A stretch of DNA of 64,000 nt from positions 6,696,001 to 6,760,000 of the forward strand of contig NC_135250.1 in assembly GCF_964204865.1 (NCBI RefSeq), in the 5' to 3' direction. Under the pieces are notes generated by a model. That model was not told where the DNA came from and searched no databases. It saw nothing but the letters and a program-made list of their open reading frames with translations. This document shows, one piece after another, positions 1 through 64,000 of this stretch (within the stretch, counting starts at the first letter, position 1; the number at the start of each line of letters is the position of its first letter). The stretch comes from Styela clava (lineage: Eukaryota). Both the position numbers and the translations under genes were made by a program.

Positions 1-167
1 AAATATTCCATGCTGAGAACCGATTGCATTTTTTTATTTCGCAATCTGTGCCTGAATATCAATAATTGTTTTTTTCATTGTTTGCTCACAATTAATTTCA
101 AACAAATTTATTTATCGCCATATTTAAACTGCATGATTGCTCTTTTCTTGTCATTGTTGTAAACTGC

Positions 168-209
168 TTGTCTGAGGAAGTCTGATTTTGGTCAGACGAA
201 ACGTTACAG
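168..209 (+). ncRNA. Minimal type-I hammerhead ribozyme motif, copy 1
   Basis: TTGT-CTGAGGA(172-178)-A-stem II GTCTGA/TTTTGG/TCAGAC(180-197)-GAAA(198-201)-CGTT-ACAG. Stem III is reduced to palindromic AACGTT, and TGT/ACA forms a short stem I. Confidence 0.7.
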
Positions 210-755
210 AAATATATTTGTGTTAGTGTGCAGCAGGACTCTTGAATTGCATATTATAGTATTTTATTCCTGCTACAGCATCCTTGCATTACATGCATAC
301 GGATCCACTAGCGCAAAGGCATAGAGAAAGGATTGGGAGTTAGTCTCGCGCAACCTCTACTGATCGTTATATTAGCCTTTTTCGCGTGACTTCTGTATCC
401 GAATGGATCCTGCCAAACTCCGGACTCGACAACTACCACAAGAAAAGAATTTAGAAGCAATACTAAAAAGAATTCAACGCCTTTAAAAGAACCACATTAT
501 AAGGACCCTGGCTATCAAGATCTGAGCCTAGAACACATTGATAAATGTTCTAGTGAAACTTATTGTGAAATCAAGCACGCCGCGGAACAAATATTCCATG
601 CTGAGAACCGATTGCATTTTTTTATTTCGCAATCTGTGTCTGAATATCAATAATTGTTTTTTTCATTGTTTGCTCACAATTAATTTCAAACAAATTTATT
701 TATCGCCATATTTAAACTGCATGATTGCTCTTTTCTTGTCATTGTTGTAAACTGC

Positions 756-797
756 TTGTCTGAGGAAGTCTGATTTTGGTCAGACGAAACGTTACAG
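756..797 (+). ncRNA. Minimal type-I hammerhead ribozyme motif, copy 2
   Basis: Identical to copy 1, CTGAGGA at 760-766, 588 nt downstream. Confidence 0.7.
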
Positions 798-943
798 AAA
801 TATATTTGTGTTAGTGTGCAGCAGGACTCTTGAATTGAATGAATATATACTGGAATTTATGATACATAAATAATTAACAGCTACGAAAATTTAAGTATGT
901 AATATATTCGTTTATAACATCTCAACAATATTATTATTATTAC

Positions 944-2774
944 CTATAATTATATTTAACGTCGTCCACACGCATGGCTCGTTTAATTTTTGCCATTCTC
1001 CGCACTGGAAATGAAGGAGGTTCACACGCGCGATCGTGTTTCTTCAGCATTTTCATTTCCGTGAAACCATCTGTACCGAGTACAGTATCATGTGTGCTCC
1101 CTAGAATCATTCCGCTTGTTTTTTTGAGATAAGAGAAAAAATTGCATTCCGCGTCTTGTTTCTGATAAAAATTTGAGCAGAAAAAATACAATCAGATTGT
1201 TCTGTTCAAAGTTTCATTCACAAATGAGCATGGTTATCGAATATCCCACTACTCTCTCAAGAGCGTTGCTGAAAACGCATTTGGTATTGGAATTTTGTGG
1301 AAATTACTAAATTAGGAAATAAAATGTCGCCTTATCGAGCGATGAATGATAACACAATTTACCTGAAATCCGACATCAAATTTCAAATAGCACAGTTCCT
1401 GCATTTTATCAACCGTAACCATAGAAACTAAGCGTGAAAGAAAGTTGAGATCAACCCTTCTTGAAGCTGGCACTTCACTTTCGTGAAACGTATCTCTGTC
1501 CATTCTATGGGGTAAAAACTGAGGAACGACAACTGTTCTATCAAATAAAAGGTATGAAATTATGACGTTAAGTGCCTAGCAAACAGTTGCCCAAAGTCGT
1601 GAGATTAGATGCCCTAATGTACGTACAATCTTTGGTCATCATTAAATTTAGGTAATTTCACCAAACGGACATGTCTCAAGATGAGTCATTATCGCAACTA
1701 ACGTGAGTCAGTTCAAGTCTAAAATCAGGTGGTTGAGTCAACCATAAGTGAAATTTCTCAATTACAGTATACGTCTTCATGCGTGCGCTATACTCGACCG
1801 GTATCAGTAAGGTATTTGCAAAATATTGTGTCTGCAACCGAATAATTAATTCTTAAAAAAAATGTGAAACTGCTGATGAATATTTTTAACATACCTATTC
1901 GTTTCAATTCCAATGAATATTGCTTCCTGAAATGAAATTAGTTCATTGCTCGGCCCATTTTGATTTGCTGGATATATTATTCGGGCTGGATTCAATTGAA
2001 TTAGCGGTTTATCAGATGGTTTCCAGTCCAGTTCATTTGCCCATTTTGGACACAATTCGTTTGTATCTTTAACCTGAAAAATTTATGTTTGGCATGGCCT
2101 TGGGTAGTTCTATATTACTAAAGGATTTTCAGCGTAATTATAATAGCTTACACAAACGTTTCTATTCACTTTGCAAGCTCGTAAATTACCTTCTCTCCTT
2201 CAGACTGGAACTTGTTCGATTTACGAGATTCACAGTTCCATTGGCGCATTGCCAGCAAACGTGATATTTCGTCCGCGTCTTTCTGTTTACGAATAGGAAC
2301 TGTGACCAAAAATAAGACAGTGTATTGACTTTTTTGTTTATTTAACTTAACACGCCTCGTCATGTTTGGTGCACTTATTAGATGGAGTTTATTCGACATG
2401 CTAACCACTGGATTGCCATACTATTAGTGTGACATAGCTTATTATAGTAAGGTGGCATGGATACACACCAAGAAGACAAAGCGAAAAATGTTTTTCTACT
2501 TGTTGATATAAATTATTGATTAGTGTTATTGGCATATAAAAATAACTTGAAATCGTATTTCCACTTTTTAATAGAAAACTGTAATTTATTTCAATTTCAA
2601 AAATGCTATGGTTTCACCAAATCACTCTACTAACTGAAAGGACAATATTTTAACTATATAAAATTCCATTTTTTGCTTTTGATTACATTCATCTATATAC
2701 AAGATTCTAAAATAAGTATGGCAAATCTCTCACTTGTTTCTTCTGAATTTCTTCTAATATTTTCACGGAGTATC
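944..2774 (-). CDS. Partial uncharacterised multi-exon protein-coding gene
   Basis: Phase-compatible GT-AG exons at about 2774-2734, 2300-2190, 2073-1895, 1504-1363 and 1004-944 read ...ILRENIRRNSEET/IPIRKQKDADEISRLL...EGEK/VKDTNELCPKWANELDW...GIETN/RMDRDTF...ELCYLKFDVGFQ/CGEWQKLNEPCVWTTLNIII. The 5' and 3' ends were not located and the family was not recognised. Confidence 0.6.
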
Positions 2775-3916
2775 CTGTTCGGCGACATGAAATAAAGCAG
2801 ACATACCACCAACATCGCAAGTTCAGCTACAACTCTACAAATTTTAAATATTGGACGGTGCTTTAGCCATATCATTGCAGCAAATTTTATAATTTATCGG
2901 TACTAGCCTATTTTGTCTTTCTACCAGTCTAATTCGAAATAAGAGAAATTAGGAATAATGGTAATTATACACTTTAATCTCTTTTCAAATAGTACAAATT
3001 CCACAATCTATTGGCGAATGATTCGGCTTTAAGAATTTTGCTTCTTATACAGCTTTTATCGGAGTCATTGGGTTCTCTAGTTTACCTGTTGATTATTTAC
3101 ATTTTAGGTACTGGTTGATGCAAGAATTCACTCTAGTCAAGTTTGAAAATGTAACTAAGGCGGAAGGAACATGTACTGAAAGTTTTTTGAAAAACTCAAT
3201 AAAAGTTTGAAATCACATCAAATATGAGCAAAACTGTATTGAAATGCGGGTGCTATAATAGCCCAAACCGCCTCTGAAACATACTTCGTATTGTTTTATA
3301 TCCTCCTTGTTTGCTGCCCCGAAAACGGGTTTCGTAAGTTACTTCTAGTAAGTTAGTGCAAATAAAACTGATTGACATCACGATCCCGCATGCCAAGCAG
3401 TAGAGTAACTGAGTACAAATGATTTTGATATTTGTTCTCGAGAGAAAGCAACTGTTTATAATAATAATAACTCAACTAAACAAATTTTTCTTTCGGACTC
3501 ATCTTTTACTTCAAATATCGGAGCACAGAGATTGCCCCAGGCTATTTATGTTCCCTATATGTTCAACGCGGGTAATTGTCACCTGTAATTTGACCCAAGC
3601 CAGCGTATCAAATTAGTAGCCTTGAGTACAGTATTGTCATATTTTACGATAGAAACAAATTCCTGTCGACAATAAAATCTACGGGTTCTCATATCTACAG
3701 CTTGTCTGGCAGTTTGTAATTAACCCTTCCGTTTTGTTTTTGAATAATCGTTTGTAAATACTCATTCGTGAGTAAATTCATTCATGAGTAGCCTAATTCT
3801 TCATTCTCCCGTCTCACAATACAAAGTATGAAAATAATATGTTTGAAGAGAGGAAACTGGGGAACGCAAATAAAACTGGAATTAAAGGTAAATTAAAACC
3901 TGCGGAAGTGTTCTCG

Positions 3917-5085
3917 TATCGTGTTTCCTCAAAAATGAGACAGTATCCTATTTCATTTTTTTGTTCGAAAAATAACACTAGGGCTTATTTTTAGAGGATT
4001 TCTTTTATTTTCATTTATCAAAAACAAAATTACGAAGTAGAGAAGTACGAGATTTCCAAATATACAAAATTTGGAAACTGATCTTCATTTAATTATAAAT
4101 AACCCTTTACCCGCTCACGCGTTGGAATTATTCATTTAAATTTTAAAACGTGTAGGAGAGATTTCTTCTTATCGACTCGGTAAAAAAAAATTTCGCGCTA
4201 TCGACTAGGTCAGGGGTGGGCAACCCCCGGCACGCGTGCCAAACTTGGCGACGGAAGTCTCGGAATTGATATCATTTTCCTTCAGGTAAAAAGCTTCAAG
4301 ACTCTGAATTATATGATGAAACTCGGTTTTCGTTCATTCATTATAGTTTGTTAACAATCCATTATTTATTTAAACCCTTTTTGCTCTTTCATTGCGTATA
4401 TGGCTACAAATAAATATATTATGAAGAGCGCTGTGCCTGTGCCACCCTTTCTCTTCATTTCTACTTGAGTTATGAAGTTGTAAAGCTCATGTTGGCTAGA
4501 TTGGCTAGAGTTACTTGCTAACTTACTGTCATAAATTGATTTCGAAAGAAATATAAGCGATCAGGGAAGGGAAGACAAGGGAGGAGTGCAGAAACGAACT
4601 ATTGCGTGATTGGGATGCCATTTCCGAGAATTTTTCGTGTTCTAAAAAAATTTGCAACTGCATTACTCTCCATGTTTTCATCTACATATTATGCTTGTGA
4701 ATTTTGGTTCTCAGTTATGAACTTTATTGAATCTCGTAAAAGGAGTAGCCTGGAAGTTATAAAATATAAACCCAATGTAAAATCTTTATCAGCGGTAATG
4801 CAGCTGATATAGAAAAAGTAATCAAATCTATTGTCAAACTGATATTTTCCCGATTATTGAATCTGTCTGTATATGTTTAAAAGGGTTATTATTGTGTATT
4901 TCTGCTTTAAAAATGGCAAAGCATTGTTTTTAATTTCGGTCGGCACGCGGAACTGTTTTGTCGATAAAATTTGCCGATTTTGGCACGCGAGTCAAAAAAG
5001 GTTGCCCACCCCTGGACTAGGTCTTATCTTAAGTGGAAGCTTATATTGAATTCAGAATAAGTCTTATTTTTAGGGAAACCCGGTA
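3917..5085. mobile_element. pogo/Tigger-like MITE interrupted by a hAT insertion
   Basis: Imperfect TIRs TATCGTGTTTCCTCAAAAATGAGAC (3917) and GTCTTATTTTTAGGGAAACCCGGTA (5061-5085). Superfamily assignment is inference from the TIR pattern. Confidence 0.5.
4211..5014 (+). mobile_element. Non-autonomous hAT (Charlie/Buster-type) transposon
   Basis: Perfect 15-bp TIR CAGGGGTGGGCAACC/GGTTGCCCACCCCTG and perfect 8-bp TSD GACTAGGT (4203-4210, 5015-5022). Internal 4606-4812 encodes the hAT C-terminal dimerisation remnant LLSMFSSTYYACEFWFSVMNFIESRKRSSL. Confidence 0.9.
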
Positions 5086-5462
5086 TACTCAGTAAAGTAA
5101 AAAAAACAAACTTAACATAACACGATTGAAAACAACATCACTCCAGAGTTATATAAATGCTCTGATCACTCTGAAAACGTAAGTACAAGAAGTCCGTAGT
5201 CAAGTTGCGAATTCATTGAAATTTTTACTTGTCCAGTGGCAGCACCTATTGTCCCATTAAATGTTTATTCTAAAAAAATCTATTTTCTTAATATTTAATT
5301 TCATGGTACGGTCAAAATTAAGTCCGGTGACTCCAGAGTTAGTGATAGACTAAATTGCTGACTAAGGCTGCGCACAAAATGGATTTAGCTGATTCATGAT
5401 ATCACTATATCGTTATCGTTTCTCAATTCACCGCTCGCTATTTTGATCTGTGCAGTGAAGTT

Positions 5463-7621
5463 ATGGAGTTTTTAATTGGAATCAGAGGTCCAGATTTTGT
5501 ATTGCTTGCTGCTGATACTTCTGCAGCAAGGAGTATTGTGGTATTTCAACAAGGTAGGCGATCTGTGAGTTTATTTTTCTCGTATACGGTATAGGGGTGT
5601 AAAGCCCTTCCGCTGTTTCGCGTGGGGTCACTTGGTTTTCTGTTTACACTGCCACAGACAGTAAGTACCTTACCGACCTAGTTACCGTACGGTACCGTAG
5701 TACTTGCACCAGTTATTGCATATTTTTATGGTTTTGATCTGATACCGGTACCGGTATTGAAATCAATCAGTTATAACATAATGAACTACTCCATTTTTAT
5801 CAATACAGCATTACTGCATTAAGCGTGACAGTTCTATATCTGCGTATTCAATGCGATTTCTTATCGAATGTTATCCAAACTTGAGTTGATACAAAATGAT
5901 TTTTTCACAAGCTTTAGTATTAAAGTACCGGTAATAATTTTAGTCAATACCGGTATCAGTTATAATCTCTGAAGTATACCGCTACCGGTACCTATTTGAA
6001 GAATTTCGTTTACATTATCAAAGTATTAAAAGTGATCATGAATCATGGCTCAAAAATAGTGCACCATTTGCTAAAAACCATCGAAAAGATTTCGAGAATA
6101 TCCACATTGTGACTTATTCATTTTACAGATGAAGATAAAATGGTCAAATTGGGGTCGAACACATTAATGGCTGTTTCTGGTGAACCTGGGGACAGGGATC
6201 AGTTCTCAGAATATATTCAGAAAAATTTAACTCTTTATAAATTGAGAAATGGATATGAATTGTCTACACGAGCCGCAGCTAATTTTACTCGAAGGAATCT
6301 TGCGGAATATCTGAGAAGCAGGGTAATTTTTTATCGTTTTCAATCCATCGATCCATATAGAGCAGTTATATTTGTAAGTTCTCGGAAAAACCATTGGGCA
6401 TCTTTACTGTGTAGCCTATGGGTGATTTACTAAAGACTAAATATGTAAGCAAAAAGTTTAATGATAAGTGTCTGTTATGGTGAACATATAATAGAACAAG
6501 TTTGTTTCCATTGCAAAAAAATTTTTTTTTCCGAGTACAAAATTGTCAAAAAGTCTTTTTTTTTATTGCTGTTTTTGAAGTACCTCAATGTTTTTTGGGG
6601 AAGTCAAACAGCATCAATCAAAATTTCAGTGCAAAAATCCATGTGAGGCCGTGTCAGTCAATAGTACTGCTAAACTTCATTAAGGTTTTACCATAATCTT
6701 ATTCCAATTTTCCTTAGTTCTATTACAAGTTCGGGGACTAGCCAAGTGACTCCCGTAGTATTTGTACCTGAAATTATGGCCTAACCCCAACCTGGTACAC
6801 ATACTACTTTCCGGTGTCCGCCATATTGTTTCGCATACTACAGAAGTACCGAGTTATGAATATTAAAATGTGATAGATAGATTTCCTATTTGATTAGTTT
6901 CACTTTTTCATAATGTTTTTATTTTCAACAGACTCCATATATGGCAAATCTGTTGATAGGTGGTGTTGATCCAGACATGGGACCGGCACTGTATTTCATG
7001 GATTACTTGGCATCGTCAATGGAGGTACCCTTTGCTGCTCATGGTTACGGTTCATATTTTTGTCTTTCTATATTGGACAGACTGTATCGTCCAGATTTAT
7101 CCAAACTTGAGGCAGTTGAAATCTTGGATAAATGCATGCAAGAGGTTTGTATTGTTTTTTATATCTTTATTTAAAATTTTTGTTCATTGAGTTTTGATTC
7201 GAATCCTTTCCTCATTTATCTGAGCATTATGAACACATTAGTCATAAGACTACTAATCATCCTGAATGAGAGTCACAACACATGTCCAAGTCTCCGGTGG
7301 ATCATAATTAGTATAATGTTGTAAATCATGACATCAGAAGAAAGTTCCTAGCTAAGACTGTGAATTCCACATATTGACCAATCACCAGGCAAAACTGACC
7401 AATTTGACTGGTAGACCACTGAGTCAAAGGCATAGATAGCATAAAGCAACATTTAAAATTATTTATATTTCTCATTTTTATAGCTGCGTAAAAGATTTAT
7501 CATTCAAATACCTGCTGTCAGAGTTCGTATTGTTGATAAAGATGGCATACATTCTCTCTCTGAAACCCTAGCAGAAAAAGATAGACCTTCAACAAAAGTT
7601 CCTGCTTTTGAGTTTGTATGA
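5463..7621 (+). CDS. PSMB2: Proteasome subunit beta type-2 (20S beta4), 211 aa, 4 coding exons
   Basis: Exons 5463-5553, 6129-6322, 6932-7144 and 7484-7621, all GT-AG and in phase. Protein [18 protein letters not shown]...[26 protein letters not shown]...[27 protein letters not shown]...MDYLAS...[15 protein letters not shown]...[10 protein letters not shown]...VDKDGI matches the PSMB2 family. Confidence 0.96.
6700..6842. mobile_element. MITE fragment in PSMB2 intron 2 (CCTAACC-containing family)
   Basis: CTCCCGTAGTATTTGTACCTGAAATTATGGCCTAACCCCAACCTGGTACACATAC is an inverted match to 44945-45000. Confidence 0.6.
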
Positions 7622-8238
7622 TTTCAAAAATTGCCAACGTTGAATTGTAGAATGTTGTACACATAATGAATGAGGAAAGCCAATTACTGTTCGTTGGCTC
7701 CTTATATATGTGCTGTGTCCAGTTAGAATGATACTCATTCCTTATAATTTTGAGAAGAATATTCAAAATTCCACCAGTGAGCAGAATTTTGATATTCATA
7801 CTCAAATCCTCTTTAAGCTACACATGCTTGAATTTTTGATAAAATGCTGATTCTTGGTTTTCTAAACAAAAATATAATTGAGCCAATTTCAGTTGAGCTC
7901 TGTTCTACTGATGTTTTGTTAGGACATCTAAAAAAATACATTGAATCGACTTCTTTGTGTTTGATGCATTTTGCAGTTTGTAAGTTCATTCTAGCAGGTT
8001 GAAAATTCCTGAAGGTAACAGCTTCTGAATCAATATCTGGGTATTGTTTGATGTTCGTTTAGCAATAACTAATGTGTTGTGTTTGTCTGGTTTGCTTTTT
8101 TTTGTCATAGAGTTTGTGGTTGGATTGTAGAGGTGTTATTAGGCCCCTGTACGTTTTTGTGTCACCTTTCTGCAGACCGGTAGTAACCTTTCCACAGACG
8201 GCGATGGGCCACGGCCCGGTGGTTTCCGACTACCTGAT

Positions 8239-8548
8239 CCAGGGGTGGGTGAGCAAGGTTTTCAAACCACTGGCAAAAATTTTGCCCAGTTAGACTGGCC
8301 GGCCATGTGAGTGTGACGTAAAAAGTTACATTTTATGGACAATATTTACAGTGTTACAAATGTCAAAGTGGAAAACAATAAACCTCTGGCCAAAACTAAA
8401 TTTAATCGCAATTTCAACAAATTTCTTAAGCTATTTTTTAGTTAAAACATCAAAATTAGGCTTTAGTTCGGTTGTGGCAGCATCAGACTGGCTATATTGA
8501 ATAACCCAACGGGCCGGGTTTGGCCAGATGCTGTAGTTTGCCCATGTC
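8239..8548. mobile_element. hAT-type MITE, degenerate
   Basis: Starts CAGGGGTGGG and ends GGGCCGGGTTTGGCC...TAGTTTGCCCATGTC, similar to the ends of the 4211 element. Confidence 0.45.
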
Positions 8549-9989
8549 ATGTATAGACTATACTTGCAATATAGTTTATCAAGGGCACAATTCTCAGGGG
8601 TTTGCAGCATTTACTGTAGTGGTGAGATTCAGCGGGCATGCCAAAACTACTTCTTGAATTGGTTTGATAATCAGCGAACCTGTTCTTGTTTTCTATTTTG
8701 GACATTAGAAGACCGCATCAAATCGGTAACGTGCACCGCAGCTGACGACTAGGTTCTATATTTGGCGTTTCGCAAATTCTGCATAAGATGTAATGAAAAT
8801 TTGTATCTAATATATAGAAAGAAAAATGTGAATTTAATATGAAGGGAACCTGATCTTAATTCAGAATCTCAGCACAGATTTATTAATATTAAAACCTAAA
8901 CCGAGTTCTTTTTTAAATGTCCTGCATGATGTCTAGTTAAAATCTAGCGACTTTGTATTGAGCATTGTTGGGTTGGTGTCGAAAACGTATAACGCAATAT
9001 ATATTGGAGAAGTGTTGCATATTGCATCATCTATAGGTGGACACAGAATAATCTTCATACAAGGTGAACCGAAAAAACGGAACCCATAGAATACCGGTAT
9101 GTTCCAAATGGACTAGGTTTTGGGTTACCGAACTACACCCATCACTGATTGCAATGTAATAAAGTTCATTGCAGTGTTGATTATTGTGAAAAAAATATCA
9201 GGAATTTTGTGAAAATTCGCGGCACACTTTCAAGACCTTGCCGCGGCACGCAGGGAAACCCTGGATAAGTACATGAAAACCCCAAATTGGATGTCCCGTT
9301 GATGACGTAGTAGTGAGAGCTCTTCGCCTAATTTTGCATTAGGTCAAAGGCAATTATAGCGTTCTGTGTACTTATTTTGAACTAATTCTATTAATTCTGC
9401 CGTGCATTTGGAAAACGCTTCAGTAGTTTAAACATATACCAACGTCCTAAATAATATTATTGCATTATAAGAAATTACAGTAAACTCAACTAATTGAGGT
9501 CAAGATGTACTCGAGTTTTGTGCTGGACCTTTTGCCGCAACATATTTTTCCAATGAAATAACGCATACCGGGCTATTTTTTGTCTCAAATCATCTATATA
9601 CATTTTATAATTTATTTGGGTCTGTTACTAGTCTTTTTGTTATATTGTCGGTATATATAGATTGCAGATGTTAATTTTCTGCGCAGACATAAATTAAAAG
9701 CTAAAAACGATCAAGACTTGTTGCAATTGACCCGCAAAATCTTGTTTTAATCTTATTAACTGTCGAAAGAATAATATTTACGGATAAGGGATTTAATAAA
9801 ACTGATTTGTAAGAGTTGTGCCGCGACTTTTTCATCTCGCTGTTAGTGTGAAGCTGCAAGCTGAAAAAGTTTTGGAACCCCTGTCCTGTACTAATCAGCA
9901 GTGCGCTTACGGGGAACTTGTCAGCGCTCATCGCGATGTTTCGGATACAATCGGACGTGATATTAACTCAAAAAAACAAGACTATCTCA

Positions 9990-10283
9990 GCGACGGTTGG
10001 CGCATCGTGCTAAGCGTTAGGAATTTGCGTGGGTTTGAATCCCGTTGAAGACAAAATTAAGTGCGGGAGATTTGCTGGGTACGTCGCCGCCATAGGGTCG
10101 TTTACGTAACAGGTGGTCAGTTGACGGTTAAGGCTTCCTCTATCATCCAGTCAATGCATTTAAAACCTAAAACTCGCTATCTAATCCCATACTCGGTAAC
10201 TCCACGAGAGGCTGTGGTACACCATATGATTAAGCAGTATTATTGGCTTTCCTCTCCCCATGAATAAATATGAAAATCCTACT
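9990..10283 (+). mobile_element. tRNA-derived SINE, diverged copy
   Basis: A-box-like TGGCGCATCGTGCTAAGCG, B-box-like GGTTTGAATCCC, 3' CTCTCCCCATGAATAAATATGAAAATCCTA. Colinear with the copy at 45417-45711. Confidence 0.7.
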
Positions 10284-10646
10284 CCAACCGCAAGACTCTC
10301 TGCATCAGCCGTTCCGCCTATTTTATATATCCATTGCGAAATGTGTAATGAACGGTGTTCTAAACCTTAAGCAAACGATCAAATTTTAACTTTATTTAGT
10401 GTTTATTCAATTCTTATTTTATGGATAAAAGAATCACGTAAACACTTAATTACATGGGATGGTTTGAAAATTGAAGATATTTGTTGGCGATTGAAGTACT
10501 GTTCCAGGTCAGGTGAAATCAGGATATGATCAATGGCTGTGGAATTGACGAGCGACTTTTAGTATTCATATACCAATGGTTTTGAATTTGATTAGATTCC
10601 AGTCGTGAAATTTAGTAGACAGAAGTATTAGTCGTCTTTCCATAAC

Positions 10647-11420
10647 TTATAGGCCATATCCTCCAGTGACTTCCAAGCATGCCCCATTTACGAACGAACT
10701 TTCTTCACATGCCAGAAATAAAATACAGCTTGCTACTTCTTCGGGCTTTGCTATTCTTTTCATGGGAATATCTTTTTCAAGAGAAGCAATATGGTCTTCC
10801 GGAAAAGTTTCGAGTAACGGTGTTTTAGTAGGACCAGGTAACACTGCATTGCAACGAACTTTATGCTGAGCATATTCTAACGCAGCAGTTTTAGTTAATC
10901 CAATTACCCCAAATTTAGAAGAACAATAACTCGACACTCCTGGGAATCCTTGTATTCCATACCGGCTCGATACATTGACTATGATTCCTCTGGTGTCCTC
11001 GTCGTCTCTGGATATTCCTAACGACATCATAAATTGCTTGCACATTATAAAGGTACCTTTCAAATTAACTCGAATGGTATCATCAAAAACTTGCTCTTCC
11101 GTTTCGCTGAGAAAACGTTGGGTTTGTGCGATGCCTGCACAGTTAATAAGCACAGTCACTTTCTTTCCAAGTTCTTCCTCAGCGGTCTTGAAGGCTTTTT
11201 GAACTTGATCAGATGAGGTTACATCAGCTTTAATGGAACAGTGTATGCAGTCTTGTTTACTGTCCATAAGTTTTATAGTCTCCGCGATTCCGTCTTGATT
11301 TGAATCCAAAACCGCAACGCTGCAACCTTCTCGGGCAAATACTTTGCAAACTGAGCGTCCTATTCCACTTCCTCCTCCAGTCACAATAGCAGCCTTCCCC
11401 GATAATCGATAAAGCGACAT
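10647..11420 (-). CDS. HSD17B8: HSD17B8/FabG-like classical SDR, copy 1 (most divergent), 257 aa
   Basis: TGGGSGIG, Asp at the end of beta2 (VLD), NCAG, VNLKGTF, NVSS, YCSSK, RCNAVLPG, EVTGG. Single coding exon. The symbol denotes family likeness, not proven orthology. Confidence 0.88.
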   Translation of the reverse strand: MSLYRLSGKAAIVTGGGSGIGRSVCKVFAREGCSVAVLDSNQDGIAETIKLMDSKQDCIHCSIKADVTSSDQVQKAFKTAEEELGKKVTVLINCAGIAQTQRFLSETEEQVFDDTIRVNLKGTFIMCKQFMMSLGISRDDEDTRGIIVNVSSRYGIQGFPGVSSYCSSKFGVIGLTKTAALEYAQHKVRCNAVLPGPTKTPLLETFPEDHIASLEKDIPMKRIAKPEEVASCILFLACEESSFVNGACLEVTGGYGL

Positions 11421-12336
11421 TATAGGGCCTTAGGTTCAATTAAAGCTCTTGAATACGAATCTGAAAATGGAATTTAGATGTCTATTACATACACGTTTTA
11501 TATTTCATTTGCCATTCTATTACTTAAACTGGGGAGAACAAATTTAATATTCACGGAAAGAAGCGAATATAGTCGAAACACAAATACGTATGTAGGCTAT
11601 TGGGTTTAAACGCTTCACTGTCCAGCTCAAACAAACATCGCAAACTTACAGCGTGACTGAAAGAATTTCAAATTGTCAATATTTACTTGAGTGTATTGTC
11701 CACAAAAACAAATACATAATGCAATGCTGGACGAAAGTACAGGCCAAAAAAAAAATATTACAAACATTAATTGACATTGTATTAGAAAGAAACAAATCCT
11801 GAAAGTATTTGCTATACGTCATTTTGAACGTTTCGATTGTTGTATCATAAAAGCAACATTGCTCGCCATCATTGTTGAAGTTATTGGTTACGAAGTGGAC
11901 CCCCGGGTTATTTTGCTAATTTGTTGGGATCTTTTGTACGAAGCACCTGCCAAAAAAACACCCCTGCAACCGCTCAAAATAAAATAGTAATTATCCGGTT
12001 GGGGCTAAAAATGCAGATTGCTCTAAAAATTCAAATTTTTAAATCATTCCGAACCTTAACTAGATAGTTACTACCGGTAATTTTTTATTTTAAAACGTGG
12101 CGGGTGTGATTTCCTCAAATCTCGCATTTTTTCATTAGTGATGGGGGCTTTGTATAAAAGATCTATTTGTTGTTGATAATTGTGTTGTTTGGTGGTTGTT
12201 TCTGTGGTTCGTTTCTTCTGCAACTAATCGGAGTAAGTTCGTCCGTCTGTAAAGGCTGAAAATCCAAAACGATTCGCGTTTGTCCTGAAACATAAATTCA
12301 GAATTCACGGATGGCAAATTACATCACGCTCTAGAG

Positions 12337-13978
12337 CAGTGGTTCTTAAACTTATTGAGCCTCGCCCCCCTTTGAAAAATTTTATGAACTTCGCGCCCCC
12401 CCCCCCCTCTTTTTGCTTTGAAAAAATGCTTTTGTAATGGGCAAGTTGCTTTATAATAAGATGGCGCTGTGAGAGTGTTGGTCTCATAGTGTCATTGCTC
12501 AGATTATTTAGGCATAAAACGCATCGGGGTACAATTTCGCCCTTCACTATCGTATGTATAAAGCAATACACAAATACTGGTCATCATACATTCTCTTTTT
12601 TCCGCTCAGGTTGCAATACCTGGTGAAGTCAACTTAAATTTTACGTAAAATTAAGCACGCAATAAACGTATGCTCTTTGCGTGGTATTTTCTGCATATAC
12701 GTTTACGACGGGTAAAATTTCAATCATTTACTTCACTATTGAGCAATGCACAAATAATTACTGTATGTTAAAAATACACAACAATTACAGACTTCTTGGC
12801 TTGCCTAACATCTCTAAAATTCACTACCAAAACCTTTGGACAACCACTAGGTCAAAAATACAGTTTACACAATGGAGAAGTGCAAATGAATTTATGTAGA
12901 TTTGTAGCATAAAAAAGCCGTTCAATTGTAAAAAGTAATTATGCATGTGGACTTTTCCCGGCCCTTGAGCGCTGAAAAATAAAGTCCCTAATGACGTTTG
13001 CGATTGCATTTTGTTTAAATGTCCGATTGTTTTCGCCCTCATTTCTCTCAACAAATATTTTGTGCCGCGAAGACATAATTACTTTTTGCGTTCTCGCACA
13101 CCTGTGGGGAAAACGAGTTAGTATTTAATATATAATCATATCAGCGACGAGATGCTAAAGATAGAATGAAGAAGTGAATCCGCAACCAAAAATTTCTTGA
13201 TGAAAAAAGCGGCATTATAAAATACTAAAACTAAAACGGAATACACCAACGGATTTTGTTATGGGATGGAACGCGAAAGTTCAAAAACACTTTCTTAGAC
13301 ATCGCAAATCTCGTATATTCCTTGTTCCCGCGGCACACCTGTAGTGTGGATAAAGCAACCATTTCAAATATTTATATCGATCATGGATTGAATGTTTTAT
13401 TTAACAGGAAAACCAATACATATCCGTTGAAAAAGTCGGCTATTTCAACGAGTGGTGTAATCTCAACAACTGACCCAGGAGCCGTACCACGGGTGTTATG
13501 GGGCGATGAATATGTATTTCTGATTTATTAATATACTTTATATGTAATTTCATTGTACTATATTGAATATATATACTTTTTGGAGATTTTATACCAGATC
13601 TTTCTAACGACAATAACGAATTTGCATGAGCGCAATATATATCAAAACTAAATATTGTCGGACAGTTGATTTCACATCCTCATGCCCAGGGATTGATGTG
13701 GTATTTTAGATCTGTAATGAGTTTATTCTGTCATGAGTCGTCGCAACCGCGAGCTACCTTGAACACAAATGAAGTAAAATAGAGAGACATTTCGAATTCT
13801 TGTAGTTGTTATAGATTGAATAATGCGGGACAAAAAAGGGGTATTATACCGCGAAAAATCAGGCATTTTTAACGAACCTAAGACCGTTTCAGGTGACGTT
13901 GCATGGAAACTTTCGATTCCATCTTGTGACCTCTCGCGCCCCCCAAGGGGGGCACGCCCCCCAGTTTAAGAACCACTG
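12337..13978 (-). mobile_element. Decayed hAT (Buster/Charlie) element
   Basis: TIR CAGTGGTTCTTAAACT/AGTTTAAGAACCACTG. Minus-strand BED-finger remnant near 12420-12600 (KRMYDDQYL...PRCVLCLNNLSNDTMRPTLSQRHL). TSD degenerate. Confidence 0.65.
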
Positions 13979-15878
13979 TTTAGAAAAGTAGATTCGTATT
14001 CTGCTTGTCCTATACCCCGTAATATCAGGAATTCGAAGGTTAAGATTAAGATGCCACATGTTTATATATCGTACAAGTCTCACAATCGAATTACTCCTAT
14101 GAGCAGATATTGAAATACACTTCAAACTTTAATACTAGTATACAGTTGAAATGAAATTTACGGCTGACAAAGAACATGCTGACAAAAAAAGCACTCTCGT
14201 CCGAAGGCCGAAAATGCGTCACCAATCTTCTCGGCACAAGCAACGTTGCATTAAGCTTGACGCGAGTAAATCACCAAAAAGGAAACGATATCAAAACGAA
14301 CGATATCAAATTCCCCGTGTTGGACATACTAATAATATAAAGGGTTTAAATAACATTAAAAAATTCACAATAACAAATATATACTCGCTACATCACAATT
14401 CAACTTCATATTCGTTTTTTCCTTTAACTTATGCTACATCCGTTAAAATTTGACCAATATACCCCGTATGCAACATGCCGGTGCTGAAGATCCAGACATT
14501 TTTTGTCTGATTGATAACTCATACTTGAGTCCTGGCCTCGTAGGCCAGAAGAAAATCCGTACCCGAAAATTGGAAACGGATGCGGATCGGAGATTCATTC
14601 ATGGCTGGCCGTGGCTCATACTCGATCACAACATCTTCGTGATTTCCGTGTTCTTTTATTTGAACATTACTTCATGCACGCACCGTTGACATACTTAAGA
14701 CGGATTCTCGAGGAAAGAGATACCAATCTATGGTGACATTGAGAGTTTCCAGCAAAAAGCTAGAGAAAGTGTTTTCACTAATATTGTTGTGTTGTTTGTT
14801 GTTGATTTCTTTTGTCTCCTTGAACTTTGATCGAAGCTGGTCCTAGATTACTGTTATTAAATTCCGTTTCTGCTTTCAAAATAAAATTGATAAAAAGGGC
14901 TAGGCCGCTATGGAATAAGAATATCCCTCCAACATTACATTTTTATTTGTCTTGAGATAGGCTCAGATTTCTACAGTAGATCAGGTACGATCCATGTTCC
15001 GTGTGTTTGCTGTTGAAAGATTTCTGGCTTCTTGTGCGAGCATTCGATGAGGCGTGTGCAAACTCCTGAAAGCATGTGAACTAAGCTGTTTGCAAACACT
15101 ACCATCAATCAGGTTTAAGCATCATGCACGCATCGTTGATTTAATTAAGACGGATGGAGAAAGAGATAACAATCTCTGGTGACCATGAGACTTCCCAGCA
15201 AAAATCTAGAGAAGAAAGTGTTTTCACTGATATGCAATTGTAATGAATGTGAACTAATAGCAACCGATGTAGACCACCTGTACATACATCATTGATCCAC
15301 TTACAGATGAATTCTATTGCAATTGAGTCAGGTTTAGAATTTCAGATTGGAAATAAATAAAAATGTCAGAAACTTTATTATTCGCTCCTTTTACCCAAAG
15401 AGTGTTGTTTGTGGAAATGATATCATACATTTTGATTATATACCCTACGATTACTTGTTGCGATAGCTATCGATCTCAAGTTCAGGATATATATGCAAAA
15501 AATGTAAATTGCAGCTGTTTTATCCACAGAGATTTATGCTTTTATTTAACTAAGTGTCATACATGGTTCACGAATAAATACTGTGTCGGAAAGTTATCAA
15601 GTTCAAATTGTTTCGTTAACTGCATCACGTCCTGCTTTGATATCGCAATGCCGACATAACGAAAGCTTTATTACAGCAAATGCAGCAGAGCACTGAAGCT
15701 GACAATCGCTCAGTGATCTTACTGCCGGCAGTTAAGTAAGTTACTCGCATTATGCTATATACTCATACAAGATGCTTAGATTGAATAATAATGAAATATA
15801 AAAAAAAATTTACATTTAAAATGAGAATCGTTTTTTCAGATTTTAATTTAAATAAGAACGAATACGAATTTGATTACA

Positions 15879-16652
15879 ATGTCGCTCAGATTATCGGGAA
15901 AGGCGGCTATGGTAACTGGAGGGGGAAGTGGGATTGGACGATCGGTTTCTGAACTGTTCGCTAGAGAAGGTTGTAGTGTTGCAATTTTGGATCTAAACCA
16001 AGACGGGCTGGATGAAACATTAAAACTTCTTGATACGAACCATGGTAACGTACATTGTACAATCAAGTCCGATGTAAGCTCTTCCGATCAAGCAAAAGAA
16101 GCCTTCAAGACTGCCGAAGAAAAACTTGGGAAAAAAATTACAGTGCTTGTTAACTGTGCAGGAATAGCAACCACTCCATCTTCTTTTGACCAGATGGAGG
16201 AAACTGTCTTCGACGACCTTATTCGAGTTAATTTGAAAGGTACTTTCATAATGTGCAAGCAATTTTTGTTGTCACTGGAAAAGTTTAACACTAATTCCAA
16301 TGACACCCGAGCCACCGTGGTAAATATATCGAGCTCTACTGTCATCAAATGCGTAGCAGAAATGTCCGATTATATCGCTTCTAAATTTGGGGTCGTTGGC
16401 ATCACCAAAACCTTGGCTTTGGATTATGGAAAACATAAAGTTCGATGCAATGCAGTGTTACCTGGCCTAACTACAACGCCACTACTAAAGACGTTTCCCA
16501 GAGATTTTCTACAAGCGATTGAAGAGGGTATACCGATGAAAAGATTGGCAAAACCCGAGGAAATAGCAAAATGTATTTTATTCCTGGCATCTGATGAAAG
16601 TTCATACGTGAACGGGGCATGCCTCGAAATCACTGGAGGCTATGGTTTATAA
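15879..16652 (+). CDS. HSD17B8: HSD17B8-like SDR, copy 2, 257 aa
   Basis: Intact ORF with TGGGSGIG, NCAG, NISS, YIASK. ATG at 15879 by alignment with the paralogs (the ORF track starts at an upstream TTG). Confidence 0.88.
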   Translation: MSLRLSGKAAMVTGGGSGIGRSVSELFAREGCSVAILDLNQDGLDETLKLLDTNHGNVHCTIKSDVSSSDQAKEAFKTAEEKLGKKITVLVNCAGIATTPSSFDQMEETVFDDLIRVNLKGTFIMCKQFLLSLEKFNTNSNDTRATVVNISSSTVIKCVAEMSDYIASKFGVVGITKTLALDYGKHKVRCNAVLPGLTTTPLLKTFPRDFLQAIEEGIPMKRLAKPEEIAKCILFLASDESSYVNGACLEITGGYGL

Positions 16653-17323
16653 TTAACAGTGGGATGATATGCTGATTGGCATTCCAAAGAACTCACTAAT
16701 CATTGTCAATATTCTGCAATCATATGACTAAAATCATGTTGTGAATTGATATATAATATGTATATATATATATATATATACATACTGAATTTAGAAATTT
16801 GTTTACCGATACTGAGAGAATAAAATGTTTGATAATGTGAATGTATCTTTGAAAATTTTTGCGAAGGTAGGACCTCCTGAAACAAATCCTTTAGAGCTCA
16901 GTATAAGTGAATAATCCCCAATCATTCAAAATTTGTCCGAATTAAAGTTTTTAACAACGTTGGCTGTCAAACTGAAACTGGGGACATGTACCGTACGTTT
17001 CAGCCCACGTATATTTGGTCCTTCAACTTTACACCGATGAACGTTATCTATGGTACATTTACACACAGGGGCATCGGTACCAACGGGAATTGCACCCATA
17101 TATATTTGCATCGTATTAAATATATAAGCCGGCTGATCATTTTTTGTAAATTGTCAGAGCATAAGATATCTGAGCCAAACATTGATTGATATTTTTTATC
17201 ATCAGCGAGTTGATTTTAGCTTATTGGCCATTGAAGCCACGATTCAAAAAGACGAAAAACACAAATCTGATTAAAGATTTTTAAATAACTTGTTTCTGTC
17301 GTGGCTTTCGATTGTATATAATT

Positions 17324-18811
17324 CAGGGGTGCCCAACAAGTCGATCGCCTTCCCTTAAGTAGTCGATAGCGTCTGGTGTTGAGTGAATTTAATAACATAC
17401 CACAAAAAAATACTCCGAACCAATTTTATGCAGCGCCTCTCGTGTGTTTTAAAACAGAAAGAATGCAGTCCTGCACATGCGCAAAATACGTCATACATAT
17501 ACAGTATTTGAGCCCGGGCAAGCATATTACGTAACAAAAGTTTCGCCGCTGCCGAAGTTTAGAAATGACCTTGCCGAATTTCGTGCGCCTTGAATCGCGA
17601 ACGATCCTACGATACTTCTGTAGCATGCGAAAGTTATTGCGTCACTCCAACAGGAGAGTGATAAATTTATTCGCAACTGTTGTAGTTCGGGGTGACCCCC
17701 TCCCTCTAGATTGAATTTTTGGAAAAATGAAAAAGTCGCTAATAACGCGTGCATTTGCATTTTGTTAAAATCGTCGATTGTTTTCGTCAGCGTGACGTGT
17801 TATTTAATCCGTAAACACCTTTACGTCGGTGTTTATTCCACCTAAATCACAATTTTTTTCTCAACATATATATGTCTTGTGCCACGAGAACGACGGTAAT
17901 AACTTTTTTCTCACACGGAACTGTGAAACCAGTGAGAAAAACGAGTTATTATGTAAACATCGGCGACGAGAATCGAGATGCTAAAAAAAATTGAAAAAGT
18001 TAGTTTTGATTTAGGAATACCGCAACAGCTCACAATACTATTTTAGAGATTGTTAACTGACAAATTTCGTGTGCTATGACGCACATTTTGATTGATTGGC
18101 TTTTGAAACCATATAGTCACTGTAAATTGAGACAGTTAATTTTGAGCGCAATGTACCTTTTGATCAATTCTAAAATTACTGACGGGCCTAACGCAACTTG
18201 ATATAAAAGTAATATGAGTTTAAAGTAAATTCAATCAATTTTTTTTGTACTAAAATAAGTTTTACTCCGATATCGCAGACGAAAAGATTTTTTTAACGAT
18301 AATATTTTCACTCTAATCTTTAAATTAGAGTGAAGCCAGTGCTGCTCACATTTGTTGAGTTCACGAAATCGCAAAACGATATATATTCGGGCACTTTACC
18401 ACACATGTTTATGTCCGCAGATTGCCGTATTATTTCAGAGTAATAATGCTTTTATTTTGTCGAAGCAACCGCAGGTTAAGTTGGACACAATTAAACTGGT
18501 AAAGCAAGACATTTGAAATATGCCTAATGGATTCAATTACTTTGGGCGAAAAAAAATTACACGCTAAAAAATCGGCTCGTTTTATGTTCGAAAAGTTAGA
18601 CAAGCACTTTTACTGTGCGATTTATTCAAGAATGCGCCCACATAGCCAGGCTTATTTGCAGCGATGGAATTTTTTGTATGCGTGTGTACAGTCATCTGCA
18701 TATTCTTCTATACGCATTGGTTGTATGAACTTATGACCTAACGATCAGTCGATCGCGAGCTATTTTGAAGATTTTAGTCGATCGCGGTCGAAAGCAGGTT
18801 GGCCACCCGTG
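17324..18811. mobile_element. Non-autonomous hAT-like element
   Basis: Ends CAGGGGTGCCCAAC / GTTGGCCACCCGTG with subterminal GTCGATCGC motifs. The paralogous site at ~23620 is empty. Internal sequence is shared with ~12980-13750 and ~21945-23100. Confidence 0.6.
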
Positions 18812-19127
18812 GACTATTATAATATGTTGTAGTATGGTGTTTTGTCGCGTTATCCATGATTGCTATGTCCGTATATTTGCGTTTACCAATATTTTCTACA
18901 CACCAAATGCCTGAAGGGCGCATTGTGAGCAAATATATACAGAATACAGGATTCCAGATCATTCATTCGTGCCGATGTTTATTAACATGTACAACAAGTT
19001 TTTGCCTCATTAGCTATTGTTCAAATAGGTAATATTATGGGGAACAAACCGATGTGATGTTTATAAATTTAAAATGAAGATCGTTTCTTTCAGATTTTAA
19101 ATTAAACGAATAAGATATTTTTGTACA

Positions 19128-19874
19128 ATGTCGCACAGATTATCGGGAAAGGCTGCTGTTGTAACTGGAGGGGAAAGTGAAATTGGGCAATCGATTTCTG
19201 AATTATTTGCTAGAGAAGGTTGCAGTGTGGCAATTTTGGATTTAAATCAAGACGGGATGGAGGAAACATTAAAAGTTCTCTTGCACTATTAAGGCGGATG
19301 TGACCTCATCCGACCAAGCACAAAGGGCCTTCGAGACTGCCGAGGAAAAACTTGGAAAAAAAAATTGCAGTTCTTGCTGCGCAGAAATCGCAACCAGTCC
19401 AATTTCTCTTGACCAGATGGAAGAAACTGACTTCGACGACGTTATTCGAGGTAATTTGAAAGGTACTTTCATGATGTGCAAGCAATTTTTGTTGTCACTG
19501 GAAAAGTTCAACACTAATTGCAATGACACCCGAGCAACCGAGGTGAATATATCGAGCGGTACTGTCATCAAATGCGTAGCAAAAGTGTCCGATTATATTG
19601 CTTCTAAATTTGGGGTCGTTGGCATCACCAAAACCTTGGCTGTGGAATATGGAAAACATGAAGTTCGATGCAATGCAGTGTTACCTGGTCTAACTACAAC
19701 GCCACTGCTAACGACGTTTACCAGAGATTTTCTACAAGCGATTGAAGAGGGTATACCGATGAAAAGATTGGCGAAAGCAGACAAAATAGCAAAATGTATT
19801 TTATCCTGGCATTCGACGAGAGTTCGTACGTAAACGGGGCATGTCTCGAAATCACTGGAGGATATAGTTTATAA
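19128..19874 (+). pseudogene. SDR pseudogene, copy 3
   Basis: Aligns to the paralogs but the glycine motif is mutated (GGESEIG), there is a frameshifting deletion at ~19280, and further indels occur at ~19365-19380 and near the 3' end. Confidence 0.85.
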
Positions 19875-20778
19875 TTTCCAGACGTAGAATCCGTCGATTG
19901 TCATTCCAGAGAACTCGCTATTCGTGCATTGTCAATAATTAGTAGTTATATGACTGAAATCATGTTGTGAATTGATATATATATATATATATATCAAATT
20001 CCAAACTTCAGAAATTTTTTAGCTGGCATTGAGAGAATAAAATGTTTAATAATGTGAATGTACGTATATATACTGTATTTGAAACATACTGCCGAGGAGG
20101 GATCGCCTAAGCAATACCAAATAAAGCTAAGTAAAAGTGTTTAATCTTCAACCATTCAATTTGCCCGAATTAAAGTTTCAATAATGTTGGCTATTGAACT
20201 GGCGATGGCGACATGGTCACCGTACCTTTTACCCTACGTACACTTGCTTATTCAACTTTGCACCAATGAACGTTAACACCGACAGACAGTTGTATCCATG
20301 TTTGCTTTAATCTAATGTACATTTGCACACAGGGGCATTGATGCCAACGGTAATTTGCGTCGTATTGAATACATAAGCGGGCTGGCATTTTTGAAAGTTG
20401 TTACAGCGTGAAGTATCTGATCACGATATAGCATTGTAACTTACGAGGTATTCTGTGCAGCTTGACTGAGAAACCTGACCACCACGCATTAGTCTAAATT
20501 CGGTATTGAAACTGAATTACAGTGAAATGAATTGTGCTTTGCCCAAAGGCGGGAACTTTTGAGTCTGTACTCTTGCAAATTGTATGTAGCTGTTGTACAG
20601 TCCACACGTAAGGATTTGATCACTATTCAAAGTTTCGAGGAAACGATAAATAAGATTAGACCTGAAGAATGTATATATATATATATATAGGTAACAAACC
20701 GATGTGATGGTTATAAATTTAAAATGAAGATCGTTTTTTTTCAGATTTTAATTTAAACGAATAAGATATTTTTGTACA

Positions 20779-21552
20779 ATGTCGCTCAGATTATCCGGAA
20801 AAGCTGCTGTTGTAACTGGAGGGGGAAGTGGGATTGGGCAATCGGTTTCTGAATTATTTGCTAGAGAAGGTTGCAGTGTTGCAGTTTTGGATCTTAATCA
20901 AGACGGGATGGATGAAACATTGAAACTACTTGATACGAACCATGGCAATGTACATTGCACAATCAAGGCGGATGTAAGCTCTTCCGATCAAGCAAAAGAG
21001 GCCTTCAGGACTGCCGAAGAAAAACTTGGAAAAAAAATTACAGTGCTTGTTAACTGTGCAGGAATTGTAACCACTCCATTTTCTTTTGACCAGATGGGGG
21101 AAACTGCCTTCGACGACGTTATTCGAGTTAATTTGAAAGGTACTTTCATAATGTGCAAGCAATTTTTGTTGTCACTGGCAAACTTTAATACCAATTCTAA
21201 TGACACCCGAGCAACCGTGGTAAATATATCGAGCCTTAATGGCGTAAAATGCGTAGCAGAAGCGTCCAGTTATGCTGCATCTAAATTTGGGGTCGTTGGC
21301 ATCACCAAAACCTTGGCTTTGGAATACGAAAAACATAAAGTTCGATGCAATGCAGTGTTACCTGGCCTAACTAAAACGCCACTACTAAAGTCAATTCCCA
21401 GAGATTTTCTACAAGCGATTGAAGAGGGTATACCGATGAAAAGATTGGCCAAACCCGAGGAAGTAGCAAAATGTATTTTATTCCTGGCATCCGATGATAG
21501 TTCGTACGTGAACGGGGCATGCCTCGAAATCACTGGAGGATATGGTTTATAG
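20779..21552 (+). CDS. HSD17B8: HSD17B8-like SDR, copy 4, 257 aa
   Basis: Intact ORF with TGGGSGIG, NCAG, NISS, YAASK. Confidence 0.88.
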   Translation: MSLRLSGKAAVVTGGGSGIGQSVSELFAREGCSVAVLDLNQDGMDETLKLLDTNHGNVHCTIKADVSSSDQAKEAFRTAEEKLGKKITVLVNCAGIVTTPFSFDQMGETAFDDVIRVNLKGTFIMCKQFLLSLANFNTNSNDTRATVVNISSLNGVKCVAEASSYAASKFGVVGITKTLALEYEKHKVRCNAVLPGLTKTPLLKSIPRDFLQAIEEGIPMKRLAKPEEVAKCILFLASDDSSYVNGACLEITGGYGL

Positions 21553-24011
21553 TTTACAGTGGGTTGATATTCTAAATTAATCACGTATTGTCAATATTCT
21601 TACATGACTGAAATCATGTTAGGAGTTGACATATATACTAAATTTAAAACTTTAGAATTTTTTTTACCGACATTAAGAGAATAAAATGTTTAGTAATGTG
21701 AATGCGTACTGTATTTGAAACATACTACGAAGGAGAGATCGCCCAAGCATAACCAAATAGAGCTAAGTATAAGTGATTAATCCTCGACCACTCAAAATTT
21801 ATCCGAATTATTGTTTTTAATAATTTTGGCTATCAAACTGATACTGGCGATAGGTAGCCTACCGTACGTTTTATCCCACGTACAATGAACGTTAACACCC
21901 ACAGACAGTTATATTCAGTGGCGCCAATTTTTGGAAAATTCTCTAATAACGCGTGCGATTGCATTTTGCTAAAATCGCTGGTTGTTTTGAGTCAGCGTGA
22001 AGTGTTATTGAGACCGTAAACACCTTTACGTTGGTATTTATTCTACCTAAATTGCAAATTTCCCACATATTTGTGAATCCGATGAGAGGTATTATACATT
22101 CATCGGCGATGAACGACTAAGACAAATAAGGGGGTGAATGCGCGACGCAAATTTTTTGATTGAAAAGCGGCAATGTAAAATACTCAAAATAAAACCGTAA
22201 ACAATATAGGTTTAGTTGCAGGAGGCCCGCCACAGAATAAAACGCCTATTTCGTACGCCTAAGGCACACATTATGTTTGGTCGGCGCTGAGAACCAACCA
22301 TACAAACACTACAATCGAAATACCTTTTTATCCATTACTTCAAATTTCCGTCGAAAATTTTTGTGGTATTATTATATACAAGGTCGGAAACGCGACTTGT
22401 TTCAGAGTTGCAATGATATAAGATAATTAATTAACGTATATTCAATCAATTTTGATTGTACTAAAATAAATTTTACTTCACTAGATTTTATAGCAGACTT
22501 GGGGATTTTTCTAACGGTTTTATCTTAAAAATAATCTGAGTGGCAGCATTGCGATAGAGCGGAGTCAGTCTTGCAAGTACAGCTCAGTACAGCTCAATTG
22601 TCGACTTCGCAAAATGGCCAAAATACGGATCAAAACTAGATATAATGGGAAAGTTTACAATTGAATTAATAAAGCAAGACATTTTAAAAATACGTATCGG
22701 ACATGGTTTGAGCACTTTGCACAACAGAAAAACATTACTATATATCCGTCGAAAAAGTCGTTCTGCGTGAATTTCGAGGCGATGAATATGTATTTTCGAT
22801 TTACTGATACAATTTATAAGTATTTAATTGTACTTCACGGGATTTTATCACAGATCTTGAGATTTTTTTACGGCGATAACGAATTCGCAAGATCGCAAAA
22901 TAAAATATTAAAACTAAATACAATTAGTCATGTTTATTTTCTATTTTCACGTCAATAGATTGACGTGGTTTTAGATTAGTAATGTTTATATTTTGACACA
23001 AGAAGACACAACCGCGAGTTACGCTGGACACAATTATATTAATATTGAAAGAAATTTTAGATTCTCGTAGCTGTCACGAATTGAATATTTTATGCGACAA
23101 AAAGTCGGTATACGCTGAAAATGTTGGCTCTACTTACCGAGCGCGTAATCGCGGCCTCTGTTACAGAAGGGAATGGAAACTTCCGAATTTGAAACCATCC
23201 CCTTTTTTGAAAATTCTGGCTACTCGCCTGGCTGCAACTATGTCTGTTTTAATATAATGAACATTTGCACACAGGGGCGTTGGTTACAACGGGAATCGTT
23301 GAGTATATAACCGGGCTGGTTATTTCTCCAAATTGATAAGGCATAAGGTATCCGAACCAAATAGCGCATTGTCTGGTAATCACTGCAACTTGATTGCGAG
23401 ATCTGGCCACAACGCATTATTCTAAATTAAGTCTCGAAACCGGTTTAGTCATAATATATTATATTTTCGGATTCAGATTGAAAGGACAAGAGAAAAAGTA
23501 TATTTTTTGAACATAAGTCAGTTGTTTTCAGCTACTTGGGTAGTTAGTGGAGCTACGATTAAAAACACGAATCTAATAAAAGATTTCTATATAACTTGTT
23601 TGTGTCGAAGCTTTCGATTGTATATATTATAATATGTTATATATTTACGGTAATAGTATGTTATTTTGTCGTGTTATTCGTGATTGCTATGTCCGTATAT
23701 TTGCGTTTTCTCATATTTTCTGCACATTAAATGCCTAAAGGGCGAATTGCGAGCAGTAATCCAGAACACAAGATTTCAGATCATTAATTCGCGGCGGTGT
23801 TTATTAACATGCAAAACAGGTTTTTGTTCATTCGCTGTTCTACAGGACACACGCAAGAATATGATCACAATTCAAAGTTTCGAGGAAACGATTAATAAAA
23901 TTAGACCTGAAGAAATAATTTATAGGTAACAAACCGATGTAAATTTCAAATGAAGTACTTTTTTTTTCACATTCTAACTTAAACGAATAATTTAGTACAA
24001 TAATAAGAACA

Positions 24012-24785
24012 ATGTCGCTCAGATTATCTGGAAAGGCTGCTGTTGTAACTGGAGGGGGAAGTGGAATTGGGCGATCTGTTTCTGAAATATTCGCTAGAGA
24101 AGGTTGCAGTGTAGCAGTTTTGGATTTAAATCAAGACGGGATGGAGGAAACATTAAAAGTTCTCGATTTTGACCATGGTAACACACACTGCACTATTAAG
24201 GCAGACGTGACCTCTTCCGATCAAGCAAAAGAGGCCTTCAAGAATGCCGAGGAAAAACTTGGTAAAAAAATTACAGTTCTCGTTAACTGTGCAGGAATTG
24301 CAACCAGTCCAAGTTCTTTTGACCAGATGAAGGAAACTCACTTCGACGACGTTATTCAAGTTAATTTGAAAGGTACTTTTATAATGTGCAAGCAATTTTT
24401 GTTGTCACTGGAAAACTTCAATACTAATTCCAATGACACCCGAGCAACAGTGGTGAATATATCTAGCATTGCTGGCATAAAAGGCATAGGAGAAATGTCC
24501 AACTATGTTGCTTCTAAATTTGGAGTCGTTGGCATCACCAAAACCTTGGCTTTGGAATACGGAAAACATAAAGTTCGATGCAATGCGGTCTCACCTGGCC
24601 TGACCACAACGCCAATACTAAAGGTGTTTTCTAGAGATTTTCTACAAGCGATTGAAGAGGGTATACCGATGAAAAGATTGGCGAAACCTGAAGAAATAGC
24701 GAAATGCATTTTATTCTTGGCATCCGATGAGAGTTCGTACGTAAACGGGGCATGCCTCGAAATCACTGGAGGATATGGTGTATAA
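24012..24785 (+). CDS. HSD17B8: HSD17B8-like SDR, copy 5, 257 aa
   Basis: Intact ORF with TGGGSGIG, NCAG, NISS, YVASK. Confidence 0.88.
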   Translation: MSLRLSGKAAVVTGGGSGIGRSVSEIFAREGCSVAVLDLNQDGMEETLKVLDFDHGNTHCTIKADVTSSDQAKEAFKNAEEKLGKKITVLVNCAGIATSPSSFDQMKETHFDDVIQVNLKGTFIMCKQFLLSLENFNTNSNDTRATVVNISSIAGIKGIGEMSNYVASKFGVVGITKTLALEYGKHKVRCNAVSPGLTTTPILKVFSRDFLQAIEEGIPMKRLAKPEEIAKCILFLASDESSYVNGACLEITGGYGV

Positions 24786-25417
24786 ATACAGACGTAGAAT
24801 ACGTCGATTGTCATTCCGGAGAACTCACTTATCGCTCATTGTAAATATTCTGTAATTATATAACTAAAATCATGCTGAGAATTGATGATATATATATATA
24901 CAGATATACTAAATTCAAAACTTTGGAAATTTATTTACCTGCATTGAGAGCATAAAATGTTTAGTAATATCAGTGTATACTGTATTTGAAACATACTGCA
25001 AAGGAGAGATCGCCTGAGTATAACCAAGTAGGGCTAAATACAAGTGATTAATCCTCGACCTCGACCACACAAAATTTGTCCGAATGAAAGTTTTTAATAT
25101 TGTTGGCTATCAAACTGATACTGGCGACATGTACCGTACGTTTTTGCCCACGTACATTTGCTTATACAACTTTGCACCAATGAACGTTAACACCCACAGA
25201 CAGTTGCATCCATGTTTGTTTTAATCTAATGTACATTAGCACACAGGGGAATTGGTGCCAACGGTAATTTGCGTCGTATTAAATACATAAGCGGGCTGGC
25301 ATTTTTTCAAACTGGATTTATTGAAACAATGGACAAAATGGCCACCAAGGCGCTGGCGAAATTAAACTTTTGACCAAGTTAATAAAATTAACAAGTTGAA
25401 ATTTTATTCTTTTATAT

Positions 25418-25446
25418 AAGGCTGCTATGGAGGATATGGTTTATAG
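25418..25446 (+). pseudogene. Collapsed SDR remnant (copy 6; 5' end fused to 3' end)
   Basis: AAGGCTGCTATGG|AGGATATGGTTTATAG followed by an SDR-type 3' flank. Same junction as 33851-33900. Confidence 0.65.
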
Positions 25447-26097
25447 TTTACAGGGGGTGATATATATGCTGATTGTCATTCCAAATAACTCACTAATTGC
25501 GTATTATATTCAAAACTTTGGAAATTTGTTTACCAAAATTGAGACTTTATATATTGAGACTTTTACATACTGGTAGTTGCACCGTAACTATCACAATTAA
25601 ATGCATAGCTTTCGAGTTACATGATTGCACATGACAAACTGGTTGGAAAAGGAATATTGAATGAACCTAGATAAAAGATAATCAGCTTGGCCTGGAGAAA
25701 AGCTTGTTTATGAATGTTCATCGATCGGAGGCAAAGGGCATCGTGGTCTTCTCAACTGACGCAAAATATCATAATATGGATCTAAATATAAACCCCTCAA
25801 GCTAGGCTGATCTAAAGAAATGGAATTTTGTCAAAGACACGAATATTCGAATATTCTATTCAGCTCTCTTTGGTTTTGTTTAGGCAATCCACGCACCTTT
25901 CAGTTTTTTTTTTAAATATATATACATTTACTTCACTCAAGTATATATTTTATTATCCCAATGTCCGTGAATAAATTTATGACGTTTTGAATTTAGTATA
26001 TTATATTTATTCACAAGAAGTAGGCTATATAGTCCGGTAATTGCAGGAATGTAGGATATCGAAAATGAGTGTTTTGCACGTTCAATCTTCGTATAAA

Positions 26098-26865
26098 TTA
26101 TGCACCTCCATTGATTTCGAGGCATGCCCCATTTACGAACGAACTTTCATCGCAGGCCAGGAACAAAATACATCTCGCTACTTCCTCGGGTTTTGCCATT
26201 CTTTTCATCGGTATCTTATCCATAATCGGTTGTAGAAAATCTCTGGAAAATCGCTGTATCATTGGTGTTAAAGTCGGGCCAGGTAACACTGCATTGCAAC
26301 GAACTTTATGTTTTTCATATTCCAAAGCCATTGTTTTAGTCATTCCAACGACCCCAATTTTTGAAGCAGTGTAACTTGTCTGTTCTGCTACGCATTTTGT
26401 GGCAAGAATGCTAGATATATTCACCACCGTTCCTCGGGTGTCATTAGAATTAGTCCTAAAACTTTTCAGTGACAACAAAAATTGCTTGCACATTATGAAA
26501 GTTCCTTTCAAATTAACTCGAATAGCGTCGTTGAAGACAGTTTCTTCCGTCTGGTCAAAAGAAAATGGAGCGATTGCAATCCCTGCACAGTTAACGAGCA
26601 CTGTAATTTTTTTTCCAAGTTTTTCTTCGGCAGTCTTGAAGGCCTCTTTTGCTTGATCGGAAGAGCTTACATCCGCCTTGATTGTGCAATGTACATTGCC
26701 ATGGTTCGTATCAAGTAGTTTCAATGTTTCATCCATCCCGTCTTGATTTAGATCCAAAATTGCAACACTGCAACCTTCTCTAGCAAATAATTCCGAAACC
26801 GATCGCCCAATCCCGCTTCCTCCTCCAGTTACAACAGCAGCCTTCCCGGATAATCTGAGCGACAT
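26098..26865 (-). CDS. HSD17B8: HSD17B8-like SDR, copy 7, 255 aa
   Basis: Intact ORF with TGGGSGIG, NCAG, NISS, YTASK, ending EINGGA. Confidence 0.88.
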   Translation of the reverse strand: MSLRLSGKAAVVTGGGSGIGRSVSELFAREGCSVAILDLNQDGMDETLKLLDTNHGNVHCTIKADVSSSDQAKEAFKTAEEKLGKKITVLVNCAGIAIAPFSFDQTEETVFNDAIRVNLKGTFIMCKQFLLSLKSFRTNSNDTRGTVVNISSILATKCVAEQTSYTASKIGVVGMTKTMALEYEKHKVRCNAVLPGPTLTPMIQRFSRDFLQPIMDKIPMKRMAKPEEVARCILFLACDESSFVNGACLEINGGA

Positions 26866-28906
26866 TGTACTTATTCGTTTTATTCAAAATCTGATAAAAA
26901 AAACATTCGCATTATAAATTTTCAGCTTCGCGCAGATTTTTTCTATAATTTCTATTTTTTCTATTTTTTCTATAATTTTCTATTCTCTTCTTCAGGTCTA
27001 ACTTTATTTATCGTTTTAATGAAACTTTAAGTTATTATCCTATCCGTTGTGTGTAGTTCGTAAGGCCGCTCACGTAGCAAAACGTGCTTTACATTCTAAT
27101 AATCATAAGCGCAAATAAACTATCTTAACATCGTCTCTATCGTTGACCACAATTCGCCCTTCAGGTATTTGGTGTGTAGAAAAAACACGACCAAGTAACA
27201 TAGCACAATATATTATAATATATATAAACAATCAAACGCCATGGCACAAAAAACGTATGTAATAAATCTCATACTTCGGTAACCATTTTGTACATTTTTC
27301 AAAAAATCAAACATCAAGTTACAAAACAGTACACGTATTTGTGCCTGGCAGAGAGAATGAAGCTAAAATGCACAAGAAATTGAAACAACAATGATGAACA
27401 AATATAAATCGTACCGACGGGTGATATATATGTATTGTGTTCTGTTCAGAATTTTGGAAGTACCCAGGTGCACGTCCTGTCAAACATGGAAATTTGCATG
27501 AGAATTACGGGTCGCTATACAACACCCACATAAATATTTTTCAGAAGAAACAATCGCTGGGCAAGTTCCGTGGCTCCGTTCAAGCAAATTGGTGATGTCG
27601 GTTGCCCGGATTTATTTGCGTCATAAAAACCGTTTATTTTGCGAGGAACGATTTAATTTACATCTGAACTTCTCTCGGTGATTTCCGCAGTGACGCGATA
27701 ATTTTGAAATGTGATTTTTATTTATAATGTTTTATACATGTTATTTATAATGATTATAATTTCAAATGTTTATAGACTTACAAATTTCTATCGTGTGAAC
27801 ACACTACAATTCATTTCAACGTATTTAATATTATTGCGGCCTGTCTTGCAATTACGGTAACTATATTTTCTTATATAAACTTGGCACACACTAGTAGTGA
27901 CAATCAAATAGCAAATCAAATTTCCGAACCGCTTTAACTGAAAATAACAGTACATATTTTTCAAGTGCTACCAAATTTTATTTATATTCTATTCGTTATT
28001 CTCGTTATGTAGACATTGCGATATCAATGAGGCAGAGATACATACCAAGAATTTTGAACTTCGTAAAAGCATCAATCTTTGTGAATGAAAAAGCTGCGAT
28101 CTATTTCTATTTGTCGCTGGTATATTTAAACGTTGGACTTGGAATCGAAAGATGCGCAACAAGTAATCGTAGGATATATAATGTAAAATATCATTTTCAA
28201 AATCATCACTCTTTCGGTAAAATGAGTGGATAATGAAGTTTTCTGATTATTTTAATAAATACATTCCCAATCTGAAATTCTAGACTAGACACAACAGCAA
28301 TGAATCTCATTTCTTAGTACACCCGCTTTCAACAAGTGGGACATGGGCCACAACAATTTTTCAAGAGCGCCCCATAAAAATGTCTAGCGTTATCGAAAAA
28401 TTTAGCTTTACTTGTGTCACTATACTCAAATTTTGATTATAGTAGCAATGAATGATGCTACTGGTTTCATTCTACTCATTAAAGTGAAAGTGCTCATTTT
28501 TGAGAAAAAGTTATCTACTTGCATACTAAAGTAAATGGGCCAAAGAATTTTTCCACAACAAAAATTATCCAAGTGAGAAAAAAGGTTGAGTACCACTGTC
28601 TTAGTAGAATCAGTACTATCTTTACCGGTAGTCTACATCGGCTGCTATATTAGTTTACATTGAACTTGCATATTAGTTCCTGCGAGAAACTCTCAACTTT
28701 GCAAAAGATTGTTATCTCCTACCTCAAGAATTCAGTCCTAATTAAATCAACGGAGCGTGTATGACCAAGTTGCTGGCAATGTTTGCACACAGATTAGTTC
28801 ACATATTTACAGAAGTTTGCATCCGTCTCATCGAAATTTTGCACAGGAAACCACAAGTCTAAAAAGGCGCGGATCTTGGATCAAGCTTGACAAATCCAAC
28901 CGTAGG

Positions 28907-31090
28907 TAGGCTTGCACGTAATTGACAAAAATCAATTCCGTAATTACGGCAAAATCAATTACGTAATGACCCCGTAATTGCGATATTTTTCCACGCATTT
29001 AAACCTATCATAACAACCAATTGAATCCACTTCTTTTCCGAATGGGACATTGAAGTTGGGTTTTCATATTCTTGGCAGTACTACACGCCGTCGGCAGATG
29101 TTAAAGACAAATATCAAGGAGTGAATTCAAATTAATTTTATTCTGATTTTTATCTTTTGTTTTAGCTTTGGTTTTACTTTATCACCTTCGCAAATTAACC
29201 GTCCCATTTTTATGCGATCAATTTTATTTTATCATTACCGACACTGGTATACGGATATTTATGGAAACGATAGTTTTTTAAAACCACCTTAGTACTGAAT
29301 AAAAATTACGGGTTTCTAATTTATTAACCAACGACGAGCGTATTCTCTCGTTTGATTATACTTGCGATTTCCTCGCGACGAAGACTTGTTTTTGCAGCGT
29401 CTTCTGCATTATCCGACATTACTGCCTTGTTAGCATTTTATAATAATAATTATTGATGTCGACTTATTGACGATATTCCGATTACCATGCTTCATTTTAC
29501 ATTTAATCATTTCTGAACTGTTTATAACATTATTTGCGATAAATTTAGACCAAATATTATTTATTTGAGTATAATTTAAATATCGAACTTATATGATATG
29601 CCTTCTCCGAAAATACAAAAGTTATATCGCAAAACAATGCATTTTGGGACATTTATTTTACACTCACGACATTTATTTGCTAACTCAAGTCGGCGATCCT
29701 ATCGGCCAAGATTGACACAAGTTTGGTCGAGTGCCGGTGGTATTCAAGTCGACGATAAATCAAAATAAGTTGCCGCATTTGGTAAGACAGTTAATCATAT
29801 ATGGCCGAAATATTGAGAGGAATTGTGAAAAACATCAAGATCAAGGCCAAGTCCGGACTGATATATAACGATAAAACCGTTAACAGAACATCAAGATTTT
29901 GTAATAGAAAATGGATCTCGCACAGAATAAACACACTGGCTCATATTTGATTATATATGATAGCAGTTAAATTTTTAGCGGTCCGCGAGGAATCCGTCGT
30001 TTTGCTGTTTCTCTGCCGTCTCAATCGCTTTACCGATGCCGAGAAGACGAAGTTGCGTTGGTTCATTACGCAATCTCTCTTTTGTCGTCATATAGCTATC
30101 TGATAAGCGCGACATTAATTATCATGGCGAGGTATTGGCGCGAGTGATCAATCGCTCTTTTCGCTTATTCGGTTCCAATTCGTCGCGAAAGCTCTTCGTT
30201 AAATTTCACAAGATCGTCGTGTTGAAAGGTTATGGATATTTTCCTGTTTATACCCCAAGCCTGAAATAAAACAGCCAAAAACAGTATGATATTCCATGTT
30301 CATATATCAAGTGTTGATATTAACAATAAAGAATGGTTAAGCATTGCTAATCCACACTTGGTGGGGAATTCCCACTATTTAAACGCGTGACTATAAAATA
30401 GAATAAAATAGAAACGGAACATATATACCATAAGTAACGGAAAACTGGAACAAGTAAATAATAAATAAAAGTAAAATGGATACAAATGTTTGATAGACCA
30501 TGTTTGAAAGATTGATCTCCTGCGTTCATTAGTCATTTCACCCGAAGAAGTTGAAACCGGGCGTGTTAGCGTCCATCGGTCTTAACACAATTCTTCCCCC
30601 TATCTACGGTTATTATGTACATTGGCAATGGCCATGCTAGATAAGATGCGAGAGAAGTTGAAACCAGGTGTGATGGCGTCAATCGGTCTCAACGCAATTC
30701 TATCCCTTATCTACGGTTAAGTTACGGGAGAAGTTAAAACCAGGTGTGTTGGCGTCAAACGGCCCTACTCAATTCTTCTCCCTTAACTACGTTAATAATT
30801 TACATTGGCCCTGCCAGAAAAGTTGATAATAGGTTAGTAAAGGGCAACGCGTCATGCCTTCTTTCACCTACATAACAAGAGAGAGAAAAGTAGGAAGAAC
30901 GACTGCGAATACCGGAACTCTAACTTCTTCTACTTGTTGAGCTTTCATTTTTCGCAATCGACGAAATTGACTGCTTTGAAGAAAGCTCGTTTCAATGCAA
31001 TAATTACGACTTTACGTAATTCGTAACTTCCCTTCCGTAACTCCAAATAATTACGTAATTCCGTAAATCTGTAAATTACGTGCAAGCCTA
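28907..31090. mobile_element. ~2.2-kb non-autonomous hAT-like transposon
   Basis: TIR TAGGCTTGCACGTAATT/AATTACGTGCAAGCCTA. TSD CCGTAG-G / CCGTAGAG. Subterminal TTACG/CGTAA repeats. The paralogous site at ~36505 is empty. Confidence 0.8.
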
Positions 31091-31365
31091 CCGTAGAGGT
31101 GTTAGTCTTTCCCAGTACAAACAAGGGAGCTATGCTAGACGTGAAAATCGCGCATCTGTCGCATCTGTCCTGGTCAAGTGGCGGCCATGACAAGAAATGT
31201 TTGAATCGGGTCCAGTCTGTCCTTATTTTCTTTGTACCCTGGAATCAAATATGAGTTTAGCAATCAAAAAATTATGTCATTCGGGTTCATCAACATCTCT
31301 ATGTATGTACAAATCATAATCCGTTCGGATATTGGGTTCAAATTGGTGTTATTTTTGGAGTTTTA

Positions 31366-31466
31366 GAAGTATGTGCACCAAGATGGCGCACAACCTGAAC
31401 ATAGTAAGTGTATCAGGTTTAGGTTCAGGTTGTGTGCCATCTTGGTGCACATACTTCGGGAGCGCC
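31366..31466. mobile_element. Small palindromic MITE
   Basis: GAAGTATGTGCACCAAGATGGCGCACAACCTGAAC is inverted to GTTCAGGTTGTGTGCCATCTTGGTGCACATACTTC. Confidence 0.65.
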
Positions 31467-32972
31467 TTATTTTTAACGAATTTGGCATGAGTAGAGAAAA
31501 TCCGAATATGAAGTGAAATGGCTGTAAGCGTGGCAAGAAAAATCGGCATCCAGAAGTATTTGTACCAATATGGAGGTAACAAATTTTGTTCGCCTATTTT
31601 ACATCAAGTTGTGTGAATGGACTGAAACCTATGGGCAGGGGATATATTTACTTGGCTAACACAGACAATCCCCGAATTCGTAATAAAACTAAAATAGGGA
31701 AAATCGGAATAAAATTATGGCCTAACCCTAACTACGGGAGTACCGAAAAATCTCCATTGCAATTTCATTTCCTTGGACTTGTGTAAAAAAGATCCTCAAT
31801 TCTCCTTTTGAATTTATGAATTTCACATCGGCTTGCTACCTTACCTAATTTTTTTCTCCAGGTCTAATTTTATTCATCGTTTCCTCGAAACTTGGAATTG
31901 TGATCATAATCTTGCGTGTAGATCAGGGTCGTCCAACCTTTTTGGCCGAAGGGCCACATGTATTTTACTAATAATTGCGCGGGCCACTTAACATGGCAGT
32001 TGTGTTCTAGTTTTGCCCCATTGACTACAGGTTAATGAAAAACCAAAAAATACCCTCACACTAAACTTTCACAATTATTAGAACAAGAAAACTGTTGTTT
32101 CCCGACCATTGATGAGGCGCCATCAGTGGTTATTCCCCAAAGTTTGGCCAAAGAAAAGCCATGCCGCTTTATCGTTTTCATCACAGCTTTCAACAAATCA
32201 ATGCCCATAGTTGTACCCTTAATTGGGACAGTGGCTGTGAGCTCTTCGGTAATTTCAAATCATCATAAACTACCCGCAAGAAGATCGCCAAGTCGCCAAC
32301 TGAGCTACGAGATAGCGATCAGAGACCGCCGACTGTTTAATAATGTGAATGTACGTATGTATATAGAATTTGAAACATACTGCAAAGGAGGGATCGCCTA
32401 AGCATAACCAAATAGAGCTAAGTAAAAGAGATTAATCTTCAACCATTCAATTTGTTCGAATTAAAGTTTCAATAATGTTGGCTATTAAACTAGCGACATG
32501 GTCCCGTGCCTTTTACCCGAAGTGTATTTGCTTATTCAACTTTGCACCAATGAACGTTAACACCCACAGACAGTTGCATCCATGTTTGATTTAATCTAAT
32601 GTACATTTGCACACAGTGGCATTGGTGCCAACGGTAATTTGCGTCGTATTAAATTCATAAGCGGGCTGGCATTTTTAAAAATTGTTACGGCGTGAAGTAT
32701 CTGATCCCGATATAGCATTGTGACTTGCGAGGTATTCTGTGCAGCATGATTAAGAAATCTGACCACCACGCATTAGTCTAAATACGGTATTGAAACTGAA
32801 TTATAGTGAAATGAATTGTGCTTTGCCCAAAGGCGGGAACTTTTGAGTCTATACGCTTTCAGATTGTATTTAGCTGTTGTACAGTCCACGCGTCCAAGGA
32901 TATGATCACAATTCAGAGTTTCGGGGAAACGATGAATAAGATTAGACCTGAAGAAAAAATGTATATATATAT

Positions 32973-33005
<33 letters not shown>

Positions 33006-33091
33006 TAACAAACCGATGTGATGTTTATAAATTTAAAATGAGGATCGTTTCTTGCAGATTTCAATTTAAACGAATAAGATATTTTTGTACA

Positions 33092-33718
33092 ATGTCGCTC
33101 AGATTATCCGGGAAAGCTGCTATTGTCACTGGAGGGGGAAGTGGGATTGGGCAATCGGTTTCTGAATCATTTGCTAGAGAAGGTTGCAGTGTTGCAGTTT
33201 TGGATCTAAATCAAGACGGGATGGATGAAACATTGAAACTACTTGATACGAACCATGACAATGTACATTGCACAATCAAGACGGATATAATCTCTTCCGA
33301 TCAAGCAAAAGAGGCCTTCAAGACTGCCGAAGAAAAACTTGGAAAAAAAATTACCGTGCTTGTTAACTGTGCAGGAATTGTAACCACTCCATTTTCTTTT
33401 GACCAGATGGGGGAAACTGCCTTCGACGACGTTATTCGATTTAATTTGAAAGGAACTTTCATAATGGGCAAGCAATTTTTGTTATCACTGGCAAACTTTA
33501 ATACTAATTCTAATGACACCCGAGCAACCGTGGTAAATATATCGAGCCTTAATGGCGTAAAATGCGTAGCAGAAGCGTCCAGTTATGCTGCATCTAAATT
33601 TGGGGTCGTTGGCATGACCAAAACCTTGGCTTTGGAATACGAAAAACATAAAGTTCGATGCAATGCAGTGTTACCTGGCCTAACTAAAACGCCACTACTA
33701 AAGTCAATTCCTTCATGA
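33092..33718 (+). pseudogene. 3'-truncated SDR, copy 8 (near-identical to copy 4)
   Basis: Follows copy 4 to ...LLKSIP, then a junction with upstream-type sequence creates a stop. It lacks the last ~49 residues. Confidence 0.8.
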
Positions 33719-33850
33719 TTGCTATCCGTATATTTGCGTTTTCTCATATTTTCTGCACATCAAATGCCTGAAGGGCGAATTGCGAGCAGTAATCCAGAAG
33801 ACAAGATAATTCAGATCATTAATTTGCGCCGGTGTTTATTAACATGTACA

Positions 33851-33900
33851 ATGTCGCTCAGATTATCCGGAAAGGCTGCTATGGAGGATATGGTTTATAG
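33851..33900 (+). pseudogene. Collapsed SDR remnant (copy 9)
   Basis: ATGTCGCTCAGATTATCCGGAAAGGCTGCTATGG joined directly to AGGATATGGTTTATAG, so ~720 bp of ORF is deleted. Confidence 0.8.
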
Positions 33901-34642
33901 TTTACAGGGAGTGATATACTGATTGTCATTCCAAATAACGTACTAATCGCGTATTATATTCAAAACTTTGGAAATTTGTTTACCAACATTGAGAATTTAT
34001 ATTAAAAAAAAAACACTGCGGAAAGAAGGGCTACTTAAACAAAACCAAAGAGAGTGAAATATACTTTGTAGCAGGGTATTTAACTCGTCGCTGGTGTTAG
34101 GTTTTTACATACTGGTAGTTACATCGTATATATTTTAACAAGCACAATTATAGCTTTTGAGTTACATGATTGCACATGACAAACTGGTTGGACAAGGAAT
34201 ATTAAGAACCTAGATAAAAGATAATCAGCTTGGACTTGTGAAAAGCTTGTTTTAGATGTCCATCGATCGGAGGCAAAGGGCATCGGGGTCTTCTCAACTG
34301 ACGCAAAATATCATATTATGGATCTAAATATAAACCCCTCAAGCTAGGCTGATCTAAAGAAATGGAATTTTGTCAAAAACACGACTATTCATTCAAATAT
34401 TCTATTCAGCTCTCTTTGGTTTGTTTAGGCAATCCACGCACCTTTCATTTTTTTTTTCAAATATATTTACATTTACTTGACTCAAGTATATATTTTATTA
34501 TCACAATGTCCGTAAATAAATTTATGACGTATTCAATTTAGTATATTATATCTATTCACAAGAGGTAGGCTATATAGTCTGGTAATTGCAGGAATGTAGG
34601 ATATCGAAAATGAGTGTTTTACCCGTTCAATCTTCGTATAAA

Positions 34643-35410
34643 TTATGCACCTCCATTGATTTCGAGGCATGCTCCATTTACGAATGAACTTTCATCGCAG
34701 GCCAGGAACAAAATACATTTCGCTACTTCCTCGGGTTTTGCCATTCTTTTCATCGGTATCTTATCCACAATCGGTTGTACAAAATATCTGGAAAATTGCT
34801 GTATCATTGGTGTTAAAGTCGGGCCAGGTAACACTGCATTGCAACGAACTTTATGTTTTTCATATTCCAATGCCATTGTTTTTGTCATTCCAACGACCCC
34901 AATTTTTGAAGCAGCGTAACTCGTCTGTTCTGCTACGCATTTTGTGGCAAGAATGCTAGATATGTTCACCACCGTTCCTCGAGTGTCATTAGAATTAGTC
35001 CTAAAACTTTCCAGTGACAACAAAAATTGCTTGCACATTATGAAAGTCCCTTTCAAATTAACTCGAATAGCGTCGTCAAAGTTAGTTTCTTCCGTCTGGT
35101 CAAAAGAAAAATGAGCGATTGCAATCCCTGCACAGTTAACAAGCACGGTAATTTTTTTTCCAAGTTTTTCTTCGGCAGTCTTGAAGGCCTCCTTTGCTTG
35201 ATCGGAAGAGCTTACATCCGCCTTGATTGTGCAATGTACATTACCATGGTTCGTATCAAGAAGTTTTAATGTTTCATCCATCCCCTCCTGATTTAAATCC
35301 AAAATTGCAACACTGCAACCTTCTCTAGCAAATAATTCCGAAACCGATCGCCCAATCCCGCTTCCTCCTCCAGTTACAATAGCAGCCTTTCCGGATAATC
35401 TGAGCGACAT
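34643..35410 (-). CDS. HSD17B8: HSD17B8-like SDR, copy 10 (close duplicate of copy 7), 255 aa
   Basis: Intact ORF with TGGGSGIG, NCAG, NISS, YAASK. Confidence 0.87.
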   Translation of the reverse strand: MSLRLSGKAAIVTGGGSGIGRSVSELFAREGCSVAILDLNQEGMDETLKLLDTNHGNVHCTIKADVSSSDQAKEAFKTAEEKLGKKITVLVNCAGIAIAHFSFDQTEETNFDDAIRVNLKGTFIMCKQFLLSLESFRTNSNDTRGTVVNISSILATKCVAEQTSYAASKIGVVGMTKTMALEYEKHKVRCNAVLPGPTLTPMIQQFSRYFVQPIVDKIPMKRMAKPEEVAKCILFLACDESSFVNGACLEINGGA

Positions 35411-37994
35411 TGTACTTATGTGTTTTTATTTAAAATCTGATAAAAAAAAACATTCTCATGTTAAATTTTCAGCTTCGCGCAGATTTTTTCTATAAATTTC
35501 TTCTTCAGGTCTAACTTTATTTATCGTTTTAATGAAACTTTAAGTTATGATCCTATCCGTTGTGTGTAGACCGTAGAGCCGCTTACGTAACAAAACGTGA
35601 TTTACATGCTAATAATCATTATCTTAACATCGTCTCTATCGTTGACCACAATTCTTCGTTTCGGTATTTGGTGTGTAGAAAAAACACGACCAAGCACAAT
35701 ATTTTATAATATAAACAATCAAACGCCGTGGCCCAAAAAACGTATGTAATAAATTTCATACTTCGGTTACCATTTTGTACATTTTTCAAAAAATCAAACA
35801 TCAAGTTAAAATACACGTATACACGTTGTGCCTGACAGAGATAATAAAGTTAAAAAGCGCTAGAAATTGAAACAAGAATGATGAGCAAATATAAATCGTA
35901 CCGACGGGTGATATATATGTATTTTGTTCTGTTCAGAATTTTGGAAGTAGCCTACCCAGGTGCACGTCCTGTCAAACTAGAATTGCACGGGATAAACGTA
36001 ACAAATGGTGTAGTAGCAGAAGCCTCATGTGTACCCGGAGGATTAAAATTCATAGAAACTTGCATGAAAATTACGGGTCGCTATACACTATACTTAAATT
36101 TTGATTATAGTAGCAAAGAATGAAGCTACTGGTTTTCATTCTATCCATTAAAGTGAAAGTGCTCATTTTTGAGGAAAAGCTTTCTACTTGCATGATAAAG
36201 CTTAGTCTTAGTAGAATCAGTACTACCTTTACCGGTAGTCTACATCGGCTGCCATATTAGTTTACATTGAACTTGCATTTTAGTTCCTGCGAGAAACTCT
36301 TAACTTTGCAAGAGATTGTTATCTCCTACCTCAAGAATTCAGTCCTAAATAAATCAACGGAGCGTGTATGACCAATTCGTTGGCAATGTTTGCACACAGC
36401 ATAGTTCACATTTTTACAGAAGTTTGCATTCGTCTCATCGAAATTTTGCACAGGAAACCACAAGTCTAAAAAGATGCGGATCTTGGATCAAGCTTGACAA
36501 ATCCAACATTAGAGTCTCTCTTAGTACAAACAAGTGAGCTATGCTAGACGTGAAAATCGCGCATCTGTACTGGTCAAGTGGCGGCCTGGTCAAGTGGCGG
36601 CCATGTTTGAATCGAGTCCACTCTGTCCTTATTTTCTTTGTACCCTGGAATCAAATATGTGTCAGCAATCGGAAAATTATGTCATTTGGGTTCATCAACA
36701 TCTCTATGTATATACAGATCATAATTCGTATGGATATGGGGTTTAAATTGGTGTTGTTTTTGGAGTTTCTGGAGTATGTGTACCAAGATGGCGCACAACC
36801 TGACCTGTTTTACATGTTAATAAACACCGGCGCGAATAAATGATCTGAAATCTTGTCTGAAACTGCTCGCAATTCGCCCTTCAGACATTTGGTGTGTAGA
36901 AAAAATGAGAAAACACAAAGAAACGGACATAGCAATCACGAATAACAGGACCAAATAACACACCGCAACATATTATATAATACAATCGAAAGCTACCACA
37001 GTTAATCTTTGATTAGATTCGTTGTTCGTGTTTTTGAATCGTAGTTCCACTGCCCAACAAGCTGAAAACAATTGGCTGATGTTCAAAAATATGCATCTTC
37101 TCTCAACTTATAATCAAAATTGTTTTGAAAATCCGAAATACAACATCATTTGAGTGAACTAAATTCAGATTTGACTAAAGGAAAGGATTTCAAGGAATCA
37201 AAAAAAAATCAAATTTTGGCTTGATTATTTTTTTACATTTTTTAACTCATAAGTTTAACTTCGCAAGTGCCTTAGTGGCCATTTTGTCCATTGGTTCATG
37301 AAATTCAATATAAAGTCGCAAAAATGTATATACGTGTGCTTTCAGTTGCCTAGATTCAATTACACAATGAAAACTGTATTTTTAGCGACGGCCGAATAAT
37401 CTTTCGCCGTATGTTCTATCAGTGATTTTTACTTTGGGATGCGATAAATTGTAAATGTGATAAAGTATAGACTCAAAAGTTCCCACCTTTGGACAGAGCA
37501 CAAATCATTTCTCCGTAATTCAGTTTCAAAACTGAATTTAGACCAATGCGTGGTGGCCAGATCTCGCAATCAAATTGCAGAGAATACTAGATAATACGAT
37601 ATTTGGCTCAGATGCGACTGCCTGTGGGTGTTAAGTAAAAGGTAAAGTGAAAGGAGCAAATGTACGTGGGCTAAAACGTACGGTACATGTCGTCATTATC
37701 AGTTTGATAACCAAGGTTATTGAAAACTTTGATTCGAACAAATTTTGAGTGGTCGAGGTCGAGGATTGATTACTTATACTTTGCTCTATTTGGTTATGCT
37801 AAGGAACCTCCTTCGCAGTATACATTCACGTTACTAAACATTTTATTCGCTCAATGCCGGCAAATTTTTGAAAGATTTGAATTTAGTATATATATCAATT
37901 CACAACATGATTTTAGTCATATAACTACAGAATATTGACAATGCGTGATTATTGAGTTCTTTGCAATGACAATCAGCATATCATCCCCTGTAAA

Positions 37995-38733
37995 TTATAC
38001 ACCATATCCTCCAGTGATTTCGAGTCATGTCCCGTTTACGTACGAACTCTCATCGGATGCTAGGAATAAAATACATTTCGCTATTTCCTCAGCTTTCGCC
38101 AATCTTTTCATCGGTGTACCCTCTTCAATCGCTTGTAGAAAATCTCTGGAAAACACCATTAGTATTGGCGTTGTGGTCAGGCCAGGTGCATGCATGGCAT
38201 CGAACTTCATGTTTTCCGTATACCAAAGCCAATGTTTTGGTGATGCCAACGACTTTAAATTTAGAAGCAACATAGTTGGACATTTCTGTTATGCCTTTTA
38301 TGCCAGCAATGCTCGATATATTTACCACTGTTGCTCGGGTGTCATTAGAAGTAGTGTTAAAGTTTGCCAGTGACAACAAAAATTGCTTGCGCATTATAAA
38401 AGTACCTTTCAAATTAACTCGAAAAATGTCGTTGAAGACGTTGAAGAAGAATGTTTCTTCCATCTGGTCAAAAGAAGATAGATTGGTTGCAATTCCTGCA
38501 CAGTTAACGAGAACTGTAATTTTTTTTCCAAGTTTTTCCTCAGCAATCTTGAAGGCCTCTGTTGCTTGACCTGAAGAGGTCACGTCCGTCTTAATAGTGC
38601 AATGTGTGTTACCAGGGTCAGAATCAAGAACTTCGGATGTTTCCTCCATCCCGTCTTAATTTAAATCCCAAACTGCTACACTGCAACCTTCTCTAGCGAA
38701 TAATTCAGAAACCGATCGCTCAATCTCACTTCC
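37995..38733 (-). pseudogene. SDR pseudogene, copy 11 (copy-5-like)
   Basis: Start codon and the first part of the glycine motif are deleted, there is an in-frame stop near 38657 and a frameshift near 38190. It retains SSIAGIKGITEMSNYVASK and ends GGYGV*. Confidence 0.85.
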
Positions 38734-39572
38734 ATAAATTATTCGTTTAAGTTTCCGTTATGACCGTTTTTTTTCATTCAACCAAGATGGTTGTTTTAAA
38801 AAATTGCTTCACGATACTTTGCCACTAGAAAATATATTCAACGTTCCTGTTCACTCTTGGACATAATATTTTCGACCGGCTTTTGTTGACAAGAGCTGCT
38901 GGACTGCCGATTATTGGACTGTGGTTTCCTTTTATTATTTGTTTTTACATAAAAAAAAAAAAATTTTTACCAGTGCGTTTTAATTAATTAACATATTGGA
39001 TTTTTACGGAATCCACATATTGCTTAGCAAAACTGACAAACAAATCGGTGGAGATGAATTGCGATCGTGTCTGATTTTGAACAGGATCTTCCTTTCACTA
39101 CTCTGAAGTTGATGATAACAGGTTTTAAAAGAAAAAATAACACACGAATTGAGATGAAATAGCAGGCTTATACTCAAATGCTTGACAAATAAAAATAGAT
39201 AATATGACTTAACGTTAGAAAATGAATTCACACTATAGCGTTCCATACTGATCTATGTTCTATAACGAGGTATCGAATGAAATTTCGTTATTGGCAAGGA
39301 GCTGGACACAAATCAAGAAGCAACATCCGTATATGTGTTTTTAAATTACATTCAACACGCACATGGGCACTTCTGTATAATAGTATATTTATATACAAAA
39401 CTATAATTGATTTAGTTTTTTTCAAAGTAGCGTTTTGATAAGATATTTTGTCCCTTCAATGGGGATCACGCCGCGTCCCCTTACGAAATGAAAGTATCGG
39501 AATTTTAAAGAACTTTCGAGTGATGACTTGCGTCTTCAATTGTCCCATCTGCAGGAATTTACTAAACAATTG

Positions 39573-42500
39573 TCAATGACGCAAAAGTCTTCTCCTTCTT
39601 GCCAATGCTCTTCTGACTGCGATGTCACTACTTCGCGTCTGTATTCTTCGGTGAATCATCTCGCAGTCATCTACGGATTTCAGACCGATCAGTTTGGTAT
39701 TCCCACGTATCGCACTTGTATGAACGTGGGGAATGTAATTTGGACACCTACTGCAATAGCCCATCCCTGTTTTATCTTGATAAAAGCCTGGGGAACATGA
39801 AAGACATTTCACCGCAGATTTGATTCGAGGCCTGTAAGTTCCTCGCGGACACTCGACACATTTTCCTCGCCCTTCGCTATCTTGCTCGGGAACTTGGCCT
39901 CTTGGGCAATCGTTTGTCTCAGGTGCTAGTTTTATAAGGCGAGGCTGTGATGCGCGGTAGTGTACAACGGCGTTAGTAATATAAACAGGTGTTATCGGGG
40001 ATGGTAGGTGCTGGCTTACGGTCTCGATTCTTGTAGTAGGCTCTGTCGGTACCAAGAAAAACTTTGGTCTTTCCAGAAATTTAATTTCCGGGATTTCAGT
40101 TGCCAATGTTGGTACGCCTGTTTCCGAATACATTGCGCTTGTTAGAGACTGCATTGCAACGGTCGTAGGGGATGAAGACGTACGAGCACTATATATCAAG
40201 GTGATTTCCATTGGAGTGGGAGATGGCTCGGTGGTGGTTGTGGTTGTTGTACTCAATGTTGGTGTAGTTACTAGATTTCGGATATTTTCTCCGATCGAAC
40301 GAACATCTAAAAGTGAAAAAAAAATATGATTGCGAAATTGTAGTTATCATGAAATTGGCGAACCTTAAACAAAGAATTGATTCAACGTTTACATTCAAGA
40401 AATGTAATTTTCAAATTTTCTCGTTCGCCTAATTAGGCAATTAAGATCAGGCAAAAAAGAACATCTTAACCCCCTTCCACAAACGGGTCTACTAATATGT
40501 GATTGAGTCGCCGTGCGCAGCGGAGAATCCAAGAAATAGTTTTAGAGTGGAATAGATAAAGATAAAATCTTATTTACTATTGCGCTTCAAGTTATCAACA
40601 AAGTCTTTATTAAAAAGCCACTCATTCTTGTATAAACGATGTTTTCAGGTCTACACTCCGAACAATGCTCGTAATAGGCAGCTACTGGTATGTCGGAGGC
40701 TAACATTTTTTTAGTTCAACATTGCCTACCCTATTTACCACACACTAGGTCAGGCGGTAATACATCGTTAACGAAACTATTTAGCAAATGTGAACAAATA
40801 TTTATTTACCAATGCAATCTGGAATGACATTTCCTGGAGTCCAAACACCGTCGTTATCGCATACAAATGTTGGTGGCCGTCTCTGGAACGCGTACCGTGG
40901 ATTACATCTTGGAATGCAATACACTCCTCGTGCCCAGGTTTGACAACGTGCCTGGCCGTTCTTAGGACCTGTTGGTCTGCCACAAGAAATGGCTCCTGCC
41001 TGTTGCAAGCTTTTAGGGCCTGTAAGTTTTGAGATAAGTTTTAAAAATTAGCGATCGCTTCAAATAAATTTTATTGAATGAGAAAAACTTACGTCGAATT
41101 GAGACAGTGAAAGCGCATTCCGCCATGTTTCCTGCAGCGTCACTGGCAGTGTACGACACGCTGTAAGTACCCCAAGTGATATTTCCACGTGGAAATCTTG
41201 ATTCCTTCACTAGTTCAACCGCAACATTATCTCTGTAAAACAAGAGATCAATGCTCAAATATAGGGACACGATGACTGCGCATTGGTATGGCACGATAAA
41301 GCCTCAGAGCACGGAATTTGCTGATATGATTGTCGGCAAAGCGTGGAGGAGGCGGTCAAAAGTGGCGAATAGAATTGCTTTTTTTCCCCAACAGCAAATA
41401 CAATAACTCCAACAACAACAATATTAACAACAACAATTTGGGAAAACGATACATGGGTTCACTTCATGACCATCTCAGTAAATATGATACACGAATTTCT
41501 TTCCTTACCTGAAAACAGGACGCTTCCATGATATTTGAGGGAATTTTTCCATCGATTCAATAGATATTGATCTTGGGCATTGTTGAATTATCGGTGCTTG
41601 TCTGTCTAAAAATACAGTTTCAGAGTTTGAATATTAACCAACTTTAAGATTATAAAATTCATTATACCTCTCACTCGAACACGCATTACGCAAGAAGCTT
41701 GACGTATCTTATCATTAGTATACGCCGTAAACCTAACACTTGTTGTGCCAGCTGGAAATATATCCCTGGATTCACTGCCGTCATTTCTCTGCTCTGTGAT
41801 CTCCATGTTTGTAACTGGCTTTGGAAGCTGAAACAGCACGATGTACTTATAGAAATTATGTTTTCAACCCTAATTGATTGATTAGTTAAAAATGGTACTC
41901 CCGTAGTATGTGTACCATGTTAGGGTTAGCGGACTGTTTGTGTTAGCCAAGTGAATATACTCTCACAGGTCTATAGGTTTCAGTCTCTTCACACAACTTG
42001 CTGTGAATTAATCAATCGAAATTATTCATCTCCATATTGGTACACATACTTCTGGAGCGCCTTCAAAATTGGTCCTTACCGTAACTTTTGCAGAAGATTC
42101 CCCTGGTGCAAGTTCAACGTCAATATCTCGCGGACACTGAATTTGTGGATTATCAGATGATGCTGAATATTGGAAAGAATGCTTTCATTAGCGTAGAAAC
42201 AAAACTCTTGAATCATATAAGAATATACAAACCAGTAAGATTTCTGGCAACGCATGTCGGCGGCTCGTGATCCCATCTGTGGTTTATATTGCATCGTATG
42301 ACTCTCCCTCCTTTCATAACGTGAGTGGATACTTTGCAAGAAAAGACACACATCATCCAAGGCATGCTGCTGTTTTGCGCACATGCTGGAGGTATTACTT
42401 TCACTCCATCGGGAATAGCCATTGGAGGACACCAGCCTGCAGCTGTTTACGTAAAATAATATATGTTGGTTGAAAATCAACAAATGTCTAATTTAGTTTC

Positions 42501-45500
42501 TTTGTATAAGATCAGACTTACGACTACATGTGGGCGGTTTCCCTGTCCACCCACTATCAACGCATCTTCGCCTATTCACACCCACCATTTTGTACCCACT
42601 ATTACAAGCATACAGGCAGAATCTTCCCCGTGTTACAGTACCGTGATGAACGCAAGGCGCTTCAGGCAGAACGCGTCCGTTGGAAAGAGGTTCCAGTTTA
42701 GGACATGCGCCAATCAACGCTAGAGAAAAGAAAGAAAAATAGTCAAATATGTGGATGCCTACTGAAATGTATAAAAATTTCAGCCAAATGTTAAAAGAAT
42801 TGTAAAGAATTTAATATGAAAGTAAGTCTGTGAATAATAAAAACTAGCAAATGTTGGAGAGCAATATAACCTAGCAATATAATCGTATAACCTAGCTAAC
42901 GTTGGAAAAACAATCAAAATCCTTTTAGTGACCTTTTACATTTTCAAGTACTGAAAATCAATTTGTCTATATATAGTGCAATAAAACCTATTTTTCACAA
43001 CCCATACAACAACAATTAAGCAGTTCACTTCATGTCCAAAAACGTAAAATTCTGCGACTTTTAAAAACTTTTCCAGTGAAGTTAATACTCACGACTACAA
43101 CTTCTTCCATCGCGATTCAATCGCCAATCATTATCACATGAACATCTGTATCCCGGTCGAAGATTATGACAATGAACTTGACAACCTCCATTATTAGTCT
43201 GGCACTCGTCGATGTCTAAAATACGCAAATATCGATAATAGCCATATGATTGTATTTCAAGCCGCCAATCAGAAAACATCGATTAGAAATTAACGATAAA
43301 ATCAAAAATGAGTAGACAGCAGACTGATCAATAAATTTCAGCGATTTTTTCCATCTTTTTGTATTAAAAAATCGAAATCGATCGGTCCATTAATTGCAAA
43401 AATTAAGATTTTTTACGAAAACAACAAACACCCCAAAGAGAATTACAGCAATAATTTAGCGTTTTATAAGTCCCACACGTCGGCTTTTCAATTAATGCAT
43501 GCCTCTATATTAAATGTCTGGATTTCAATCTCAACATCTTCAGAAAAGCATTTCGCATTAATATATGTATACCTATGCACACGTTTGAATTTCTCGACTC
43601 CATCTTATATCCCCTGGTGCAAGTACAGTTATAGCCTCCCTCGGTATTGCTGCACAATCCACCTCTTCCACACGCTCCCCGATACAGTGAGCATTCGTCT
43701 ATGTCTGTCAAATGAAATAGAACGTAACTCGATTTATCGGCACCTGATGAAACCAATTATTACAAGGATATCTATTTTCTCATAGTGATATCGTGGATAG
43801 ACAAAAAGATTTTAGTATAGTTAAATTGTAACCTTGGCACTTTCTCCCGTCTGGTCCAAGTCGGAATCCGTCTGGGCATTCGCAGGATACGCTGCCAGGC
43901 GTATTGGCGCAATTATGAGAACAACCATAGTTTGCGTCCTCGCATTCATCAATGTCTGAAAGGCACAAAATATAAAAATCAAACCCAATTTAGTTTCCTT
44001 AAAATTTAGTTTATGTAAACTCATCCATATTTGATGATAATACCTGTACATGCTATGTTCAATTCTGGACTCCCTCTGTATCCAGGCAAACACAAACAGT
44101 GGCTTTTGTCAGCTCCTCCTGCTTTTTTCGTTACTGAATTTTGTGGACATGGAAGACATCCGTTTCCGTCCATATATGTATTCTCTTTGCAACCTGTTAA
44201 AACATAATCCATTAAACAAAGTTGTTGCATGATATCTTTTGTACGAATTAACTATAACTCAAGATACCCGAGCACGAAAATCCATCTGGAGAAAGAACGC
44301 GATCCTCTGGGCAAGTACACGTATAACTCCCATCATTGTTGATGCAACCATACGTACAGGGAGAAGATTCACACTCATCTTGATCTAAAATATGATTTTC
44401 TTTCGTTTTAGGACTTTCAATTAAAATTAAGCCTTTTACACAGCATCGTTTACCTGAACAAGTCTGCATATCTTCATTTAATTTATACCCAAGTGAGCAG
44501 GAACAAAAGTAAGATCCATCTGTGTTTGTGCATATTTGTTGACAATTCCCGAGACCACCATGTTCACTGCATTCATTTTCATCTAAAATGTTCCAGATTT
44601 ATAATTTATTACATTGAAGTTTAAATTTCATTATTAATTTGAAGTGGATAGTCGACATACCAACACACGTCTTTTCGCCTGTTTCTTCGATCACACTCAT
44701 AACATATCCAGGCTGGCATACTTCAGAACAAGTCAATCCCTCAGCGTTTAAACGATAATTCACGTTGCATGCACATCGGAAACTTCCCGGGGTGTTTTGA
44801 CAAAGATGTTGACAGGGGCTGCTAGTAAGACACTCGTCCGTATCTACAATTTACCAAAACAACATTTTAGGGGCTTGTAACCTCGGATATGTTCCTTGGC
44901 TACGCATGTAATATGTGAACCAAGATGGCGGACACCGGGACGCAGTATGTGTACCAGGTTAGGGCTAGGCCATAATTTCAGGTACAAATACTACGGGAGA
45001 CACTTGATTAGCCCCCAAACTCTTAATAGAACTAAAATAAATAAAATTGGAAAACAAATTATGTTCTAACCCTAACCTGGTACACATACTACGTTCCAGT
45101 GTCCGTCATATTGGTTCACATACTACGGGAGCGCCGTCCCTTGCACCCACAGTGGTGGTGTACAAACGACCATGGTTAATTATCCGCGATTTAAAAATTT
45201 AAGCAACAATTTACTGACGAAGTACATACCTTCACATGTTAGCATATCGTCTTGTAAGGTGTAACCAGGTGAACAAGAGCAAAAGAAGGAACCATCGGTA
45301 TTTGTACACATATGTTGGCACGCCCCTAGGCCTTCGTTATCTTCGCATTCGTTGTTGTCTGAAAAATATATATTGTGTGTTTAAAAATCGAAGTAAAAAT
45401 ACACTCACGATTTGTCTTAGGATAGGATAGGATTAACATATTTATTCCGGGGAGAGGGAAAGCCGATAACACGACACGTATGGGATTAGTTGCCCAGTTA

Positions 45501-48500
45501 TTTGTTTTCCGAAGCATATACTTGATGGTAGAGGAAGCCGCAAGCGACCAGCGGTTACGTGGACCACCCTACGACGACGAAGAGTCCAGCAATCCTCTCG
45601 CACATAACTATCCCCACATGGGATTCGAACCAGCGACCCACGCAGGGTAATCAGAGGTGCGGTGGCGAGCGTATTCCTAACGCTTAGCACGATGCGCCAC
45701 ACCACCGAGCCATGTTTCAAAATATTTTGCTGACTCACCAACACAAATTTCTTCGCCAGAGTCCGTATCTAGCTGGCTCACATACCCAGGTTGGCACAAT
45801 CCTGAGCAAGTTAGTCCGTCTTCGTTTAGTCGATAATCTGGGTTGCAGGAACATTGAAAACTTCCGAACGTGTTTTTACATAGTTGCTGACATGGGCTAC
45901 TAATCAAACACTCGTTGATATCTGAAATGAAAATGAGGTTTCAAACTTTTTGAAAGTAGTGAAAGCAAAGAGTTTTCAATAAGAATCGTGAGTGAGACTA
46001 AATAAAGTACAAATAATTGCAAATATCTGTGGGAATATAGTGAAACTTTAATAATAAAAAAATGCCAGGTTTAGTGCCTGCCTATATACATTCAATCAAT
46101 ACAGTACAATTTTCCATAATTTTAATGTTTTTAAGGTTTATTAATAATGTATTTTTAGAGTATCTTTCACCAACTGTGTGGCAAAATGAACCAGTTAGAT
46201 TTAGAACATCTGGATTTTAATGGTTTCTTCAGAATTCAATTCAATGTTCCAAACACATTTTCTGGTAATCAGTCGCGGCAGCAAATGTTCTGAATATGGG
46301 AAGAGTTCAAGTTTACCGAAAGTATGAACCCGGCAAAGCAACCCACACGTGAACCAAAGTTCCTCAAGGTTTAATATCTGAAGTTACAAATAATACGTTG
46401 ATATACTAACCTAAACAAGTTCTGTTATCATGCTTCATAAGGGAATATCCTTCTCGACAGGAACAATAGAATGATCCGGGGGTGTTGTAACATTCGTGAT
46501 TGCAAATTTTCTTTCGTGGTGCATTACACTCGTCGATATCTTGAATAAAGAAAATATATTTATTAAATACCGGTATATGTGTCTTTAAAATATGGTTAAA
46601 ATGACCCGAAGAGTCGAGCAAGAAGTTTGCACTCCACTTTACCGAGCAGGTAAAGATTTACATAGAACATGGCATTTCTTCATTCATTATGCTCACTACT
46701 ACTTACTTGTAAATTGTTCCCTATGCACGGATTTCGAACCTCGCAGGGGTTACGAAGTCGTAAACTACCGTGAGACGACAAGGGGAGCAGCAATTCTCTC
46801 GCACATACCGGTAACTATTCTCAACAAGAATTTGCCTGCGTACCCACAGTGCATGGTTTCATGGAAAGTGTTTTCCTAAGTTTCGATAGTCCGTATAGCC
46901 TTTATTCACTCACCCAAACACGTTGTTCCATCAGTGGAACGAAAATATCCTTCTTCGCAAGTGCAGAAGAACCTTCCTGGAATGTTCACACAGGATTGCG
47001 GACATCCTCCGTTATCAACAAGACATTCGTCAATATCTACGAAAAAATAATATCGTAGTGTACTGACAAAATCATGGAATAGCATAAAAAATGAACGCTC
47101 AAGAGGGTATACTAAATGTGTGTTTCTCAGTTCTCTCTAGTTTAGTTTGCAGTATAGTCCCACTTTGTAATACCAAACTCGTAAAATCGGGGGCCAAGTG
47201 CTTGTACAAACTTCCGCTCATAAATATACTCACCAGAACATCGTCCTGACGAATCTTCCTTAAATCCAGGTGGACATTTGACGTCTTCTGGAATGTTGTT
47301 GAATGATATTTGTTGATAAAACAAGTACAGAAAATTATCCAGCCAACAATTTTGTCAATAATTTCAATGGGCCATAAAGGTATGGTTATTTAATTATATT
47401 ATTGTAAAAAAAAATAATTCATTTATTTGCGCGAAAAAATATGTCATTTGAAAAGCTTTATAAAACTTAAAGATTCAGTCAAGGTTCGTTAGGCGCAAGG
47501 TCACCAGTTACATGTTACTACGGAAACAAATGGCGCGAAAATTTAGTGTGATAGCTTGTGATCATGGTTTGACAATTCGCAACAATTGTAGGCCACTCAG
47601 TAGGTATTGCAGGCTTAAAGTTTATTCATATCTGTCTCTGTTGACAATAGAAGAAAACTTTAGTAAAAGGCTGAACGCTTTTCATCAGGTTGGTAGCAGT
47701 AAGATATTTGGGTGGACAGGCAGACTAGGTTATACCGGTAACGTCAGACTACAGTAGCAGGCAGGTGAATTACTCTTCAATATTATGTGAAATCTTATAG
47801 AAATATACCCTTAAAATAGCCTATGTTGATTGTTAACCCTACTGCTACGCACCGGTACCTCATCAGATATTTAATATATATCTTAAGTTCGCCAAAAATA
47901 GCAATAAGTAACACATACTTTCGCATCTTGGCAATTTTCCTTTCCATTTTCCATTTCTCATGCAGTAAATATTCCTATCACCTCCTACTAACTTCAAACG
48001 AACGAGGCAGTGATACTCAACAAAATATTGATAGTCATCTCCTTCGTAGTCTCTGGGCTTTGGTTGGGTCCTGCGAAATTATTTATGAAATACAAATATA
48101 AACTATTTTACAATAGTTTGTTACAATATCCATTGCAAAGTCATTTGCTTACGTGTAATATCCTCTGAACAGTCTCCTCGGTGGAGGGCAGTTTTTAATT
48201 TCAGTGGATGTCTGGGGTTCTTCGTCGCTTGCGAGATCATCCGGTATCTAATTAAAAAGAACAAGTAGATATAACATAAACCGCATTAGAATAAACTAAA
48301 CCAGTGGTTCTCAACATTTTTTGCACTTAACCTCTAAGCGGTGTTATTAGATTTACCCCTAATGTACTCACTGGCGCTCATTTATTAAAAAACGAAATTG
48401 CCAAATTACCCTCATTATATTCGCACGGGTGACTAGCTGTTTCCAAGGTCTGACTGAGTAGTAGGTAATGCTTGCAGATTCAACGTCAAACTGGATTCGA

Positions 48501-51500
48501 GCTTTGGATTTGGATTTATTCACCCCAAAAACAAAGTAATTCAGCCCCAGGAAAATCTACCCCAGGTTAATGAATACCTATCTAATCTGAAGAGTTGTTA
48601 TGTACCTGCATAATTCCCGGGACCAGTACTCCATTGTCGCTGCCCTGGGTTGCTTCTCTTGTTAGTCCTGAAAATAGATAATGAACAATTTTCTAATTAC
48701 AAGTTTTGAAATGAGTTGCTGCTTCGAAGTTGAAGAAAACTCGAAATATAGAAGTCGTTAGGGTTTTCTATATTTATCGAGACCAACTTATATGTTGCAT
48801 AAAACTCTAATTTGAAAAAGTGTTTCGGTGAGAGTGGTACGAATTCAGAAAAGGCTTGGTTAGGCATGTTTCCACAGATAAAGAGGCGAGAGTGTCTCGA
48901 AGCCCACTATTTTGTTCGTCATTCGCATAGTGAACAATAACGTATTGTTTCAATTGAAAAACACGATAAACATAGTGAAGATAAAATCTCAGGAAGGGTA
49001 CCTCCACCGTTATTATCTTCAAATCTATGGAGTACCTCATCACGCCTCGCTTCAATCACCGTCGGAACAGATCGCACTGAAATTATTCAATGTAAAATTA
49101 AAATGACTTGTATATTAGAAACCTAATATTACTTCTACATTTGATGCGACTACCAAATATTTAATCACTACCTACGTTCCCGTAGATCGAATCCAAAGTT
49201 CGACTGTTTGGGATTAGTTCTGGTGGATGTGTTTGTGACTTTCCCTCCTCATCTTCTGACTGCAATGAAAATGTTCACGATTTTATTGAATTCGATTTCA
49301 GTTGTACATAATGTATAAACGGAATTGATCAGACATTCACCTCGCGCGTTATTCCTGATTGTAGATTTAATTTGGGGGTTTTCAGCGTGCCCTGTTCCTC
49401 CCTATTTAATAGTATTGGCCTGATCGATGTTCTTGTTTGCATGGGTACATATCGGGGACGGTAGTATTGTGGGCCTCCATAATGCGTCATGGGTCGATAT
49501 CTCGGAGACTGGCCAGCTGGCGACATTATTGGCAGCATATACCGATTTCGATATTCATAGGAATTTCTATAACTTCCTTGTGAATGCTCGAAGGGACGGC
49601 GTTGTGATACATACGAATTATATGAAACTTGTGGTGATGTTGGGGCCATTTTTTGGGAATCCGGAATACTTAGTGGTGGCATTTGTCGTTCTTGAGTAAT
49701 TCGACTTGATACATCTTCTGTTCTATCTGTGACTTCATCATCTTCTTCTGATCCTCTGCCTTTGTATAAAGGTAATACTCCGCTCGAACCAAGTTTTTTC
49801 AGAAACTCGGAATGAAAAACTGGAGGTTTGTCTGAAGGTCCGACGAAAATCGGTTTCTGCATTTTAACATTTTCGACATATTGTCTATCAACTAATTCTG
49901 GCTTAGAATTTGATGACTTTGCTGTTGAGTTTATCTGCGTTGAAATGTTTCTATTTTCTTCAATACGTTGTGGCGGATTCGTAGGAACTATTTTTGTAGT
50001 TGTGGGAGAAGTATCTGATAAAATATATTAATAGGAAAAACAAACAATCAAATACAAGCGTTAGTCAGAAAAAAAGAGACAGATGCTCATGGGAAAGTGG
50101 TCGAAGGTCTGATGTCCAAAATATCCTTAAATTACTTTATTGGTAACGTCTTGGTGGAAATATATACAGTAAATTTGCCATCTGAGAACCTCGACGTCGT
50201 TACACTCCTAAATGACAAGTGTTTTTGAGAACATCAAGTCTTTCACGTTGGTTACGTGGATTGGCCGATGCTGCACGAATCGTTAGGTAACTAAAAGATA
50301 TGCGTGAGAAGCTAACACTGTGATTACTTCATTGAATATCCACAAGTCCACTTCACAAACCTTTACTGATATTAATAAACACACTTACTTTGGCATATTG
50401 GCGGTGGTGCATTCCAGTGAAACCCATCGCAGTAAATAACGTCTTCGCCAATCGTACGGAATCCAGATTGACACTGGTATCGAACAACGGCACCCTTCAT
50501 TTTTTCGTATTTCATTGAATTTAATGGCTGAACATATGGGGGACATCCTGGAGCTAGAAAATATCAATAGTATTTTCTCTAATTCATATAAGGTAACTAA
50601 CTTGGCTTAACACAATTAATGTTTGAACGTGAGATATTTCAGGTGAATATATATATATAGTGGAACAAGCAGAAAGTTTTGTTGTAGACAAATTTGAATT
50701 CTTATTGAAGACAGGTACAAACTTAGGATCTTATGTACAAAGCCCTCGCCAAGTAACACCCCGCCAGCTATCAAACCGAGTGATTATCCAGTTAGGGGTG
50801 GGAATGCAGATTGCGCTGGCAATTCATATTTCCAACCCTCACCCCAACTGGATAATCACTAATTTGTTATCCCCCTTTTCTGCATTAGTGGCGAGGGCTT
50901 TGTACAAAAAAAACCCAAACTTTCTGTCGAGTACAAAAGAAGTTGCTGGAACTACAAAAAAATCCACAATGCGGAATAAATAACAGGGTCTGTCATAGTA
51001 GTTTGTACTTAATGCGATTCCTTTTTCAAACTAAGTACTCGAAGTATCGCTCCTCCGTTTTCGATATATATATATATCTTTTTAATTGAAAACTAAGCGG
51101 TAAACCATGCAACACAGACCGCTACAGCTTTTTCATAGAAACACGAACGAATAAGTTGTCAATTATGCATAATATAACAAGGTAAAGAAAAGGTGGCAGT
51201 AAGAACTAACCGACACAAACAGGTTTCTTTCCTCGCCAATTCCCTCTGGAACATGACAGCAATGGAGGACCCATCGTTTGATAACCCGGGTCACAGAAAA
51301 ATTGCACAAGCATTCCATTCTTTAGGAATTTTGCGTTTCCATGAATTATTCTTCCCGGATCTCCGCATGGAACGGCTTAAAAGAAAAACAACTATTGAAT
51401 ATAAAGATTTCATATTTATTCAACATCCATTAACAAGTAGATACGTTTTCGTTCAAATGATAGTTTGACTATATCATTGGTCTCGGTATGGGACATCTCA

Positions 51501-51748
51501 CTAAAATATAATTTTCTGTTTAACACTTATTATTTAGGTTCTGATATATGTGCATCATCAAGCCCGTTAAAAACAGCCTGAAACGAGTACGCCAGTAATA
51601 GATTCAATTCGCCATTATACCGGTGGTAATTATTTGTCATATATATATATATATATATTTAAAATAAAACTTCATGTTACGCACCTTCAGTCATGTCCAT
51701 AATCAGCAAAAGAGATATAGCAGTTAGGTACATGAAACATATATCCAT
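39573..51748 (-). CDS. Secreted Sushi/cbEGF/HYR/GCC2 extracellular-matrix protein (SVEP1/SCUBE/fibrillin-like mosaic), ~25 exons
   Basis: Signal-peptide exon 51748-51685 ([21 protein letters not shown]). Sushi exons ~51375-51211 and ~50553-50389. Low-complexity exons ~50014-47234. About 10 cbEGF exons (DxxEC...CxNxxGS/GY) between ~47035 and 43092, with a GCC2/ephrin-like exon at ~44193-44045. Sushi at ~42720-42247, HYR at ~42148-41093, Sushi-like ~40993-40809. Last exon 40306-39573 (Thr-rich, CPRGTY/CSPGFYQ repeats, basic tail). Confidence 0.85.
41894..42061. mobile_element. Intronic MITE (GGTTAGGG-containing family)
   Basis: TIR GGTACTCCCGTAGTATGTGTACCA / TGGTACACATACTTCTGGAGCGCC. Confidence 0.65.
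44912..45135. mobile_element. Intronic MITE with ~60-bp inverted arms
   Basis: TATGTGAACCAAGATGGCGGACAC...TACCAGGTTAGGG is inverted to CCCTAACCTGGTAC...TTGGTTCACATA. Confidence 0.75.
45417..45711 (-). mobile_element. tRNA-derived SINE, well-preserved copy
   Basis: Minus strand: A box TGGCGCATCGTG, B box GGTTCGAATCC within a T-arm-like stem, AATAAA and an (ATCCT)n tail. Fragments also at ~46720-46810 and ~59100-59165. Confidence 0.8.
48302..48577. mobile_element. hAT-type MITE
   Basis: CAGTGGTTCTCAAC...TACCCCAGGTTAA, the same family as 57974-58171. Confidence 0.5.
50734..50906. mobile_element. Fold-back MITE
   Basis: Perfect 18-bp TIR TGTACAAAGCCCTCGCCA/TGGCGAGGGCTTTGTACA plus an internal inverted pair GTGATTATCCAGTT/AACTGGATAATCAC. 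Confidence 0.7.
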
Positions 51749-54612
51749 ATTGTGTGTATTCCTTTCAGACGTTAAATAAAACGTCTCTATTAATACATAC
51801 TAAAGATATTCACTTAACAACTACCCGATGTAATTTCTTACTAAATGGCGCTGAAAAAGTATGGTGCTAAAACTACAAAGCTACCAAACTGGTTTTACAA
51901 GCTAGATTCTAGTTTGGCGGAAACAAACGTCCTGAAATGGACTGTTAAATTGTCACTATCGTGTGGAATTCTACAATACAAATAGCCTGGTTCGCTGATT
52001 TCACATCCAACAGTGACATTGTGTTTACACTGAGAGGATTGTTCTGCGTTTGTTTTTATTATTCTAAACCCGTTACCCCAACTTGTCAAATTAAAGATAA
52101 TTTAGTCAGCAAAAGTGAAAAATTATCCAAACTTTCTCAGATGTTTGCCGCACCGATTCGCTACTTGAGCTTAAATCAACCGTGGCGGACCTTTGTGGTT
52201 GTTAGGAGTTCAAAATATCACAAATGACGAAAATACTTCCGATGACCCAATCGGTATTGTTTCCCATTTCGTGGGAAAGGTGTGATGTATCAAACAGCAG
52301 CAGTGACAAAAAAGGAGAAATTACATATTATGTAGCCTGCCTTCAACCTAAGCCAAGCTGTAGAATTTGAATGATCTTCCCAAACCTCATATATTAACTG
52401 AAATGTAAACATTTAAGTTTATACTGATATTGGTACCGCAAAACCATATCATGTATGTATCATATTATTTCTCATTTTCTACTACTTCACTTGCAAACAA
52501 ACTGTTAGCTCACAAGAAATTTATGCATTGCTTCTAATTTTTGAAATTAGCTGGCTTCCAGATTTAAGCTACGTCTTTCACTTAATTTGAAAAATGTTTC
52601 ATGGTTTTCCCTGCTTCGTGTTATTGTGAGGGTCGCAATAGTTTCCCTAACTTTACTTTAAATCCAGATGCTGTTGTTATACAATTTGGAAAAAGCCTTG
52701 TATCATAATTAAATGATTGTATCGGGTTTGCAAACTTAGTTTACCCGCTAGGCGTACAAATTTGGTCGGCAATTTCAGGCCAATTTTCGCGATATGGACG
52801 ATTATACCAAAACTGCACAATGATCTTTTTTGTCCTTCATAATGCGATAATAAGCGGGTTCTGTTATCATTATGTCATTTTCAGGATATAGAAAGAGACC
52901 ATTATATATAAATTGCTGCATAAAAATAGCCCACGGTTTAGCAGTTAAATAGGGTGACAAGGGTTCATAGCTTTGCTGCAAAATGCAGCAGTGATATCGT
53001 GGAAATAATGACGTTTTGTCCATCAAACTGCGGCTTAGTCTGATCTGGGTCTCTGATTCGAATCCAACGGGATCCAATATAAAATTTAACAAACGTAAAA
53101 AATAAAGGCATTCGCGTCAAATAATTCGACCAATCACAGTTTATTTACTTAGTCCAATAATATAGTCATGGTGCCTAGTGAATCATTTCCTCGTGCCTCT
53201 GTAAAACCTTGGATACACTGACATAGTACAATTAGTATAGACGATTATTATCATTAACTCGAGTTTTCGCTTTTAAATTGGCTCTCACAAAGTGGTTTGT
53301 AATAAGCCTTGTTAAAATATTGTATCAAAAAACGCCTAGGAAACTATAATTTTGGGTGGATAAATTGGACGTATCACCAGTGAAGTTTAGGTTGTGTTTT
53401 CGATGGGTAATCCTATTGGAATCACGCTATTTCTAGCCCCATTTTTGGCTGGACGAAAGATACCTCCTGCGCACTAAATTGAATTCCGCAGAGGGCTGTC
53501 ACATATGAGTAGAACTTTTATCGTGGGTAAGTGCTGACGAATTACAGTCTTCCCGCCTATTACTTCCTTAGATGTACATAACGCAGGAGAGCCTTTCATT
53601 TGTTCCTCGCCAAACGACGCTTTTCTCCTCGCAGGGTTAAACATGAAATCCTAACTCTCTGTTAACGCACATTGTTTTCCTAAATTTCTCGATTTGATTT
53701 CATACTTTGTTCAAAATAATCTTTTTATTCGAATATTTTATTTATTTTTAAAAATAAAATCTACATGGAATGAGCCATTTGCAAAAAAAAATCTAAAAAA
53801 TGCCGATCAATATGAGATTATACTAAAGAACACATGATCGTAAATGGAAGCCGCCTAAAAATGTAACAGTGATAAATCAAAGACACAAGGAATATAGAAA
53901 ATAGGTAACATACAAGGTAATGGTTAGCTCTTGCTAGTTGCAAACCAATTTATAATTGGAACAGGGTCAATCAAGTGACCATGTATAGCCGAACATATGA
54001 ATACTCATTTTATCTTTGGTTCAGGTATGGTACAGTGATAATGATGTTAGGTAACAAATTTTAACAGACACAAAAATAAATAAAAATCTAGGTGATCTCA
54101 TGAGCGTAATTTGCCACTAATGTAGAAAATAAAAACAGTGATGGATGGACAAAATAGGTATGAATAGCTAGGTAAAATGAATTTCTAATGAAAAAATGTT
54201 GTTTAAAAATATTTCATAGTTAACATTTGGATGGAAATGGAAATGACTTGTTCTAACTGCTAATAAGGTAAGGTAAAAAGTTGATTTTCTGATTATTATA
54301 TACATATAAATAAGAATAGATAAAAAATATACGAAGACCTACAGCGGAACCTTGGGTTATACTTTGATCTTTTTCAAAAATGTCAAACGAAAATTTCCTG
54401 AACAATCGCATATGCAGAGCTGAACATCTGCTTGCGTTTTAAAGGGTGACAGTGAGGAAATATGTACAAATTCAAGGTAAAATTTCGAGTTGCTAGAAAT
54501 TTAGTTCTTGTGCGAAGTAAAAGTGAACACACACTTTATAATAGTGTCACGCTCATATATACAAACTACAGCTCATTCGTGAAATAATATTCTGCAAAAC
54601 AAAACTCTTATT

Positions 54613-57600
54613 TCAATATTGTCTAACAGTGGCTGTAAGACCTCTCAATGCCCATCGTGAGGAAGGTATGGAATCTCTTGATACGTCAAGGTCAAAGACA
54701 GGTTTTCTTTTGCTTGTTGTTGTGACGAAAACTGGACATGAGTAATAATCAATCGGTCTGCAAAAAAATTGAATAAAACTATTTTGAGAAATTTGTAAAT
54801 TGGGGAGAGCGAAAAGTGTACATTTACTCTCACCCAATGGTGAAACTTGTTATGGAACTATTTGATTAATTAAACAAACAAGTGGTTTCTGTCTATCAAC
54901 AAACTAGTCAACACTGAATAAAATTTTCCTATTCATTCCCAAGGCGAAGTTCATAACCTAGTTCAATTGAGTCTCTTGACTGTTTACCTGTCACTATAAT
55001 GTATGGAAATACCAACCATTCCAGTTTATAGATGCATGTAACAGGTCATAAACTAATACAATAATATTTTAAGTTGGAAAATCTTTTGTGGAATTCAGAT
55101 AAAATTCATACTTACATCAAAAAGAAAAAAGCCATTGCCTAATCTATTTAAAGTCAAACTGTTGCCCCTTGTCTAGTTATTGGTTTGAGTACGTGAATAG
55201 CTGATGAGTTTAGCGTTGTAGATGCATGAGCATCAAGCTATATTTTTTCTTATATTTGATGCTTTCCTAGCGAATAGTACAAGCAATCTCCTACTAATAA
55301 CACTACAAGAAAATTTCTTTCTCTGTTACCTGGTAAGGTCATTTGTTGTTCCAAGTTTTGTTGATTCCATAACAAAAGTAACATGGATAACAGGAAGTCC
55401 TGTTGGACCACGTTTTGGTGGTGAATCTTGCATTTCACCAGTTGTTTTCTCCCATGTACTTCCCCATAAGTAGACACCATGGATGAAAATGCCCTCAGAA
55501 GGTGGGTCACGAAGCTACAATTAAAATATTTGTTAATATCATAACAACACCGACAGACACGGACTAGTCAGGTTTTTGAAACTAAGGCTTAGGGTGGCTA
55601 AAGTGCATGATTGCCATCAGGTATATTCATGTCGAAGATAAGATGAAGTTTTTCTTTATGGAATTCGAATCATTGGAATATTACATGGTTTTACCAATAC
55701 CAATGGGCTTCATTTATTTTCTGCTCTAGAGTGGCTATGTTTCGAAACAAGTCATCTGCTATTGAGTCTAAATTGCGACTTGTTTAAAACAAGAATAGAC
55801 AAGCCATTTTGGGTCCAACATTGAATGCTTAAGACCATGATCATATCACGGTGACCGTACATTTGAACCCATGCGTATATCCGCGAGTTCAATCTATATC
55901 CGGATGCTAAAACCCATGGGTTAGTATGGGTTCAAATATCCGTAAAACAAAAAAATTTCCATAGGTGCAATAGTATGCAGGTGCAATTGTCATGGGTTCA
56001 AATGTACGTGGGTTCAAATATACGGGAACCTCATATCACGTCTCAAATCAAGACAAGACACCAACCAACCTGCACCAAACTACCTAAGTCAGGTAAAATG
56101 GTCCATAATGCCAATTGAAGTTATTTTGAACATTAAAACTATTTAAATAGTTAAGGAAACTGACAATCACATCCTAACAACTAATTATTAATACTTATTC
56201 ATTAAATAAAACCTACATGGTCTTTATCTCGTTGAGTGATTTCAGTTTGTACAACAATGTTATCGACACTTCCGTATTTTTCTAGATGGTTCTTGACGGC
56301 TTCTTGTTTGAATATCGACATCAATGCATGGGGATTGAAAAATGCTCCGAGCCAGTATGCTGCTACCTTGTCTCTTCCCTGAAAATATAATACGACTAGG
56401 TGAATTTTAATCTAAAAATATAATTACTCACATGGAATATCACCAATAAGTTTCTTATCAGTAAATACTCGTAGATAAAATAATGGTACAGAATTTTTGC
56501 CTAATCAAAATTGCAAGTAATCACAAGCAAGCGATGCAAAACCGCTTGCTTGCATTTTGTGGACCCATAAATGGTACTGCTTCAAAATTGTGTATAAGTG
56601 AGTCATTATAAACATGTGATGAATTAATTGACTGACTTCTGACTTCTTCATACAAAACAAGATATATTTCGATCAAACAGCACTGTTTGATGATATTTGG
56701 AATAATAAAACATATTTGTTTAAACGAGAATAATTTATTTTTGCTTAGTCAACAACTTGGTCCACAACCTCATATTGAAATGTATTGCTATTGTCAAATC
56801 AATTTCCAAAAAAAAAACTGTGTTTAATAAAATTGTACTTACAAGCATTAAAATTCTCTCCAAGTGCGCTGAACGCTGTCCTAAATCATTCAACCATGTA
56901 GTGAGAGAAGTTGAATCGGGAGGTGCAGTTTCCCCAGCGAGTACCATCCAGCGTTGAGGTATTTTACCATAGTAAAGATAATCTGACGTCTCAACATCAG
57001 CTGGAGTCATGTGATCTCCAATGTGGTCGAGAGTCTCAACAGCATTCTTCACTGAAGTCAGACTCCTACAAAATATATAAAAAATTATGTAAAAAATTAA
57101 TTTTTAATCGTGAATGTTGATTGATAAGCCAACAAATCATGGACTAATTTCATAAAAACATTATAGAATATTCATCCCAAATTGTGAAAATGGCAATAAA
57201 CTTCGCTTGGGCAATACAAAGTAAATTGGTGAGGCTTTATCAATTTATCGTAAAAATAATCCTGTTTTCCCCCCATTATGTTAACTTTTGTACAGTCTCT
57301 ATATAGAAAATTCTTTGACGGCACATAAATATATAGTTTTAATCATCAAGATACCTGGACTTTTCATATTTATCTTATAACTGAGAAGTGATACGGCAAC
57401 ATTCATCTCTCATATGGCTGACTACAAGTTTAGTGTTTCAGGTCAATGAATGTAATTTGGCAGTTACATGAATCGCCCTATGACATTGAGGAGTCCAGCG
57501 TCCAAACATACAGTTTAGAAATTGTATTCCTATAATTTTATTCTGACAATAAATGAGATCCAAATGAGAATTCCACCTTTTTATTTCCAGAAGCAAGTAA

Positions 57601-60600
57601 TTCATTTTTTCCATTTCTTTATGTAAAAACAAGTTGAAAGTTGTCTGACCTCCAATCTTTTTTATTCTTTCAGCGAGATAATCCTGTAGAATTAATTTGT
57701 AAATTTAACTGAAATTTCTATAACATACTAAGTTACAACAATAATATCTGATACTTACTCGATTCCAAGTCTTTGGGATCTTTGATAATGCATTGTAGCA
57801 GATTTCCCATAATTCAATTTCCTTTCTATTTTTCAGTAAGGCTTGAACATGAGTGGCAAACACACCCCTGTAAACAAAACGGTAGAATTTCCTTTAATAA
57901 GTTGCTCAGAAAAAGATCCATATAAGTTGCAACTCAAATGCAGGGTGTCCTGGGCCAACCAAGTATGGGTTCCAGTGGTTCTTAACCTTTTTTGAATAAT
58001 TTACCCCTTTATCAAACAAGGTTACAAGATTTACCCCCAATACATCTGATATTAAAAATTCATCAGGTAAAATATAAATAGCTCTAAATTTAGATGCGAA
58101 GTCTCTCTCTCTCTCTCTTGCTTTTTATACCCCGTCTACCCCCAGGGGTAAATTTACCCCAGGTTAAGAAATGAGGTTATGCACAATTCTCAATTGGGGA
58201 GGAGTTCCATCTCAGTGAAGATTTGTTGTTTTTGGATATTAAATATAGAAATATTACTTTGTATTTGGTGTAGTCCTACCAATATTTTTTTTCTTCCAGC
58301 ATTGGTGCAATACGTTATAAACTATCCAGAAGTTGGGGTTTACGTAACAGTGGATAAGGTTCCAAACCTCTTGAAACCGGCTTGTTTGAGTACGCTCTGT
58401 GCCCCGGCAAGCCGGTTTACCGGCTTGTTTTTCATGCCGGAAGGTATCAACTTCATGACGGTTTTTCACTGTTTTTAGGCGTTTTAGCAGGGTTCTTGGT
58501 GTTTTTAGACTGTTTTCATTGTTTTTGAGCGTTTTAGCAGGGTTAAAGATTGAACAAATAATGGAACTATTGGTATATCATTTTAGATATTTTCAGCATA
58601 TAAAAAATCATAACAAACATTTTTTCACACCTGTGTAATATCCATGGATGACTGCTGCTTGAACTGATGCTTGTATGATGAGGTCCAAGCAGGGAGGTTG
58701 GAGGTTGAGGATATAATTTGTGCGATAATGTCTTTGACTCAGGTTGCGCGTCATAAATCTGGTTCAGTCTGAATGAGATGTTATGAGAATTTAACTGAAA
58801 ATTGAAAATGTTAGTTGTATAGTAGATTGTTCTCGTGTCATTTCTAGAATTGAGATTGAAACACAAATTGAAAAAAAAACATTCAATTGTTATTTTTACT
58901 CTTACTTTATGTCTAAAATATTGGAGCCTTTCTTGATGCATAAAAAAGGAAATGACAATCGTAATATTTTGTTCTATCGCCCATTACTAAATATAAAATA
59001 CGAATCAAATATATTTGAAAGTCATACAAGAAAAAGTTGCTTGAACAGTGATGTCAACAGTTGGTACCATGTTCTCATCTCACTGCTGAATATCTCATAC
59101 AAGGTGGGTAGGTTTGAGTTATGTGAAACATAAATATGCGTGAAAGGATTGCTGGACTTCTCTTAATCAAAAAGTGTTATACATGAATGATAACCAATTA
59201 TGCTCCATAAAATGCTCAGCAGTTGGTAAATTGTGCTCGGCATCAGGAACACACTAATCATTGTACATCTGATAACCCTGTGCAGGTAGGCAGGTTCTGA
59301 TTTTGTACGAAGGACTTATTTAATACCAGAAACTGCTGGACTTTTCATTGTCGTTCATGTATCTGCTGGTATATCATATATAACTTAACTACAAATCCAT
59401 TGTTTGAAACAAATACCTAAATATTACCTATTCCAATACTCGACATATGCTGATAACCGAACGAAAGGCATGGGTTCACCATATGATTAATCATTTTTAT
59501 CACCTTTTCTCTTCCTACTGAGATAAATATCAATATTCTATTCAATCTAACCCTATGATAGTGACATTACTGTTTTCTTATACGCCCTTTTGAATAAATT
59601 GTAATATTCTGTTCGTACCTTGTAAAAATATACTGATCATTTCCAATGACACCTTCAGGTGATGGATGTAAGTTGCAGCCTTCAGGACAATCCAATGCAT
59701 GATGAGGAGATGATTCCAATGCTTGACTCACTGATGTTTGCTTTGTGTTTGCAGTGAAAAAGACTGCTGGAAGTCTATACCTCACTGCACAAATAAAATA
59801 TTGACGATATGGCAAGTTTATTAGCTGCTGAATAGAACTACAAAGGCTACTGAAACTATACAGATTATGGCGGTGCAACGTGCCAGCAAAGTTTAAGTCA
59901 ATAAAATCAGGAAAATAACAGAGGGATTACGTGAACCAGTGAACAATTGAATCGAAAAATTTGAGGAGAAAGACAAAAAATTGATTTAATATAAATGACA
60001 AACCTTTAGGTAATTCAAATTCCCTTTTTACAGAGTTAGAAGCAAGCCAGTAATCAACGAGACAATTCAAACTTTGTTGATCGTTTGCATTTGTAACATA
60101 GTTGCCATAAGTGAGTTCAGCGATTTGATATCTAAAAAAGTATAGAATTGTGTCAAAAATGAGTGTGAAAGACTATTGTGTCGGTGTCGTTGATTGAAAA
60201 TCATTCTTTTGAACCCCTTGCCCATCACATCAGCTAGAGCAATGGTTCTCAAACAAGCGGGTGTGCCCTACATGAGGAGGCGTAGATAATTTTTTTAAGG
60301 GGCGTGATGCTAAAAATAAAATTTATCTTTTTCTAAAAATCTTTTAGATTTTATCTTACCCGCCCTATTTTTGATATTTACTTTATTTTGGATATTTGCA
60401 TCCCATCCACGTATTTTCAACGAATTTTTTAGATAAAACATCTTTTCGCCTCACTATCTGTTATTTGTAGCTTATTGTTACTTTTGAGGTGGGACGCGAG
60501 ACTCTAAATCTAAAGGTGCGGCTTAAAAAGTTTGAGAACCACTGAGCTAGAGTGTAATAAAATTGAGGGAGTAATGTCAAAATAGAAAATTTCATCCGCA

Positions 60601-63600
60601 AAAACATATTAGATTCTTCTGTATTAACAGCCGATTGGCTAGAGGTTTGTTCAGCTCGGAAGTGTATAAACTTCTTTTAAAATCTGGTATTAATTAAAAT
60701 ATAACAAACTTCATCATTTTCAAAACACTTTTAAATAAGTCAGTTCACCTCAAACCAGACCATGAAATGTTCTTGATCATAGCATTTGTACTTGATGCAA
60801 CTTCTGATGATCCACCAACCATCATGTCTGTAAATTCTCTCTGAACTGCATCAAGAGACATCTAGAAATGGTTTCCCATAGAATGAATTAATATAACTTT
60901 ACGAACAAAAAGAAATGATTGATTCACGTATTCTACTAGACCAAACATTACCACTCAGATATCTCAACTAAGACAACTCGACTCACAGATTGGCTATTAC
61001 AATCAATTTCCCAAATAGTGCATCTATGTGCACTCAAAATATATTGACAGTAATATTTGGGGTAAGGATGGGCCAGGATTCAGATCCGGGCGTGGATTTA
61101 ATTTACGCCATTTATTTTTATCTAATTTACGCCTGTGTTTGTACTTTTACCTTCATAAATCTCAATAGATATACCCCAACTGGTTAAAATTCAAGGTTAG
61201 ATCTGTAACAATATCCCCAGTGTGTATTATAAACACTCCTAAAAATGACGACAGATATCCAGATAATATAACGCATGTTAAGGACTATTGATCGCCTATA
61301 ACAGTGATGTTTTTCTCTCTCTCCCTGTCGCCGCCAGTCGCCTTCAAACTTTTTGGTTTACACATGAATAATAAAATATGTGTTGGCGCAATATTTTTTG
61401 AGTCTTCGATTCGCGTAAAGAATAAAGGTGAAACAAGCCCTGGATCAACCCAAGGCGAAATTTATTAATACCTATTTCAAATCGATCTTTTAGGTGCAAT
61501 CTTTTCCTTAAAACGGGAGCAATGGAAAACATGGAGAATTTTAGCATTTTTACATGAACTACTAAATTGCAAGCAGATGTACCACGAGTGGCATCTATCA
61601 TTTGCGCACGCGACATAATAAGTTTACAGCTAAAAGTATATGGAATTATGTAGAAGCATTGTAGTCAAAAGCTTTTTATTTTTTATATTGACATGTAAGA
61701 ATTTCGAAATAGCCGCCTAGAATTAACAGTGGGTGGTGGGCTGGAAATGCAGTTCACAACCAAGGCGCATATTGACTCATGTTTACGTTTGTATTATGGT
61801 CGCCAAAAAAAGGAAAAGTATATTTTTGAAATGATTCAACAGCTACCTGTGGAACCATTAGGCAAGTAACATGAGCTACATCTTATGTTTGTGAGCGCAC
61901 ATTGCTGTAGCTTGGTCAAAAACGTGTCTTTCTGCTTTTTCCTTGTGACGTCACAGACTCGGCAGATTCGATTCAAGACCTTGACTTATTACTCGGATTC
62001 GTCGAATTTCTGTAATGCCGGACTCGTCCCATCCCCAATTTGGGGCCACTTTATTATAATAGAATCAACTTATGAAGAAGTTGAGATAAAAAGGTAAACC
62101 AGTAGTGTGTGTACCAGGATAGGCTTACACCATAGTTTTGTTCCGATTTTTCCTATTTTAGTTCTATTATGAGGACTGTTTGTGTTACCGGGGTAAATAG
62201 GTTTCAGTCCCTTTACACAACTTGATGTAAAATAGGCGAACAAAATCAGTTACCTCCATATTGGTACACATACTTCCGGAGCCTAAAAGTTACCGGTATA
62301 TTTTAAACAGATAACAAAGTTACCTTTAGTTGTTCAATATTAATGTCCTTGAATGCATGTGGATCCTGCCATCCTACATTGATTGGAAACTTTGATCGTA
62401 GACTTACTGCACCATGCAGTAAACATATGTTGTGTAAACAAGGAAGATATTCAGGCCGAGTGGAAGTGGTGAAGATGTCTGCATCGACAACGGTGGAGAA
62501 AAATCGAAGCAGATTGTCTTTCATTCCCTAGATAGAGGAGAAGTTTATTTAGACTAGAAATTATGGAAAATTGAAAAAATAAGGATAAAAACACGTAAAA
62601 TTTTTGCAAATAATTGTGGAATAAAAGAGGCATGTGCTTGTTTGCACGTAGAAGAAAAGCTTGTAATAGAAAAAAGTCATCCACTCTTTCTCACGAGTAC
62701 GAAAATATAGGAAGGTATTAACCTCATCGAAAACAAAAAAATGGGGTACATCATATGACTTAAACATCTCATCAGCTTTCCCCTCCCACGAGATAAATAC
62801 AAAAATAGCAAGTACATACACCACACAATATTTTATAAGCTAGTTTTTTGACTCAAAATCAACAAATAGGTTTTCTGTATAAATGACTTTATCTAATATC
62901 ATCTTGATAACTGGGAACTAACAAGACCAAACAAACATTTTAACACAGCACAAGAAAAAAGTTATATTCTGATGGAGATCAAAGCATATAAGGTGACCGA
63001 ATCGTATGAAAATCCATACCTCATACAATATTAATAAAATCTTTTTATTTAACATTACCTTGGGGTGATCAATCACAAGCTTTATAGATGTATGTAACAA
63101 TGGGTCAGGAAGAGCATTGGCTCTTGCTGAACAAGATAAAAACAATCGGAAGTTTGCATGAGCATCTCTGCTTGATCCGTGACTCGTAAGTGATGATGCA
63201 TTGTTGTTACTTTGTGATACAATCGAGTAAACGGTGTTTAGAAGATTCTTGTTAAGTTGGACATTGTGCAAAAGTAGCCACGTTCCCTTGAAATAGATTT
63301 AAACAATATTAATGTAAGGCAATTTTTTAACAAAACAGATTTTTTTAACATTTTTTTATGAAGTTCAAATTGGTAATGATACGAGACAACAAAAAGGTTT
63401 TGTTACAAATCCTCTCATATAATTAGTTAGCAGTTTAGTTCAGGCATAAAAGCATTATAACGATACAATTTTCTTATAAAGTGTTCTCTCATCCACACTC
63501 CAAGGCTCTGTGCAAGCATTGATACAGATAGAGCTGAACTGGAATTTTCCTGAGAGATTTTTGAACTATGACACCAGCATAATTCTTCCCAATGCTCTGT

Positions 63601-64000
63601 AAACTAGTTTTGCTTTAGTTTAATCTGGATGTGCAAGTAATTCCAATCCTTTTGCATTGCAAGCTTATACCTGAGTCCGATTTATTATCTATACCTATGA
63701 TGTTACAATGCCCTAACAGCTAGCTTGTGCGAAGTGAACAACGCATGTAATAAGCTCAATTCTTGAAATTACTAGAAAGCCTATGTTAAATAAAAGTGTG
63801 GTAATTAACAAATTCGAATTGTTCATTCTGTGACACAAGTTTGGACGACGACTTTTTTGTATGTCGAAGGTCATTGTATTTCATGTTAGATACTCACATT
63901 ATCCATTGCATTAGAAAGTCCAGTTCGAACTTTCTTTTCTTCTGATGATCCTTCGCCCACGAATTCAATCACTTGTAATTTGATTTCATTGTTTGATTCA
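54613..64000 (-). CDS. Axonemal dynein heavy chain, C-terminal part (AAA6 region and C-terminal domain), divergent DNAH5/DNAH8 (gamma)-like; 5' part outside the window
   Basis: 13 in-phase exons: 64000-63898, 63286-63059, 62527-62324, 60861-60749, 60131-60004, 59784-59619, 58768-58631, 57867-57759, 57683-57577, 57065-56843, 56378-56217, 55514-55330, 54757-54613. Motifs GTWLLLHNVQL, HANFRLFLS, ELTYGNYVTNAND, ERIKKIGGQTTFNLFLHKE, KIPQRW, YWLGAFFNP, PPSEGIFIHGVYLWG, YSCPVF, RWALRG. Confidence 0.9.
55850..56030. mobile_element. Intronic MITE
   Basis: CGTACATTTGAACCCA is inverted to TGGGTTCAAATGTACG, with repeated GGGTTCAAAT. Confidence 0.55.
57974..58171. mobile_element. hAT-type MITE
   Basis: CAGTGGTTCTTAACCT ... 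AGGTTAAGAA with TTACCCC subterminal motifs. Confidence 0.55.
60240..60544. mobile_element. hAT-type MITE with intact TSD
   Basis: TIR CAATGGTTCTCAAAC/GTTTGAGAACCACTG and perfect 8-bp TSD AGCTAGAG (60232-60239, 60545-60552). Confidence 0.85.
62101..62283. mobile_element. Intronic MITE (same family as 41894 and 31545-31745)
   Basis: GTAGTGTGTGTACCAGG...TTGGTACACATACTTCCGGAGC. The interior is an inverted match to ~31545-31730. Confidence 0.6.

What the first reader, a model, noticed from the sequence alone, without database searches (positions are those of the whole stretch)
1..837. Tandem hammerhead-ribozyme repeat that could release a 588-nt (circularisable) RNA monomer
Seen: two identical motifs CTGAGGA-A-[GTCTGA..TCAGAC]-GAAA-CGTT-ACA exactly 588 nt apart in a direct repeat. 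Established: Penelope-like elements and non-LTR retrozymes carry minimal type-I hammerheads whose stem III is a short palindrome and which cleave as dimers. Inference: a + strand transcript across both copies could pair the AACGTT palindromes, cleave twice and release a 588-nt unit with little coding capacity, making this a candidate undescribed retrozyme/PLE family. The motif is antisense to the adjacent minus-strand gene, so it should not cut that pre-mRNA.
Basis: partly seen in the sequence, partly recalled or inferred. Interest (0 to 1): 0.78.

Follow-up and report, generated by a model that had tools for sequence, protein, structure and literature searches.

The report
Gutted Penelope retroelement array with hammerheads
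The repeat is the right-hand half of one inverted insertion of a protein-less 588-bp derivative of a Penelope-like retrotransposon, and each unit carries that family's usual minimal hammerhead ribozyme, so it is a clear new example of a known kind of element.

Summary
Window 1-252 and 589-840 are a 99% direct repeat. The 34-nt motif occurs at 172-205 and 760-793, with 0.03 matches expected by chance.

The motif has the features published for the minimal hammerhead of animal Penelope-like elements (PLEs): no helix III, an ACGU palindrome, a bulged A before a 7-bp helix II, and a 4-bp helix I. It has 1013 genomic matches against 66 for the reversed control. In 6 of 9 places on contig C1 it lies 450-776 nt downstream of a GIY-YIG reading frame on the same strand. 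In L050 that frame follows a reverse-transcriptase frame.

Unit positions 45-372 are homologous to those PLE tails. The unit has no gene.

The window holds only one arm. Just upstream lies an inverted arm of 2.35 units, and the whole 2.56-kb structure has an 11-bp target duplication and sits in an intron.

Contigs of RNA runs from three studies carry the tandem form. Cleavage and circles are untested, and Rfam models do not match.

Verdict: a non-autonomous PLE, or non-LTR retrozyme; a new member of a known kind. This scan had already reached the same verdict for this family on other DNA (s1-814887).

The parts
1..588 (+). One complete 588-bp unit of the non-autonomous element (unit positions u1-u588). 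The + arm starts 332 nt before the window at u242.
   Evidence: arm u242 to u258, 2.01 units, 98.4% to a unit concatemer
589..837 (+). Partial second unit (u1 to about u249) ending at the short terminus T1 of the insertion
   Evidence: Other copies and loose ends of DNA contigs also stop at u250-258.
168..209 (+). Minimal hammerhead 1. Helix I strands 168-171 and 206-209, core CUGAGGA 172-178, bulged A 179, helix II 180-186 with 191-197 (loop 187-190), GAA 198-200, ACGU 201-204, U17 at 205. Predicted cut between 205 and 206.
   Evidence: features as in PMC4209133
756..797 (+). Minimal hammerhead 2, identical to the first. Predicted cut between 793 and 794, 588 nt after the first cut.
45..372 (+). 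Part of the unit homologous (74-98%) to the tail/pseudo-LTR of PLE copies elsewhere in the genome. Repeated at 633-837.
   Evidence: In L050 this region follows RT and GIY-YIG frames. In full-length copies on C6 it flanks a 960-aa open frame.
373..632 (+). Spacer of the unit (u373-588 plus u1-44), with no detectable similarity to the PLE-bearing loci and no gene
   Evidence: best hits 39 nt, E 0.027; longest open frame in a unit dimer 87 aa
837..847 (.). Right copy of the 11-bp target-site duplication GAATGAATATA. The left copy is at G000:C1:6694280-6694290, outside the window.
944..1161 (-). Exon of the spliced host gene. Its 5' splice site AG|GTAATA at 944/943 opens the 2.74-kb intron that holds the whole array.
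   Evidence: (spliced RNA contig of 1179 nt, with 287 nt lying left of 942), (in-phase acceptor at L031 8200/8199)

Best explanation
Window 1-837 is the right arm of a single insertion of a 588-bp, protein-less derivative of a Penelope-like retrotransposon (PLE). Such elements are called non-autonomous PLEs or non-LTR retrozymes. Each unit keeps the stretch of the PLE tail that carries the family's minimal type-I hammerhead and about 165 nt after it. By analogy with the one PLE studied in vitro, this is where the PLE protein binds and starts reverse transcription. Shown here: the anatomy of the motif; its link to RT plus GIY-YIG frames; homology of the unit to PLE tails; the PLE-style insertion architecture (partial tandems, an inverted 5'-truncated arm, an extension at one end only, target duplication in AT-rich DNA); and presence of the tandem form in contigs of RNA runs. 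Inferred: more-than-unit transcripts are made. In this locus the - arm could also be made as part of the host intron. The RT/endonuclease of autonomous copies acts in trans, cuts both DNA strands and primes on each at one of two internal start sites (T1 near u250, T2 near u370), giving two arms that meet head to head. Two hammerheads on one RNA pair through ACGU to build two composite active sites and cut after GUU, probably slowly and with protein help, which would free a 588-nt RNA. Ligation of that RNA into a circle, and rolling-circle copying of it, would explain the multi-unit arms but is not shown.
For: The motif is specific: 2 matches in the window against 0.03 expected, and 1013 in the genome against 66 for the reversed control. 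It meets the features that Cervera and de la Pena 2014 list for animal PLE minimal hammerheads beyond the core boxes (text read). These are a nucleotide between A9 and G10.1, a G10.1-C11.1 pair, a long helix II (7 bp here), a short helix I (4 bp), and a palindromic 15.2-16.2 with no loop 3. On 14 distinct copies, helix II cells are 98% paired and the ACGU cells 100%. Subfamilies differ at N7 (G/A/U), in loop 2, and at pairs 10.4-11.4 and 10.7-11.7 in pair-keeping ways. Among the 100 rows listed, my hand count gives 16 U.G, 1 C-G and 0 C.A at pair 10.4-11.4. Link to PLEs: 6 of 9 GIY-YIG places on C1 have the motif 450-776 nt downstream on the same strand. L050 has an RVT_1 frame with YIDD (26.2 bits), then a GIY-YIG frame (22.7 bits), then the motif. 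Open frames of 960-977 aa exist, and on C6 two copies lie 3713 bp apart with the motif region about 70 nt before the frame. PLE families only 57-69% identical in this protein segment carry near-identical motifs. Unit positions u45-372 are 74-98% identical to these tails. Architecture: 8 of 8 head-to-head pairs examined have one arm ending at u214-267 (five at u253-258, one at u252, one at u267; L049's alignment stops early at u214) and the other at u355-379. The 6 pairs checked all have 9-15-bp target duplications. This matches the published PLE picture of an inverted 5'-truncated copy and a tail at one end only (PMC8557442, passages; PMC11167929, main text). RNA: X1 and X5 are shown to be RNA by spliced contigs. 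Their contigs cover u156 through u588 to u171 and run through position 549. They carry T at 500 and no deletion at 378, like the tandem-type loci. The roughly 65 passenger copies that dominate the DNA run X11 carry A at 500 and a 549-to-304 joint at depth 799.
Against: No Rfam hammerhead model matches, at gathering or at E up to 10. The own-genome search with RF00163 returned nothing, but only 74 of 48684 candidates were scored. Covariation is not significant on the 14 distinct copies: one pair has a change on both sides, and 141 of 500 shuffles do as well. Helix I is weak: 82% of cells pair, and subfamily B breaks two of its four pairs. The double-hammerhead secondary structure scores -17.9 kcal/mol against -17.2 for the two helix II hairpins alone and -13.4 for each monomer's own best fold, which buries part of the core. 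The 588-nt monomer does not fold better than shuffles (z -1.48, 7 of 100), whereas published retrozyme circles are called highly self-paired. Most inner ends of arms (11 of 17) lie at u142-205, upstream of or inside the hammerhead. Only u202 and u205 are near the predicted cut, so most templates were not cut at their first hammerhead. The RNA contigs carry letters (258 G, 492 T, 591 T, 638 T) that differ from this window's copy, so this locus itself is not shown to be expressed. Contigs cannot show strand, ends or circles. The one-end extension is about 115-120 nt here, not the published 30-40 bp.
Confidence: 0.82

Rival explanations
1. The element is the same, but the hammerhead-like motif does not work as a ribozyme in the cell. 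It is kept because it is part of the RNA structure that the PLE protein recognises near its start sites of reverse transcription. No 588-nt monomer or circle is made, and the templates are linear more-than-unit transcripts.
For: In the only PLE studied in vitro, hammerhead mutants did not change insertion. No RNA-seq reads began or ended at the cut site, and cleavage needed the protein (PMC11167929 main text). Minimal PLE hammerheads cut poorly in vitro (PMC4209133). Here the active fold is energetically marginal. 11 of 17 inner arm ends keep an uncut hammerhead region. The monomer is not unusually structured.
Against: All invariant core positions are kept in PLE lineages whose proteins are only 57-69% identical. 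Changes between subfamilies fall on N7, loop 2 and pair-keeping positions. One insertion starts at u205 and one at u202, next to the predicted cut. Arms of more than two units in a single insertion are most simply made from a circular or long multimeric template.
Confidence: 0.13
2. This is an ordinary local tandem duplication, a satellite or an assembly artefact that happens to contain a hammerhead look-alike.
For: Only 1.4 units are visible inside the window. Rfam finds no hammerhead.
Against: The same unit recurs at independent loci on C1, C8, C14 and C16, with their own target duplications and the same two termini. The motif is tied to RT plus GIY-YIG frames. There are 1013 against 66 control matches. 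RNA and DNA runs from four studies hold the sequence.
Confidence: 0.02

Closest known systems
Minimal hammerheads in the pseudo-LTRs of metazoan Penelope-like elements (Cervera and de la Pena 2014, PMC4209133)
   Same: It has the same core boxes and no helix III or loop 3. It has a palindromic 15.2-16.2, an unpaired nucleotide between A9 and G10.1, a G10.1-C11.1 pair, a long helix II and a short helix I. There are about a thousand mostly solo copies per genome grouped in consensus families. Pairs of motifs lie close together on opposite strands, and only a few sit next to full RT/GIY-YIG frames.
   Different: Here the motif sits in a 588-bp unit without any gene. The motif family is rather uniform in sequence (mean column identity 90% on 14 distinct copies), not highly variable as reported for most animals.
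Non-LTR retrozymes of animals (Cervera and de la Pena 2020, PMC7229834; Li, Clavereau and Pollet 2026, bioRxiv 10.64898/2026.07.22.740005)
   Same: The units are tandem, non-coding and AT-rich, and each has a type-I hammerhead. They co-occur with autonomous PLEs and are homologous to the PLE pseudo-LTR. Unit length is within the 51-972 bp reported in 2026. The element is present in RNA runs.
   Different: The 2020 retrozymes carry canonical hammerheads with loop-loop contacts, give 170-400-nt circles and form long arrays. This unit has the minimal PLE-type motif, is 588 nt, reaches only about 2.3 units per arm and is always found with an inverted partner arm. No circle is shown, and the monomer is not markedly self-paired. 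The 2026 preprint reports depletion from introns, whereas this copy is intronic.
Canonical PLE insertion architecture (Craig et al. 2021, PMC8557442; Frangieh et al. 2024, PMC11167929)
   Same: It shows partial tandems, an adjacent inverted 5'-truncated copy, an extension at one end only, AT-rich targets, two internal start sites of reverse transcription, and cutting and extension of both DNA strands.
   Different: The one-end extension is about 115-120 nt instead of 30-40 bp. The element is an internally deleted, non-autonomous form.

Membership tests
Hammerhead ribozyme, minimal type-I variant of PLEs | Core boxes C3-U4-G5-A6-N7-G8-A9, G12-A13-A14 and U16.1-H17 in type-I order | tested here: met
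   CUGAGGA at 172-178, GAA at 198-200, GUU at 203-205. Only N7 varies among subfamilies, but the search pattern fixed the other core letters.
Hammerhead ribozyme, minimal type-I variant of PLEs | Helix II hairpin starting with G10.1-C11.1, preceded by one unpaired nucleotide after A9 | tested here: met
   7 bp plus a 4-nt loop, 98% of cells paired on 14 distinct copies, and the bulged A is invariant.
Hammerhead ribozyme, minimal type-I variant of PLEs | No helix III or loop 3; palindromic 15.1-16.1 stretch able to pair between two copies | tested here: met
   ACGU at 201-204; 100% of cells pair as a palindrome.
Hammerhead ribozyme, minimal type-I variant of PLEs | Helix I of 4-5 bp flanking the motif | tested here: inconclusive
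   UUGU with ACAG gives 3 Watson-Crick pairs plus 1 wobble. 82% of cells pair, and subfamily B breaks two pairs. RNAfold prefers a competing pairing.
Hammerhead ribozyme, minimal type-I variant of PLEs | Compensatory changes in the helices | tested here: inconclusive
   One pair has a change on both sides, and 141 of 500 shuffles do as well. My hand count gives 16 U.G, 1 C-G and 0 C.A at pair 10.4-11.4 among 100 rows, but copies are not independent events.
Hammerhead ribozyme, minimal type-I variant of PLEs | Match to a curated hammerhead covariance model (Rfam) | tested here: not met
   No hit even at E up to 10 in the 1-1500 scan.
Hammerhead ribozyme, minimal type-I variant of PLEs | Self-cleavage after H17 | not testable with these tools
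   Contigs cannot show RNA ends (table 6 empty).
Penelope-like element (autonomous) | Single ORF with RT and C-terminal GIY-YIG endonuclease | tested here: not met
   There is no ORF of 80 aa or more in 1-939. The longest open frame in a unit dimer is 87 aa. Related copies elsewhere do have it, so the window's element is non-autonomous.
Penelope-like element (autonomous) | Partial tandem (pseudo-LTR), adjacent inverted 5'-truncated copy, extension at one end, target duplication | tested here: met
   The extension is about 115-120 nt, not 30-40 bp.
Non-LTR retrozyme | Head-to-tail non-coding repeats, each with a type-I hammerhead | tested here: met
   2 motifs in the + arm and 3 in the - arm, spaced 588, 588 and 574 nt.
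Non-LTR retrozyme | Sequence homology to the pseudo-LTR of co-resident PLEs | tested here: met
   u45-372 is 74-98% identical to PLE tails.
Non-LTR retrozyme | Canonical hammerhead with helix I/II loop contacts and efficient cleavage | tested here: not met
   The motif is the minimal PLE type, with no loop 1.
Non-LTR retrozyme | Expressed as linear and circular RNA of unit length | tested here: inconclusive
   The tandem-type unit is present in contigs of RNA runs from three studies. Strand, ends and circle cannot be seen, and this locus's own variant letters are not seen.

The most novel reading that the evidence does not exclude
The 588-nt unit could be an active retrozyme that uses the minimal, dimer-only PLE hammerhead. 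It would be cut out of more-than-unit transcripts, including the sense arm carried in a host intron, then ligated into a 588-nt circle and copied by rolling-circle reverse transcription on both cut DNA strands by the resident PLE protein. That would explain why single insertions have two inverted arms of more than two units, each starting at a different internal site. It would be the first retrozyme shown to run on a minimal hammerhead, and a natural record of two-strand priming by a PLE.
Probability: 0.25. Interest if true: 0.5.

Novelty: new member of a known kind. Interest (0 to 1): 0.3.

Why it matters
It gives a cleanly delimited, young example that links two published classes: PLE minimal hammerheads and non-LTR retrozymes. 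The unit is non-coding, homologous to the PLE tail, and keeps the minimal, dimer-only ribozyme. The set of single-event insertions found here could serve as natural test material for the in vitro model in which a PLE protein cuts and extends both DNA strands from two internal start sites. These insertions have an inverted pair of arms, a target duplication, and in all eight pairs examined one short-type and one long terminus (the short-type end of L049 is an early alignment stop). It does not open a new category.

Tried and rejected
Rfam at gathering score over the whole window and at E up to 10 over 1-1500 gave no hammerhead. The four weak hits (mir-4922, ceN33, ceN102, AgvB) are all far below their gathering scores, and I treat them as chance.

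RF00163 against the own genome returned nothing, but only 74 of 48684 candidates were scored, so this says little.

The idea that the common 94-95% copies are independent insertions was rejected. They are one old copy (u512 to u549, then 16 nt, then u304-373) carried inside a repeat of at least 8-10 kb that was later amplified. Their boundary at u512 is not an element end of general meaning.

A long ORF next to twelve other motif sites was sought. Only L050 had PLE frames. The other long ORFs (L042, L045, L046, L047) look like unrelated host genes and were not pursued.

The homologous-protein search with the 238-aa GIY-YIG segment found only 5 short proteins, none with an RT domain on record and none named. 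It did not help to place the PLE clade.

Folding of the 588-nt monomer and the energy of the double hammerhead gave no support for a specially stable RNA.

Covariation on 14 distinct copies was not significant.

A paper search for hammerheads or PLEs in tunicates (listing only) showed nothing specific. That listing is no proof that none is in print. I could not see the supplementary alignments of PMC4209133 and PMC7229834, which may hold related motifs.

The spliced model of the host gene was not joined or searched as a whole.

Full report
**Observation.**

The window opens with a direct repeat: 1-252 and 589-840, 99% identical, spacing 588. The 34-nt motif (CTGAGGA, one A, a hairpin, then GAAACGTT) occurs at 172-205 and 760-793 and nowhere else in the 64 kb. 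Chance expectation is 0.03 matches. Homology between the copies stops at about 837.

**What the window does not show.**

The window is G000:C1:6696001-6760000 in a 377-Mb genome of 380 contigs. I joined the 10 kb before the window (L031) to its start.

- The + arm begins 332 nt before the window at unit position u242 and runs 2.01 units to about u250-258.
- Two bases to its left, an inverted arm runs on the - strand from u155 through 2.35 units to u373.
- One search lists three motifs on the - strand there (C1:6694453, 6695041, 6695615) and the two in the window.
- The whole 2.56-kb structure is flanked by an 11-bp direct duplication, GAATGAATATA.

It is therefore one insertion event.

**The motif is the Penelope-type minimal hammerhead.**

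Read as a type-I hammerhead, the parts are as follows:

- C3-A9 is CUGAGGA.
- One unpaired A follows.
- Helix II is GUCUGAU/GUCAGAC, with loop UUUG.
- G12-A14 is GAA.
- A15.1-C15.2-G16.2-U16.1 is ACGU, with no loop.
- H17 is U.
- Helix I is UUGU with ACAG.

[quoted passage not shown] They list four features that were not in their search descriptor:

- consensus families with compensatory changes
- a G10.1-C11.1 pair
- a palindromic 15.2-16.2

They also note pairs of motifs 100-700 bp apart on opposite strands, and that only a few motifs lie in full PLEs. All of this is seen here.

The pattern has 1013 matches in the genome against 66 for the reversed control. On 14 distinct copies from my loci:

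- helix II is paired in 98% of cells
- the ACGU palindrome is paired in 100%
- helix I is paired in only 82%

Formal covariation is weak. One pair has a change on both sides, and 141 of 500 shuffles do as well.

Among the 100 rows printed, I counted by hand 16 with U.G, 1 with C-G and none with C.A at pair 10.4-11.4. That fits selection for pairing in the lineages that spread. Copies are not independent events, however.

No Rfam hammerhead model matches.

**Link to Penelope-like elements.**

- In L050, an RT frame (RVT_1, 26.2 bits, just under Pfam's 29.6-bit cut-off, with YIDD) is followed on the same strand by a frame with a cysteine knuckle and a GIY-YIG domain (22.7 bits), and then by the motif.
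- A search of the genome with that GIY-YIG segment gave 152 matches, with open frames up to 960-977 aa.
- On contig C1, 6 of 9 distinct GIY-YIG places have the motif 450-776 nt downstream on the same strand.
- On C6, two copies lie 3713 bp apart. The motif region lies about 70 nt before the start of the 960-aa open frame. This resembles the anole PLE, in which the ORF starts inside the hammerhead (PMC11167929).
- PLE lineages whose protein segment is only 57-69% identical to that of L050 carry motifs that differ from it at only three positions each in the rows (N7, 11.4 and one loop letter).

**The 588-bp unit is a gutted PLE.**

Unit positions u45-372 align at 74-98% with the tails of these PLE copies. 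The rest (u373-588 plus u1-44) matches nothing in those loci, and the longest open frame in a unit dimer is 87 aa.

The unit recurs in four other inverted insertions examined (L003, L005, L008, L013); one search places its copies on C1, C8, C14 and C16. In 8 of 8 head-to-head pairs examined, the two arms end differently:

- One arm ends at u214-267. Five arms end at u253-258, one at u252 and one at u267. L049's alignment stops early at u214.
- The other arm ends at u355-379.

The 6 pairs I checked all have 9-15-bp target duplications in AT-rich DNA.

This is the published PLE architecture: partial tandems, an adjacent inverted 5'-truncated copy, and an extension present at one end only (PMC8557442, passages). 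It fits the in vitro finding that a PLE protein cuts and extends both strands and starts reverse transcription at two internal sites (PMC11167929, main text). The extension here is about 115-120 nt, not 30-40 bp.

Inner ends of arms cluster at u142-205 (11 of 17). Two lie at u202 and u205, next to the predicted cut.

About 65 further copies per genome are passengers in a larger repeat.

**Host context.**

- A 1179-nt contig of run X1 is spliced with CT..AC introns at 1162-1362, 1538-1894 and 2072-2187. This shows a - strand gene, and shows that X1 is RNA. X5 shares one of the joints.
- The exon at 944-1161 ends in AG|GTAATA.
- The next in-phase acceptor and an 88-codon exon lie at L031 8199-7938, left of the array.
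- The contig's unplaced 287 nt fit that exon.

The array therefore fills a 2.74-kb intron that would be about 180 nt without it. The window's arm is antisense to the gene, but the other arm is sense.

I searched the exons apart and left the joined model out.

**RNA.**

The look-up of sequencing runs listed no holder on record as RNA. The spliced contigs settle that for X1 and X5, but not for X8.

In X1, X5 and X8 (three studies), contigs cover u156 through u588 to u171. Depths are about 32, 109 and 1728. The neighbouring gene has depths of 42, 3-5 and 0.

These contigs run through position 549. They have T at 500 and no deletion at 378. In the DNA run X11, the dominant form has A at 500, the deletion at 378, and a 549-to-304 joint at depth 799. 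That is the passenger form.

The RNA signal therefore comes from tandem-type copies and is unlikely to be DNA carry-over. However, it carries 258 G, 492 T, 591 T and 638 T, unlike this window's copy. This locus itself is not shown to be expressed. Contigs show no strand, ends or circles.

**Mechanism and its weak points.**

Two motifs on one RNA can form a double hammerhead. In that fold, ACGU pairs with ACGU, and each 5' strand of helix I pairs with the other copy's 3' strand. Its nearest-neighbour energy is -17.9 kcal/mol. That compares with -17.2 for the two hairpins alone and -13.4 for each monomer's own best fold, which hides part of the core.

The 588-nt monomer is not unusually stable (z -1.48).

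This agrees with the low in vitro activity of minimal PLE hammerheads and with protein-assisted cleavage. I therefore expect slow, assisted cutting. A circle is possible but unproven.

**Comparison and verdict.**

Non-LTR retrozymes are tandem non-coding repeats with type-I hammerheads that co-occur with PLEs (PMC7229834; abstract and passages). A 2026 preprint derives them from PLE pseudo-LTRs and gives consensus lengths of 51-972 bp (10.64898/2026.07.22.740005; abstract and Results part 1).

This element fits that class. It differs in carrying the minimal rather than the canonical hammerhead, and in forming short arrays.

It is a new member of a known kind. Earlier notes of this scan reached the same verdict for 587-bp and 360-bp arrays elsewhere in this genome.

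Noticed in passing
L034 1-10000 (G000:C13:5343501-5353500); also L035-L038 and L032: There is a repeat of at least 8-10 kb, 96-98% identical between dispersed places. On C10 it forms a head-to-tail array with a period of about 8.3 kb. It carries one old copy of the 588-bp unit (u512 to u549, 16 nt, u304-373). L032 has no ORF of 120 aa or more. Its nature is unknown.
   Followed up: partly
window 847-994: In DNA run X11, two contigs cover this stretch. One is identical to the window (depth 6.6). The other has 7 differences in 148 nt (depth 10.1), and its first 57 letters do not lie on the end of the array. This may be a second haplotype without the insertion, but the letters were not shown.
   Followed up: no
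window 584: Contigs of all three RNA-type runs read T where the window, the DNA run X11 and every tandem-type locus I held read G. It could be a strain difference, an unsampled source locus or editing; not resolved.
   Followed up: partly
window 942-2303 (- strand) and L031 5995-8199: This is the spliced host gene, with introns of 201, 357 and 116 nt plus the 2.74-kb intron that holds the array. Four exons searched apart gave no Pfam family.
   Followed up: partly
G000:C14:12466737-12530505: An inverted insertion of the same unit, with one arm starting at u205 next to the predicted hammerhead cut, is repeated four times at a spacing of about 21 kb. It therefore sits in a large segmental tandem, which also holds several decayed GIY-YIG fragments.
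   Followed up: no
window 6140-6433 (+): A 97-aa ORF looks by eye like part of a proteasome beta subunit. It was not tested with any tool.
   Followed up: no
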